Part shown: one piece after another, positions 1 through 64,000 of the stretch
Layout of the letters: the number at the start of each line of letters is the position of its first letter
How positions within the stretch are numbered: position 1 is the stretch's first letter
DNA from: Podospora anserina
Taxonomy: Eukaryota
Length of the DNA: 64,000 bases
Assembly: GCA_017654855.1 (NCBI GenBank)
Contig: CM030334.1
Span: 2,480,001 to 2,544,000, forward strand
Direction of reading: 5' to 3'
Notes under the pieces: generated by a model
What the model was told of the DNA's origin: nothing
Database searches by the model: none
The model's input: only the letters and a program-made list of their open reading frames with translations
Position numbers and translations under genes: made by a program

Positions 1-3000
1 CATGTTCTCCGCTTCCGGCTGCCAAGCATAACAGATATTGATGAGAGATGATATTGCCAGCGAATCTGGGAGGTTGAGTGAAATCACTTGTGTAAAAGTG
101 TTTTGCCATGGAAATACAGGCCTGATGCCCGGTTGGAGGCGTTGGTAGGTGTTCTTCATGAACACAGCGGGTTGTGCACCCCACACCATGGCTGCATCTT
201 GCAGAACCAATAATGGACTAGCGCAAGATCCACTGGCATCGCCTGCATGCGAAGCATCCACAGCATGCCTCAGCATCCTACCATCCCTGTCCGGCGCCAG
301 GGTTCAAAAAAGTTGGGCCGTCCCAGTCCCGCAACATTCTCACCAATCAGATAACACCGTTTTCAAAGACGACCGGCCGATGTCGCCAGCTCAAGCGCCA
401 AACCCAGGACACCAGGGAAAGCGTGCGGAGGAACGTCTCTGGGGTCCCTGTCAGCCGGTATCGTTCAACATGTCCGAAAACACCAGACAGCAATCACGGC
501 GATCCGCTTGAATAGACATGGAAGTAACAGAGAAAATCGCTGACACATGATACCAGCTAGCCAGATCAACATGGGGATCCCACCACGTGCCGCGAATAGG
601 TAGTGTAGTGTAGGCATCTTCCTCTCACCTCATAAACTCCCACTCTGTATGTCTTCCTCGAGAATGACGACTACCTAGGGAAAGCCACACGCTCATCATC
701 GCCCCCTACACCATGCCGGAGGTTGGACCCGTCTTGGCCCAATCTAGGGAGCTGGTCAGAAGAGCACAGAATGCTCGATTGGCGACGGATTGGCCAATGG
801 AAGATGAATGAAAATTCATCCAAGGTCACGACTGGACGGCACTGCACTGCAACAGAAACCAAAAATGGCGAGAGAAAAAAAGGACCGCATCCCATCTGCC
901 TGCCGCACGAGAGGGTAAACTGAGTTTCGGCACATCTGCATGCAGCTTTCTCACTGTGACCTCACCAAGTCCAACGAGTCGTGGAGAAGGCTGCTGTAAA
1001 AAGATTATCACAGAAAAGGCAGACTCTCAACCAATCACAACACACCAAGACCAGCCTCAACGTTCCTTATCTCGAACGAAGGGGTGGCCCCCGCAGCCCG
1101 ATCGCCTTACGCACAGACGTCACTGGTCTTTAAGACTTGGCCGGCTCCCCCTCCTCCACCACCACCACCCCATCTCATCCAGCGAAGGCCTGGGTTTTAA
1201 GCATATAAAGTGTGGTAGCTACTCACCCTACCTTGTCATCCCGAGATCACCGATGGTCGGCCGTATCGCCGCGGGTGGAAACAGTCCCATCAGGACGGAA
1301 ACTCTCGTCCACCTTCACCACACCCTCTGGCACCCGCATCATCTGAAGTTGGGAAAACGGTTTTCAGACCACGCGACAGCATCCCGCGGTGGAACGTTGC
1401 ATATGTTTGGCTGTCTTCTGCTGTGTTTCCCGTCTCAGCCAGAGCCGCAGGGCCGTATTTGGGGCAGAGGGTGATCCTGGCGACCTGAGACTCTTCCCGC
1501 AACGATGAACCCAAATTCCCCTCAAGGCGGGGTAGAGAGACGCGCAGTGGAACCCTGGCTTGGGCAAGGGGATGGGAGGCAAGGCTCCACTTCGTGGGGG
1601 GCGTTGCTGGAGGGTGACTGTATGAATAGACAGCAGCCATTCATCAGCAGCATGTTTGAGAGCCAAACATCTGATCTGCGTGCTTGTTCATGCCCGGAAT
1701 CGCTCCACCGGAGTTGGGAGTCATCGTGCTCTCTCCTTCTGGCTTCTGAGCTGTCGCCCGTTCCGCTGGCCGAGATCGGCGGGTTCCCGGTCTTTGATGG
1801 ACCTTGCCATCCAGACCGCCCGTTCAGCTATCGCCCGAGAATACCCTTTGACAAGGCTGCAAGGCCAGCTGTATGTGCCTTATTCCCAGCAGCTTTCCGG
1901 CCAGTCATGTTTAACAAGACGTAAGAATATTCTTTTTCCCTCTGTTCAACTGGTCACGGCAAAGATTGAGCACACGACCGGCTACGCGGCTCCCTCATGT
2001 CTCCCCACGCGCAGTCTTCCCCCTTTTGCCATTGCCATTCCGAGAAATTCCGAAGGGTGAGCTCGTTAGCGTGGCAGGCGAGAATTGGCTGCATGTTCAT
2101 TTACAGCGGCGCTCAGCGGGTGGCCTTCCATGCAGGTAGGGAAAGGCCCGCAAGGAGGCAATACTGAAGCATTCAGACGGAATTCAAGCTCTTGTGCAGG
2201 AGGTCAGCTTGCCATTATTACCTCACAAAAACTACGGTTTCCTGTGGGACCCTCGGGACGAAATGCCCCTGGATTTTCGTCGAGGTCCACGGGTCCGAAG
2301 GGATGGGTAATTCAAATCGAGTGATCCAGGTCGCACAATCTGATAATGATAACCCAACTTGTGTTGCCATGGTCGGGAGCTTATTTGGTAAGACGTCTTT
2401 TGTCTGCCATACCGGTTCTTGATAACTACCAGTCGGCTTCATCCACAATGACAGTTGTCTCGGCTGGTCCCGGAGAACACGGGACACAAGCTCGACTGAC
2501 TCTTCAGTTCACGGCAGGTTGAGTCGGATGCTATGAGCGTGGCGGGGCTTGTCTTGTCCACCACCACCGGGCTTGGTTGCTTTCACGAGGGTTTCCACAC
2601 ATGAGCTTACCCCTCGGTCTTGGTGTTGAGACGGGTACCAATGCTCCGACGAGCGACAGAGAAAACCCGTTTTCGTGCCGTTTACCGTTGGCAAGGAGCT
2701 TTCCTTAGGCAGTTATGTTTTGAAATGTCTTGAAACCCGAGGCCCAGACCACAGGTGGACGGCATCCAAACAGCACCGAGGCATTACCACTCTTGGTTCT
2801 CCCGGTGGCGAACAAAGAAATAAGGGCACCTATGGAGGGGTAGTCGCCAACAACCCCTCTATACTTTTCGTCCTGAAGGATGGCTGAATCTCAGGGTTGA
2901 CCTCAGGGACCCACGGGGAGTTAAAAAGCCAAGTTTCCCGGTGCGGGTGTGGACTGTGCGACCCCTGGCCCTTGGGAGCACAGACCATATCATGTCGCCG

Positions 3001-3330
3001 CATCGTGGGGTAAGTATCTTGTATACAGTATCAATACAGCTTGGATGGCAGAAGATGGCACTGTGGAATAAACAATTTGTCGTCATTCGTCCAGAGAGGT
3101 CGCGACTTTGAAGCGCGACAGCTCAAAGTCAACATTCATTGTCGCAACGACGAAGCTTGCAGTCACGGTTCAACAGTCACAACCAATGTTGTGATATCAC
3201 TTGGGACGACTGATTTTTAAATTGATCATAGTAGAAGAGATCCCCAACTACTTCAGCTACCAACCAGAAATGAGGTGCAAAGAGTCGACGTTGCAATCAA
3301 TCCATAACTGATAGCGAACTGTCCGCAACC

Positions 3331-4900
3331 ATGTTCTCTACCTTACCCGACCTCACCCCCCGAGATGTAAGCCCCCGTTTCCTCTCCCTCCTTTGCATTC
3401 TATCACTAACCCTCTCTCCTACAACAGAGCCACTCCTCATGGTACACCTCCCCCCGCCGCCCCCACCCCCCCCAACAATCCTACCACCCCTCCACAGCCT
3501 TCACCGAATCCTCCACCACCCTCGACAACAACTCCCTAGTCCCCCCTCCCCCTCCCCCCAACTCCCGCCACAACAACAAATCATCCTCCTCCTCCACCAA
3601 CTCAATCATCGACCGCTCCTTGTTAGGCCGCCTAAAAGCCGACGAGGACCTCATCCGCCGTCGCCAAGCCCACATCGCGACCCACGGCCAGCAATGGCTT
3701 AAACCCCCCGGTCTAGCCAAGACATTATTCCAGATGAGGGAAGAGAAACGTGAACAAGAGGAGCACGCCGAGGCGGTAAGAAGGGAGATGGTAGCGCAGG
3801 AGCTGGCCGAGGCGCAGGCTGCCGAGGAGGAGCAGGGTGTTGAGGAAGGTGAGGAAGAAGAGGGGATGGAGGTTGATTTGGATGGGGAGATTCCCGAGGG
3901 GATGATGGACATGGAAGAAGAGGATTTGGATGATGAAATTCTCGAGGGTGATCTTGATGATGATGATGATGATGATGATGATGACGATGATCTGGATGAT
4001 GCCGTGCCAGGGGAGGATTTGGATGATGAGATACCCGAGGGAGACTTGGATGATGATATACCCGAGGGAGGGGGGTTTGGGTATGATGGTGCGAGTGATG
4101 ATACGGACGAAGAGGAGGGGGATACGGAGCAGAACATCAACAACACTTTTCAAACCGCGCAGTTTGACACGTCGGGAGATGAAAGCAGTTCTGTCGACCC
4201 GAACGATGTTTCGCTTACCGAGGTGCAACAGCAGCGCCGGATGGAGAGGAGGGAGCTTCAGTCACGGGTGGCTACCGTTCGTGCGCAGGAGCAGAGGATG
4301 AGAGATCTCATGGCGCAGCAGAGCCAACCGAGACATGGGAATAACAACAGTAACGACGATGATTTGTATGGTGGGAATGACAATGACGACAACCACTACC
4401 GCGACGGAGGAGCGAATGACATGTTGGAAGAGGAAGACCTTGTTTCGTCTCGGCAGTTGGAAGGGGGGGTTGAGTCGGGGGATGATATGGACATGGAGGC
4501 TGACCTGGACGACGAGATTCCTGACGCGAGCGGGATCAGTGGGGTTAGCGGTGGTGCCGGGTTCGGGATGGACGGGGCGGGTTATGAGCATACTGACTCC
4601 GAGGCTGAGCTTAGCGATGATGGGACGCAGGGGAATGTTAGTCTTGCCAGAGGCGGGGGGAGTGTTAGACGGCAGCAGCAACAGCAGGCGAATTTCAGGA
4701 GCAGTGCTGTTGGCCCACCGCCGCAGCAGCAGCAGCAGAATTTCAGGAGTAGTGGGGGGAACTTTAGGAGCAGTGGGATGGGAAGGTTTGATCCTAGGTC
4801 GAGTCTGAATCACGATATTAGTGGGTTTTTGAGCTTGGACGGGAGTAGTATGATTGGGAGTAGTCCTCATGCTAGTTTTAGGAGGAGTCGACATGGTTAA
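3331..4900 (+). CDS. Apc15/Mnd2-like anaphase-promoting complex subunit with long acidic low-complexity tail
   Basis: Exon 3331-3366, intron 3367-3427 (GTAAGC..CTAAC..CAG), exon 3428-4900 in frame with the 3620 ORF. The N-terminus MFSTLPDLTPRDSHSSWY and the 'L..DE..I.RR...IA.HG.QWLKPPG..KTL' motif resemble fungal Apc15p-domain proteins. Confidence 0.75.
3956..3990 (+). repeat. (GAT)n trinucleotide microsatellite encoding poly-Asp
   Basis: About 11 GAT/GAC units inside the Apc15-like CDS. Confidence 0.9.
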
Positions 4901-5409
4901 GAAGGTTGAGTGGTGGTGGTCGAAGAGGGAGTGTGTGTGGTTTAGTTCAAGTATGATACCCATCTTGTTTGTCTTAAACTGGGAGTATGGCGTATCGTTA
5001 TGGAACCGGATTCATAGGGCTTTTTTGAGTTTTGTATTACACTGATGAAAGGCATGGAAGAGGCGCGAAACTGGTTGAGGTAGTCAAGCATTGCATCCCA
5101 TTTTCATTCACGCCCTGGCAGCATATCAAAAGTGAGAAAAGAATCCATGTACCAATATTAAATAAATTTGTAAACCAAAACATTACCAGGCCCGCCATTG
5201 CATGTCGAACAGAGCTTTATATAACTGGATGAAGCCAAGAAAGCAGAGTCAAACCCAAGCGCCCATGCATTTTTCACATCATTCTCCCACCCCTTTCCCT
5301 CCTTTCGTATTCACGTCCATCTTTTTTCCCTTTCCGCCCTCATCCACACTATTACTTCATATCCTTTTCCCCCACCAGCCGTCCATCCCATCAGTCTAGG
5401 TCAAACAGG

Positions 5410-6312
5410 CTAAAACAACCATACCCAAACAAACAAGACAATCACCGCCGCGAAAAACGCCAACCAAACCCTCCACCCAACCCCCGTCCTCTCGGCCATG
5501 ACCAACATCCTGTTCATCGTCCCCCTCAGTCTCAATCTCGTGTTATCAAAGCCCTCGTTCATCTTCTCCGCCAGCGCCGAGCTCTCCCTGATCTCGTCCC
5601 CAATCGCAACCGTCATGTCCTTGAGTATCCGGACCTTGCCGAGGATGCCGTCGACCTGGGCGTCGTTTTGGGATTCGAGCTCGTTGAGGACCGCGTCTGA
5701 GTATTGGCCCCTAGTTCCAGCCGAGCACCTTAGCGATTGGAACCACGAAAAAACAAAGAAAGGTAGAGAAGGGGTGGGAAAGGAGAGGGGGAAACACACT
5801 TTCGATTTGGAGTCGCTGACCGATACCCGCCATTGCCGGAACTCCCCTCGCCGATTCCTAGTGATGAACTGCCATTGTTGCTTGTGTACCCCCCGTAGCC
5901 ATACCCGCCGCCTGCTCGGCCGGGTTGGGAGTTGAAGGTTGATGGGGAGGCGGTGCGGGAGGAAGGGCCGCCGGAGTAGCCTTTGAAGAGGTCGGAGCGG
6001 GAGTCGCGTTGGTGGAGGGTTGAGGAGGGGAATCTAAGGGGGGTGTTAGTTATTGCTGGTAAGAGGGAGGTGACAATGCGGCGCGCCTCGAGGATGGGGT
6101 TGTCGTAGGGTGGGTTGCGCTGGCCATCGGGGTTCATGGCGCGGCAGCGGTTGCGTCGTCAAACTGGCAGAGTGAAGCCATCGCGGGTTCTTTGCATTCA
6201 ATGACGTTGGTGTCGCTGTCAAGAACCGTCGCGCACCACCCCATCCTATTCCCTTCGATGCGCGCGCGCGCGCGCAGGCAGAAAAAAACCCAAAAACTCA
6301 CCGAGAAGCCAT
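5410..6312 (-). CDS. BET1: Bet1-type ER-Golgi Qc-SNARE
   Basis: Exons 6312-6302 (ATGGCTTCTCG|GTGAGT), 6033-5800 and 5710-5410. Protein: MASRFPSSTLHQRDSR...YRSATPNRKGQYSDAVLNELESQND, then a SNARE coil and a C-terminal TM. Confidence 0.9.
6259..6276. repeat. Perfect (GC)8 palindrome TGCGCGCGCGCGCGCGCA
   Basis: Seen directly, inside BET1 intron 1. Confidence 0.9.
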
Positions 6313-7608
6313 CTTATCCTACCCCCTATCCGGTCGCCGGATAGTATTCTCTAGGTATTGTTCGTTGTATCGCAGCGCTATCTCCCAAACGACCCTCTAT
6401 CCATTATTATCCTTTCCCCAAACTGTGGCGCTCTCTTGTTTTGTCGCGAGTAGGAGTTGTTCGTGTGTTGTTGTAAGGTGGAACTTTTCCCCCAGCACCT
6501 GGCCTGATCACAAGGATTTAAGGTTTAGACTACGTGGTGCTGTGTAACTACCGGGTAGGTGTTCTTTAGGACGTACGTTGCCTGCTGCGTGCGCGTGGCC
6601 TGTAAGAGTGTCCTTTGTCCACCCCAAGCTTTCCGCACGATGTGACTGGCCAGCTTTTAAAAAGAGCCTCTCCCAAAATTTATGGGGGCAAAGGGGTAAG
6701 AGTCAAAAAACCAGCGAGAAAGGAGAACTTTTTTGTTGGCCAATTGAAGTCTCGATTTATTACAGCAAGCAATCCAACCCTTAAGGGGTTGGCTACCGGC
6801 AACGGAGCAGGAAACTAGAAAGTGTGCTCCGTGTTATAGTCCGCTAATTGTTGATCTCCAATCACTTGCTCTGCAAAACCCCTATTAGCTGCAGCTTTTA
6901 CTTTGCACATTGACATCTTCACTCTCAAGGTCCAACTGACGAGGCAATGCATGTGAACTCTCTTCCCCGTTGGGCTGAAAATGGATCTCACCAAACTCTG
7001 GGCATTCCCCAGTGGACCAAGCCTTACCAAAGCCAAAAATAAAATGCAGCAGGGGTAGTGCCGACGTTGACAACAGCTCCCTTCAGCAAAAAGGAGGGGA
7101 ACCCGGAAACACGGCATTGTTTACGAGGATGCAGCTTGACGTTCCATGAGGGGTGAGATGCGACTCGAAGATGCGCTTTTGAATTTCATAAACCGCAAGC
7201 CACATCCAATCCATAGCCGGAGAGAGCTAGACAATTCCCAGATCGCAACCCTCTCTACAAGGGTCGCATCCTCCTGTATAGCAAGCCCCCTCTGTTCAGA
7301 CCACAAAAGTCTTTTCTGTTCTTATAAATTTGTCCTCTTCTGTCCGAAACCCATTTCCCAAAACCACCCCTCCTGTGTATCAGACTAGATGAAATCGCAA
7401 TGTTTTATGAAAAAACCACACAACCAAATCATCCCTCCTGTATAGGAGACTGGCGAGAAAAGAAGCCATGGGCCCGGATCTGGTGTTTCTTCCTCAACAT
7501 CATTAAAGGCTCATGCTCATTTCAGTGTCGTAAATCAAAAAACGATGCCGCAAAGAAAGATCTGAAAACGTCAGAGAGAGAGAGAATGAAAGTGACGCTT
7601 TGGTGATT

Positions 7609-8118
7609 TTAGGCGTCCTTCATCTCCTCATCCGGAGCCTCGAAGTCGTCATCGTCCTCCTCGTCGTCGTCGCCCTCGGGAGGGTTCTCCTCGGCGGCCT
7701 TGGCGAAGTCGATGACCTTGCCGCGGGTGCGACGGCCAATGACGTTCTCGAGGTCGATCTCCTCCATGCCATCCTCCTCTGTGAGATGGTTAGTTATGCG
7801 ACTCGATATGACGTAGGCATTCTTTGTTTTGATTTAGGTAAACATACCAACTTCGGCCTCCTGTAGTAAACACTGTTAGCAAGTTGCCCCTCCTCCAAAG
7901 TAATAATGCGACTCGCGAATCGCGCAAGTGTCTCGAGTCGCAGCAAAAAGAAAACATACCTCCTCGACCTCCTCCTCATCGTCATCATCATCATCGTCCT
8001 CGACCATAGAGGTATCATCAACTGGCTGCTCGGCGCTCTTGCCCTTGCCCTTGAAATCGGTCTGGGCAGCGCCAGCCTCGGCAACCGCAGTGGGGTCTGT
8101 AGCACCGTTGGAAGCCAT
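7609..8118 (-). CDS. CHZ1: H2A.Z histone chaperone Chz1
   Basis: Exons 8118-7960, 7860-7848 (13-nt microexon) and 7778-7609. Acidic protein with the CHZ motif EEIDLENVIGRRTRGKVIDFAKAA. Confidence 0.88.
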
Positions 8119-8737
8119 ATTTGCGATTTGTTTGTAGTGTTGTGTTAGGATTGCAAGGTAGAAAACTCGCGAGTCGGACCGTGTAGAGTTTAAGGTTTGG
8201 AGTTTGCGTGTAGTGACAACGCAGAGCGGGGGCAGAATAGAAGGAAAGTAGGGGTGGAAGTCGTGGCAGATGGAGATCTGATGGTCGCTGCCGCAGTGCA
8301 CCTCTCAGCTTTATTATTGGAAAGCTTATTTGTGGGGCTGAGGTGCGGGCGAAACTGCGCTAAACTTTATCGGCTCGATCACCACTGGCAACCAGCTGAC
8401 AGGGGTCCGAGAGCTGACGGCAGTAGCCACCAGCTAGCCCACTGTGTGAGGGCTCGCGCTGCGCTGCGTCGCGCAAAGGCCATCGAATGATCAACAAGTC
8501 TAGAGCGGCAGCTTTGCCGCCGACCTGTGAATCGGGACGGGTGATTGTAGAGAGAGAGGAGCGACAGCTTGATCAGAGAAACCAGTCCGTGTCCATGGAA
8601 AAGAACAACAACAGCGCCTCCCTCTTGTTGAATACACAAACAGACCACCACACGCCATGACACAAGCCCCTAGAAAAAAGACAACAGAAAATGCCATAAT
8701 GAATGCCAAAAACTCATGATGATATGCCCAAAACCTC

Positions 8738-9432
8738 TCATTTCCCATCTCCACCACCTCCCAGCAGCAAAACAGCACCCAAAAGAATCGCCCACCAGTA
8801 CCTATTCTCACGTTAGCACACACCCCCATAATATCATCCATCATCGCCACCCACTTTTGAAGAAAACTCCTCTCCTCAACCTCCACCTTCCTCCCCTCAG
8901 CGCTCAGCACAACCGGCTTCCCCAACCCCGGCTGCCTCCCCCTCTCCATCCCCCTAACCACCACCCTCGGCCCAAAATTCCTCGTCTGCCCAGCATCAAC
9001 CCTCACCCCCCTCACCACAACCCCAACCACCTCCTCCCCCTTCTCATCCACATTCAGTACAAAGTTCGGCTGGTACCCCTGCCCAAAGTTCTCCACCGAC
9101 ACCACCGCCGCCGAGGAGGCCCATCTCCCTGTTTTCTCATCATACACCCCAACTCTAACAAGCTTCGTCTCGGGGTCGAATTCGGGGGGTTCATAGCTCA
9201 GGACGGATGGAGCTGGCGCATCCTCCTCTGAGGAGGGGTTGGTGGAAGAAGAGGGGTGGTAGTTTAGTTCGGCGAGGAGGACCGGCGGGGAGGAAGACGA
9301 GATGGGTTGAATGTAGACTGGTGCTATGCGCCCGGTGGAAGGGGAGGTATAGGTAACATCGTCGTCGTATTCTTGGGCCGTGACTGCTGTTGCGAGGGCC
9401 GCGAAGGCGGAGAGTAGGTGGGATGGCTTCAT
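8738..9432 (-). CDS. EMC10: ER membrane protein complex subunit 10-like type I membrane protein
   Basis: Signal peptide MKPSHLLSAFAALATAVTA. Removing intron 8854-8802 gives the C-terminus EERSFLQKYWWAILLGAVLLLGGGGDGK, matching the EMC10-like 'SFLQKYW' plus TM pattern. Confidence 0.72.
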
Positions 9433-10207
9433 GGTGGGCGGTTTGTGTTTCGGTTGTCGGTTGGAGACAAAAGCCGGCCGAGATTGGAATTGGATTGGTG
9501 ATGATGCTCCAGGTCTTGGCGTCGAGCTGAGGTGCACGTCCCCCCAAGCTTTTGGGCCAGCCGTCTTGGCACTGTGCTGAGGGATTGGCAGGGGTTCATC
9601 AACATCGTCTTTTGAACAACTGAGAATAAACGATATCATCACTGTTTGGCTCAACAGTCCAAAAATACCGTCGTCCGATGTCTTCAACATCACTTTTCCG
9701 AATTCCACCACCATAGTCTGAGAAAAACTAGAGACCTGTAACCTGATCGCTGTATTCAACGCTATATGCATATAAACCTCTTCGCTTCTCGTGGTATCTT
9801 CGCAACATCTTCTCTCACGCTTCTATGTCACCAGGAGCCTATCCTAGAATTCTTATATTCTTCTTTTTTTTTCTTCTCTCTCCATCCAAAACCCGATCAC
9901 CGCGCTGTTTTTTCACGTCTTTAGCGGCTTTCGCTTCCAAAATGGCCGCTATAGCTTCCCGTATACGGCGACGATCTGATTCCTCCAGCTCTTGCGCTTC
10001 TTTACAGATTGGGAAAGGCCCGGCTGCCATTATTGCGACTGCATGCCTTGGCGCACCGAGGCTAAACGGCGGGTTCTGTGGATCGTATATGCTGAGAAAA
10101 TCGATCGTAATAGCCGTCCCAGTCCAGTTTGCCGTGTGACGCACGTGAATTGCTTCATTCTTTCCCCATGGCAAAGACGGCAGGAAGGGCTCGCCAAGCG
10201 TAAGCCC

Positions 10208-11646
10208 CTAGCGATATCTCAAAGGTGAACGCCCTTCTTCCGATTGTTTGAATCGTGGTGATTGCACGCACTGGCTCCTTGTCTCCTCGTCGTGGCCCCC
10301 ATCATTATCACCATCCTCGTCGTCATCGTCCTCGTCGTCGAGCACATCGCTGTCATCGTCCTCTCCCTCGTCTTCGCCGTCGTCTTCGCCGTCGTCTTCG
10401 AGTGGAATCTCTTCTCGTTCAAGCACGTATCCTGGACACCGCTCCACAAGTCCCTTGTAGTACGACACAAGTATGTCTGGGTTGGGGACAATTTTCCAGT
10501 CCACCCTGTACAGGAACTCGAGCTCGAGCAGTTTAAGCTCGTTGACTTTTATTCCCCCGACTTTAGCGTAGGTCGAGTTGTTCCAGAAGGCGTCTGAGAG
10601 GCCCTTTGCTGCTACCGTGGCAGCCGTGATGAGGAACCGATGCACGGTCAGCGTGTTGATGGTGAATTCGGGGTAGCAGGCACATAGTCGGTCGATATAA
10701 TAAACCATGGAGAGTAGAAGTGGTGGGCTGAGAGTAGCATGTCTCGCTAGGCGGTGAAGGTAATCCAAAACTGAGATGCCAGGCGCCGTACTGGAACAAG
10801 TCAGCATGGAACTCGGACATTTGCAGCAGCAGCAACATACCGTGAGTGAAATCGTGTAAGATTGCCTGACTTCAGAGCAAGCACATCGTTGGTTTCAATA
10901 AGCTCTCCAAGCATATGCGCTATCAAAACAACCATATCTTCGGTGAGGCAAAATTCATATTTTCGTGGCAGTTCTTTCGACGGCAACTGTTCTGGCCTTG
11001 CGCGCTTGCTAGAGGGTGAGGGGTTTTGTCCCGCATCTCGTGATGGCGATGCGCCTCTGCTCCCTGGCCCCTGGGAGTTTCGCCGTTTTGAGGGTGAGGC
11101 GGCTACGGCCTCGGTATGCTGGTGCTGCTGCTTCGCAACGGCCGGCGGGACGGGCTTCTTGGTCGGGTCCGGTGTCACCGCCGCTGCTGGTGCCGCTTGG
11201 GCAGCGTAGTGGTCGCCGGGAGCAGCCATGGCTCGTGACTGCGTGGTCGGCGGGGTTTGGTGTGGTTGGGCTCCTTCGGGTTTGGTATGAGATAATGGTT
11301 CCCCTGTAGCATAATTGATACGTTCCATAGGTGAATACTGGGTTGCAGCGTCGACGGCTACATAGTGTTTCGAGGGGGGGATCGCGGACGCTATTGTCGT
11401 CGAGATGGTAGTGGTAGCGGTAGTGGTCGTGGTTGAGGTCGAGGGCCCAGCTATTGGGGCAGCAGCAGAAGCGACGGCGGATGACAATGGTGAATGCGAT
11501 TGTCGGCGAGACTTGGCAACAGCCTGGACCCGGGGAGAAGACTGTCTGGGCGAGGAGGCGGGAACATAGTGGCTTCCAATGTTGGGAAAGCTGCTTCTCG
11601 GGGAGGCATTGACAGAGGAGACGACCGGGGACGGTGTTAACATCAT
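10208..11646 (-). CDS. PHO80: Pho80-family cyclin (Neurospora PREG-like negative regulator of phosphate acquisition)
   Basis: Intron 10840-10791 joins LTRFHSR to TAPGISVLDYLHRL. Cyclin box motifs YYIDRL, TVHRFLITAATVAAKGLSDAFWNN..YAKVGG and LELEFL are present. Confidence 0.9.
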
Positions 11647-13183
11647 CCCAAGCTCTTTCCTCCTGCGAGCGCAGGTGTATGCGCGGTCGATGCTGTGAAT
11701 GGGAATTCCTGCGGCAGGCCGATCAATGGCACGGTGGGGCTCCGTTGAACAACGTTTTTCCCCACAATCTCATAGGGCGGCTGCTGCTGGGGACGAAGTA
11801 GGCCGAACAAAAAATGGCTCTCAATGGCAAAATCGGATCTGGTGGGGATTTTCCTCGAGATATCTATTTATCGTCGTAGATATCTGTTTCCGTATCTGTA
11901 TCTGTATCGGTATGTGTAGCTGGATCGCCAAGACTGCTGTTCGGATAATACGACAAAGAGATTTCCTGGGCGGCTCTATGTTTAGGTAGGTGAAGATCGC
12001 AGCCGAGTGGGAACTATACGCGGTACATTCGATATCCGAACAGGTATTTCGCTGAAACCGAGTAGGAGGAACGTAAGGAAGTCGTGTGACGGGCGGAACA
12101 GCACCAGCATCTGATATTTATGACTGCCCCTTGCCTTGTGGATGGTTGTGCAGCAGTACCTAAGCAGGCGGGCTGGGTAGCTGAGCCAAAGAGATCGTCC
12201 ACACGGATCACGTTTTCATGTGAGGGTGGTCGACTTGCCGGCAGATTCAAGGCAAGGTGAGAGGCCTGGGGCAGCCCAGGACTGGCTGCGGATGGAGACC
12301 CGGGGCCCTAGAAACCAGGAAGATGGCTTGGCGTTCTGGAAAACAGAACTGACAGCAGAGTATTGCCTGGGCGGTGACAGCGAGATGTGTCAAGGCCCAT
12401 GAGGAGACCGCCATGTGTTGCCCTGCTAGTGCTCTACAGATCTCACCGTGACACATGCACAGCCAGGACACTTCTATCAGAGGCGGGCAGTGCCTCATGT
12501 TCAAATCAGAGTGAGGCCGATGACTGGGAGGGCCGGAACCCAGTTGCTTGGTTGCCCTGGTTTTGGTGGAATATCTCTGCCCACGGGTTGGAAGCTTCTC
12601 TCTCGTTCGCCTATTCCCGCTGGTCTCGGCGGTTCAGTAGACTATCTTACAGCTGATCTTGAAGCCGTGAAAGTGACAGATGGTGATATCTTGGAACAGA
12701 ATGGGATTTCGATGCAATGGGATCTCTTTGCCTTATCTTATCACAGCCCCCCCCATGCCATCGGCAGCCGCGAGCCAGGGAGCCAGGCCACCCCAGGGCC
12801 GGAGTGGGGTTCCTAGCTTGCTCCAATCTGCATTCAATCATCGATTGGTTACGCCTTCCAGCTGTCGAACTTCCATCGCAGCAGTTGCATTCGATGAATG
12901 ATTTAACCACATCCCAAAGCACCCAGACGCACCACACGGTCCCCCTCACTCTCAAGATCTCAGCCCATCGATTACTTTTGTTCATTAGTGCCCACAGACT
13001 CGTCCTCTAGCCATTTGCTCCCCATCATTCCAATCTTTACATCTTCAATCCGCCCGCCATACAACTAATACCGTACAACTACATACTCCGACGCAAAGAA
13101 CGACCACATACCTTTCCACGAATCAGTCTCTATTGGCTGGCCACCCTTTGATCAGCAGCTATCAGCAGAAACCCGAGCTCGCT

Positions 13184-16100
13184 ATGACGATGGCCCAGGC
13201 CTCGAGCCCTCCAGTGCTCACACCGCACAAGATAACTAGAAGCTATTCAGAACAGGTTGCCGAGCTTCGAGCAATCAAGGACAAGTGTATTGGTCATCTG
13301 CAAAACAAAGAAGAATGGGTCGAGAAGGGTATACTGGGGTCTATCCTCCAGGCGCTACAAGGTAGCGCTCCGTCACACGTGCGGACAGAGGAGGACTCTG
13401 TTCGTCTGCTGTGTCTGGAGCTGCTTGCAAGTATCTCAGGTGGCAAGTATCTCTTCTCCCAAGCGGCTGCTCCTGGTGCTAACGTTCGTCAGGGGGGCCA
13501 CAATTTCTTAACCCCCTTCATGCGGTCGACGTTGTCCCAACAGTCCTATCTTATATTTCTCTCGCCCACCTAAACTCGCCCCGGGTCGTTCTGACAGCCC
13601 TCCGCATCATTCGCAACATGACCGAGGCCACGAGTGCTGCTCTACCAGGTCACGATGATCTCAACAGATTGGCCGAGGCTCTATTCAGACCGGAACATCT
13701 CGAGTCATTTTATGCTATTCTTACACAACCTTCTGCCGATTCGGTCATACAAGAGCAAAAGCGCTTGGTCTTGAGTTCGATTGCCCGGTTATGTAATAAA
13801 GAGGAACATCAAAACGTTTTGGCCGACAGTGGTGTTCTGGATGCGCTCGCGACGATACTGGCCAGTTTCATTGTGGCCCGAGGCGAGGTCATACCTGGAG
13901 CGGAAATGGTTGCGGAAACAGATGGCCTAGCTGATATGATTCCAGCCCCGGCTCCCCGAGGGGCAAGTCTCGCCTTGACGTTGGAAGCAATATCGGCCAT
14001 CATTTGCAACTCTAAGTTCCGTTGTTGCATGTTTGTGCTTTCTCCGGCAATCCTAGCCGTTCTCCCTTTGATCGACTTTACCCCTGCGTCAGCAGAACCA
14101 AGGGCTTCTGGTGCTGGCGGTGCCGCGGGCAAAAGCCACGGGGCCATGGACTATCTCCTTCCCCTAATGCCCGGTTCCCAGTCTAGGAGCAGTTCCCAGG
14201 TTGCCCAGCTTCCTCCCTCCAGCTTGTCGCGGAATGCTTCATCAAACAGGCGCTCTCAGACATACAAATTTACTGGCCTCGATCCCGCCAGTGAGGACTC
14301 GGATGCTGACAACCCGGAGAGTCCTGTGGTGCCCTGGCTTCTCAATCTTGTGCGGAAGACAAGTGGGCTCGAGAGGGTGGCAGCGGCTTCTGTTCTGACG
14401 TCTCTGTTCAAAGCCAACCTCACCCGCCTGGACCGAGAACAGGAACTGGCTTACCTCCTTGTGCCTATACTCTGCAATCTGATAAGGGATCATATGAAGG
14501 AAATTCCTCCGTCGATTTACACGACCACATTTATTGACAGTGATACGGAAAAGGACTGGGCCATTCTGGAGAAAACGCCGGAAGTGTTGGCGCGCTTGGT
14601 TGGGGGGAGCGAGATCTTGCAGAAGTCTGCTCATGAGTGTGGCGTAATCAAGACAACGGCCAAGCTTCTCAAGGATGCATATGAGCTCTTGGCTTCGCCG
14701 TTGATCCCGAGCCCGTGGACAGCATTTCCCCGTCAGAGTATGGTTTCGGAAGGGAGCCCTCCATCGTGCCAACTCGGACCGCCGGGGCCGGTCCCATTGT
14801 ACATCCATAGGATCAGGATGAGGTACAGTGCACTGACGCTCGTGGCGGGGATGTGTTCATCGCGAGAGGATTACCGCAAGGAGCTTGCTTCTCAGGAGCT
14901 GGTTCCTTTTATTGTCGAGTCGCTTGCGGTACGACCCGGGAAGCCCCAAAATCGAAAGGGGAAGTCGGCTTCCAAGAAGGAAGGGAAAGATGGGGCTGAG
15001 AGGTTGGCTTATGGACAGAACCCCACCAGCGTGATTCTGGCGGCCTGTCATGCGTTGCGGTGTCTCGGGCGATCAGTCAGTATTCTAAGGACGACCTTTT
15101 TAGATCACGATGTCTGGCAGCCTGTTTACAAGCTCATGAAACACCCCGATTTGGAGGTGCAAATTGCAGCTTGCAGTGTTGTCATCAACCTCTTGGCAAG
15201 CTCCAGTCCCATGGTTGAGGTAAGTTTTGTCCCGAATTCTGAGTGGTTGATCACATGTACTAACACTCATCTTACTAGCCTCTTCTCCAAGCGGGTATCT
15301 CCAAGATCCTCTGCGAACAAGCACACTCTCACGAGCCAGGGCTGCGTCTCAACGCGGTCTGGGCACTCAAGCACTTGATCCTCGAAGTTGACAATAGCCG
15401 CAAGAAGCAACTCCTGGAGGAGTTGGAACCCGGGTGGCTCATCCAGCTGATCAGCGATGACACATCCGAAGAGGGTGCGCCGTACACGCGGCCGCGACGC
15501 TCCACGGATGCTGACGAAGACGAGGATATGGACGCGGAAACGACAGAGGAAGAGGAGCCTCACTTGTGGACATGGCGGGGCATGGATGGAAACCCTCGCA
15601 GGATGAACTCGCCGCGGATGCAAAAAGCGAAAGAAAAACTCGAGATGCTGCGGAAAGCGGACCTGAACCCGGCGCGGAAAGCAAGGAACGACATGATTGC
15701 GATTCAGGAGCAGGCGCTGGGTTTTATTCAAAATTTCATCATGAACCCGAACACACCGCAGGACCAGACGGAGCTGGTGGATTACTTGTTTTCGGAGCTG
15801 GGGGAGAACAGGTTGTTTGGGATTCTGGCGAACAAGCTCAAGGTACGGGTGGTGGGGGCGTTTGGCCGGAAGTATTCCAAGGGGAGGGACACGCTGGCGC
15901 TGTACCCACAGGCGAAGATCATTATGGCTATCACGTTTATCTTGGTGCACATTGCGGCAAGTATCCCCAGGCATCGACAGTTGGTGATTGCGCAGACCGA
16001 GTTGTTGAAGCTGCTGGGGGGCAGCCTCGACAACGAATCGGTGGATGTGAGGAGAGGTCTTTGTCACTTGTTTGAGAACCTGAGCGTCCTGGAGGATGAT

Positions 16101-16256
16101 GAGGACAGGCAGCCTTGCGCGCAGAGGGCGTCGGAGCTGGCTAAGCTTGGGGTCTTGTCGAAGCTGGAGGGTTTGGAGACTAATGATGCGGATCTATATG
16201 TGAGAGAGAGGGCGAAGGCGGCGGTGGCTCAGTTCAAGACTCCAGCAATGGCTTAG
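13184..16256 (+). CDS. Armadillo-repeat protein ARMC8/Vid28 (GID5 subunit of the GID/CTLH E3 ligase)
   Basis: Exons 13184-13442, 13493-15219 and 15279-16256; the first intron is probably GC-AG. Motifs AACHALRCLGRSVSILRT, LRLNAVWALKHL, IQEQALGFIQN and FILVHIAAS..HRQLVI are typical of ARMC8. Confidence 0.85.
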
Positions 16257-16688
16257 GGAAAAGCGTGGAAGTTGAAAGAGCAGAGGCTAGTGAGAGACTG
16301 GACTGAGCTGGCGCATCAGAGTTTGGACCTCACGACAGAGGGGTTGAAGTTGTTGGGAGATTGGTTGTATGGAATGCGATGAAACTGGAGGAAGATGGAA
16401 AGCGTGAGTTTTTTTTGTTGTTTTGTTTTTTTGGAGTTTTTGGTTTGCTTGAAGTATGAAGTATATATATGATATGCCAAAGGGGGGTTTGGTCATGGGG
16501 AGGAGACGGGGAGAACCTTGCACACATGGAGAGGCTTGAGTAGTTTACTTGACGTGGAGGGATCATGATTACATGCCAGTAGCGAAACAATACAGCTTTT
16601 GTATGACTTATGTGCTGTGATTTGTTTATGAACATGAAGAGTCTAGATTTGCAAGCTGAGTTGCATGTGCTGAAGATATCGCCAAGAG

Positions 16689-16696
16689 CACGTGGG
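16689..16696 (+). promoter_or_regulatory. Candidate Pho4/NUC-1 E-box (CACGTGGG) upstream of the VTC gene
   Basis: GCACGTGGG lies about 560 nt upstream of the VTC2/3 ATG. VTC genes are known PHO-regulon targets in yeast. Confidence 0.4.
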
Positions 16697-17254
16697 TGAT
16701 CCCAGTGGTCGATTGGCCAATGGCTGGAGCTGGAGGACTTGACAGGGAAGCTATCGAGGTTGAAGAGTACTTTGAGGTTGATTGTAGATAGACATGACAC
16801 AGCATCGAATTCTCACAGCAAATATTTTTCAACACGTTACATAGAGGTTTGAAGTCATACATGACTTGTGTTGCTTTGAACAGCGCCGAAAACCAGTTGA
16901 TGACCTCTAAATTTCAGACCAAATTCAAACTTTTGGTAGCCTCTAACGCCCGCACCAGGGGCAACGGGTACTGTGGGGAAATGTTTCTGTGCCATCGCGG
17001 CGGGGCCTGGTTGGTTTATGACGAGACACCACTCTGCACTCTCCAAAACCGCCATCTTCATCGCAAGCTTTCTCTTTCCAACTGTATTTTTGTTTCATCA
17101 TTTTCCCCGACCTTTTGTCTCTGTGGCACCAGCAGGTCTCTCCCTCTACTGTTAACACGAGACTCCACTACATCATCTTCATTGCTCCCCCAAATCAAAC
17201 ACGCACCCAACAAATAACACCGACGCCTCCAACGGGAGAAGGCGACAGTTCACG

Positions 17255-19746
17255 ATGCGCTTCGGCAAAACCCTCCGCCAGTCGGTCTACCCGCCCTGGA
17301 AAGACCAATACATCGACTACGCCAAGCTGAAATCCATCCTCCGCGAGGACAAGCCCGACGACGAGGACGAGCCCTGGACCGAAGAAGACGAGAACCGCTT
17401 CTGCGACGAGATCTTCAACACCCAGCTCGAAAAAGTGGCCAAGTTTCAAGAGGCCAAGATTGAGGAGCTGCGCAACAGGACGGATGAGGCGGCGGAGAAG
17501 TTGAAGCATTTGAATGAGCAGCAACAGTCCGAGGAGGGTGGCGAGGATGATGCTGCCCAGGAAGAGGGGGAGGAGGGAAAACATGAAGAGGTGGCGGTGG
17601 ATAAACAGAAACTCAAAGAGATGGAGGCAGAGCTGGATGGGATCACAAACGAGGTCAAGGAGCTGCAAAAGTATAGCAATCTGAACTATACCGGCTTCTT
17701 GAAGATTGTCAAGAAGCATGATCGCAAGAGGGGGGATCGGTACAAGATTCGGCCGATGATGCAGGTCAACTTGTCGAACCGGCCGTTCAACTCGGAGCAG
17801 GCTTACTCGCCGTTGTTGAACAAGCTGTCGTATATGTATTTTGCGATTAGACGGTTTGAGGCGCCGGATGCGGGGGATGTGCTGCCTATTGATCCGGACA
17901 GCCAGCCTGAGACGCACAATGGGGAGAAGTACACGGCGCACAAGTTTTGGGTGCACCCGGATAACTTGTTGGAGGTCAAGACGTACATCCTGAGGAGGCT
18001 GCCGGCGCTGGTGTATAGTGAGCAGTCGGCCAAGGAGGTGGATGGGCAGCAGGACCCGACGATTACGTCGTTGTATTTTGATAATGCCAAGTTCCAGCTG
18101 TATTCGAAGAAGGTGGAGAGGGAGGCGGAGGCGAGTTCGTTGAGGTTGAGGTGGTATGGGCAGTTGAGCGCGAGGCCGGAGATCTTGCTGGAGCAGAAGC
18201 TGTTGCATGAGAATGGGACGAGCGAGGAGAGGAAGTTTGCGATCAAGGAGAAGTACGTCAAGGCGTTTCTGGATGGGGAGTACAAGATGGAAAAGTCGGT
18301 TCAGAAGATGGAGAGGAAGGGGCAGAAGGCGGAGGATGTGAAAGAGTTCAAGGGGACGGCGGACGCAATTCAGGAGTTTGTGAGGGACAACAAGTTGGAG
18401 CCGTTGGTGAGGGCGAATTATGTGAGGACTGCGTTTCAGAATCCGGGGGATGATCGGGTGCGGATTTCTATTGATACGGACATTGCCTTCATCCGGGAGG
18501 ACACGCTTGATCGTGACCGGCCCTGCCGCGATCCCAAGGACTGGCATCGGGCGGATATCGACAACAGCAACATGACCCACCCGTTCAAGAACATCAACCA
18601 AAGCGAGGTCTCCCGCTTCCCTTACGCGGTGTTGGAGATCAAGCTCAAGGAGGACGTCAACAACAAGCGAGGCCGTCCAGTCTGGATCCAAGACCTCATG
18701 GGCTCCCATCTTGTCCACCCCTGCCCCAGATTCTCCAAGTTTGTCCAGGGCGTCGCCTCTCTCTTTGAGGACTACGTCAACCGCCTCCCCTTCTGGCTAT
18801 CAGACCTCAACACCGACATCCGCAAGGACCCCCAGCGGGCCTTCCAAGAAGAGGAAGAGCGTCGCGCCCGCAGAGCGGAAAACGAGCAAGTGGTCGGGTC
18901 ATTCCTGGGGACCAAACTGTCGTCGTATAAACCCTCCCGCTCGTCCCCAGCAGCAAAATCCTACCTCGCCGACCGGATGGCGACCGACGCTGCTGCTGCC
19001 GCCGCCTCCCCAAAGTCAGGCGTTACAACCTCCAATCAACAACAGGCCGTGTCCACCCCCGCCGGCGACGAAGCCGGCGAGTCCTCCCAGTCCCAACCCC
19101 TCATCCCCCGCGAGAACCGCGAGATCAACTACGGCACCCTCTCCTCCGTCCTCCCCGGCTTTTCCCTGTCCAAGTACAGCAGAGCCAAACGCGCCCGCGA
19201 AGCGGGCATCACCTCCATGCCCCCTGGAGTGACGGAACCAAAGGAGTGGATCAAGAACTCTGGCCCGTTGCAAATCGAACCAAAAGTCTGGCTGGCAAAC
19301 GAGCGGACGTTTTTGAAGTGGCAGCACATCTGTGTATTGCTGGGGGGGTTGGCGATCAGTTTGTACACTGCCTCTGCGAGCTCGAAGGGAGGGAACTTGC
19401 TGGGGGAGGTGATGGGGATGGTTTTCTTGGGTGTGGCGGCGTTTACGGGGGGTTGGAGCTGGTGGGTGTTGAGGAGGAGGAGGGAGATGATTGTGGGGAG
19501 GAGCGGGAAGGATTTTGATTTTGTGCTGGGGCCGATGGTGGTGGCGGGGGCGCTTGGGGTGGCGCTGGTGGTGAATTTTGGGATTGCGGTGAGTACACTA
19601 ACTACGCTTTTGATTGAAACCGGAGGGGGGAAGGTTGTGTGCTAATTTGTGTGATGTAGTATCAACAGGCTTTTGAGAAGCATTTGGGGGGTGATGGGGG
19701 GCATCATGGGAATCGGAGTGGGGTTGATATGGGGGATTTGAGGTGA
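17255..19746 (+). CDS. VTC2: Vacuolar transporter chaperone subunit, Vtc2/Vtc3 type (SPX + VTC + DUF202 TM)
   Basis: SPX N-terminus MRFGKTLRQSVYPPWKDQYIDY, KFWVHPDN and KVWLANERTF are Vtc2/3-type variants rather than Vtc4. Terminal intron 19589-19659, last exon 19660-19746. Confidence 0.88.
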
Positions 19747-20228
19747 GTAAAAGAGGACCGGTATGAGTGATAGCAGGAGTCATAGTAGGAGTTTTAGGGG
19801 GAGTGAAATGGGTTATGAGAGGATAGTGTTGTTGTGTTTTGGAGAGGTGATGTTGGATGTCTGTGCGGTTCTGTTTACTTTTTTGAATCAGGGGTTCAGG
19901 GGAGAGTTTTTTTTTTGCAAATCATAGCATTGACAAGCGGTATTGTATATTGGTATGAGAGGCAGGGGCACAGCTTAGATTGTATAACAGAGAAGGGCCT
20001 CAATATCAGTTTCAACCATGTGCTTCGTGAAATGGCGTTTCTTGTGATTTCTCTTGTTCCGCCCCTTTCTATATGCTACATCATTTATCGTTACAAAGAA
20101 ACCTTCCCGTATCAAACACGACCGTTCCATATGTTTTTACACTTTCAATACCCTCCCCCATTCACGCCATTTTCAACCCAGGGGTATCTTGTTTTGATAT
20201 GTATGTACCTTACCTACACATGATGGTT

Positions 20229-21470
20229 CTACACCTTTGGTTGGTCCACCGGCGCGGCCCCCTCGCCGCCCTCTATCGATAAACTCTCCACCGCCTTCCT
20301 CAACTCCTCGTCCTGCTTCTTCCTCTGCTCCAACTGCGCGCTCACCAACCCACCGCTCTTCCTCAGCGCCTGATTCTTGGCAATAACCCTGCCAATCTTT
20401 TCCAACATCTCATCCGTCAGCACCGGCTGGCCCCTCTCCCGTCTCAGTTCCCTCAGCTTCCTGTTGTACTCCTGCACCGGCTGCAGCATCGTGTCGACGC
20501 TCTTCCTCCTGGCCTTCTTCTCGTCCTCCTGGGCCTGAATCTTGGCGATGTACTCCTCCGTGTGCCTCGTGCGGAACTTGCTGTAGCGGTTGCGGAGCTC
20601 GTCAATGACCACCTCTGGCATTGGGGGACGCAGGAGGGTGGGGATGTAGGTGCGTTCCTCGACGTCGATGCGGAGGGTGTCGATTGGGTGGTCGATGTGC
20701 TTGACGGGGGGAACGGCGGGCCAGGGGATGGTGACGTTGAGGCCGGGGACGAGGCGGGAGAAGAGGGTGCGGCGGGTGGGACGGTCGTAGGAGATGTTGA
20801 CGGGTTTGAGCTCGCGGACGATGACGTCGCGGACGTGGCCGGAGTCGGGGTGGGGGAGGGGGTAGACGAGGCGGACGGCCGAGATGGGGACGGCCATGGC
20901 GATTGGTTCTACTGGGGAGGAGCCGGGTTCGCGGAGGTATTCGGGGATTTTGACGTTGGTCTGGGGAAAGGAGGGTTAGTCATATGCTGGGGGGGTATGG
21001 TGGAGGAAGCTCACCTTGAGCTCGTCCTCCATCTCGAGGACCATGGTGTTGGTTCGGATGGTCTTGATGGGGACGATCTTGCCCTTGTAGGGGCCCTCGA
21101 GGATGACTACACGGTCTCCGGGGGCAAGGCAGAGGTTCTTGGAGCCGCCGGCCCAAGCGCAGCGGGCTTCCTTTTGGGCGGGGGTGAGCTGGGAGTGGAG
21201 GAGAGCTCTGTCGACCGAGATGGCGCCGTATGGGTTGCCGAATTCGTTGAGCTTGCCAGTGTCACGGTTGGGGGCGATGGGGCCCAACTTGAGGTCCTCG
21301 TTGCGGCGGATGATGGCCTGTCGCATGTCCTCGCCGACTTCTTCTCTGTGCCTCTTGATCTCCCTCATCCGCTCCTTCTTCTCTTGCTGGTACCGGCGCT
21401 GGGTCTTGCGCTTGATTCGTTTTGTCACCTGGCGCTCGGCCATGGCAACCCGGCGGAGGATCTTGTCCAT
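20229..21470 (-). CDS. Mitochondrial large ribosomal subunit protein uL24m (KOW; yeast MrpL40-like)
   Basis: Exons 21470-21015 and 20960-20229. KOW motif GDRVVILEGPYKGK, plus VRLVYPL and PPMP..VIDELRNRYSKFR. Confidence 0.8.
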
Positions 21471-23366
21471 CTCGGGCCGCAGACGGTCAATTGACCGTTG
21501 GTGTGCTGGGGAGTGGTGAGGGGAGTTGTGTTCGTCCTTTTGGTCGGCGGGGGAGGGGGGGACCGGGGCGGGCGAGTATCACATCCGTCGGGCGCACCAG
21601 CAGCGAATCTCAGAAAAGTTGACTGACCAAAGCTTCAATTCGTGCCATCAACGGTCCGTGTGTGCCCCGTGCACCCGGCGGTTGGAAATTTTTACGGCTG
21701 ACCCAGAGAGGCCTGTCAGCTGGCAGCTATGAACATGGCCCAGCGACCCACTTTCTGAGATATGCTGCATCTGCATCATCGAATGCTTTTGTCATGTTAT
21801 ACATGGAGAATGGATCACTATGTCAAATATCAAAAGGGGTTGAACCAACAGAGATCTCCCGTGCAGCTGCGGATAAGACACCCGGACGAGTTGACATTCG
21901 ACACGCTCGTGTTGTGATCCTGTATCTGCACATCAGACGCCGACCAGGCCGAATCCCAAGTATCAGGTCCAATCTGACTGCCTTCTCACGAGTTTGTAGG
22001 GCTGACAAGCAAACAAGCTGATGCTGAAATGGCTGGCAGTTCGTTCGGCTTTGTCCCGTTGTGCAGCTCCCGGGTTGCAGGCTGTAGGTATGGGCTTGGG
22101 AAGTCCTATGGCTGTCCCTAGGACTCCAGCGTTACGACCCATTATGACCCACACACTTCTCACTTGACACCGTAGGAGGGCAAAGACGGTGAGCTTTCTC
22201 CTCGGTCTTTGCAGATCTCCTTGTTGGGAGGTAGCCAACTAATGCACCCATCACATGCCTCGACTGTTAATAATGGATGTCATCAATGTTCGAGGTCACT
22301 GTTTCAGAAGCACAGATATTCCGTAATGGCAAGGCTGAGGGAGTTATGCTGTGAAAGGATAGCCCCCGTTCTTAAGCCTTGTGCAAGTGCAGGTGCTGTG
22401 CTTCTGGTTGATAGGGGCTTTTTTTTTTGGGGGGGCGGAAACTCCCCAATCGGTCGGGAGTCATAGAATTCAAGACATGTGCTCCGGCTGGTGCAGGACA
22501 GCCCTGACAATGGCATCATCGCATTCGTGGTAGGCAGCCGTGGCGATATTCCCACGTTCTTGATTGTGTTGATGGAAGAGCGAGGCCCGCCGACAATCCG
22601 ACCCCGTCTGCCCGTTCAAGATTGCCTGTCTTTCAGGGGCTTGGGATCTTTGCCAGCCCAGGGCAGAAGGCTGGGGCCACATCGGTGCACGTTGACGGGA
22701 GCATCTGCCAGCCAAGGACACCCGCTACCTAAGATATAGTTAGTCCATAGCTAAAAGTTCAGGACTCGGAGCCCGTGATGCTGTCGGTCCTCCGTAGGTA
22801 AAAAGCCACTACCTGTCAGTCAGCAGGAAGAATAAAATAAACAATTTAGAGCACTACAACATCACGAGAGAGGTGATTAAATAAGACCAAAAAGATAACC
22901 GGCGACCTCCACCACTGCCCTGCTGAACAGGGAAGCTGAGCCCAGACCAAGCGAACAGCACTTAAGCAAGCCCCCCCAAACTTTTTGTCCACTCAGAGGC
23001 CCCCGTTTCAGGCGCGCACCCACTCGTCCTCATCTTCCCGGCTCCCCCCAACGCACTGTTGCCGTTGCCCTTTCTCTGTCGTCAATTGAAAGCGACTTGA
23101 TCTTCTGCTCTTTTCCACCTCCACCTTGCAACCTTCCATCTCTCGCACTTTTGCTGCATCAACCACCCACGAACCCGACCAACTGCACCCAGACAGAGGC
23201 TCTGACTCCGCCTCCGCTCTCTCCTTGACATACAGATACCACCGCTGTTCTTCTTTTTGTTGAACATCACCCGTCTCCCGGTCTCGCAGCTCGACACGTC
23301 TGCGACCTCCCAAACCAAGCCAAACCAAACCACTTTCCCAACTTATTAACCTAATCACACGCAACA

Positions 23367-24412
23367 ATGGCCGCCGAGCTTCGCCGGAAGTTGGTTATCG
23401 TCGGTGACGGTGCTTGCGGAAAGACGTGCTTGTTGATGTGAGTAGCCTTCCATGATGCCCGTTCTGTCATGTCGGATTTAGTCCTTTCACCGCCGCAACC
23501 ATGACCTTGGCCGCGTCGTCATCAACATCATCATCAACCCCCATCATCCATCATCTACAGTTACTGACAGGTCTCGTCGCAGTGTTTTCTCCAAGGGTAC
23601 CTTCCCAGAGGTAAGATTCGAACTACTTTCACCCTCCCGTGCACGCTTCGATTGCCCATCACGCCACCCCCTGATCGCTATTGACCGCCTCTGCAACTTT
23701 GCTGCCCATACCTGGGCGTTCGATGACGATCAAGACAACCGCACCACGGCACTTGGATCGCGCTGGCACTGCCCTTCAACTATCAATTACTAACAAAACC
23801 TGCAGGTCTATGTCCCTACCGTCTTCGAAAACTACGTTGCCGATGTCGAGGTTGATGGAAAGCACGTCGAGCTCGCCCTTTGGGATACGGCTGGCCAAGA
23901 GGATTACGACCGTCTCCGCCCTCTCTCTTACCCCGACTCCCACGTCATCTTGATCTGCTTCGCCATCGACTCGCCCGATTCCCTCGACAACGTTGGCGAG
24001 AAGGTAAGTTTATGCTTATCCTACCATATTACGCTTGGACGTTACTGATGTAATTCTCTCGATAGTGGTGCTCCGAGGTACACCATTTCTGTCCCGATGT
24101 TCCCAAGATCCTTGTTGGTTGCAAGAAGGATCTCCGTTTCGACCAGAAGACCATCGAGGAGCTCCGCAAGACCAGCCAGCAGCCCGTGTCTCCTGAACAG
24201 GTATGTTTTTGCAAGGATCGTCCCCCACGACAACAACAAAAGCTGACAAATATGTGCAGGGTCAACAAGTTGCCACCAACATCAAGGCCACCAAGTATCT
24301 CGAGTGCTCCGCCAAGACCAACGAGGGCGTCCGGGAAGTGTTCGAGTTCGCGACGCGGGCCGCGTTGATGAAGAAGTCATCAAAGAAGAAGGGCAAGTGC
24401 GTCATCGCCTAA
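23367..24412 (+). CDS. RHO1: Rho1 small GTPase
   Basis: Five exons: 23367-23437, 23583-23610, 23806-24003, 24066-24200, 24260-24412. Motifs [44 protein letters not shown], polybasic tail and CaaX. Confidence 0.96.
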
Positions 24413-25930
24413 GCGCAACCATGTGCTCTGCAGATATACCCCTAGCAATCTGTCGACCTTTGCCGCACCAGGCCTCTATACCCAACGCCCTCGCACCCAG
24501 TAATGCATCACAGTGGGGACATTCCCTCTCGGAGAGGCAGAAACAGCTCACCCGACATTCTTGGAATATCACCACCCGCCGTCGACCGTGGGGAGGATAG
24601 GATGGGATTTATGCTCCAGGAGGGCTACGCGGAAACGTGCGCAGGGACTGGGAGGGAAACACGTTTTTGGCCCATGAGGCGGGAGAGGAGTGACAGAACG
24701 CAAAGCAATATTTTGAAGCGTCTGCCTCATAGCAACTATTGTGTCGGTTTGGAGATGGGCCGAGTACACGCACCTATTTGGGCAGAGGCTTTGCCGTAAT
24801 CCACACCACCTCCTTCCTCTCTGTCTGACTCTCTGTCCCCCCTTTTCATCTTTTCCGATAACTCTCTACGTATTGTACCTCTCTGTTCTCACTTTTTTCT
24901 AGCTAGCTATTTAGTCAATGTGGTTTTTTTTTTCTCTTTTCTGGACTTGGACCGGGCCTTTGTCGTTTGTTGTGGGTTGTGCCACCTGCTTGCTTGTAAA
25001 GTCTTTGGGTTGTGCGGTCTGGACTTTCACTGGTCGGTAGGCTAGATCATCATCATTGAATACACAGTTTCTCTCTCTTTTTACTCTGCTGGTTACGTCA
25101 TTTGTTGCGAAAGATTGTTGACCATGTTATCCACGTAATGTTGTTTGACGTACGAGATGCGAGCGAGATGGGTGTGAACAATAAAAAGGGGGGGCTGTGT
25201 TTTGACTCCACTCGGCCTCTCAGGTTGTCCCTTGCGAATGCTCAGCAGGTGAGGAGTGGCTGTGCTGATTTGCTGTGGTAATTGCTGAATTAAGGAAAGG
25301 TGGATATGTTGGGGGGGGGGTGGTTCATCTTATAATCTTGGGTTGAATAGTTTACAGTTTTGTGAAATGAGAAGAAGGCTTGATTTAGGAGGCCAATACG
25401 AACGAGGATGGTTTAAACTCATTTTTTTGGCTTTTCTAAGCTATAGGTTCAACGTCGTGGATGTATTATTATCTTGTTGGAGATGAGCTTTGCTTGAAGA
25501 TAGGTGTTGTTTTCGTCTAAATCAAAGACACGGCTCAGGATTTGAAAACAGAACAATTCTTTATTTTGGTTTTTTCTGAAAATATTGGTATCATCATCGT
25601 CAACTCATCATGGAAACAAAATAAAATACCAAAAAACAGCGAGAAAAAAGAAGTGGAAATCAAGAACTAGTTTCTCCGTCGTCCACCACCCTTCCTCTTA
25701 TTCTCCTCGTGAATTGACTTTCGAACATTGGCTAGGTAGACGTAACTCCCTGCTTGACGGCCTATGAACCCGGTAAAGCCCTTTTGTTGGCGGTGTCTTT
25801 TCCGTTGTTCTTGTTGGCGATGTGGACGGGTGAGATTGTGGAGGGAGGGTTGGCCGTCTAGTTGAGACAGAAGGAACCGATGCCGTTGGGAGTTGGTGGG
25901 GGAGGGTGAACGACGGGAAGGGGAAGTCTG

Positions 25931-26078
25931 CTAGTTGGGGCAGGTCTGTATTAGAAAGGGTGTGGATGTCAGCGAGGAGGGTTATGATAAGTGAGCGGGG
26001 AAGACTTACAGCTCCGCAGCTGCCGCAGGACTTGCCCTCTGAGGCGGCACCGCACTTGGGGCAGCTTCCGTCGTGCAT
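25931..26078 (-). CDS. 27-aa Cys-rich micro-protein MHDGSCPKCGAASEGKSCGSCGATCPN (zinc-ribbon/metallothionein-like)
   Basis: Exon 26078-26010, intron 26009-25946 (GTAAGT donor, GCTGAC branch, CAG acceptor), exon 25945-25931 ending TAG. ACCATG start context, A/C-rich leader and upstream TATA. Confidence 0.8.
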
Positions 26079-26227
26079 GGTTACTTGAAGTGTTTGCGGG
26101 TTGTTGGTTGTTTGGTTTGAGTGAAAAGTTGAGAGTGTAAGTTGAAGTTCACGATAGTGGAAGGGGTGAGAGTTTGAGGAGGGGTAGATAGGTAGGTGGG
26201 CAAGAATGGGGGACTAAAAGAGCGGGG

Positions 26228-26236
26228 TATATATAT
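26228..26236 (-). promoter_or_regulatory. TATA box of the Cys-rich micro-gene
   Basis: TATATATA about 150 nt upstream of ATG 26078. Confidence 0.55.
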
Positions 26237-27393
26237 GCTGAACACACCACCCACCATCAACCGCACTTATTAACAGATGGAAGGAGGGAACCACATGATC
26301 CATCACTTGTTACACACATGGACCATTTGGGGGCTAACTAATCCGCGGACAAGCTTGTCACCTATCTCCATGGGTAACCGCGTTAAGCACGGCAGATGTT
26401 GGACCCTTTTCTCTTCCTAAAACGGTGGTGCATAACGCTACCTACCTTAGTTTGCCTATCATGAGGGAGGAGCGTCAAGTCACAAGGTTGGGATTTGCAA
26501 TCGGATCTCCACTAGTAGAGGCAAGTTTGGAGGATGACCGGGACTTGAACTTCAAAGTCATAACTTAACAACACAAACAAACCCGGGTTGAGGGGCGGGG
26601 AATTCTGCTTGACGTGCTATGAAGCATTTACTGTAAGAGCAATAAGAAACCATATGCTAACCAAACAACCAAAGAAACAAAGCCTCTGGAACCGGGCAAA
26701 GTCTGCCCGTGAGACCTGCCATATCAGTGTTTCTTCCTCTAGCTAGGCCACGAGCTGCAAGTCTCGCCCCGTTTTCATCCCCAGTTTCCCCACGCCAAGC
26801 ACACAATATATAGTACGTACATCCTGTATACCACCCACCCTCCTCCATTCGTTTATATCTCTCGCACTGGAACTTCAAAAGAGCGGCGGGCAACCAACCG
26901 AACGGATCGCTCGGGATAGGGAAAGCGAGCTCGTGTGTGAGGCGGGTAGTGCCACTTACACGTATGTTGGATGGACTCGAACCAACACTTGTCAGCCACA
27001 CACTCATGAGTTACAAGACAAGATATGCTCAAGATCGGTCAAAACATGACACCTCATGTCTGATTTCAATCGCACAGTCCAAACTTATGACCCCGCTCTC
27101 CTGCTCAAACCTAGGTAAACCAATGATGCTCCCCTTGAAAACCACAAACTCCAACGTCTCAACGCCCATCCAACGCCAATCTAATCACCTCCAGAGGCTA
27201 CAGAGCTCTTGACCAGACAGTAAACCACAAAAGCCAGTCTCTATATGTACACAAAGCCGTTTTATACACAACCAAACACTCTGTTGGGTTTCCCCAGTTG
27301 GCCCAGCAAGGCATCTGTTGACAAAAAATATAATTATCCACTCCCCCCCCTCCCATGGTATCAAAATTGTGCCTTTTGTAACCTTTGCCATGA

Positions 27394-29262
27394 TTAATAA
27401 CACTGCTTCGTCTCTCCCTCCCCTATTTCATGTTAGCATCGGAAACAAATAGTCAAAAGGAAACAAGAACATACCACTAATCATCTTCCCCAACGCCTGC
27501 ACCATACTCATCCCCATCACCACCCCTCCAAACCCCACCACCCCCCAGGCCACCCACGTCCTCCAGCTCTTCTTCGTCAGCCTAATATAACACAACGGCG
27601 GCAAAATATACGCCATCGCCGCCGCGCTCGTCCCCCCCACAAGATCAAACACCGTTCCCAAGTCACAAGTCAACAGGCTCAGCGTCATGGCGCTGAAAAC
27701 CAAGCTTGACGTAAATATTAAGTGAAGGGCGAGGTTGAACGGATCTCCCGGGAAGTAGTAGTTGAGCATCACCTCCCTGCAGACGAACGCTTCAAGAGGA
27801 AGAGTGGTGAGCATGTTGAGGCCGAAGCACAACCTCGCGATGTTGACCATGGTGTTGTCCGCGGGGAAATTGTTGAGGACGTTGCCCTGGGTCTTGTCCC
27901 CAAACGTCAAAAACCCTGCGAGGGCCATGAGGAGGCAGGCAAACATGCTGATTGCCGTGCTGTAGTGCGTCACCTTGGAGAACCTATCGATGGTCGGTTT
28001 TTCGAGGGAGCCGTAGATGAGCAACGAGTTGTGATGGCAAACAAATGCTTTTCCCACTGTCAGCACATGATATCTTCCCTCCCCTCTCACAACCAGAAAT
28101 ACATACCAAAACTGATAACCCCAATCGCACTCCAAATCCCATCCCCCAGCACCCACCCCTCCCACCCCTTCACCTCCCCCCTCTCCTCCACCTCCACAAA
28201 CCCGACCTGCACCACCACCGTCAGAACAATAACCCCCATGCTCACCAGCGCAAACGTGCTCGCCTTTGCCAGCTTGGCAATGTCCCTATACAACGCCAAC
28301 GGCCAGCTCACCCCCAGCGTAAAAACCACAATCACCACCCTCCTATCCACCAGCCAGCTCCCTATTCTTCCTCCAGCCAAATCCGGCCATATCGCCTTCA
28401 TAACATTCGGTATCGAATCCCCCACAATAACCCCAAACGCCACCATCCCCCCAAACGCAAACGCCCACTGCGCCACGCTGATGGCGATCAACCCCGGCTT
28501 GCCAAAACACTTCTCTACCGTGCCCTGAAACGACGACGCCCCCGAGAGCTTGGAGTTGATGACGATGAGGCAGATCGTCCAGTCCACCACCACGGTGAGG
28601 ACCACGAGGAGCAACGTGCCAGACAGGAGACCGGCTGACTTGAAGGCGTACGGTTGGCCAATGATGCCCGCGCCGATGATGCTGTTGGCCATGTTCATGA
28701 ACGCTGACGACAGGTTTGATTTGGGGCGGGATGCTTCCGAGGCGTGCCAGTCTTCTGCGTCGGCGTGGTCGCCGAATAGGGAGCGGTCGGATGCGACGGC
28801 TATGGAGGGGGCGGTGATATCTGATAGCAGAGGGACGCGCTGGCGGCCTCGGCGGGCGGTGGAAGAGGAGGATAGGTAATCATCGTCGTCGAGGTTGAAG
28901 GTGTCTGATTCGGAGTAGTCGAAGGACGCTCTGGCGTGGTGGTGGGTGTCCTCGTTTGTGGGGGTGGGTTTGGGAGGGACGGCGGGGAATTGCCTGGCTT
29001 CCTCTGGGACGAACGTGGGTGTGAGGTCGAAGCGGACTCGGTTTGGTGTGCGTGGTGTTCGTGGGCCGGGCGGGTGGATAGATAGCCCGCCTGGGGGTCG
29101 TTCGCGGGAGGAGGATTTGCTCGAGGAGGTGCTGTTGCTGTGGACGGGGGAGGGGCGTCGTTGTGGTTCTTGGGAGGCGTCGTGGGAGGAGAGGAGACCG
29201 ATGTTCTCTTCTTGGGCTGGGGCCCTTTCTCCTTCGGGGATGTCCCTTCGTATTCTCGACAT
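27394..29262 (-). CDS. AVT2: Avt2/SLC38A11-like amino acid transporter (Aa_trans family)
   Basis: Exons 29262-28107, 28047-27475 and 27422-27394. Motifs AFMNMANSIIGAGIIGQPYA, AIGVISFAFVCHHNSLLIY and GNVLNNFP; multiple TMs. Confidence 0.88.
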
Positions 29263-30466
29263 GATTTCAGTGTTCTGTATGCCCTATCCTCCTCTCCTAT
29301 CCCTTCCGAGCTCGCAGCTGTCCCTCTTTCTGCTCGTGTGTAGGCGCAATTCGAAAGTCGCAATAAGTCGGCCGGTATAAGTCAGGGGCTCGGTTTGTCA
29401 AGATGCAGTGTACGTCACCGCTAGTCTTCTTCTCGTTCGTCGTTCACGGGGAAGTACACACAAATTCGCAATCTTCCACTCCAGCTACTCGTCAAGTCGC
29501 TATTGTTGTTTATTCAACTTTTGCTTTCCCCCCCCCCTTTCTCGCGATTCAAGCCACAACGGTTCGTTATAAGAGCGAGCACGGCTCGGCCGCCGGGATC
29601 CGGTTCGTTATTGGGAAACGTGTACAAACTGGTCGCATGAAACAAAGAAAACTAAAGCTTATTTCTGCATCCGCAAACCAATAGTAAAAAAAAAAAAGAG
29701 CTGGCGCAAGTGTTGATTATGTATCTCAGTTCAAAAAAAGAAGATATAGAAAAACGAGTGTCATGAATTGGAAATTTCCCAAGAAACCAAATGTCTCGCC
29801 AGTTACAGAATGCCAGGTCAGTTAGACCCCTGTCAGGTGATGCTGCGTTGCGCTACACACGGCACCTTGCGGAGCTAGCTGGCTTCCTCACAGGCTCTCA
29901 CTCAGCCCCTGAACGGGGACCGCTTCGCAGGATGCGGCTGCTGCGCGTCCCGAAAGAGTGGACTTGTTGCCCGGTCTTCTGGAACACTGAAACACTCCGA
30001 CCGACCCGACGATATCCGCTGTGGTTTCATTCTCACAAGTCCCAAGCTCACTGAGGTGATGTTAAAGAAGCATATTATTACTTATTTCTCTAGCGCTACC
30101 AAAATGGCGGGACCTAACTCAAAAATGCCCCTTTTATAACCGATCATAAAGATCGTCGAGTGAACATCCTCAGCCGAGGAGTCGAGACAGGAGGTGACAA
30201 CGTCCACGCTCCTCTTCACGGGGTAGGAATCAAATCACAATCTACCCAAGCACGACTCGGCTCCTCTCCGCCGGGCCACTCCCTTCCAAAATAAAAAGTG
30301 CCAGTTGAATCGAATTCAAGAGGCGACTCGTTGAGTCTTGTTTGGGTTCAACCAACGACTGCCCTATTCCAGACAGCCGGTCTGTGGTTTCCCCCATGTC
30401 TTGTGCTGCGATTCGAGCACATCACTCTTCTCCAAAAACACACTTGAATGTTGTTACAATGTTCCT

Positions 30467-32113
30467 TCACACCGCCATCATGGCCCAAGCGACCAGAGCC
30501 CAGGCCAAGGTAAACGCGACACCTCCTACTTTGCTGCCACCAGAGACCGTCTTTGGGGTCACCGTCTCAGCACTTGTCTCGCCAGTTGCGCTCCCGGTAG
30601 ATCCAGGTACGACAGGCCGACCATCTTCGCCAGTCGCCACAGCACCTGTGTTGCCCGTGCTCGTCGGCTTGGGCGGGGCTGCCTTGTTTGCAAAGCCTAT
30701 TCGCATGTTGCCGTTGTCGGCGTCGAACACAGAATAGACATTCTTGAGGAAAACATCCCCCATAATCCATTCGCCAGGCCGAAAACTAGGTAGTTCGATA
30801 TAGCCATAGATACGGCTGAGACACTTGTCATCTTCGACTTGGGCCACCCAGTCCTTGGCTGGAATCTCATATGCGACACCTCCAAAAGTAACTTTGAAGG
30901 CCGTTTTGGTATCGCAGGGGACGATATACTCGGTGTAGGCCGGCTTCTCATCCAGTTTGGCCCCGGGAACGAGCTTGAAGAGCTCCGCGACGTCGGGCGG
31001 CGACCCAAAGATGTATGTTGTTCCGGTGTCGATGATGGCTTTTGTAGAGTTGAGTTTGGCCTGTTTTCCGTCGAACGCAAAACCCTCGATGGGAATGACC
31101 CACTCGCCCTTCGCCTTGTGCTCCGTCGTGACGTCGGCGTACTTGATCTCGCCGACATGCTTGGCCGGGTCAATGCCGCCGAAAGTGGCCTGGCCGTCGT
31201 TCACGCCGTCCGAATCTCTGTTCATGCTGATGGCAACGATCGGCTTGAGGGCGTTCTGTTGCCTGACCTCCTTGAAAAAACTCCCAGTGACAGAGTGGCC
31301 CATCCCCAGACCCAGAATGCCATCAAAGGCATAATGTCGCAGTTCTTCTGCAGTATGGTTGGCCACACCAAATTGAACATTGACAGTCTTCCCCGCCAGC
31401 ACCATGTTATCCCATCCCACAACACCTGTGACATTACCTGTGCCATAGTTGATGAAGAAGTCATCAGCTTGATTGGGCTTCCAAGACGTTGATGCTGCCG
31501 TGTCGAATCTATCGTGAAGGCGGCAGGCATATTCCGTGCAGTCGGTTCCCATGACCCAAGTGTTGCCCGCACCGGTGTCCAAAAGCATATACAATGGCGT
31601 CTTCTGGGAGCCGAGCTCGACCCTGATAAAGTAAGAAAAGTCGGGCCCGTATTGATAGATGCCGGTGCTGCCCTCTGATATCGGCTTGATGGGGTGGGAA
31701 ATAGGGTACTGGTTCCCTGGCACATAGTTCTTGTCGTCTTTCTGACTTCGGGCACGCACTGCAGGCGGTCCTCCGAACTTCTGGGCGACACGGGCAATAG
31801 CCACTGCTACACGGTCAAAAGGTTCAGACTCATCGTCAAGCTAGAAACACGGTCAATATCATGTCCGGTGGGCAATCAAGGCGACAGCTCAGGAGCGACA
31901 TACAACTTGTCTTGGCCTTGCAACCAAAGGGAACGTGACCACCTCGCCGCCATTGGACCTCGCCGAGTGGCCGCCATGCTTCCGCGTCGTCTTGGTGAAA
32001 GGACCACAATGGCCGGTAGGATCGCATTGGTCGTCGGGAATGAACACAACAAAGGCGTTGGCAGCGGCAACCCAAAGTGCGAGCTTTGTAAGAAAAGACG
32101 TCGGCCTCAACAT
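30467..32113 (-). CDS. Secreted, probably GPI-anchored pepsin-like (A1) aspartic protease
   Basis: Exons 32113-31904 and 31840-30467. Signal peptide, catalytic LLDTGAG and IIDTGTT, DGILGLG, WIMGDVFLKNVYSVFD, S/T-rich linker and hydrophobic C-terminus. Confidence 0.92.
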
Positions 32114-34465
32114 ATTGAGAGATGATCCCCAAAATCCTCACCACACTCCCTCACCAACCTTTGCGGGACGTGGTCTCTCTCTGCCAACGGCTTTCCAAAA
32201 ACTGATGTCGAAAAAACTTGGGCAGCCTCGATATCGGTGACAGATGACTGGCAACGGTCAAATGATCATTTGAGAGCGCCAGATCCGTCTTGCCGAGAGG
32301 GGAGGGTATTAAGAGGCGATTAACGATTAATTGGACAACATTGGAATTGTCGTCTAATGGTTCCTGCGGCCGAGAGTTGATGGAGACAGACGTAAACCGG
32401 ACTTTTGTGATGGGGAAAAAGCAAACACCCAAAAATGACTATTCGCAGGCTATGCAAAAACGTTGAAGCTGAAAAATGACTTTGATAGGAAACTTGCTTG
32501 CTGGAAGATGCAAAACTATGCGGAAAGATCGGAAGAATGGGAAACGCGATGATGGGGCAATGGGCGAGATACACGAGAGACAGGAAGCCGATATTGAAAC
32601 AAGCTCTTTGGAGGTATAAAGGAAGACCCCTCGAGCAATGATGGACACACCCCGAACAAACAGAAAGGAGATGTCGGATGGTGGAGAGAAAAAAAAAGAA
32701 GAGGAGGGTGGCGAGCGTGGGAATAAGAACAAGACATGGAAGGGAACGAGGCCAGATGCATTGTGGATGGAGCAGTCGGCCGCAACCACCCCTGCCTGCT
32801 CCTCTTTGGGGGGGCTTGCTGAGGGGGGGCGGACCCATGATGGTGTGCAGGAGACCAGGAGCAGTTCTGGGCTTCTTCCTGGCTCGATGTTAATTGTTGG
32901 CGATTGACATGGCTGTCAACCATTACCACCATAATATCCGCAGGTACCTGGGTAGCGAGAGATGATGGATGAGAGATATCTGCAACGTTGAGGGGAATGC
33001 TTCCCGATTGAGCTGGTTACCTGGCTATCTCTTGTATACTCATGGATGTCTTGAAATTGTCAGTTGCGGCTGCCCGCATTTTGCCCTGGAAGCCCTGGCT
33101 CTCGCTGGATGGGAAAGCGGAGTGTTTTCCTACGCTTACAACCCTCAAATACCGTTGAATACCGCCGTCTGCAACGCCAATTGAGCAAATGACCATTGCC
33201 TTTGGGGTCGTGGTGAAGCTCTTGGGAGCTTCTTGGAAAAATGTCTTGGTGTCTCTTCTCATCTCAAAAAAGCGACGATCTGCTCGAGAGTGGAGCCGCC
33301 CCTGTCCATGTCCAAATCATCTAGCCGCTGTCTGATTGGCGGCGGTCTCGAACAAGCTCTGCAGCGCTGCTCGGCGTCTGTGTGCCGCTTGTTTTCGAGG
33401 CTCCACCCAATTTGTCCCCCAGCTTTCCCGGTCTCTGCAAAAGACCCCGAAGCCGTCCGGACTGCCATTTGATTTCTTGACATCCCTTCCCGTCTGCAGT
33501 TCAGACAGTCAACATCTACCTCACTGTGTTCATGTCCTCTCCTGAGAATACGAGCTCCCACAGCAACCAACATAAGCCAGCACTTCTCTTTCTGGAAATT
33601 TCATTTTCAAGGATGCAATATTAGGAGGGTGGCAGTCGTGGGAAACGAATCTGACAAGGGGGAGCCGCCGGCCTGTGCGCCCCAGATAACGTCCTGAACC
33701 TGGATCCCTGCGTGGCGTCGGCCAAGATATCCACCAAGCAGCCAGCCTCGAACGAGCCAATCGGTCACACTCTTCTGCGCCTGTGTGAAGCATCACCACC
33801 ACAACAGACTGATCCAGAGCCTCAGCTTGTCCTCTCCCATCCGGCCAGCTGAACAACAAGGCGGCTATCAATGTCTTGCTTTTGGCTGTTTGGCATCATG
33901 GCTTTTGACAACAACAAACAGTTTCATGTTTGACCATCGCGCTTGGCACGAGTCTGCGTAGGTGAAGGTCCCCTACCTAGATCAGCAGAGCCCCCTTCCT
34001 CGGTGGAGAATGGTAATTTCTAACAAATACCCATCATGACCTCATGGGCATGGTGTGTGATTACCCCACGAAAACGCCCAAGCTCGTCGTTAGGTAAGAG
34101 GGGAATGGTACATTGAAGCTGTCAGTTTCATTCACCTCTCTTTTGACAACGGTTGGACTCCCGGTTCGTATCAGGCTGAAGAAGTCGATATGCCTTCAGC
34201 TGGTCTGACGTGTCAGTTTACCTGATATCCCGCTGAGGGTCTCTCTGTATGAATAAGAAGTTTGGACCATCTTACCAGTCTATGGTATGGAGAGTTCTTT
34301 CCGCTCGTCTCCGGTTTTCTCGAAGCCGATCCGTTTGATAGTCATAGAGATCTGCCCGTTGGTGGAAATTCTCCTGTCTTCCACACCTGGACACGCGGAC
34401 AGCAACGTCACCTCAACTCCCATCCTAAAACAATGGCTTTTTCCATCCGTAACGTAACTGTCTCA

Positions 34466-35473
34466 TCAGCCGCGTACTCTGTCTGCTGATGGACTCCGAT
34501 ATGTCTCACACCACTCCACCGCCCTCCTCAACACCGCCTTGTCTGCCACCGCCGTCGTCTCCATCTCCAGCAGCTCCTTTTGAATCTCCAAAAACCTGGA
34601 ATAAGCCTCCTCCGTCATGACACCCGCCGCTGCCAAAGTCGGCAAAAACACCCAGACAGACTCGTTTGACAACCGGAGAGATTCGACCAGATCCAACACC
34701 TTGGCTATCACCCCCGGTGCGTCCTTGTCACGGCCGAGGAGAAAAGACAGGAATGACCACCCTGATATGTCGGTGTGATTCTGAGCGCACCAAGTCTGGA
34801 CTATTTCCAACAGCTTCCCACGGTTGAAGTTGTTGTTGCTGATGTTGACCAAAAACCTGGCGTGACACCAAGCGTAGTAGTTCCGGGGATGTCTCTCCCC
34901 AGCCACGCAGACAATCCTCTCGATATCACCCGTGACTTCAACTGACAGACCATACTTTGCGTACTGGGTGATGAGCCACCGCCGATGACTCCATAACACG
35001 GGGGATTTGGTGTGTCGGTGTAGTCTGCTTGTGAGGAGACTGTCTACCGTCCTCTTTTCTTGTTCCAACACCGTTCTATGGTCAGAGTTTTGCCTTTGCA
35101 ATTCTGACTGGAGAAGTCGTTTTCTGGTGTTGGCTGCTGTGAGGTGCTCGGGGTCGAAGAGGAGGATGGTGAATGTGGCGGAGGATATGTCGTCTGAGCT
35201 GAAGAGGGAGGGGTCGGTTTGGTAGGCTCTGAGACGGGTTCGGGCGAAGAGGAAGGATTGGACTAGGGCGAGTTTGGAGATGGCGATGAAGTTGTTGTCT
35301 TTGAGGATGGTTTGGCCGGGGGGGAAGTGGAACTCTTTGAGGATTTCGATTTCGAGGAGGGCGGTGGATGGGGAGGAGGGGAGGGTGAGGGTTTGCGTTA
35401 GTTCTTCGTATACTTGTTGTAGGTTGACGGAGTTGAGGTTTGCGGCTATTTTTGGGTCTATGGCTCGGGACAT
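34466..35473 (-). CDS. Protein prenyltransferase alpha-subunit repeat protein (PTAR1/Ecm9-like)
   Basis: Single ORF of 335 aa with PPTA-repeat-like motifs TAANTRKR, KSPVLWSHRRW, HPRNYYAWCHAR and DISGWSFL. Confidence 0.8.
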   Translation of the reverse strand: MSRAIDPKIAANLNSVNLQQVYEELTQTLTLPSSPSTALLEIEILKEFHFPPGQTILKDNNFIAISKLALVQSFLFARTRLRAYQTDPSLFSSDDISSATFTILLFDPEHLTAANTRKRLLQSELQRQNSDHRTVLEQEKRTVDSLLTSRLHRHTKSPVLWSHRRWLITQYAKYGLSVEVTGDIERIVCVAGERHPRNYYAWCHARFLVNISNNNFNRGKLLEIVQTWCAQNHTDISGWSFLSFLLGRDKDAPGVIAKVLDLVESLRLSNESVWVFLPTLAAAGVMTEEAYSRFLEIQKELLEMETTAVADKAVLRRAVEWCETYRSPSADRVRG

Positions 35474-35768
35474 TTTGAGCGGCTGTATTTGGGTTGCTGG
35501 TAAGAGCTTCAGGGATAGATTGAGTGTGAGATAGTCAGGTTGAGTGTGAGATGAGACTGGTGAGTTCAGGCTTGGCTTAAGGCTGCCTCGAGAGAAGGAT
35601 GATATGTGAAAGAGGCGGGCAAAATAATCCAGCTGTACAGTAAGTGGTGTTTCTGAGCCTGAGTCCCATAAACTCCCCTTTCAAGACTGGATGTTAAAGA
35701 TAGTAGGTGATTGGCCCAAGGTGAAGCCATCAAGCCCCCAAGCTGACCTTGTGAAAGCTACCTACTCC

Positions 35769-35780
35769 AACCCTAACCCT
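35769..35780. promoter_or_regulatory. Telobox-like AACCCTAACCCT in the divergent PTAR1-like/GET1 promoter
   Basis: Two telomere-type units, seen directly. Confidence 0.35.
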
Positions 35781-35969
35781 CTGCTAAACGCCACGCCACG
35801 TATCCCGCCTGTGGGTCTGAGCTGGCAGAGAGAGCTCCGTCATTGTCACGTTGATTTCTCTTCCCAAGGCTGACAGTCGAACCCCCCAACAAACAAAACA
35901 TACTACGGACATGACCGCAACTTTAGACCGCTAGTTGTAAACCGACCAGCGCGCTCATACTCCCCAAAG

Positions 35970-36739
35970 ATGCCATCTCTACTACTCATCATATTCGTCA
36001 CCGAGCTGGTTGTCCAACTGGTCAACACCCTCGGCGCAACCACCATCAACGATTTGGTACGCTGGCCTTCTCTCTGCGATGCCCCCCCCCACCATGCCAT
36101 GGCCGCCCTCGGCAAACGATCATATGCTGACAAGAAAAACCCATTGATAGCTATGGAGGATATACCTTACCCTGCCGACACCGCTCTCGTTAGAGTTTGC
36201 ACAACAGCGCAGGAAGCAAAAAGAATACCTCGCCGTTCGACATGAGCTGAAGGCGACGAGCAGTCAAGACGAGTTTGCCAAGTGGGCGAAACTCAGGCGC
36301 CAGCATGACAAGCTGTTGGAGGATCTTGAGAAGAAGAGTAGGCGATCACTACATATGGGTTGGAAGGGACGCAGTTGCTAACTTCTTCGTTTCTACAGAG
36401 GCTTCGCTCGAGGCAGCCCGCACCAAGTTCGATCGAACCCTCACGACCACCCGCACGGTCTCGACCCGCAGCGTACAGTGGTTCCTCCCCTTCTGGTACA
36501 GCAAGGAGCCCATGTTCTGGCTCCCCTACGGCTGGTTCCCCTACTACGTCGAATGGTTCGCCTCTTTCCCCCGTGCGCCAATGGGTAGCGTCAGCATTGT
36601 GGTTTGGCAATGGGCTTGCACCGCCGTGATCGCTCTGATGATTGAGGCGGCCACAGCAGCTTTGGTGTATGTTGCTGCGAAGCAGTCACAAAAGATCAGG
36701 CAGCCTGTGCCAGCGCAGTCGGAAAAGAAAGATTCATGA
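35970..36739 (+). CDS. GET1: Guided entry of tail-anchored proteins receptor Get1 (WRB/CHD5 family)
   Basis: Exons 35970-36056, 36151-36337 and 36399-36739. Motifs [35 protein letters not shown] and [10 protein letters not shown]. Confidence 0.93.
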
Positions 36740-37481
36740 ATGGGACATATATGATGTTGCGAAGGTCAGGAAGACCATGACAGGATTACACATAGGCATG
36801 AAGCACAAACGAAAGTAGTAATGGATAGACAATAAAATGTCTCTCACAATTTGACGCAGATAATCTTCATGGCCGGAGCTGGAGTTCTGCAACACTACGT
36901 GAGATGACTCTTGGCAGAGTACTTGGGCTCGATCTAGGCTCCCTTTTGACTTCTGCGACCATGGGGAAAAGATTCGCAGAAGCTTCGAAAGTGCCAACTG
37001 GTATTGAAAGTGGGGGAGGTCAGTAGAATATCACGCGCGAAGAGGGATCGGGACTGAGATGAATCGTTGTGAGTATATTGATTGCTGTATTGGCACGATT
37101 GAAGAAACAAAGTCGGTTGCGAATGGTGTCCGTTACAGTCGCAGAAGCCGAAGAAAGTGGTTGGTTTGTGAGAAGGTAGAAAAGGTCAACAGAAATTCGC
37201 CAGTCAAAATTTATATTTTCCCTCCAAGGCTGCGTGCGGGTAAAAGTGGGTACGTTTGCCGAGACTGCCACCCAGCGGCAGCCTTGCATACAGTGGTGGG
37301 ACACGACGGCATTCAACCCTTGGCTCGTCATTGAGCAATTGTCAGCCTCGTCAACCACCTGGCATCTTGGTGTCGCAAACAACAGATATCTTGACAACGG
37401 GGGTTTCCACAAACGCGCAGGCAAAACAACGGGAGAAATCGAATCGCGCATGCCGCCCGATCAACAAATACACCAGACAAG

Positions 37482-38702
37482 ATGGCCATAGACTGGGGGA
37501 CGTACGTGTATCTCTTTCTCTTTCTCCCACGCCCCCAAATCTACCTCTTAAGCTCCAGCTAACAAGTTAACAGCATCAAATCCCTCCTCATCTTCTTCGG
37601 CCCCCTCTTCCTGCCCAAAGCAATATCCTACTACCGCTCCATCCGCGCCGCCTCCCAAACCCACCGCCTCAAAATCATCCCCCTCTCCCCCTCCCTCACC
37701 CGCGCCATCGCCATCCTCTCCGCTGTGGCAACCACCTTCCTCCTCCGCGCCCTCCCAATCTTTTCCCCAGAAAACATCTTCGGCATCACCCAATCCCGCC
37801 TCCAGATCCCCACCGAAGTCTTGTTCAACCGATTATCCTCCCTCAGGGAACTGCACACCCTCACCCCGCTAGACCTCGCCCTCAAAGCAAAATTCACATC
37901 GCTCGAGTCAAGACTGTTGTACCTCCAGTTCGGACCGGATGTCCTAGGAAACTGCCCTTTTTGCAACAGCGACGATCCGACGAGTTATTTGTATTATGCC
38001 ATCCCGAGTATTTTGACGCCCCATGTTTTTAATCTGGTGGTTATCACGCTGGTGACGTCGAGTTTGTTTTCGGGGGAAAAGGCGGCTGGTTGGCGGACCC
38101 CGGCGGCGATTGCGAGTGTGGTGGTGGCGGTGCTGGATTTGTATTTGACGAGCAGTTTTAACCATCAGTCTAACTCGAACAAACTACGGCTGCAGGATCT
38201 GGCTTTGTTTTTTTGGAGTTCGAGGCTGATGAGATTTATTTCTCTTGCCATGTTGGATATATTTCTTGCGTTGGCGATATATCTTACTGGGACGAACAGG
38301 GCGTTTGTCACGCCGCCATCACCGGCGGAGAGGATAGAGAGTGTCTTGAAGGGGTTGGGGAATATCAAGGGGAAACTGAATGCGGCGGGGGTGGTGAAGA
38401 ATACGGTTACCAGGGATGAGGGGTTGAGGGGAAGGAGTAATGGGTATTGGGCGCATGAGGTGAGGTTGACGAGGGAGATGATGGAGGAGGAGGAGGTGGT
38501 GAGGGGGATGAATGATGCGCTGGAGAATAGGCTGGATGTGAGAAGTTTGGAGAGGGATGCGGAGGAGTATACTAGGGGGGTTTTGGGGGGGTTGATGGGG
38601 CTTAATAGTCCTACGGTGGCAAGCGGGGGGGAGGCGGTGCCGGGTACGCCAACTACTACGACGTCGTCGACGACAGCAGGTGGGCACGTTAAGGAGGAGT
38701 AG
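37482..38702 (+). CDS. Conserved-looking fungal multi-pass membrane protein, function unknown
   Basis: Exon 37482-37501, intron 37502-37573, exon 37574-38702 giving MAIDWGTIKSLLIFFGPLFLPKAISYYRS. Several TMs and a RLLYLQFGPDVL.NCPFC motif. Confidence 0.8.
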
Positions 38703-39078
38703 ATGGTGGTATCTTGGGTAATGTATGATGATTTAGCGAGCGAGTTCTTTTGGCGTTTAAGGATAATATTAATTGTTATATCAAGAGAGTCTGGTGGTGA
38801 TAAAGTGCTTCAAACCAGGTTGAATGCCTACAACACCTAACCCTTATAATTTCGAAAGATAAACACCAGCACTACAAAACTCATGTCTTTTGATCTGCCC
38901 AAACCCAACAAAAAGAACAACATGCCACATGCCATGAATAATCCATGTCTTTGATGCAATACCATGGTACTATAACTAACCTCCTCCGTTTCATGGATGC
39001 CTATATACAAACCAACTACCAATAAGCTATATATTGTTATCTTTCCCACCCGCTTCCCTTCTTCTTCTCTCACGAAAT

Positions 39079-41371
39079 TCAGACACCCGGCCTCGTCCCC
39101 GCACTACTAGCACTATCCTTCCTCGACCCCTTGCCTCCCCCACCCACACCCGCCTCATCCACGCTCCTCTCCAAAAAGCTCGCCCAAAGGTCGCTCAAGC
39201 TCTCCCCTCTTTCTTTGGGTGTCGCCCCCGCAAGCGAAGCGTTCTGATCAGCAAAAAACTCGCTGTTCAACGCCGGCGAACTAGGCGTGCGATGGAACGG
39301 TGAGGTGGGAAGGCGCAAACCTCCTGAAGCGCCAGGGCGGGAGAGACCGGCTTTTTCGCGCTGTTCCTCGCTCCACCCGAGAAAGCCAGCCATGACCTGC
39401 AGGATCTGGAAGCGTTTGGGGTCTGAGCGGTCGAGGGTGAGGAATTGGAGGAAGTGGTTTGTTACTAGTTGTCTGTGGGAGATAATTAGTGGTTATCGAT
39501 CGGCTGAGAGAGGTGTGGGGGGCATACTTGTCGATCATCTCCTCTGGCTTCGTCTTCTTGATGTACTTCAGTGCCTTGGTCAGGTGGTCGTTTAGAACGA
39601 TGGCTTCGTGACGAAGTTTGCCAATGAGAAGGTTCTTTTCCTTGACCTCCTTTTCAAAGGGGGCGGTCCGTTCGAGTTCCTTGGAGAGGGTTTCCCTTGC
39701 TGCTTCGGCCTCGTTGGCTTTTTGCTCGGCTTCCTGAACGCGCTTCTTGAGGGATTGGACGAGCTCTTCATTTGCTTCGACAATGTCCCGGAGTTCCTTC
39801 TTGCGAGCGTCTTGGATCTCTTGGAGGGCTCGCTGAAGTCTATCCACCGCTTGGCTTTGGACGTCTCGGTCCCCGACGGCTCTTTCGTAGCCTTCTTTTG
39901 TGGAGAGCAATTCCTCTTCCAACTCGGAGACTTTCTCGGCGAGGAGTTCTCTTTGGGAGCGTTCTTCCATGGCGATGACCTCCCATTCTCCCATCGCGGT
40001 GGCTGTGCTTTCCAGTTCTTCTCTTAGCTTCTTGACCAGCCTGTCCAAGTCATCTTTTTCCCTGTGCCAATTTTGTTGAGACAGATTGGATCTGCTTCTC
40101 AGGCTTGTCAACTCCCGCCCTTGTTCCTGAACCTCTTGCTTCAGCTGCTCCGTCTCCTCCCTTTGGGACTCGATCTGTTGCGTGAGCTGGTCATTCTGCG
40201 CTTCTAATTCCTCCACCCGGTCCTTCGCCTCTTCCAGCTCGGCCTTGTCGCGCTTGAGGCGCTCGCCGAGGGTCTCTTTGATCTTCTCAACGCGACCGAG
40301 AAGGGTCTGGTATTGGGTTTCCGCATGGTCCTTGGCGGATTCGGATTCTTCGAGGTCGGCTTTCAGCTGGGTAATCTCTGTTGACTGAGCTTCCAATTGC
40401 TGGCGAAGCTTCTCTACCTCTTCTTGGAGAACCGAGTTATCTGGTGAGGAGGACATGGTGGCTTCCAGTTTGGTGTTGATGCTGGGTGGTTGCGGGGGCG
40501 TCGTCGTTTTCTCTGTTGGTTTGTGTTGGTGGCCGTTTGTGTCGGCATGACCGTTGGCTGGGGGTTCCTCCTCTGACTGTTCAGGCTCGGGCTCTTCCTC
40601 CGGCTCTACTGTTTTCTCGGGTTCGTCTTCTGGCTTCACAGATTCGAGTGCCTCGTCTGCTAGCGGAAAGGTGTGCTCGAGCTTATCTGGCGGCGGGGAC
40701 AAGGGGCTGCCTGGCGCATTCTACCCAATGGGTTAGTACACCTTCAACGACATGAAACCCACGGTCCCGAGGCCGGTAGTAGGCAAGGGGAGGGGGCAAA
40801 TGACCAGAGTTCCAAACATAGTAGGTTGCGCATACCAGAGTTTCTGGCTCTTGAGACCGGGCGCTCTCAACGCCATCCTTTTCTCCTGGTGGTGGCTCTC
40901 GTTGCTTCTGCGCCGCTACGCTGCTGCTGCTGTTGTTCCCGTTGCTACCCTTCCCGCCGTTGTTGGTGTTATTATTATTGTTGTTGGTGTTTTTCTTCTT
41001 CTTATTCCTGTTCTTCCTGCTAGGAGTGGTATTTGAAGATGCGGTCGAGGCGGGAACTAATGGTGGTGAATTACAACAATTGCATGATTAGCGCAAAATG
41101 CACGTCAAGGGGAGATCTAGGCCTCGTCATAGAAGAAGAAATAGGAAAAAAGACAAGATGGCAAGGTGATAGGTTCCGGTATATGCATGTATTGTAACAG
41201 AACATAATCGTAGGGTCTCCCCGTCGGACCAGTTGCGGTCTGGCCACTTGCACTCTTTCAGGCCCTTCGCTTGCTGGGCGGTGGTGCTACCCCCAGCAAA
41301 GCCCACATGGGGAACATACCTAGTGCTGTTGATTGGACAGGGCTGCCCTTCGGTGCGGAAGAAGAAGACAT
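39079..41371 (-). CDS. RUD3: Rud3/GMAP-210-type coiled-coil golgin with GRAB domain
   Basis: Exons 41371-41320, 41056-40836, 40720-39528 and 39472-39079, all phase-consistent. Long coiled coil, then EVKEKNLLIGKLRHEAIVLNDHLTKAL and IDKQLVTNHFLQFL...KRFQILQVMAGFLGWSEEQREKAGL. Confidence 0.88.
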
Positions 41372-42244
41372 GGCTTCCGGGGCAGATTTTAGCAATTGGT
41401 CATGGAATCAATGCCCGGGGGATGATGAAGAGGAGCAGAAATGTGGCCCTATGTGTCTTATTTTGCCTGGCTGGCCGTGGAACAAGTACTTGTGTTGAAA
41501 CAGCAAGGTAGAGCTCAGCGAGTGCCCGCCGTGTGCGCCGCAGCAAGCATCCCACTTCCATGAATTCCGATCCGTTGCTCCACGTCAGCTCGGCCTGTTC
41601 CTCGCCCTTGGAAGACAAGAGAACTGTTCCTTGCTCAGAAACAATGCATATTCTTACGTGTCATCTACAGGCCTGAGAAGCTAGCACGAGGTCCCCCAAG
41701 GAGGTTTTTAGTCAGGGCTTGCATCTTGATAAATGCTACCATGTTACAGCATGCAGCAGCCGCAGAGCGGCGCAAGAGACGGTGTTCACAGGTGGGGACC
41801 AATATTACGTAATCTTCAAGGTCACGGACCAATCGTGGGTTTTTTCACCAACTCCAGGTTCTGCCAGCCGCGAAGAAACTTTCCCTTTTTCTTCTTTACA
41901 TATTTCACCCTTCCCCCCGAATATTCTTGGAATCCGCCCGCTGGTGCATTTATGTAACAGCAAATGTGGCGTTTTCATCTCTTGGGGAGAAGTAGACAAA
42001 ACTATCCGCGCTTTATAATCCTGACATATCTCGAATTGATCGTGAAACATCAGTTCACCAAATGAGGGTGCCAGGTTCGCTTGGGGCGGACATGCTACTT
42101 CACCATGAAACTTGGTGTGTGAATGGTGTGTGAATTGTGATGTATTTAAAAATCAACTAAAAACTGGCCAACAATGCAATTTTTTCTGTCTTGAGTCGGG
42201 GTATCAAGTACTCTTCTCTTTGCCTATATTAGGTATTATGCCCC

Positions 42245-43529
42245 TCATGGCTTCGTCTTCTTGTTCCTCGTGCTGCTCCTTGTCCCCTTTCTGGGTGTGT
42301 CCTCCTTGGGCTCCTTGGCAGCCTTAGTCTTTTTGACCTTGGTCACCTTGGTCTCGACAACCGTCTCAACAACCTCTTCAATCTTCTCCTCAATCTTCTC
42401 CTCAACCTTTTCCTCGACGGCGGGAGGGGCCTCGATCTCCTTAGGAGCCTCCTCCTCGGCGGTTCCGTTCTCCAGTTGTGGCTTGGCCTCGGGAGCTTTG
42501 AGTTGAGGGATGTCAAACTCGTAGTCCATAAGATCCTTGAGCTTCTCAGCCCGCGCAAGCCGTCTCTGCTCCTCCTTTGTGATCTTGGCCTGCCATTGCG
42601 ACTCGGAAAGCGGTCTTTCGAGCTGGTTGCCGGCCATCTTGTTCCAGGGGACGACCTTGAAGCGGCGGTTGGCGCCCTTGAAGAGGTCAGGGTGCACCTG
42701 CTCAGGCGGCACAACCTTGGCGGTAAGAATGTGGCCGAAGAGAAGGTACTTGTCCATGGTGCGCGCCGCGATATCGGCCACCTCAGCCTCCGCAAACTCA
42801 ATGAAGGCACGATGACGGCTGGCGCCTGTCTTCTTGTTGCGCACAACTCTCAACTTGGTGATATCGCCGAATTGACCGAAGTACGCCCGGAGCTCGTGCT
42901 CGTAGAAACCGTGGGGGATGCGTCCGAGGTAAACGACGCCGGGGTTTCCACTGCTGACTGGGGTCTCCTTTTCCTTCTTCTCCTTCTTCGCCTTCTTGGA
43001 CTTGGGGATCTTGCCGACATCCTGACCCTTCTGGAAGGTCTCGCTGATCCGCGTTGGCTGTTCCTCCTCGTTGTCGCTGTCAAGGGCCTCAACTAGGGCT
43101 TGGGTCTCAAGGTCGACCTCCTCGTCCTCCTCCTCAAAGTTCACAGTCTCTTCCTCGACTGGTTCCTCGACCTTCCTGGCCTTCTTGGTGGGCTTCTCCT
43201 CCTTTGTTGGCTTCTTCTCCTTCTTCAGCGCCGACTTCTTGGGGGCCTCCTCGGCGACAACGTCCTTGGCGGGCTTCTGCTTCTTGATGACGACGGGGGA
43301 CGCATCCTCAGTAGCTGCGAAGAGATGGTTAGACAATTGTCGCTCCAAGACAAATATGGTGGGAGAAAACAAACCCTTGCGCTTCTCGGCCTTGGGGGTT
43401 CCGTTGGCGGCCTTCTTCTCCGTGGCAGAAGCTGTGAACCAACTCATTAGTATTCAGTTGTTTGTTTGCCGGATTTTGAATGAACAAACCCTTCGCCTTA
43501 CGGCTTGCACCGTTAACTGTTCTGGCCAT
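42245..43529 (-). CDS. NOP15: Nop15/NIFK-like RRM ribosome biogenesis protein
   Basis: Exons 43529-43490, 43431-43375 and 43314-42245. RRM GVVYLGRIPHGFYE...RNKKTGASRHRAFIEF...MDKYLLFGHIL. Confidence 0.9.
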
Positions 43530-43834
43530 TGTGAATGTTGATGATTGTGTGGGTTGCAGAACAGGATTGTTGCTGGGGCGGGCGCAAAAGTGCAATCCAA
43601 TGGCTCCGTCCAGCGCTTCACCTCCAGAAAATTTCTGGATTCTGCCAGTGCGACCGCATCCTGGAAGGCGGTGAATTGCCAAGCTCTCTGGTCCCACCTT
43701 TAGCTGCACCCCTTGACCCACTCATGTTCACCCCTTCAACCTCACTCTTGTCGACAGCTTCAATAACAGCCGATACAATACTATTTGGGGCCTTGTCAAT
43801 ATTGTATGTTCCGTGAACCCAGAACTCGTCAGTT

Positions 43835-44344
43835 TCAGCTGGTATCGTCAGCAACCATTATACCGTGACGGACAGTTTCCCTTCCATTATCCCGTTGCTC
43901 AACTCTCTTCTCACCCTTCTCAGACCATTCCTCATACCAAACCACATCCTTACAATCCACACTAGCACCTAGCTCATACCACGGGGGCTCAGGCGTCTCT
44001 TCACTGCCAGAGAATTGCAGTAGTCAAATCATGCCTATGCCTTGTATTTTGGTTGAAGATACTGCTCGTCCACAGCCTTAGTATCGGTTGCATGCTGAAC
44101 AAGCTTGTGCTCAAGGATACAGTCTTTACAGTCTTGGAGATAAAGAGTGAAGGACGATGCTAGAAAACTCCATCCTGGTGTTTGGTAAGCTACTGTTTTT
44201 CGCTATAAAAATTGTCTGGCATTGGGTGGTGTCGGTATAGGCAACTTCGTCTTTATTGTCTTGAAGAAATCTTGTGTTTTGATGACACTAACTGCAGGAC
44301 AAATTACAAGGGGGCGGCAGGATTTGAGCATCTTCGCCGAGCAT
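43835..44344 (-). pseudogene. Copy C: decayed paralogue of the Cys-domain/TM/EL-repeat family, with internal deletion
   Basis: Manual translation gives DAQILPPPCNLSC|GTTAGT intron (44292-44216)|NNFYSEKQ*...ASSFTLYLQDCKDCILEH...EQYLQPKYKA*A*FDYCNSL. This joins out of frame to a tail-like ETPEPPWYELGASVD; no stalk or TM is left. Confidence 0.75.
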
Positions 44345-44749
44345 CAATGGCTGCACAACTTCGGTAGATGTTATCTCGGGTTTAATCTCAATCACCGTGC
44401 TAATATCGGGTAAGAAAGTCACATGAGAAGAAGAATGGAAATAGGGGCTTGGACCTCAGTATTGAATGGAATTGGTTCATGGGGTCATGTAGTTCTCCTG
44501 GATCTACTCTTCCGGAGCCATGGCGAGAATACCCTCCAACACTGATTATCAACCGTGAGGCACAGTCGTATGTTTGTGAATGATCTTTACCAGTAATTCC
44601 AGCTCATGTTGTACCAGAACGTTTGGTTTATGCTATCAAGACAGATGCATGGAACCTGAGCTACGGAGTATAGCGCAGCTCATGCGATCTGCGCATCACC
44701 TTCTTGGGCAGCATGATACCTTTCCAACAGATGTACGGCATATTTTCCT

Positions 44750-45219
44750 TCATCGTGTTTGTTGCCATTGCCTAGCAAGCTTGTCGCCAAGGCGAGTACT
44801 CCCTCGTTTCCAGGTTACCAAATGTATCACCATCAACACCCCCAATCTCACGATCATGTATTGAGAACGGTCACCCTTCTCTCCTTGATCCGCAGTTGCA
44901 TCAAGCTCATGCCATCGAGTTTCCGGTGTCTGCTGAAGCTCTGTTATCCCTGGTGAAACTGGAAGTTCGCAAATTTCACCAGTTGTCGAGTTTGGATCCT
45001 TCTTGGCCTGTCTATGCGGCTTGGCAGTCAAAGAGTCCCCGTGAAGCTGTGCCTTGTCCCATATGCCATTGTCGGCCCTTCGCTTCCTTAGCCTTCTTCG
45101 AATCAGATAGGCTACAACTCCAAAGAGAATGAACGCTGCTATCATGGAGCCCACGACGACTCCGATCAAGGCACTTCTGCCTAATGTGCCTGCATCGTCA
45201 TTTGAGTTGGATCCGGTGA
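44750..45219 (-). other. Orphan TM + cytoplasmic-tail exon (candidate alternative terminal exon of copy A, or remnant of a fourth paralogue)
   Basis: TTCTAAC branch plus AAG acceptor at 45221-45220, phase 1. Open frame VTGSNSNDDAGTLGRSALIGVVVGSMIAAFILFGVVAYLIRRR...WDKAQLHGDS...ELP...ELQ...WHELD. Confidence 0.65.
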
Positions 45220-45396
45220 CTTCGAGGGTTAGAATAATTGCTCTCAGTCATATGAGGCGGCACAGCCATTCCCGTCATTTGTGCATAACACCCCCTTCAT
45301 TATGTTCAACCTATTCTGAGCGTTACCATCCTCATTTACCCTCCTGCCCTTAAACCTTTCTCCAGTCATGATACAGAGCCACCGACTCTCAACTCT

Positions 45397-46591
45397 TCAA
45401 AGCATTTCACCCCTCCCACCCCCCTCCCTCTTCTCGAAATGAGCACAACCACCATCCAGTTCATACCTCGGAAGGCCCTGACTTCCCTGAAGCTCCTTCG
45501 ACATGGGCGATATAGGAAGCTCTGTCGAGTCAGAACCAAGTGGAAGCTCCCGGAAACCTGAGTCCGGTAGCTCTCGAAGCCAAGAATTTGGCAGCTCTTG
45601 CGGGGATGTTTTTGGTTTGACGGGTATAGAGTCGCCATGTAGCTGTGCCTTTCCCCAGACCTCATCTTTCCCGTCGTTTGCGTCTTCGGTTCGAGGAATG
45701 GGTTCTTTTTTCCGCCGGCGTCGTATCATGAAGGCAATGGCACCCAAGAGGAGGAGTCCGCCTATTACTGAGCCTACTATCACACCGATGAGGGAGCTTC
45801 TGTTTAGTGTAGTTGGGGTTCCGGATTGGTCGAGCTCGAGTTCTGAGACTTTGGGGTTTCGTTAGAATGTTATCTGGCAGTGTGGTTGGTGGGTGGTTAC
45901 TTACCAGACTGTGTGGCAGTTGCGGAGGTGCTAGTAGCTAGACGTGTTGGCGTTAGATGATGAAGCATGGCGTTGGAATAGAGTAGACCAACTTACATGA
46001 TGATAGACTCGTAGTGGTAGCATTGCTGAAGGTGGTCGAAGTTGTTTCCTGGGGATCAGTAAGGTTGAAGGACTTCAGATTGGGTAGAATCTGTGTGACT
46101 GTCTCCAAAAACGAAGTGATGCTATTCGGGCCCAGTAATGTTTGTTTCCAGTAGGTCTTTGTTACAGTGTCAAAGTAATCGGCGGGAAACTCAATCATCT
46201 TGGTCGGTCCACTGGTAGCTGATATCGGGATCGCCGGCAAGGCTTCGCAGTAGTCCAGCCATGGTTGAAAGTTTGGCTTGATGTAACCCTTCTCGATCTC
46301 TGAATACTTGGTGTCATTCGAGTTATCCTTGATACAAGCGGTACAATTCCCGAAGATTGAAAGAAAGGCTGCGTCTTTTGAACACAGTTCTGCAGTTTTG
46401 ACGAGCCTTTGGGCTTCCATATATGCGCTATCTAATGACATTCCGGGATTCGCATTAGATACGCCATTTCTTCTCCAATTCAAGATCCAAAACTTACCGC
46501 AGAGTGAGAAGCACATAGCTGGCAGCAACTGAGATCCCTCACCCTCTTGCCGTGCTTGTAAGCCCATAGGCGATAGCTGTCGTTTTCCCAT
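45397..46591 (-). CDS. Copy A: intact single-pass membrane protein (6-Cys N-domain, Thr/Ser stalk, TM, GKAQLHGDS + ELP-repeat tail)
   Basis: Exons 46591-46498, 46431-45997, 45937-45905 and about 45842-45397; GTAAGT donors, all phase 1. TM LIGVIVGSVIGGLLLLGAIAFMI followed by RRRRKK. Confidence 0.8.
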
Positions 46592-47248
46592 TTCATTGGG
46601 GGTGAGAGGGCTTGTTGCGGGGTTGATGAAACTTGAGAACAGAAGGAAGGGAGAGATGGTACCGCTTACTAGGGAAACAGCATGAGCTGAAATATATGGC
46701 CAGAATACTACTTATCTCGCTGTGATCGTCGAATTCAGCTGCATGCAGAACGAGATGCCATTTCAGTCACGATGCATCATACATGTAAATACTCCAGCAA
46801 AGTGCAGTTTTTGGGCACAGCCTCGTCCAAGTGATCGACACTTACCTGAAATTACTGTACAACCTCGCCTGCCATTGCATGAAGATGTTGTAGATATCCA
46901 GCCAGTGGCATACCCTTATAATTTGCCGAACGGCTGTATTGTCTGCATTTACTTTCTCGTTTCCAATCAATCCAGGTCTTGGCAACAGAGCAGTTGACCC
47001 CTTGGTTGTCGCTCTATGGCGGCCTAGGCCGTGGGCTTGAATGTACCTGACGCTGATGCTGTTCTGGTTAGGCATTTGGATATCACACTCTTTGGCTCAT
47101 ACCTGAATGCTCGAATGCGAAAGCCTTGCTTCGTATTTACTCATATGTTTGGGTTTAGACCTTTCTTGTATGCTCATAACCCCTGTCATCACCGTGTTTG
47201 CTATTATCATTATCATCAGCTCAACCATTTCCTCCCTCATTGCGCAGG

Positions 47249-48783
47249 TCATACCGACCTCCTCTCCTTTCTCAACTTCTCCCCACCCCCATCAAGCTCA
47301 TACCTCGGAAGATCAAACGTCTTCTCCAACTCCACGACCCCCGTAGAAACCACCAACTCCCTCAATACCCTTATTTCCCTCAGCTCACAAAGCTCCCGCA
47401 AGTCACGAAGCTCACGGAGAGCACGAAGTTCGCCCATCTCGGCATATGAAAGCCCTCTTGGCGATCCTCGAGATGATGTATCGGCCGCAAGCTCTCGAAG
47501 CCATGTGTCTAGCACTTCCGCTGGTGGCACCCTTTGGTGTGAGTGATTTGCTGTGAAGTTGAGCCTTGCCACTAGGCCAGGTATCAGAGCTTGATGGTGT
47601 TTTGCTTCGTTGCCGTTGTGAACGGATCAGGTATATGATGCCCCCTAGGAGAAATAGTACTGCTATGACTGAGCCCGCGATGATTCCAGTAAGGGTTGGA
47701 GTGTCTAGTGAGCTTGGGATAGGAGGAGTTGAAGAGGTTGAGGTGGGGGGCCCGGAGAGATTTGTACGAGAATTGCCAGATGTATTTGGGGCCAGAGTGC
47801 TCTCCGAGTTTGAGGCAGAAATACCTGGTGAGTGTGAAGCGGTGGTTTCTGGGGACTTTGAAGCGGTGGTTTCTGGGGAGTTTGAAGCGCCATTTCCAGA
47901 GGTATTTGAGGCAGGGGCTCGTATTGCTGTCGAGAAGCTTGTTTCAATGATTTTACCTCCGGCTTGAGACATGTTAGGACTCGAAAAAGAAAATGTGATA
48001 AAGGGGTACTTACCCAGTGCAAAGGGAGACGCTGAGGAGCTAGCTTATTGATCGATATATGTCAGATAACAATGGGACCAAACCCGTGGTACTGGCGCTG
48101 ACATACAGGATAATGGAGCAGTGCCTCTGGCGTTGGTTGGGCTGCTCCTGGGGAACTTGCAAGAGTGGGAGGAGAAGACGGCTCGCTAGGTAACGGAACG
48201 TCGGTTGTGATACTATTTATGCTTATACCAGTGGATGGTGCAATGGGCTATTCGTTAGGAGGCGGTGTGCTGGGTATGGGTGCTGCCCTGGGTGTTTGGG
48301 GTGAAGTGGCGGGACTGATGTCGATGACAGGTTTGTCCGTACTTTCAGGGACCTTAACGATGGTCGCTGGGGTGATTGGTGTGCTGGTTGGCATATCGGT
48401 GCTGGTCATGTACTGAACGGGTGGTAATGATTCGTAGTAATCCAACCACGGTTGGAAAGTAGGCGTGAGATATTCTCTTTCCGCAACCCCGTACATGCCA
48501 TAGTCGCTCATGTCACGAATACACATTCTACAGTCATTGTATGAGCTGTAGAACACAGAGTCCTCTTCGCACAACTCTGGATCTTTGCCAACCCTCTGCG
48601 CCTCAAGATAGGCACTATCTATTGATATATTAGTACTGTATTTTTTTTTTCGTGAGCCTAGAGCCACTCACCGCAGACTGAGAAGCAGGGAGCTGGCACA
48701 TGAATAATGCCGTCAGTGCACTGTCTCGTCCGCAAATTCACGGATCGCCCCCTCGGGCCTTTCGTCCCAACCTCGTGCTCCAT
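47249..48783 (-). pseudogene. Copy B: disrupted paralogue of copy A
   Basis: Same four-exon layout (48783-48672, 48618-48107, 48043-48014, 47962-47249). In-frame TAG at 48250-48248, a frameshift late in exon 2, and a frameshift near 47535 after GKAQLH; the homologous tail WLREL...LPRYELDGG is in another frame. Confidence 0.75.
47770..47912 (-). repeat. Degenerate 24-nt tandem repeat encoding ASxSPETT-like stalk units
   Basis: GAAGCGGTGGTTTCTGGGGA occurs twice, 24 nt apart, with degenerate flanking units. Confidence 0.75.
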
Positions 48784-50158
48784 AGAAGATGCGCCTAGGC
48801 CTGCTACAAGAGATGATGGGGGGCCTGGTTATGTTAGAATGAGATACAGGAAGACAGAGAAGGGACTGCAACACACTAGATATATAATGCGAAACTGCCG
48901 CCTTGAACATGTATAGCCCCCAAGTACGTATGCGGTGTTGGGGCGGATTTTCGACGAGACGCTGAAATAAATTGCGGTGATACTACATCACCCAACCTCC
49001 ATTCTACCGGCATTGGAATATGTGATGTGCAAAACTGCAAATACCTGTAAGTGCTTCCACAACCCTCGTATAATGGGAACAGCCTTCTCCTGATGTCAGT
49101 ATTCACTTGTACGGCCTTGCAACCTTGGACGAGGAGTGTCCGAGTGATGACAGGAGAGAGGCTTGGCTGTAAGCCCAGCATAAATGAAAACTTGCAACCA
49201 TTTCATCCCTTCGGCTCAGCTGATCTTCTGGGAAACAGAGAGTTATTCGCTTCCGAGGATGCAGTTGCTGTCAATGCTGTGGTTACAAAGATCGAGTGCA
49301 GTCGATTTTCGACTTGGACTGTAAGTGCGTCTATAACCCCATGGCTTGGCACATCGATAGTTGATATACCCATCCTGCGGACTGCACCGGGTTTGTGCTT
49401 TTGGTGAGAGACGCGTATCTCATCTCTCCTGTGACAATATCAGGCCCTTGATGCCACAAATAAAGAGGGAGAAGTCTCATCCAGGTTTTGTCGCGATGAA
49501 GTGGCACTGATGTTGGGCCACAAGGCTGCAGTCGAGCACTGTGTCCGCCATTGGGTATCTGAGATCGTTTGGTGCCTTAATGATGGTCGGCAGCTGATAA
49601 GATGTCTGAGCTTGACACGAGGATTGAAGACAATTGGTAAAAGCCGTCTCTTGGTGATGAGACGAGGTGCAAGCTCCGAGGTGCAGACCCCTTGCATCAC
49701 CTGAGCATGCAGGCTGTCCGCCGGTGCTGGGCTGGCATTTCTCTGGATCGACCGGGCCGCTGCACACTCTTTCCGTGCACCATTCAAGCTTCTGCGTTGT
49801 TTCACTCAACTCACCCTCGACGAAAACTCGGGCGCTCGTTTGCGTGTTCACAATTCGCCTTTTTCTCGACGTCTCTTTTCCGCTGTGTCGCTGACCGACT
49901 TTTGCATCTTTTTCCTGTTCTATACCCCACAAGCCTCTTTTTCCCCTCTCGTAGTTTTTGCCAAGCATTCTCGGATCTCGAAACCAACGTGATGCATCTC
50001 ACAAACTGAAGAACAGGCGCAGCCACCTCTCGTGAGACGCGTGTCCACTGAAAGATTGATTCAAGGACACCCCTTACCAGTTGTCTCCAACCAGCTTATT
50101 AACTCGCTCGAGGGACAAAGAATACTCCAAGTCGCTTCGGCGCCCGCGCGCATTCACC

Positions 50159-52631
50159 ATGGCCGACGAGGAACAGCCCAAGAAGAAGAGCTTCTGGGGG
50201 CTCTTACGGGCGAAGAGCACTGCCAGTAAAATATCCAAATTTGTATGCTTCTTCACATCTCTCGACAGACCGATGTGTGTACTAACATGATTTGAATAAG
50301 CTGGAGAAAGACCCACAACGAAGGGCAAGCACTGGGGAAGTGTACCGCCAGCGGAGGCAATCAGAGCCCGTCATCTCAGAGTTGAGGCCATCTGCCTCAC
50401 GTCGGAGACCAAGGCGGACCAACCCGGATGCAACCAAGGGGAAAGGCCGGGAGGATACATACGGCCCTTCCCACGATGCCGGACCCCTGACGGAATGGCC
50501 GCCCTCCGGCATGTCTAGCACCGAAGAGCTGACGCTGGGTCCGGCAATGCAGCTCATCTCGAGAGGAGTCCCCGCTTTCAAGGGACACAAACGCCCAATA
50601 CCGCATGTCTCGGATCACTACTATGCCATGTTCGCAACAGTAGCCGGAAACCGTGGCGAGGAGACGGACGCTGCTAACCATCATGACTCCATGACACAGC
50701 TCATGACCCTGTGCCTTTTGGGTTCAGGCCCGGCAACTTACCCGTGGGAGACGCTTGAACAACCCAGTTATTCATTCTGCTTTGGAAGACGCCCAGGGAC
50801 CATCACTCTCAACCATTGGGCATCACTCGCGAGCGTCCTCCCAACAACTATCCCGTTGCGCGACTCAGGCATTGAGCCACGAGAGGTTGACCTCGAGACC
50901 ATCTTTGCACGCATCAGAGATTTGGAAAGGGGACTGGAGGACGATGATGAGGACCTGATGTACAAAAACCTTTACCGGAGGCTACTCAGAGACCCAGACA
51001 AGCACAGAAGCCCACACAAGACACTGGACACGCAAATTATGGACTTGTTCATGGTGCTCTCACGACCTGATTGGATCGATTTTACCAATCTAAAAAATCA
51101 GGTGGCGACCAAGTTCATCTTCGACACCAGTGCTGCCAACGCTGAGCAATATCGAAAGTTCTTCCACCAGCTCCTCCTGAGCATTGAGTTAGATCTTCGA
51201 ATCAATTCCAGACACCACATGACCGATGCCAGAGAGAGGTTACTAGCCCAAATACCACCAACGATACAATGGAGCCTCGCCCTTGCTCGACGATGGCGCG
51301 AGAACGTCCGCGTGGAGGCCTACGGTCCAACACCCGACGATACCCGCCTCCGCTTCAAACTCAAACGTCGTCAAGTCAAGATGCTTAAGCGTTTCGCCCA
51401 AATGATGAAGTGGCCCAATCTTTCCGAAACCCTGCGTGAGCTCAAACAACGAGATGAAGACTGCGTCCTCGATCTTGTCAGCTCCCACGCCATGGCCTTC
51501 TTCAGCGGGCTTGTCCTCCCGGGCCCTACTTTCCCTTTTCTTATAATGAATTCCCTACTTGACATTGATCCAGACAGAGCCACTGACGATCTGGCTCTAC
51601 TGACTCACATTCACCCCAGCTGTGGCTTCCAGTACCGTAACAGTTATACTTACTGGACCGCCACTTCCATCGTAGGCAAAGTACTCGCACCTACCTGCCG
51701 CTCATTAGGAGGCTGGGTCGGGCCGGCTCGTCCAACTGGCGATCTTGCCCGCTCTCAAATAGCACGTATTCGATCCCGACGACCCCCTAACAAGGTAACG
51801 CCGGAGGATATCCGGTCTATGTCTGAGCGGTCTGATCCCCTCGGCCCCCCAACACAAGTCTTCCCAGTCAGCGAATATGCCCTGGTAGCCCCCGACCGCG
51901 ACGAAGACGGCTACCTTGCCGATCTAGTCCGCATCGAACTCCTCAACCTCCGTCCTGTCGGACCAAACAATAACACCCGCCCCAACACTCCTCGATCAAC
52001 CAATACCAAGTCCGACACCTCCAGCCCACCAAAGTGGTACGACGCCAGCATCCAATTCGCCATCGATGGTGTTTCCTGGCCTTTACGACTCACCTTTGAC
52101 GTGAGCTTCATCAGCGCCTGGCCTTGTACCGACGGTCCTCATCCATTGTTCTTCGACTATGTATATACACCAGTCAAAGCGGATGAGTTGGTCAAAGTGC
52201 GAGACTGGCCTGGGGTGTTTGGAACCGGGGCAGGAACTCACAGTCATGGGCAGAACGAGAGAAACGCGAGGAGCTTATCGCCCACGACCCCTGGACAGGG
52301 GGCAAGTGGCGGACATAACAACCAAGGGAGAACGGGGGTGTCAAGTCCGAGTACTTTGAGTGGCGGGGATGATGAGAAGGTGCTGGTGGTGGAGGCATTT
52401 GGGGTGCCGGATAATGAGGTTCTGGCTAGGGCTTGGTGCGCGCATTGGGGATTGAGTGCGGTTGTGGCGGATTTGGGGAAGACCTGGTATGTTTTTATCT
52501 CTTACAGTTACTATTCCATGTGGTGCTAATATGGGTATAGTATGGCCTGTGCAATCAGAGAGGCATACGCAGCTACAGTCACGGTAGTGATCTTGGTGGA
52601 CGATGACCAAGATAACCGACGGGATGATTAG
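50159..52631 (+). CDS. Conserved-looking fungal hypothetical protein (about 790 aa)
   Basis: Exons 50159-50242, 50301-52486 and 52541-52631. The spliced C-terminus reads EVLARAWCAHWGLSAVVADLGKTCMACAIREA (CxxC). Confidence 0.8.
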
Positions 52632-54975
52632 ACAATCGGAAGGGAGAGGGTATCAAATCAGTCAGGGTGGAGATATAACAACAAAACCTTTCTTTAATTT
52701 TTAAGACGAGCAAGCGGAAGAATGATATCCAAGAATTAGGGAGAGAGGGGGAATTTAGTTTGACATTTTCAAGGTCAGGAGCGAGGATCATTGGCCAGGT
52801 GCTATGGTTCAGTTAGGGAGCGTGGAGCAATTTGTTTCTTTTTGATTTTTGATGTATTTACGGTAGCTAGCATTGCGTTTTTTGGTTCGGTTATTTGGCT
52901 TGATATCTTGTAATAGATGAGCACAGAAGGAAGGGGATGAAAAGCAATACCCTGTTGGAACTTGGCTCTTTTGACCTTAAACTTGCTTATACCTGGGAGA
53001 ACATGCTCAGGTGAGCCGTCAAGTGCTTATATACTCATCCATTAAGCTTTAAACGGAACCATTTCACCACCCCAGCTCAGCTTTGTTAGCTCTCGCCCTG
53101 CATTTTAGCCAGCCATCTCAGTTATCAAATGACACGAATGGGATACCAGGCTTTCCAGCATAGCCACTCTTGGAAGTTTGTCACATCTTTCACTTTTGCT
53201 ACCAACTCACCCACTCATCAGTCCACACCACGCGTCCCCCTTACTAACAGGACAAAAAAGCATGTGCAAAGTGTGCAAATGGATATCTCGAACAAAAGTA
53301 CCGGGCATTCAACATTGCCCGGATGCCCGGATGCCTAGGTAGCTTACACGTGCGAACCAAGAGCTGAACAACCCATTCGAGTGGGATGACTGATGTCGAT
53401 AGGTAATACGCACCCAATCAATCTGATAATATCCATCAGTTGCTGTGCCTTATTCAGCTTGCCCTGTCATCCATCGCCTTACTTCCATGCAGCTCTCCAG
53501 TTGCGCCTTCCTTCGGTATCGCCACATCCAAAGAAACAGATAGAACAGACCGGTTTCTATTATGAGCGGTCAACAAGTCATGGTGTGTGTCACGGTCACA
53601 AGGACTTGGGCAAGAAGGAAACCCTAGGTAGGTACTCGGGCGGTCAAAAAGGAAAGTGCCTCCGCGGAAGACGGGAAGGGGCGAGCTGGGGAAGCAAGCA
53701 CAAAATTTTCACTTTTTCACTTGTATAGAAAGAGCACTTTCCCACGATCGTACCTACCCGACGCAACTGCTTGACTATCTGCAGAAATTTTCACTTTGCT
53801 CTTTCTACTCACTTTTCCATTTTGCAAAGCCATGTGTCAAAGGATTTTGATTTCCCAGCGTCATCATTCGTTACCTACAGCCTATGTCCGAAGAGGTCCG
53901 CGGAACCTTTTTCAGTCCACATCCTTCCGGCCTCAGACATGAGGCCTTCCTTCCTCCACATAGTCGGATACCAAATTCCACCCACCTGACGGAGAAACTC
54001 GAGAGAGGACAACCGAAACAACCCGGACACAATATTCCCTCACCATCCTGCCCCCATCGGCCCGAGGGAAGAAACGAATCCAAAAAAAGACCAGCTTTCG
54101 AAGAAGCGAAAAAGACCCCGTCCAAATACCCCGTCGATACACCGCCAAAATCATAACGTCATCATAAACCCGTCTGTCTTCCCCATCCTGATTTCCAAAT
54201 CGACCAAATTCCAACTACCGACCTCCCATCCGACCTCCCCTCCCTGCATCACCCCAACCCTCATCCGATTCGAAACACGTACACGCGGTCCCAGCACATC
54301 GGTTCAATCAAGCCCATCCCGCCCAAGGCAGACTTCCACCTTGTCCTCCTCAAAATCAGCCTTGCCAACCCGTCTGTCAAACCACACAATACCACACAAC
54401 GCTAGAGACATGAAGGGAAAGATATGCAAGTCATCCGATAGCCACACTATCAAACTGCATGGTTCGGTTTCCTGCATTTTTGGGTTTTTCATAAAAACGT
54501 ATAAGTGATGAGATGAAACAGGAAATAGTCAAATAGGTGGAGAGTCTCAACCCCGAATTTCCAAATTCTTGACCACAAAGAAAATTCCATCAACCCCTGT
54601 CACGGCCCCCAAACCCAACAGTCATCCAAGAGACCCGAAAAGAGGACAGTATTTGTCTCAATCCCCGGGCCCGGAGTTATGCCAAGTCGGAGAAGAGTGG
54701 AGTTCCGTCCGGCCGGCCCCACGTCGAGCGATCAAACCCGGTCCAACCGAGATCCGACTCGCGCTTTGCGTGGCGCAAGGAGACGCGTTGTTTTAACGCG
54801 AAGCTAGGCAGCAGCCACCTTCTCCTTGTTTCTTCTTTTTTGTTTTTTTGTTTTGTTTATTCAACGGATCAGGATGCAGTTGGAAGACATGAGAGAACTG
54901 TTAAGACCAGATTGTTCGCAAGACGGCGGTTTTCGCCCTCGTGATGTGAACTAAACCAGGTAAGTGAACAGTCCC

Positions 54976-55848
54976 CTATCGTCTCGACCGATATCCCGAG
55001 CCTTGAGAGTATATTTCATCCATTCGATGCCGACTCGACGAATTTCTCGATGGTCGTGAGATTGATGAAGACGATGACGGCGGAGCCGCGCCTGGCGTCC
55101 CTGGGATCTGGAGTTGTGGCGGCAACTCATCGAACTGCATCGCGAGGCGATACGTGTGTTCGGGAATCAGACGCTGCCTATACATATGTTCGACGACGTG
55201 GAAGTCTGGACGCATATGGTCGCTTGTCACCGGCTCGAAATCAATATGCAAGCGGATATGCTGCATGCGCTCGTAAAATCTGGGATACAGGTCGCTAGGG
55301 GACTCGGCGACGAAGGGGTAGTCATCGCAGAACCAGCAACGAGACTGCACAGGCAACTTCTCTCTCAAGTGGCGGACATGGTGTTCAATCCAACCAACTT
55401 CGTCATCAAGTCGAAATGTTGCCGAACAGCCCTTGAGCTCACTGAATTCGCACCACAGCTCACCAGTCTGCTGCGTCCAATTGGTAGGAGCTGGTGGCGC
55501 CGCAATACTTCTTCGTCCAGACGCTATCGAAGTTCTGCCTACCGAGCTCTGGTCATCCCATCGGCTGAATACAGATGCTGTACTGGACTGCATCGTGGAT
55601 GTAGTGGTATATGCTCGTGACGCAACACTCGGCGCTGCTGTATATGACGATTGGACGTCAGAATTGGTATGGTCAAACTCAGAACCATCTGGCAAGTCAC
55701 CGCTGACTATCGAGACTGCATATCGGGGAGTCTCAACACCGACACTGTATGGGTTCTGGGAATAGCCGTACACTCCAGTGTAGTCGCTCGAAGGATACGT
55801 GCGAAGAAAGTTGTGAATCTCGTTGGGATCAAAACCAGGGCCAGCCAT
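54976..55848 (-). CDS. Hypothetical protein with Cys/His putative zinc-binding domain
   Basis: Likely start MAGPGF (ACCATGG at 55848). Ser-rich N-half, then CEF....GC...WIEHHVRHL....CWFCDD...RMQHIRLH. Confidence 0.72.
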   Translation of the reverse strand: MAGPGFDPNEIHNFLRTYPSSDYTGVYGYSQNPYSVGVETPRYAVSIVSGDLPDGSEFDHTNSDVQSSYTAAPSVASRAYTTTSTMQSSTASVFSRWDDQSSVGRTSIASGRRSIAAPPAPTNWTQQTGELWCEFSELKGCSATFRLDDEVGWIEHHVRHLREKLPVQSRCWFCDDYPFVAESPSDLYPRFYERMQHIRLHIDFEPVTSDHMRPDFHVVEHMYRQRLIPEHTYRLAMQFDELPPQLQIPGTPGAAPPSSSSSISRPSRNSSSRHRMDEIYSQGSGYRSRR

Positions 55849-57993
55849 GGTGGTAATGGCCGATGCGCCGGGGTGGCGGTGACAGACAAGCTTAAGAAAG
55901 AGGGGGAGCGAGTGCTCTGTGAGGGGTGTTGGGGGTCTCAATTGGCGGGGGCTGGCGAGGTCCAATGGGTGAGCAGGGGGCTTATTCCTTCACTCAGCTA
56001 TGTGCTGATTGCCGTTGACCGATCCGATTCAAATCGCAAGCTGCTGCAGTCCTTGGGAAGTCCTACTGCAAGTAATTGCCAACACGCAGGCAAGGGACCA
56101 AGCAAGTGTTCTTGGTTCCAAACCCTACGCAGTTAGCTGGGCGTCGAGGCGAGCAGGTGTTGGGTGGTATCAAGTGTGCTATCGCGGATTCGAGCGCAAA
56201 GCCGCACAGCTACGGCACAGGAGGGGCCGGTATTGAAACGGCACAAGGGAACCGAGACGGAGCTGACGTCGTACAGATGCGATGTTGGCGGTGTTTTCTT
56301 GCTGTGTTGATGGAGCAATATGTGGTGGGCGTTTCCCAGCAAGAGAGAGAACGGTGGGATGGGGGATGTTTTGGAAAAGAGAAGCGGGAACTTGGGTCTG
56401 ATAAGACTGGATGGAAATGAGGGGCAGCTGTGAAGAGTGCGGGTGGTGTTGTTGAATGGTATTTGGGGCCGAGCTGTGATGTGTGGGTGGCGCCTGTCAA
56501 TTTTGGAAATGACATTTCACTCAGGATAAGCAGTCACGTCCGCGTTTCCGGGAGTTCCAGGATGTTATCAACTTTTCCATTTCCACTTCAACGCAACATC
56601 GACCGCTACATCGATCAACACCAGTCACGTTTTTCGTTCTCGTTCCTCTTACAGACGCGGCATGATCCATCCAGCTACATGGAGTCCTTGCATCGTTTCT
56701 GCTGCATGCAGACACCATCTGCCGGAGCCCACACCACCCTCGAGGCCTGGAGCCATGCATTTCTGGGTCGAGGTGTTAAGATGCTCTTTGCTATCTTGTG
56801 GCTTCTCTGCCACTTCTGTTCATGTCTCGACCGCCATTTCCTCACAGTCGTCATTATTTAGAGGGTCATCTCGACCTCAAGCTTGACGAATGATTCACGC
56901 GGGTAAAAACCACATAGCTTGAGTCCATACAAGCGACGCAGCATGCCGCAGTAGCCCTTGGCCAAATTCTTACTGCAGCCACCGCTCCGCTTCAACTCAC
57001 TGGCTACCACTCTCTCATGCTGCCAGCTGCAGCTTATCCGCAGAGCTGATGACCTTGGCCAGGACGGGACGGATGCCATCTGCATGGTTTAACCAGTCAT
57101 TCAGTAGCCTTTGACCGATTTCAATCCCACCAACCGAGTCATATATTTCATATACCAACGCATTGTTGCTTTGCGGTATGCTCCAGATGGACAGAGCTCT
57201 ACTGGAAGATGGGTGGGTACGTAGCATACCGGGAAGGGATCGCGCCGTGCGGGCCTGATAATAGAGTGCCAGCGGAATTATACTCTAATTCGATTTGCTC
57301 CCCAGATTACAGAACACCTGGTTGGATAAGATATCGAGGAGCCAACGCCGAGATCTATTCCTGTGGTAAAACCACATCGAGCTTGCGACAAACCTGCTTA
57401 ATACTTAGCCTCCGATCCGACGCAGTTGCGATAAAACCGACAGCCAGACATCAAAGCATATTCGTCTGTGAGCGACAAGACTCCAACTGGAATCAAAACT
57501 AGGAAGTTTCCCCACAGATTGAGGCTCTGCGTGCCCAAAAATCCGACCGCTGGGGTGATGGAGTATTTCACCACTTTGTTTCGGCTCGAAAACACGGACC
57601 ATGCAGCGTGCCACTGCATCTGCAATCCATTTGCCATGTTGGTTGAGATTTTTGTACCCTCGCTGACCCAAGCGAGGCCTCCTCCATTCAGAGCATGCGG
57701 GATGGACTGTGAAAGGTCACCAGCTCGGAAGCTCAAGCATGGAAGAATCCCGACATCATGAAATACCACAGTCAAGGCACATTAGCCGGCATACCGGTCT
57801 GCATCTCTATTCGGCAGGTTTGACATATTGGGTTGCGAAGGATCGGTGCACCCGACCTCTACGACGAAAAGATCCCGGCATACGCATTCCTGTACGTGTA
57901 CCGTACGCACCATTTAGTAGCCCAAGTGGAGACAAATTCGGCGGCTATCATTATCTTTCATCACGCCCATTCCTTTCTTTGCGGCTCAAACTC

Positions 57994-59577
57994 TTATTCG
58001 GGACAACAGAGGACTCTTGCCTTTGAGATCACGTTCCGGAACTGAAGATGCCCGCCAATCTCGTCACCTCTCTTGATGATTCCGGGGAATGTCACGCAGG
58101 AGATCTCTCGTTCGAACAGGCCCTCTTCATCTTCACCGCCGATGTCTTCCATGGTCTCGGCGTCAAACATGATTTGCTGGTGGGGGAGGACTTGAGGCAT
58201 GTGGACAGCAAAGACGGCTTTTTGGACAGCAAGCAGGCGTGACAGATCGACAGCGCTGGCGATGAGGGACCGGAGACCCTGGTCTCGGGCATCGTTGGAC
58301 TTTGAGGATGTTATCTCGTCGAGCAGCCTGTTGACTTTGGCCACGAGGGCGTCTACGATGGTCGAGGTTTCTCTTTGGAGCTTCCCGCTGGCGTCCTTTT
58401 GGAGGATGGCCAGGGTTAGGGAGCGCCACTGGGACATCATTTCAGGGGAGGTTGCTTGTGGGCGGTGAGTTGTTCATACTTGTGATGATTGTGTTGTTTC
58501 TGATTGGGGGGTTTGGCTTACCATAGGTGCCCAATGACTTTTCGGCTTCGGCTAGCTTGTCGGCTTCTGAGGGGGATAGACCGACGAAGTAGGTGTTGAA
58601 TATTGACTCGGTGAGCAGTCGCGAGACGAGGGACTGTAGGAGGTGGATCTTGGCTGTTGAGACGAGGTCTCTGTATGTTGGGACTAGGCGGTCAAGTTCT
58701 GTGAGGGTAGCCTCGCTGGCGTGGGAGAGGTCTGTTTTGAAAGAGCCGCAGTATTAGTTGAAAGAGCCTTTTGGCAATATCCTCACCGCTGGTTGATCCT
58801 TTTGCGGCCTCGTCCTCTCCCATTCTACGGTATGTCTTTTTTTGCATGTGGGAGCCTCCTTGTGCCTAATGGAGGAGCGACAAAATCCAGCACAGTTGAG
58901 AGCCTCATTGAGCTCCCCAAAACCTCCCATCACGCCCAGATCGATTCTGTCAGATAATGTTAAAAATTCCACCTACCAATCTTACTCCTCCTCCAATAAA
59001 CCAAAACCCAGTTCTGCAGGCCATTCCCTAGCTTGCCCATGCCCTCCTCAAAGACCTCGTCGCTTGTTGTTTGCCCGGACCCGTTGATTCCCGCCCCGCC
59101 GTTGCCCGATTTACTGACGAACTCCTTCAACCCTCGTATTTGGTCTTGGAGCTGGGCGAGTTCTTGCCTGTGGTCTGTTTTTACCTGGCGGAGGGTGTCC
59201 CTTAGGAGGGTGTTTTGGGCGTCGAGGGCGTTGATGTTGTCTTTGAGATGGAGGTTTTCTTGTTGGAGCGCTGATAGCTCGTCTTCTGGACTGTCCTGCA
59301 TGTTGTAGTGGCCTGGTTCTTCTTTTGGGCGGGCCGGGGATGGGGATGGGTTGCGGGAGAGGGAGAGGGAGGAGGTTCGAGATGGGGTTGTCGGATGGAG
59401 ATTTGACGTGGTGTTTCGTGAGGAGGGGGTTGCGAGGGAGGAGGAGCGAGGGGTGGGCGTTGGTGAGAGGGCTCGGGTGAGGGCCGTGGTGGCTGCTGTT
59501 GTTGCTGTTGATGAGGGGGGTTGGTTCAAGTTGCGGCGGCGGTTGGAAGAAGGGGATGGTTTTGGAGAGTAGGGCAT
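57994..59577 (-). CDS. Hypothetical coiled-coil protein
   Basis: Exons 59577-58977, 58731-58522 and 58454-57994, phase-consistent. Ser/Pro-rich N-terminus, coiled coil, C-terminal CVTFPGIIKRGDE.G.....VISKARVLC. Confidence 0.8.
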
Positions 59578-60154
59578 GTCGTTATTTAGATGTCGTGTTG
59601 GTGTAGTGGTTGTTGTTTATTGGTGATCTGTCGTGGTGGTGGTGGTGGTAGTGGTGGTGTTGGTTCGTTTGCTCGTGGGGAGCATCTAGGGGATGGCTTT
59701 CTTATGGGTTGGTTGTGTAAGTACTACTACCACCACCGCCGCGCCGTCTGACGCTGTAAGATTGGCTGATTAATCTCGCCCTTGGAAGAAACTTGCAGCC
59801 TAGGGGGCAATATCCGAGAAAGTGTGTGTAGTAAGATAGCGGCTCCAGGCTGCTGGAATGGATGGTGGTGTTTGATTGCCTTCAGCCTTGGGCGATCCCT
59901 CACGTTCGTTTCCGGCAGGGGGACCCTGTGGGGGTGGCCCAAGCTCCATCTTCCCAGCGGCTCGTCTCGCTCGTGACGGGACAGGGGAGTGATTTACATG
60001 GGTCTGCTGAGCTTGCGAAAATGTTATCAGATTGGGAGCTGCCTATCCTCACCGTAGGTAGGTAACAAACAACAACCTTGGGCATATTCCATGATTATTT
60101 ACCAGCATCAACATGGAGGCAACATCGATAGTTCTCAACCCTGATCATCCCCAT

Positions 60155-60958
60155 CTAAAACCCAACCTCCCCCACAACCTCATACTCCTCCTCCCCCGTC
60201 TCCCCCCCGTCTCCATCCAAAACCTTTTTCGCCCCCATCTTACAAATAGCCACCATTTCCACCCTCACATCCCTCATCCAGATCTGGTCCTCATACCGCT
60301 CGATAATATCCCCCGCCTTCTCCACCACCATCCTCTCTTTCCCATGTCTTCCCCTATGTCTCTGCTTATCCCGCCCCTTGACATAAACAGTATTCACAAT
60401 CGTAGCGTGCAACAACAACGGCCGGCCATCCTCCACCATCAACTTCTCCCCCTCTTCCCCAACCTGTAAAAATCTTTCCCTGACAGACTCGCAAAACCTC
60501 TGAAGTGAACCAGTGAAGCTCTCATCCGTAGGCGGGGCGTACAAGACGGCGGTTTTCGGCAGCGGGTGCATGCTCGCCAGACCCCTAAGCGTAACCCTCG
60601 GCTGGTCTGGCTCACCCTCCTTTTTAACAGAACTCCACATCTCCCTCAAATTCAACCCAGCCAAAACAGATTTTGCCTTCTCCAGTCTACCCTCGCTCGG
60701 TGGTATGCTCGCGCCAGAACGATCACCATTCACCAACGGCGACGGCGGCGGCGGGAAGCTGAAGATGCCAAGTGTCAAATGTAGAGTCCCCAGAGGTCGA
60801 ATAGCCGTCTCTGGTAGGGAAAACCCTTGCGGAGGGGGGAGCGTGACTTCGTCTTTGAAGGCGGAGAGCGAGGCGGCTAGTTGGGGGCGAGAGGTGGGTG
60901 TGACCAAGGGGATGCACAGAAAGTGCGTGGGTGGTGGCGGTTTGGGCCTGGGAGGCAT
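60155..60958 (-). CDS. 2H phosphoesterase, AKAP7/ASCC1-like
   Basis: THFLCIPL N-terminal motif and two HxT motifs (TLHLTLG, LLHATIVNT). Confidence 0.85.
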   Translation of the reverse strand: MPPRPKPPPPTHFLCIPLVTPTSRPQLAASLSAFKDEVTLPPPQGFSLPETAIRPLGTLHLTLGIFSFPPPPSPLVNGDRSGASIPPSEGRLEKAKSVLAGLNLREMWSSVKKEGEPDQPRVTLRGLASMHPLPKTAVLYAPPTDESFTGSLQRFCESVRERFLQVGEEGEKLMVEDGRPLLLHATIVNTVYVKGRDKQRHRGRHGKERMVVEKAGDIIERYEDQIWMRDVRVEMVAICKMGAKKVLDGDGGETGEEEYEVVGEVGF

Positions 60959-61848
60959 GGTGCTGGACTTTTCTTGAGTCGATGGGCTGTCTATAGTCAG
61001 TTAGTTCGATCGGTATCTTGAGGGAGGGTAATTTGGGTTTCTATAATTATATGCTCTGAGATTTTGTACCTTCGTGGGGCTGTCGTTGAGACCAAGCCAG
61101 GCTTAGCAGATCGGTGAGTGAGATTGGGGCCTAGCTTGCGACCCCGACCGGCCGGTGACTCAAATCTCTGCAATGAGAATAGAAGAGCCCAGGAATTTCC
61201 TTCGCTATACTCTTCTCCTTTTATTAGATGCTCTATTGAAACAGAGTAGAATGTAGATTTGTCCAAGATCGGCGCAAGTGTTGAAAGGCAACTTGCAGAT
61301 GAAGTCAGAAGGAAAGAACGATGGTCCGTGCACCACAGCTCATCCAACACACCCTGACAATATGAGAAAGGTTTTGGTATTTACTACTCCATCCAGAGGT
61401 GATGCTGCTGTCGAATTTCACTTGTGCACTAACGAGAGCAACAAGTGGACCTGAGCAGCTTCAAGAATACAAAGTATAAACTTCTGAATCGAAGAACTGT
61501 GGACAATACCACTATCACACCAAAGGCTACACCATAATGTCTGCTCCGTAGACATGCCACACCTCTCATGCAACCCGCTGAAATCAAATGCAGTGCTTCC
61601 CTCTCACGCCGCTCCGCAAGCTACGATTGCTTTCCACAATACCCAGCACTAGCCAATCCGTGACCTAAAACGTGCTGTTCTTATTGAGAAAACTGCTCCT
61701 CCCCACCACTAGCTTTTGCTTCACGATGGGCCTGTTTTGACCAACACATGATGGCCTCCCGCAAAGACAGTATAGACTATCGGTGCCGCCTCGACTCGAG
61801 ATTGTTGCCGTCTATCGTTGTGTTGTCGAGAGACGGCATGTTGCCGTT

Positions 61849-62422
61849 TTATTCGGCTCCAAAGAATTTCTTCATCTGTTTCTCGAGCTCGGCTGTGTCG
61901 ACTTTGGCGGCCTGGAGTGCCTCGGCGATCTTTTTTAAGCATACGTTCTCGTCCGGCTCAGACACTCCGTCGACCGTGAGCTTGTGTCCATATTGCTGCA
62001 CAACTTGACAGCTGTCCCGGATCTTGTTAAAACCAAGGGTGGCCGAGGATCCCTTCAGGAAGTGCCCCAGAGTAGAGAGTTCGTTAAGATCTCTGGAAGC
62101 TCTGCACATCATGCTGTCAGTAGACGACACTCCTCTTGCGCTCCAGCCACGGATATAAACTTACAGAGCTTGATCCATCTTCTCGAAGGTGTCCTGTGCT
62201 TGCTCAAAGAAGTTGATGACCAGTGGCTCACTGAAGTCCCTCTCATGGTCGCTCTCGTCCATTTCCAGGATCTGGGAGAAGATCGCATTGTCGACGTGGT
62301 CACCGAAGTCTGGCATGTTTGCGAAGTATACTTCGTCGTCCTGTAGTCCAGAAGCTGGGTTAGTATGGATCGCCTTGAGATGCGGACACATTACGGACCG
62401 AATCTTCGTCTGACTTGAGCAT
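61849..62422 (-). CDS. YPD1: Histidine phosphotransfer (HPt) protein of the two-component phosphorelay
   Basis: Exons 62422-62399, 62340-62165 and 62101-61849. Motifs FSQILEMD and LSTLGHFLKGSSATLG containing the phospho-acceptor His. Confidence 0.93.
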
Positions 62423-63106
62423 GGTGGCAAGGGGCAGTCAAGCTGTGCTCCGGAACGGATATGCTTGTTACTGTGGAACGGGATGGAGGTATGCTGATAA
62501 GGAGCAAAGGGATAAAAAGACTGAAAGGGGAAACATGGGAGGCCAAGGACACACGGCTGTAGCCGCGCTGGCAGGGCCCGGCTCCTCTTAAGTACCGGGG
62601 AGCGCACCCTTGCAGGAGACAAAAGGAAGCGGAGGAAGCAGCCAGTGGTGGAGCGCGAGGATGAGGATGAGATTGGGGACGGGGTTCTTGGGTCTTGGGT
62701 GTATGCGTGTGAGAGGTGAGGCGGGGGATGGGCTTACAGGATGTCTCTAATAGCAGAAAGACAGCGACTGGTTCCAGAGGTTCCAAACAAGGGCGGCTGC
62801 ACCACCAGGCTGCCCTAGTATGCACAAAAACACGTCTGGCAGCGGCGTACGAGGAAGGCCGTTGGCAGGGGTGAGGTTTTCGGGAACCTTATTATTTGCG
62901 CGTCAACGGAGAGTCCAGTGACTTTCTGAGTTTGGCTGCGGAGTGAGGGGTGGAGCCTCGAACTCGGCAGGATAATGTTCAACTCACCTTGAATCAATCA
63001 CGGGGGGAGACAGAGAGGAGCGACGTGTGATACGGGCGAGGGTGGCTATGGCAGCTGGAGCTGATTCAGATAGTTAGAGATGGATGGCTCTTGTGACATG
63101 TATCCT

Positions 63107-63138
63107 GTGTGTGTGCGTGCGTGTGTGTGTGTGTGTGT
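63107..63138. repeat. Interrupted (GT)n microsatellite
   Basis: GTGTGTGTGCGTGCGTGTGTGTGTGTGTGTGT, upstream of YPD1. Confidence 0.9.
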
Positions 63139-64000
63139 ATGCCCGAGAAAGGATCTGATGAAGGGCGAAATTTTATCCACGGCGGGGTTGAGGGGTCGGG
63201 TCGGAGCGAGGGGTCGAGGGGTAAAGGGGACTCTTGATGGTACCGGGAGAGCCCTCGCGGCCCCGGCACAGGAATGGATAGGAAAGAGGAGAGCGTGACT
63301 GACTATTTTACGACAAGACCTGTAGGGATCCAGGAGTGGAGGGCAGACGCGGGCGGGGAGGGGAGGTTGGAGGTTGGTGGTGTAAAGGCTTGTCTGTCCA
63401 GCTGGCACTCTGTAGAGCGGCGCCGGCAACGTAGGAGCAAGGTATTAAAGGGTGGTAAAGTAGATGATAGGTAGGTTGGGTGTCCTGCTGGTGGAGAAGA
63501 GGGTGGGCATAAGATCTGGCACGACAGATAATAAATAGCGTTGCCAAAACGGGTGGCAGTCTGGCTGCAATCCAGTGAAAAACCTAATCGCACACAAGCA
63601 ATAGGTAATTCAGCACCGCGGCACCTCGCTCAGCTCTCAGTCATGACACATCCATTAGCTTCTCTTTGTCCCTTGGCCGTCTTGAGCCAGCTATTACTGT
63701 ATCTACAAGCAAGATGGCCTATTTCACGCACTTTCTTCGCGATCGTTCTGTCTGGTTTGCTTTTGCCAGCGCTGCCCCCCGTAGCTGTCTCAACAAGTCG
63801 GACGGGCATTTGCAGGTGCTCGGGGGTTCCTGGGCCAGACGTCACTTCCGTTTTGAGGTGCAGAGGTGCAGCGGTGGTGACGCGGGTGACGCAAGGGTAC
63901 TGGCACCAACGACCCAGCCCAGGTACGGAGTAATACCTACTGTGTCTGGCGAGATCGCAGCATTTCGGACTGGATCTGGTATCTGTCGCTGCTCTGGAAA

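What the first reader, a model, noticed from the sequence alone, without database searches (positions are those of the whole stretch)
43835..48783. Tandem birth-and-death array of receptor-like membrane proteins (Cys domain - stalk - TM - KAQLH/EL-repeat tail)
Seen: three same-strand paralogues share exon 1 ending P..C...C at a phase-1 intron and a Cys domain (AYxEAQR..K..ELC..D..F......C..CI.D...Y..P.FQPWLDYC). Copies A and B also share an S/T/P stalk, one TM, basic stop-transfer residues, KAQLH and the tail ending [YH]EL[DG]; copy C keeps only the tail end. Only copy A is intact, and the array sits between NOP15 and a conserved-looking gene. Inference: a rapidly turning-over cell-surface sensor or non-self recognition family, not one I can assign to WSC, CFEM or Mid2.
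Basis: partly seen in the sequence, partly recalled or inferred. Interest (0 to 1): 0.75.

Follow-up and report, generated by a model that had tools for sequence, protein, structure and literature searches.

The report
Signal-less fungal surface protein gene array
A cluster of four old gene copies in a Podospora fungus, one working and three broken, belongs to a large unnamed fungal family of membrane proteins that lack a signal peptide and whose six-cysteine head seems to have been borrowed from a cell-wall mucin, so they look like surface sensors, though no function has been tested.

Summary
A is intact, spliced in 4 of 4 RNA-like runs, identical to record PODANS_3_7150 and full-length in five sister species. 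B is spliced but stops before its membrane helix; D and C are deletion relics. The head is an unnamed ~70-residue six-cysteine domain, predicted as a three-helix bundle, in 145 of 150 homologues examined. It occurs in single-pass proteins almost always without a signal peptide, and in GPI-type mucins just after a KR/RR site. The array's heads group with this genome's own mucin, which suggests repeated birth of membrane proteins from the mucin. Birth-and-death is supported but slow. Non-self recognition is not supported: A is not induced in published incompatibility or bacterial data. Best reading: Mid2/Wsc-like wall-contact sensor (0.42). CFEM, CAP22 and RAMP resemblances are leads only. The scan had not found this family on other DNA. 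Interest 0.5.

The parts
45397..46591 (-). Copy A, intact gene (exons 46591-46498, 46431-45997, 45937-45905, 45848-45397); 337 aa; identical to record PODANS_3_7150
   Evidence: Model; identity; three introns in 4 of 4 RNA-like runs; published 5'UTR 50 nt and 3'UTR 116 nt
46241..46522 (-). Six-cysteine head of A (aa 24-95, split by intron 46497-46432); predicted three long helices plus one short
   Evidence: HMM; spacing; AlphaFold2 pLDDT 88-97 over aa 21-100; coordinates
45849..46240 (-). Stalk of A: predicted Thr/Val beta-hairpin (aa 118-148) then Ser/Thr-rich stretch (49% S+T over aa 149-203), with two introns
45724..45801 (-). Single transmembrane helix of A, followed by RRRRKK
45397..45723 (-). 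Cytosolic tail of A: KAQLH (45651-45637), EL repeats, YELD (45465-45454); predicted disordered
47249..48910 (-). Copy B, transcribed and spliced but broken: sixth Cys is Tyr, TAG at 48250-48248 (185-aa product, no TM), one-base shift near 48150, second shift near 47530; TM, KAQLH and tail remain downstream
   Evidence: Introns 48876-48825, 48671-48619, 48013-47963 in 4 of 4 runs, 48106-48044 in 3 of 4; contigs run unspliced across the TAG; sister records
46739..46845 (-). Intron between B and A, spliced in contigs that run from B into A
   Evidence: 2 of 4 runs; GTAAGT...CAG
44750..45219 (-). Copy D: headless relic (last exon with branch point and acceptor, TM, KAQLH, HELD tail)
   Evidence: P. 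pseudocomata record P0029 is 91% identical and has a further upstream stalk part resembling A's
43835..44344 (-). Copy C: decayed head joined directly to the tail end; stalk, TM and KAQLH deleted
   Evidence: Matches intact C. samala protein P0017 at aa 3-26, 18-94 and 219-262
43750..45402 (+). Spliced antisense RNA over C and D (intron 44185-44310, GT..AG); longest ORF 94 aa
   Evidence: 3 of 4 runs
42245..43500 (-). Flank: RRM nucleolar gene (Pa_3_7140; yeast orthologue YNL110C, recalled as NOP15)
50159..52529 (+). Flank: conserved gene of unknown function (Pa_3_7160), extends beyond this ORF

Best explanation
Copy A makes a single-pass membrane glycoprotein with its N-terminus outside and no signal peptide. 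SHOWN: intact, spliced gene; conserved six-Cys head, stalk, one TM, basic cluster, conserved tail motifs; same head in secreted GPI-type mucins directly after a KR/RR site. INFERRED: (1) the TM itself acts as a reverse signal anchor and the head is threaded into the ER lumen, where three disulfides form; (2) the gene type arises when the part of the mucin gene after its Kex2-type site is duplicated, gains a start codon and is joined to a TM-tail module also used by other fungal single-pass proteins; (3) at the surface the O-glycosylated stalk holds the head in the cell wall, where it binds a wall or surface ligand, and the K[AP]QLH/EL tail passes the contact or strain to a cytosolic partner, as Mid2/Wsc sensors do. 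The array is an old local expansion in which A is kept and B, C, D are dying.
For: Topology: net charge after the TM +4.6 against -0.1 before it, higher after in 102 of 104 proteins; the same head lies in a protein with a clear signal peptide and hydrophobic C-end in this genome (SignalP flag in a published table); a protein with a signal peptide and another ectodomain shares the TM-KPEL tail (P0162). No signal peptide: my hydropathy rule flagged 5 of 81 complete single-pass members against 3 of 3 clear controls; head starts at median residue 18; A's published start lies 50 nt before the ATG and its SignalP field is empty. Mucin origin: KR/RR just before the head in 21 of 22 C-hydrophobic members; leaders of single-pass members keep R[QD] or [KR]R in 43 of 75 (shuffle mean 17, max 29); A and B heads are 57% and 61% identical to the own mucin but 50% to each other; they group with it at 88/85 and 92/89, and mucins as one clade are rejected at p-AU 0.005 and 0.014. 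Tail constraint: motif in 87 of 104 at 16-36 aa behind the TM; E[LM] 382 against 96 shuffled.
Against: No localisation, ligand, partner or phenotype is known. A 200-residue outer part without a signal peptide is unusual (own knowledge), and N-glycosylation sequons are not enriched before the TM (202 against 207 shuffled). No Mid2, SKG6 or WSC profile is met (Mid2 1 of 99, SKG6 2 of 99, weak). Trees rest on 61 columns and 35 rows, the key group is unstarred, and gene conversion from the mucin would give the same picture; the mucin lacks the intron that the single-pass copies have after CxxxC. A diverges at the top of its neighbourhood (3.6% against 0.5-3.5% in seven neighbours) and carries Val at a Gly conserved in 92% of the family.
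Confidence: 0.42

Rival explanations
1. Membrane-tethered adhesin or wall component: a short version of the mucin that presents the same head, with the tail serving only for sorting, not signalling.
For: Same head as a GPI-type mucin; the only feature-level Atlas hit is CAP22 (score 0.75, lead only), a protein reported in the appressorial wall (PMC6064131, passages).
Against: A long tail (median 84 aa) with a positionally fixed motif in 87 of 104 members is more than an anchor needs.
Confidence: 0.22
2. Accessory subunit or escort of another membrane protein, like animal RAMPs: the helical head binds the ectodomain of a 7TM receptor or transporter and controls its traffic or specificity.
Confidence: 0.1
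3. Near-neutral by-products: mucin fragments are duplicated, transcribed and decay; A is merely the last to go.
For: Three of four copies broken; two more single-pass loci look frameshifted; A's 2.7-5.3% protein difference is about what weak constraint gives at over 98% nucleotide identity (PMC10936905, passage).
Against: A keeps frame and all six Cys in six species and in C. samala (71%); 104 independent proteins keep the same architecture and tail motif.
Confidence: 0.12
4. Non-self or allorecognition receptor family.
For: Tandem turnover, lineage-specific position, variable ectodomain.
Against: A is not induced in incompatibility (fold change -1.14 to -1.94; PMC3689799 supplement row) and has no entry in four bacterial conditions (PMC4835503 supplement row); variable sites are not concentrated in the head (12 of 74, stalk 14 of 108, tail 9 of 92); no divergent allele classes among the records seen. 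Receptors need not be induced, and population data at this locus could not be seen.
Confidence: 0.07

Closest known systems
Mid2/Mtl1 and Wsc cell-wall sensors (Pfam PF04478, PF01822; properties recalled)
   Same: Small outer head, Ser/Thr stalk, one TM with basic stop-transfer cluster, disordered cytosolic tail.
   Different: No signal peptide; different head; no profile match at cut-off; K[AP]QLH/EL tail; many copies with turnover.
CFEM domain proteins (PF05730) and CAP22 (PF28223)
   Same: Fungal, helical, disulfide-rich, starts P..C-x3-C, occurs in GPI and membrane forms; spacing 3/16/12/2/24-28 reads like CFEM 3/9/6/1/12/4/16 minus one Cys pair; Atlas leads: CAP22 by features 0.75, a CFEM-named cluster by structure TM 0.49.
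   Different: Six not eight Cys, no D-x-CxC motif (consensus from PMC10931812, passage); hhalign probability 0.1-0.2% and CFEMs score no better than reversed controls.
GPI-type mucins labelled 'Glycoprotein X' in UniRef (P0135; Pa_1_23540, N. crassa NCU08820)
   Same: Same head domain (57-61% to A and B), followed by a Ser/Thr stretch.
   Different: Signal peptide, long Thr-rich N-part, a second Cys domain, KR site before the head, hydrophobic C-end instead of TM and tail; themselves unstudied and without Pfam match.
RAMP1-3 (PF04901)
   Same: Single-pass, about 80-residue three-helix ectodomain (PMC4633518, passage); four Cys in similar register.
   Different: Vertebrate (PMC2614204, passage); no sequence match; no long stalk or EL tail; signal peptide present (recalled).

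Membership tests
Mid2/Mtl1 sensors | Pfam Mid2 profile match | tested here: not met
   1 of 99 members at E 0.0045, none for A
Mid2/Mtl1 sensors | N-terminal signal peptide | tested here: not met
Mid2/Mtl1 sensors | Ser/Thr stalk, one TM, cytosolic tail | tested here: met
   By sequence and prediction only
Mid2/Mtl1 sensors | Activation of Rho1-PKC wall-integrity signalling | not testable with these tools
   Needs mutants
WSC sensors | WSC domain PF01822 | tested here: not met
   Not among matches for 99 and 17 members (one search showed 25 of 30 families)
CFEM | Eight Cys with D-x2-5-CxC consensus | tested here: not met
   Six Cys in 101 of 120 complete domains, no CxC
CFEM | Profile similarity | tested here: not met
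   hhalign against 16 CFEMs of this genome 0.1-0.2%; shallow alignment
CFEM | Same fold | tested here: inconclusive
   Atlas row TM 0.49, 65 aligned; fold searches gave only generic bundles
CAP22 (PF28223) | Profile match | tested here: inconclusive
   Atlas score 0.75, under the 0.9 bar; family not in the local Pfam
RAMP | Three-helix ectodomain with C40-C72 and C57-C104 type disulfides | tested here: inconclusive
RAMP | Pfam RAMP profile match | tested here: not met
   No member matched
RAMP | Binds a 7TM receptor | not testable with these tools
   Partner unknown
het / allorecognition loci | Divergent alleles under balancing selection | tested here: inconclusive
   One form per species in records seen; locus-level scan of PMC9262711 is in a figure not held

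The most novel reading that the evidence does not exclude
Filamentous ascomycetes repeatedly turn the Kex2-released head of one mucin into signal-peptide-less single-pass proteins, and that head is a distant relative or close mimic of the RAMP ectodomain, so these proteins act as fast-evolving accessory subunits that tune fungal 7TM receptors.
Probability: 0.07. Interest if true: 0.88.

Novelty: new variant of a known kind. Interest (0 to 1): 0.5.

Why it matters
It defines an unnamed, confidently folded domain with at least 456 clusters at 50% identity, seen in named records of Sordariomycetes and Leotiomycetes including plant pathogens, and a large class of fungal single-pass proteins that secretome pipelines would miss because they lack a signal peptide. 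If a 200-residue disulfide-bonded ectodomain is translocated without one, it is a tractable case for membrane-insertion biology. The repeated GPI-mucin to single-pass switch (probability about 0.6 on these trees) would be a clear route by which receptors are born. The array itself is an ordinary slow birth-and-death cluster.

Tried and rejected
D as an alternative last exon of A: in phase and with an acceptor, but no contig joins 45904 to 45219 in four runs (contigs show presence, not absence), A's published 3' end falls near 45283, before the acceptor, and a sister species has more of the D gene; four unlocated alternative 3' splice events are listed for A, so it is not excluded. B rescued by an intron over the TAG: none of 15 models gave a full protein and contigs read through it. 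A frameshifted signal peptide upstream of A: the stretch lies at or before the published start, and two contigs begin at 46613-46614. RIP decay: dinucleotide indices unremarkable. No RNA holder is on record as RNA; the four runs were used because they show spliced joints. Foldseek: nothing at E 0.001 for either model; no CFEM chain in the top 50 fold rows. PDB sequence search: only TM matches, none with the head-centred profile. PF04901 against this genome: nothing, control also silent. Atlas with A's head: no usable hit. B's 3' exon: no record of 100-319 aa. Metagenome scan: nothing. Rfam: nothing. Complex of the mucin's two Cys domains: no answer, score 0.00, alignments not used. Literature: no paper for the gene ids, NCU08820 or a fungal glycoprotein X, or the architecture terms; gene ids absent from 7 supplements of PMC8105982. 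One supplement each of PMC3689799 and PMC8105982 and all bioRxiv supplements could not be seen and may hold expression data.
Full report
Setting. The window lies in a 36-Mb, nine-contig fungal genome. The spliced product of the intact copy is letter-identical to record PODANS_3_7150, so published Podospora anserina gene tables apply.

Observation. Four same-strand pieces lie between an RRM nucleolar gene and a conserved unknown gene: B, A, D, C in transcription order. Spliced A finds B (head E 2e-19; TM and tail 7e-13) and D (1e-15) in the window; C is found with its intact C. samala orthologue P0017 (51% identity; aa 3-94 and 219-262). Contigs of four RNA-like runs from four studies show all three introns of A in 4 of 4, and four introns of B (three in 4 of 4, one in 3 of 4), but run unspliced over B's TAG at 48250; B therefore gives a 185-aa product without TM, and the published model ends at the same stop. 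Four of four sister records have Glu at that codon, Cys at the sixth position and one base more near 48150, so these lesions are recent; none of the four records includes a TM, so B's state there is open. D lacks head and stalk here, but a P. pseudocomata record with the adjacent accession carries extra stalk sequence. C has lost stalk, TM and KAQLH and has stops and shifts.

Age and rate. Accession order keeps the layout in five sister species, with C next to A in C. samala and an A-like gene near the flank in Triangularia verruculosa. The Neurospora orthologues of the two flanks are NCU08518 and NCU08517 and A has none (supplement rows of PMC3689799). A differs from sister orthologues by 2.7-5.3% (mean 3.6%); seven neighbours give 0.5-3.5% (7 of 10 queried neighbours were found). 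Against C. samala A differs by 28.6% and three neighbours by 2.7-5.7%, but those three were selected by 90% clustering. So A evolves fast yet stays whole; the array is old and now mostly losing copies.

The family. An exhaustive search gave 456 representatives at E 0.001. Of 150 proteins examined (148 listed hits plus P0002 and P0003), 145 hold a 70-position domain; 104 have TM and tail, 22 a hydrophobic C-end, 19 neither. Six Cys are nearly invariant, spaced 3/16/12/2/24-28 (101 of 120 complete domains have six). No Pfam family or solved sequence matches the head. Named members come from Podospora, Colletotrichum, Phialemonium, Cadophora and Drepanopeziza. This genome has at least ten loci.

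No signal peptide. The head begins at median residue 18; my hydropathy rule (not SignalP) flagged 5 of 81 complete single-pass members and 3 of 3 clear controls. A's published transcript starts 50 nt before the ATG and has no SignalP flag, whereas the mucin has one. Charge bias puts the tail inside in 102 of 104, and a signal-peptide protein with another ectodomain shares the tail motif. Sequons are not enriched, so N-out topology rests on charge, tail and the mucin, and is inferred.

Link to the mucin. In 21 of 22 C-hydrophobic members a KR or RR site precedes the head; single-pass leaders keep such residues in 43 of 75 (shuffles 17, max 29). Reading these as Kex2 sites is from established knowledge. 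Among 127 heads, A and B are closest to the own mucin apart from their orthologues. Two 35-row trees, one picked and one drawn blind from 25 mucin and 89 other rows (long or redundant rows P0017, P0103, P0021, P0024 and other own-genome copies left out of the second), group A, B and the own mucin (88/85; 92/89) and reject mucins as one clade (p-AU 0.005, 0.014). With 61 columns this is moderate evidence, and gene conversion is an alternative.

Function. The layout is that of stalked wall sensors, and the tail is constrained (motif in 87 of 104; E[LM] four times shuffle), so I favour a wall-contact sensor (0.42) over a tethered adhesin (0.22), neutral by-product (0.12), RAMP-like accessory (0.10) or non-self receptor (0.07). 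Against the last, A is flat to slightly down in incompatibility and absent from four bacterial lists (supplement rows; a further unlabelled column gives -2.1). Population data at the locus could not be seen (PMC9262711, passages).

Papers seen: passages of PMC4633518, PMC2614204, PMC6064131, PMC10936905, PMC10931812, PMC9262711, PMC4835503 and 10.1101/2025.06.13.659569; supplement rows of PMC9801653, PMC4835503, PMC3689799; supplement search of PMC8105982. Nothing in print on the genes or family was found. The scan's index held no look-alike on other DNA; an unchecked note describes another decaying array in this genome (e1-7123095), and a note on 44750-45904 was withheld.

Verdict. Real array, four pieces, one live gene; slow birth-and-death; an unnamed, widespread six-Cys helical domain shared between a processed mucin and signal-less single-pass proteins. 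New variant of a known kind; interest 0.5.

Noticed in passing
window 43750-45402 (+): Spliced antisense RNA covers dead copies C and D; contigs end at 45378-45402, next to A's stop codon. No ORF over 94 aa.
   Followed up: partly
window 46739-46845 (-): Contigs in 2 of 4 runs run from B into A with this intergenic intron removed; such a leader would hold many upstream ATGs.
   Followed up: partly
window 45420-45430: G-run near A's end: one run lacks a base at 45426, and the P. comata record and one Logan record end in other frames; the last ten residues look dispensable.
   Followed up: partly
L057 (G000:C5:2756700-2760400): Second cluster of three single-pass members, two in tandem and one convergent, with open frames from head to tail; two have an extra adjacent Cys.
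   Followed up: partly
L058 / L002 (G000:C2:873700-876500): GPI-type mucin with signal peptide, Thr-rich part, a second unnamed conserved Cys domain (WGC..G..C), KR site and the head; the database model P0018 lacks its 5' exons.
   Followed up: partly
L008 (C5:2963467) and L009 (C5:2826955): Two more single-pass members that look frameshifted in tail or stalk; not checked against RNA.
   Followed up: partly
L021 (G000:C7:3729978): Single-pass protein with signal peptide, CFEM-like head and a similar TM and EL/EM tail, not picked up by the CFEM search.
   Followed up: no
window 50159-52529 (+): Flanking gene Pa_3_7160, 786 aa, is very conserved (2.7% mismatch to C. samala) yet has no Pfam match.
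   Followed up: partly
P0027: Colletotrichum fioriniae record with two head-TM-tail units, probably two fused tandem genes: arrays occur outside Podospora.
   Followed up: no
P0021, P0024, P0164, P0165: Sister-species models of B end inside an intron that is spliced here, and three skip 16 bases; B may be intact in some of them.
   Followed up: partly
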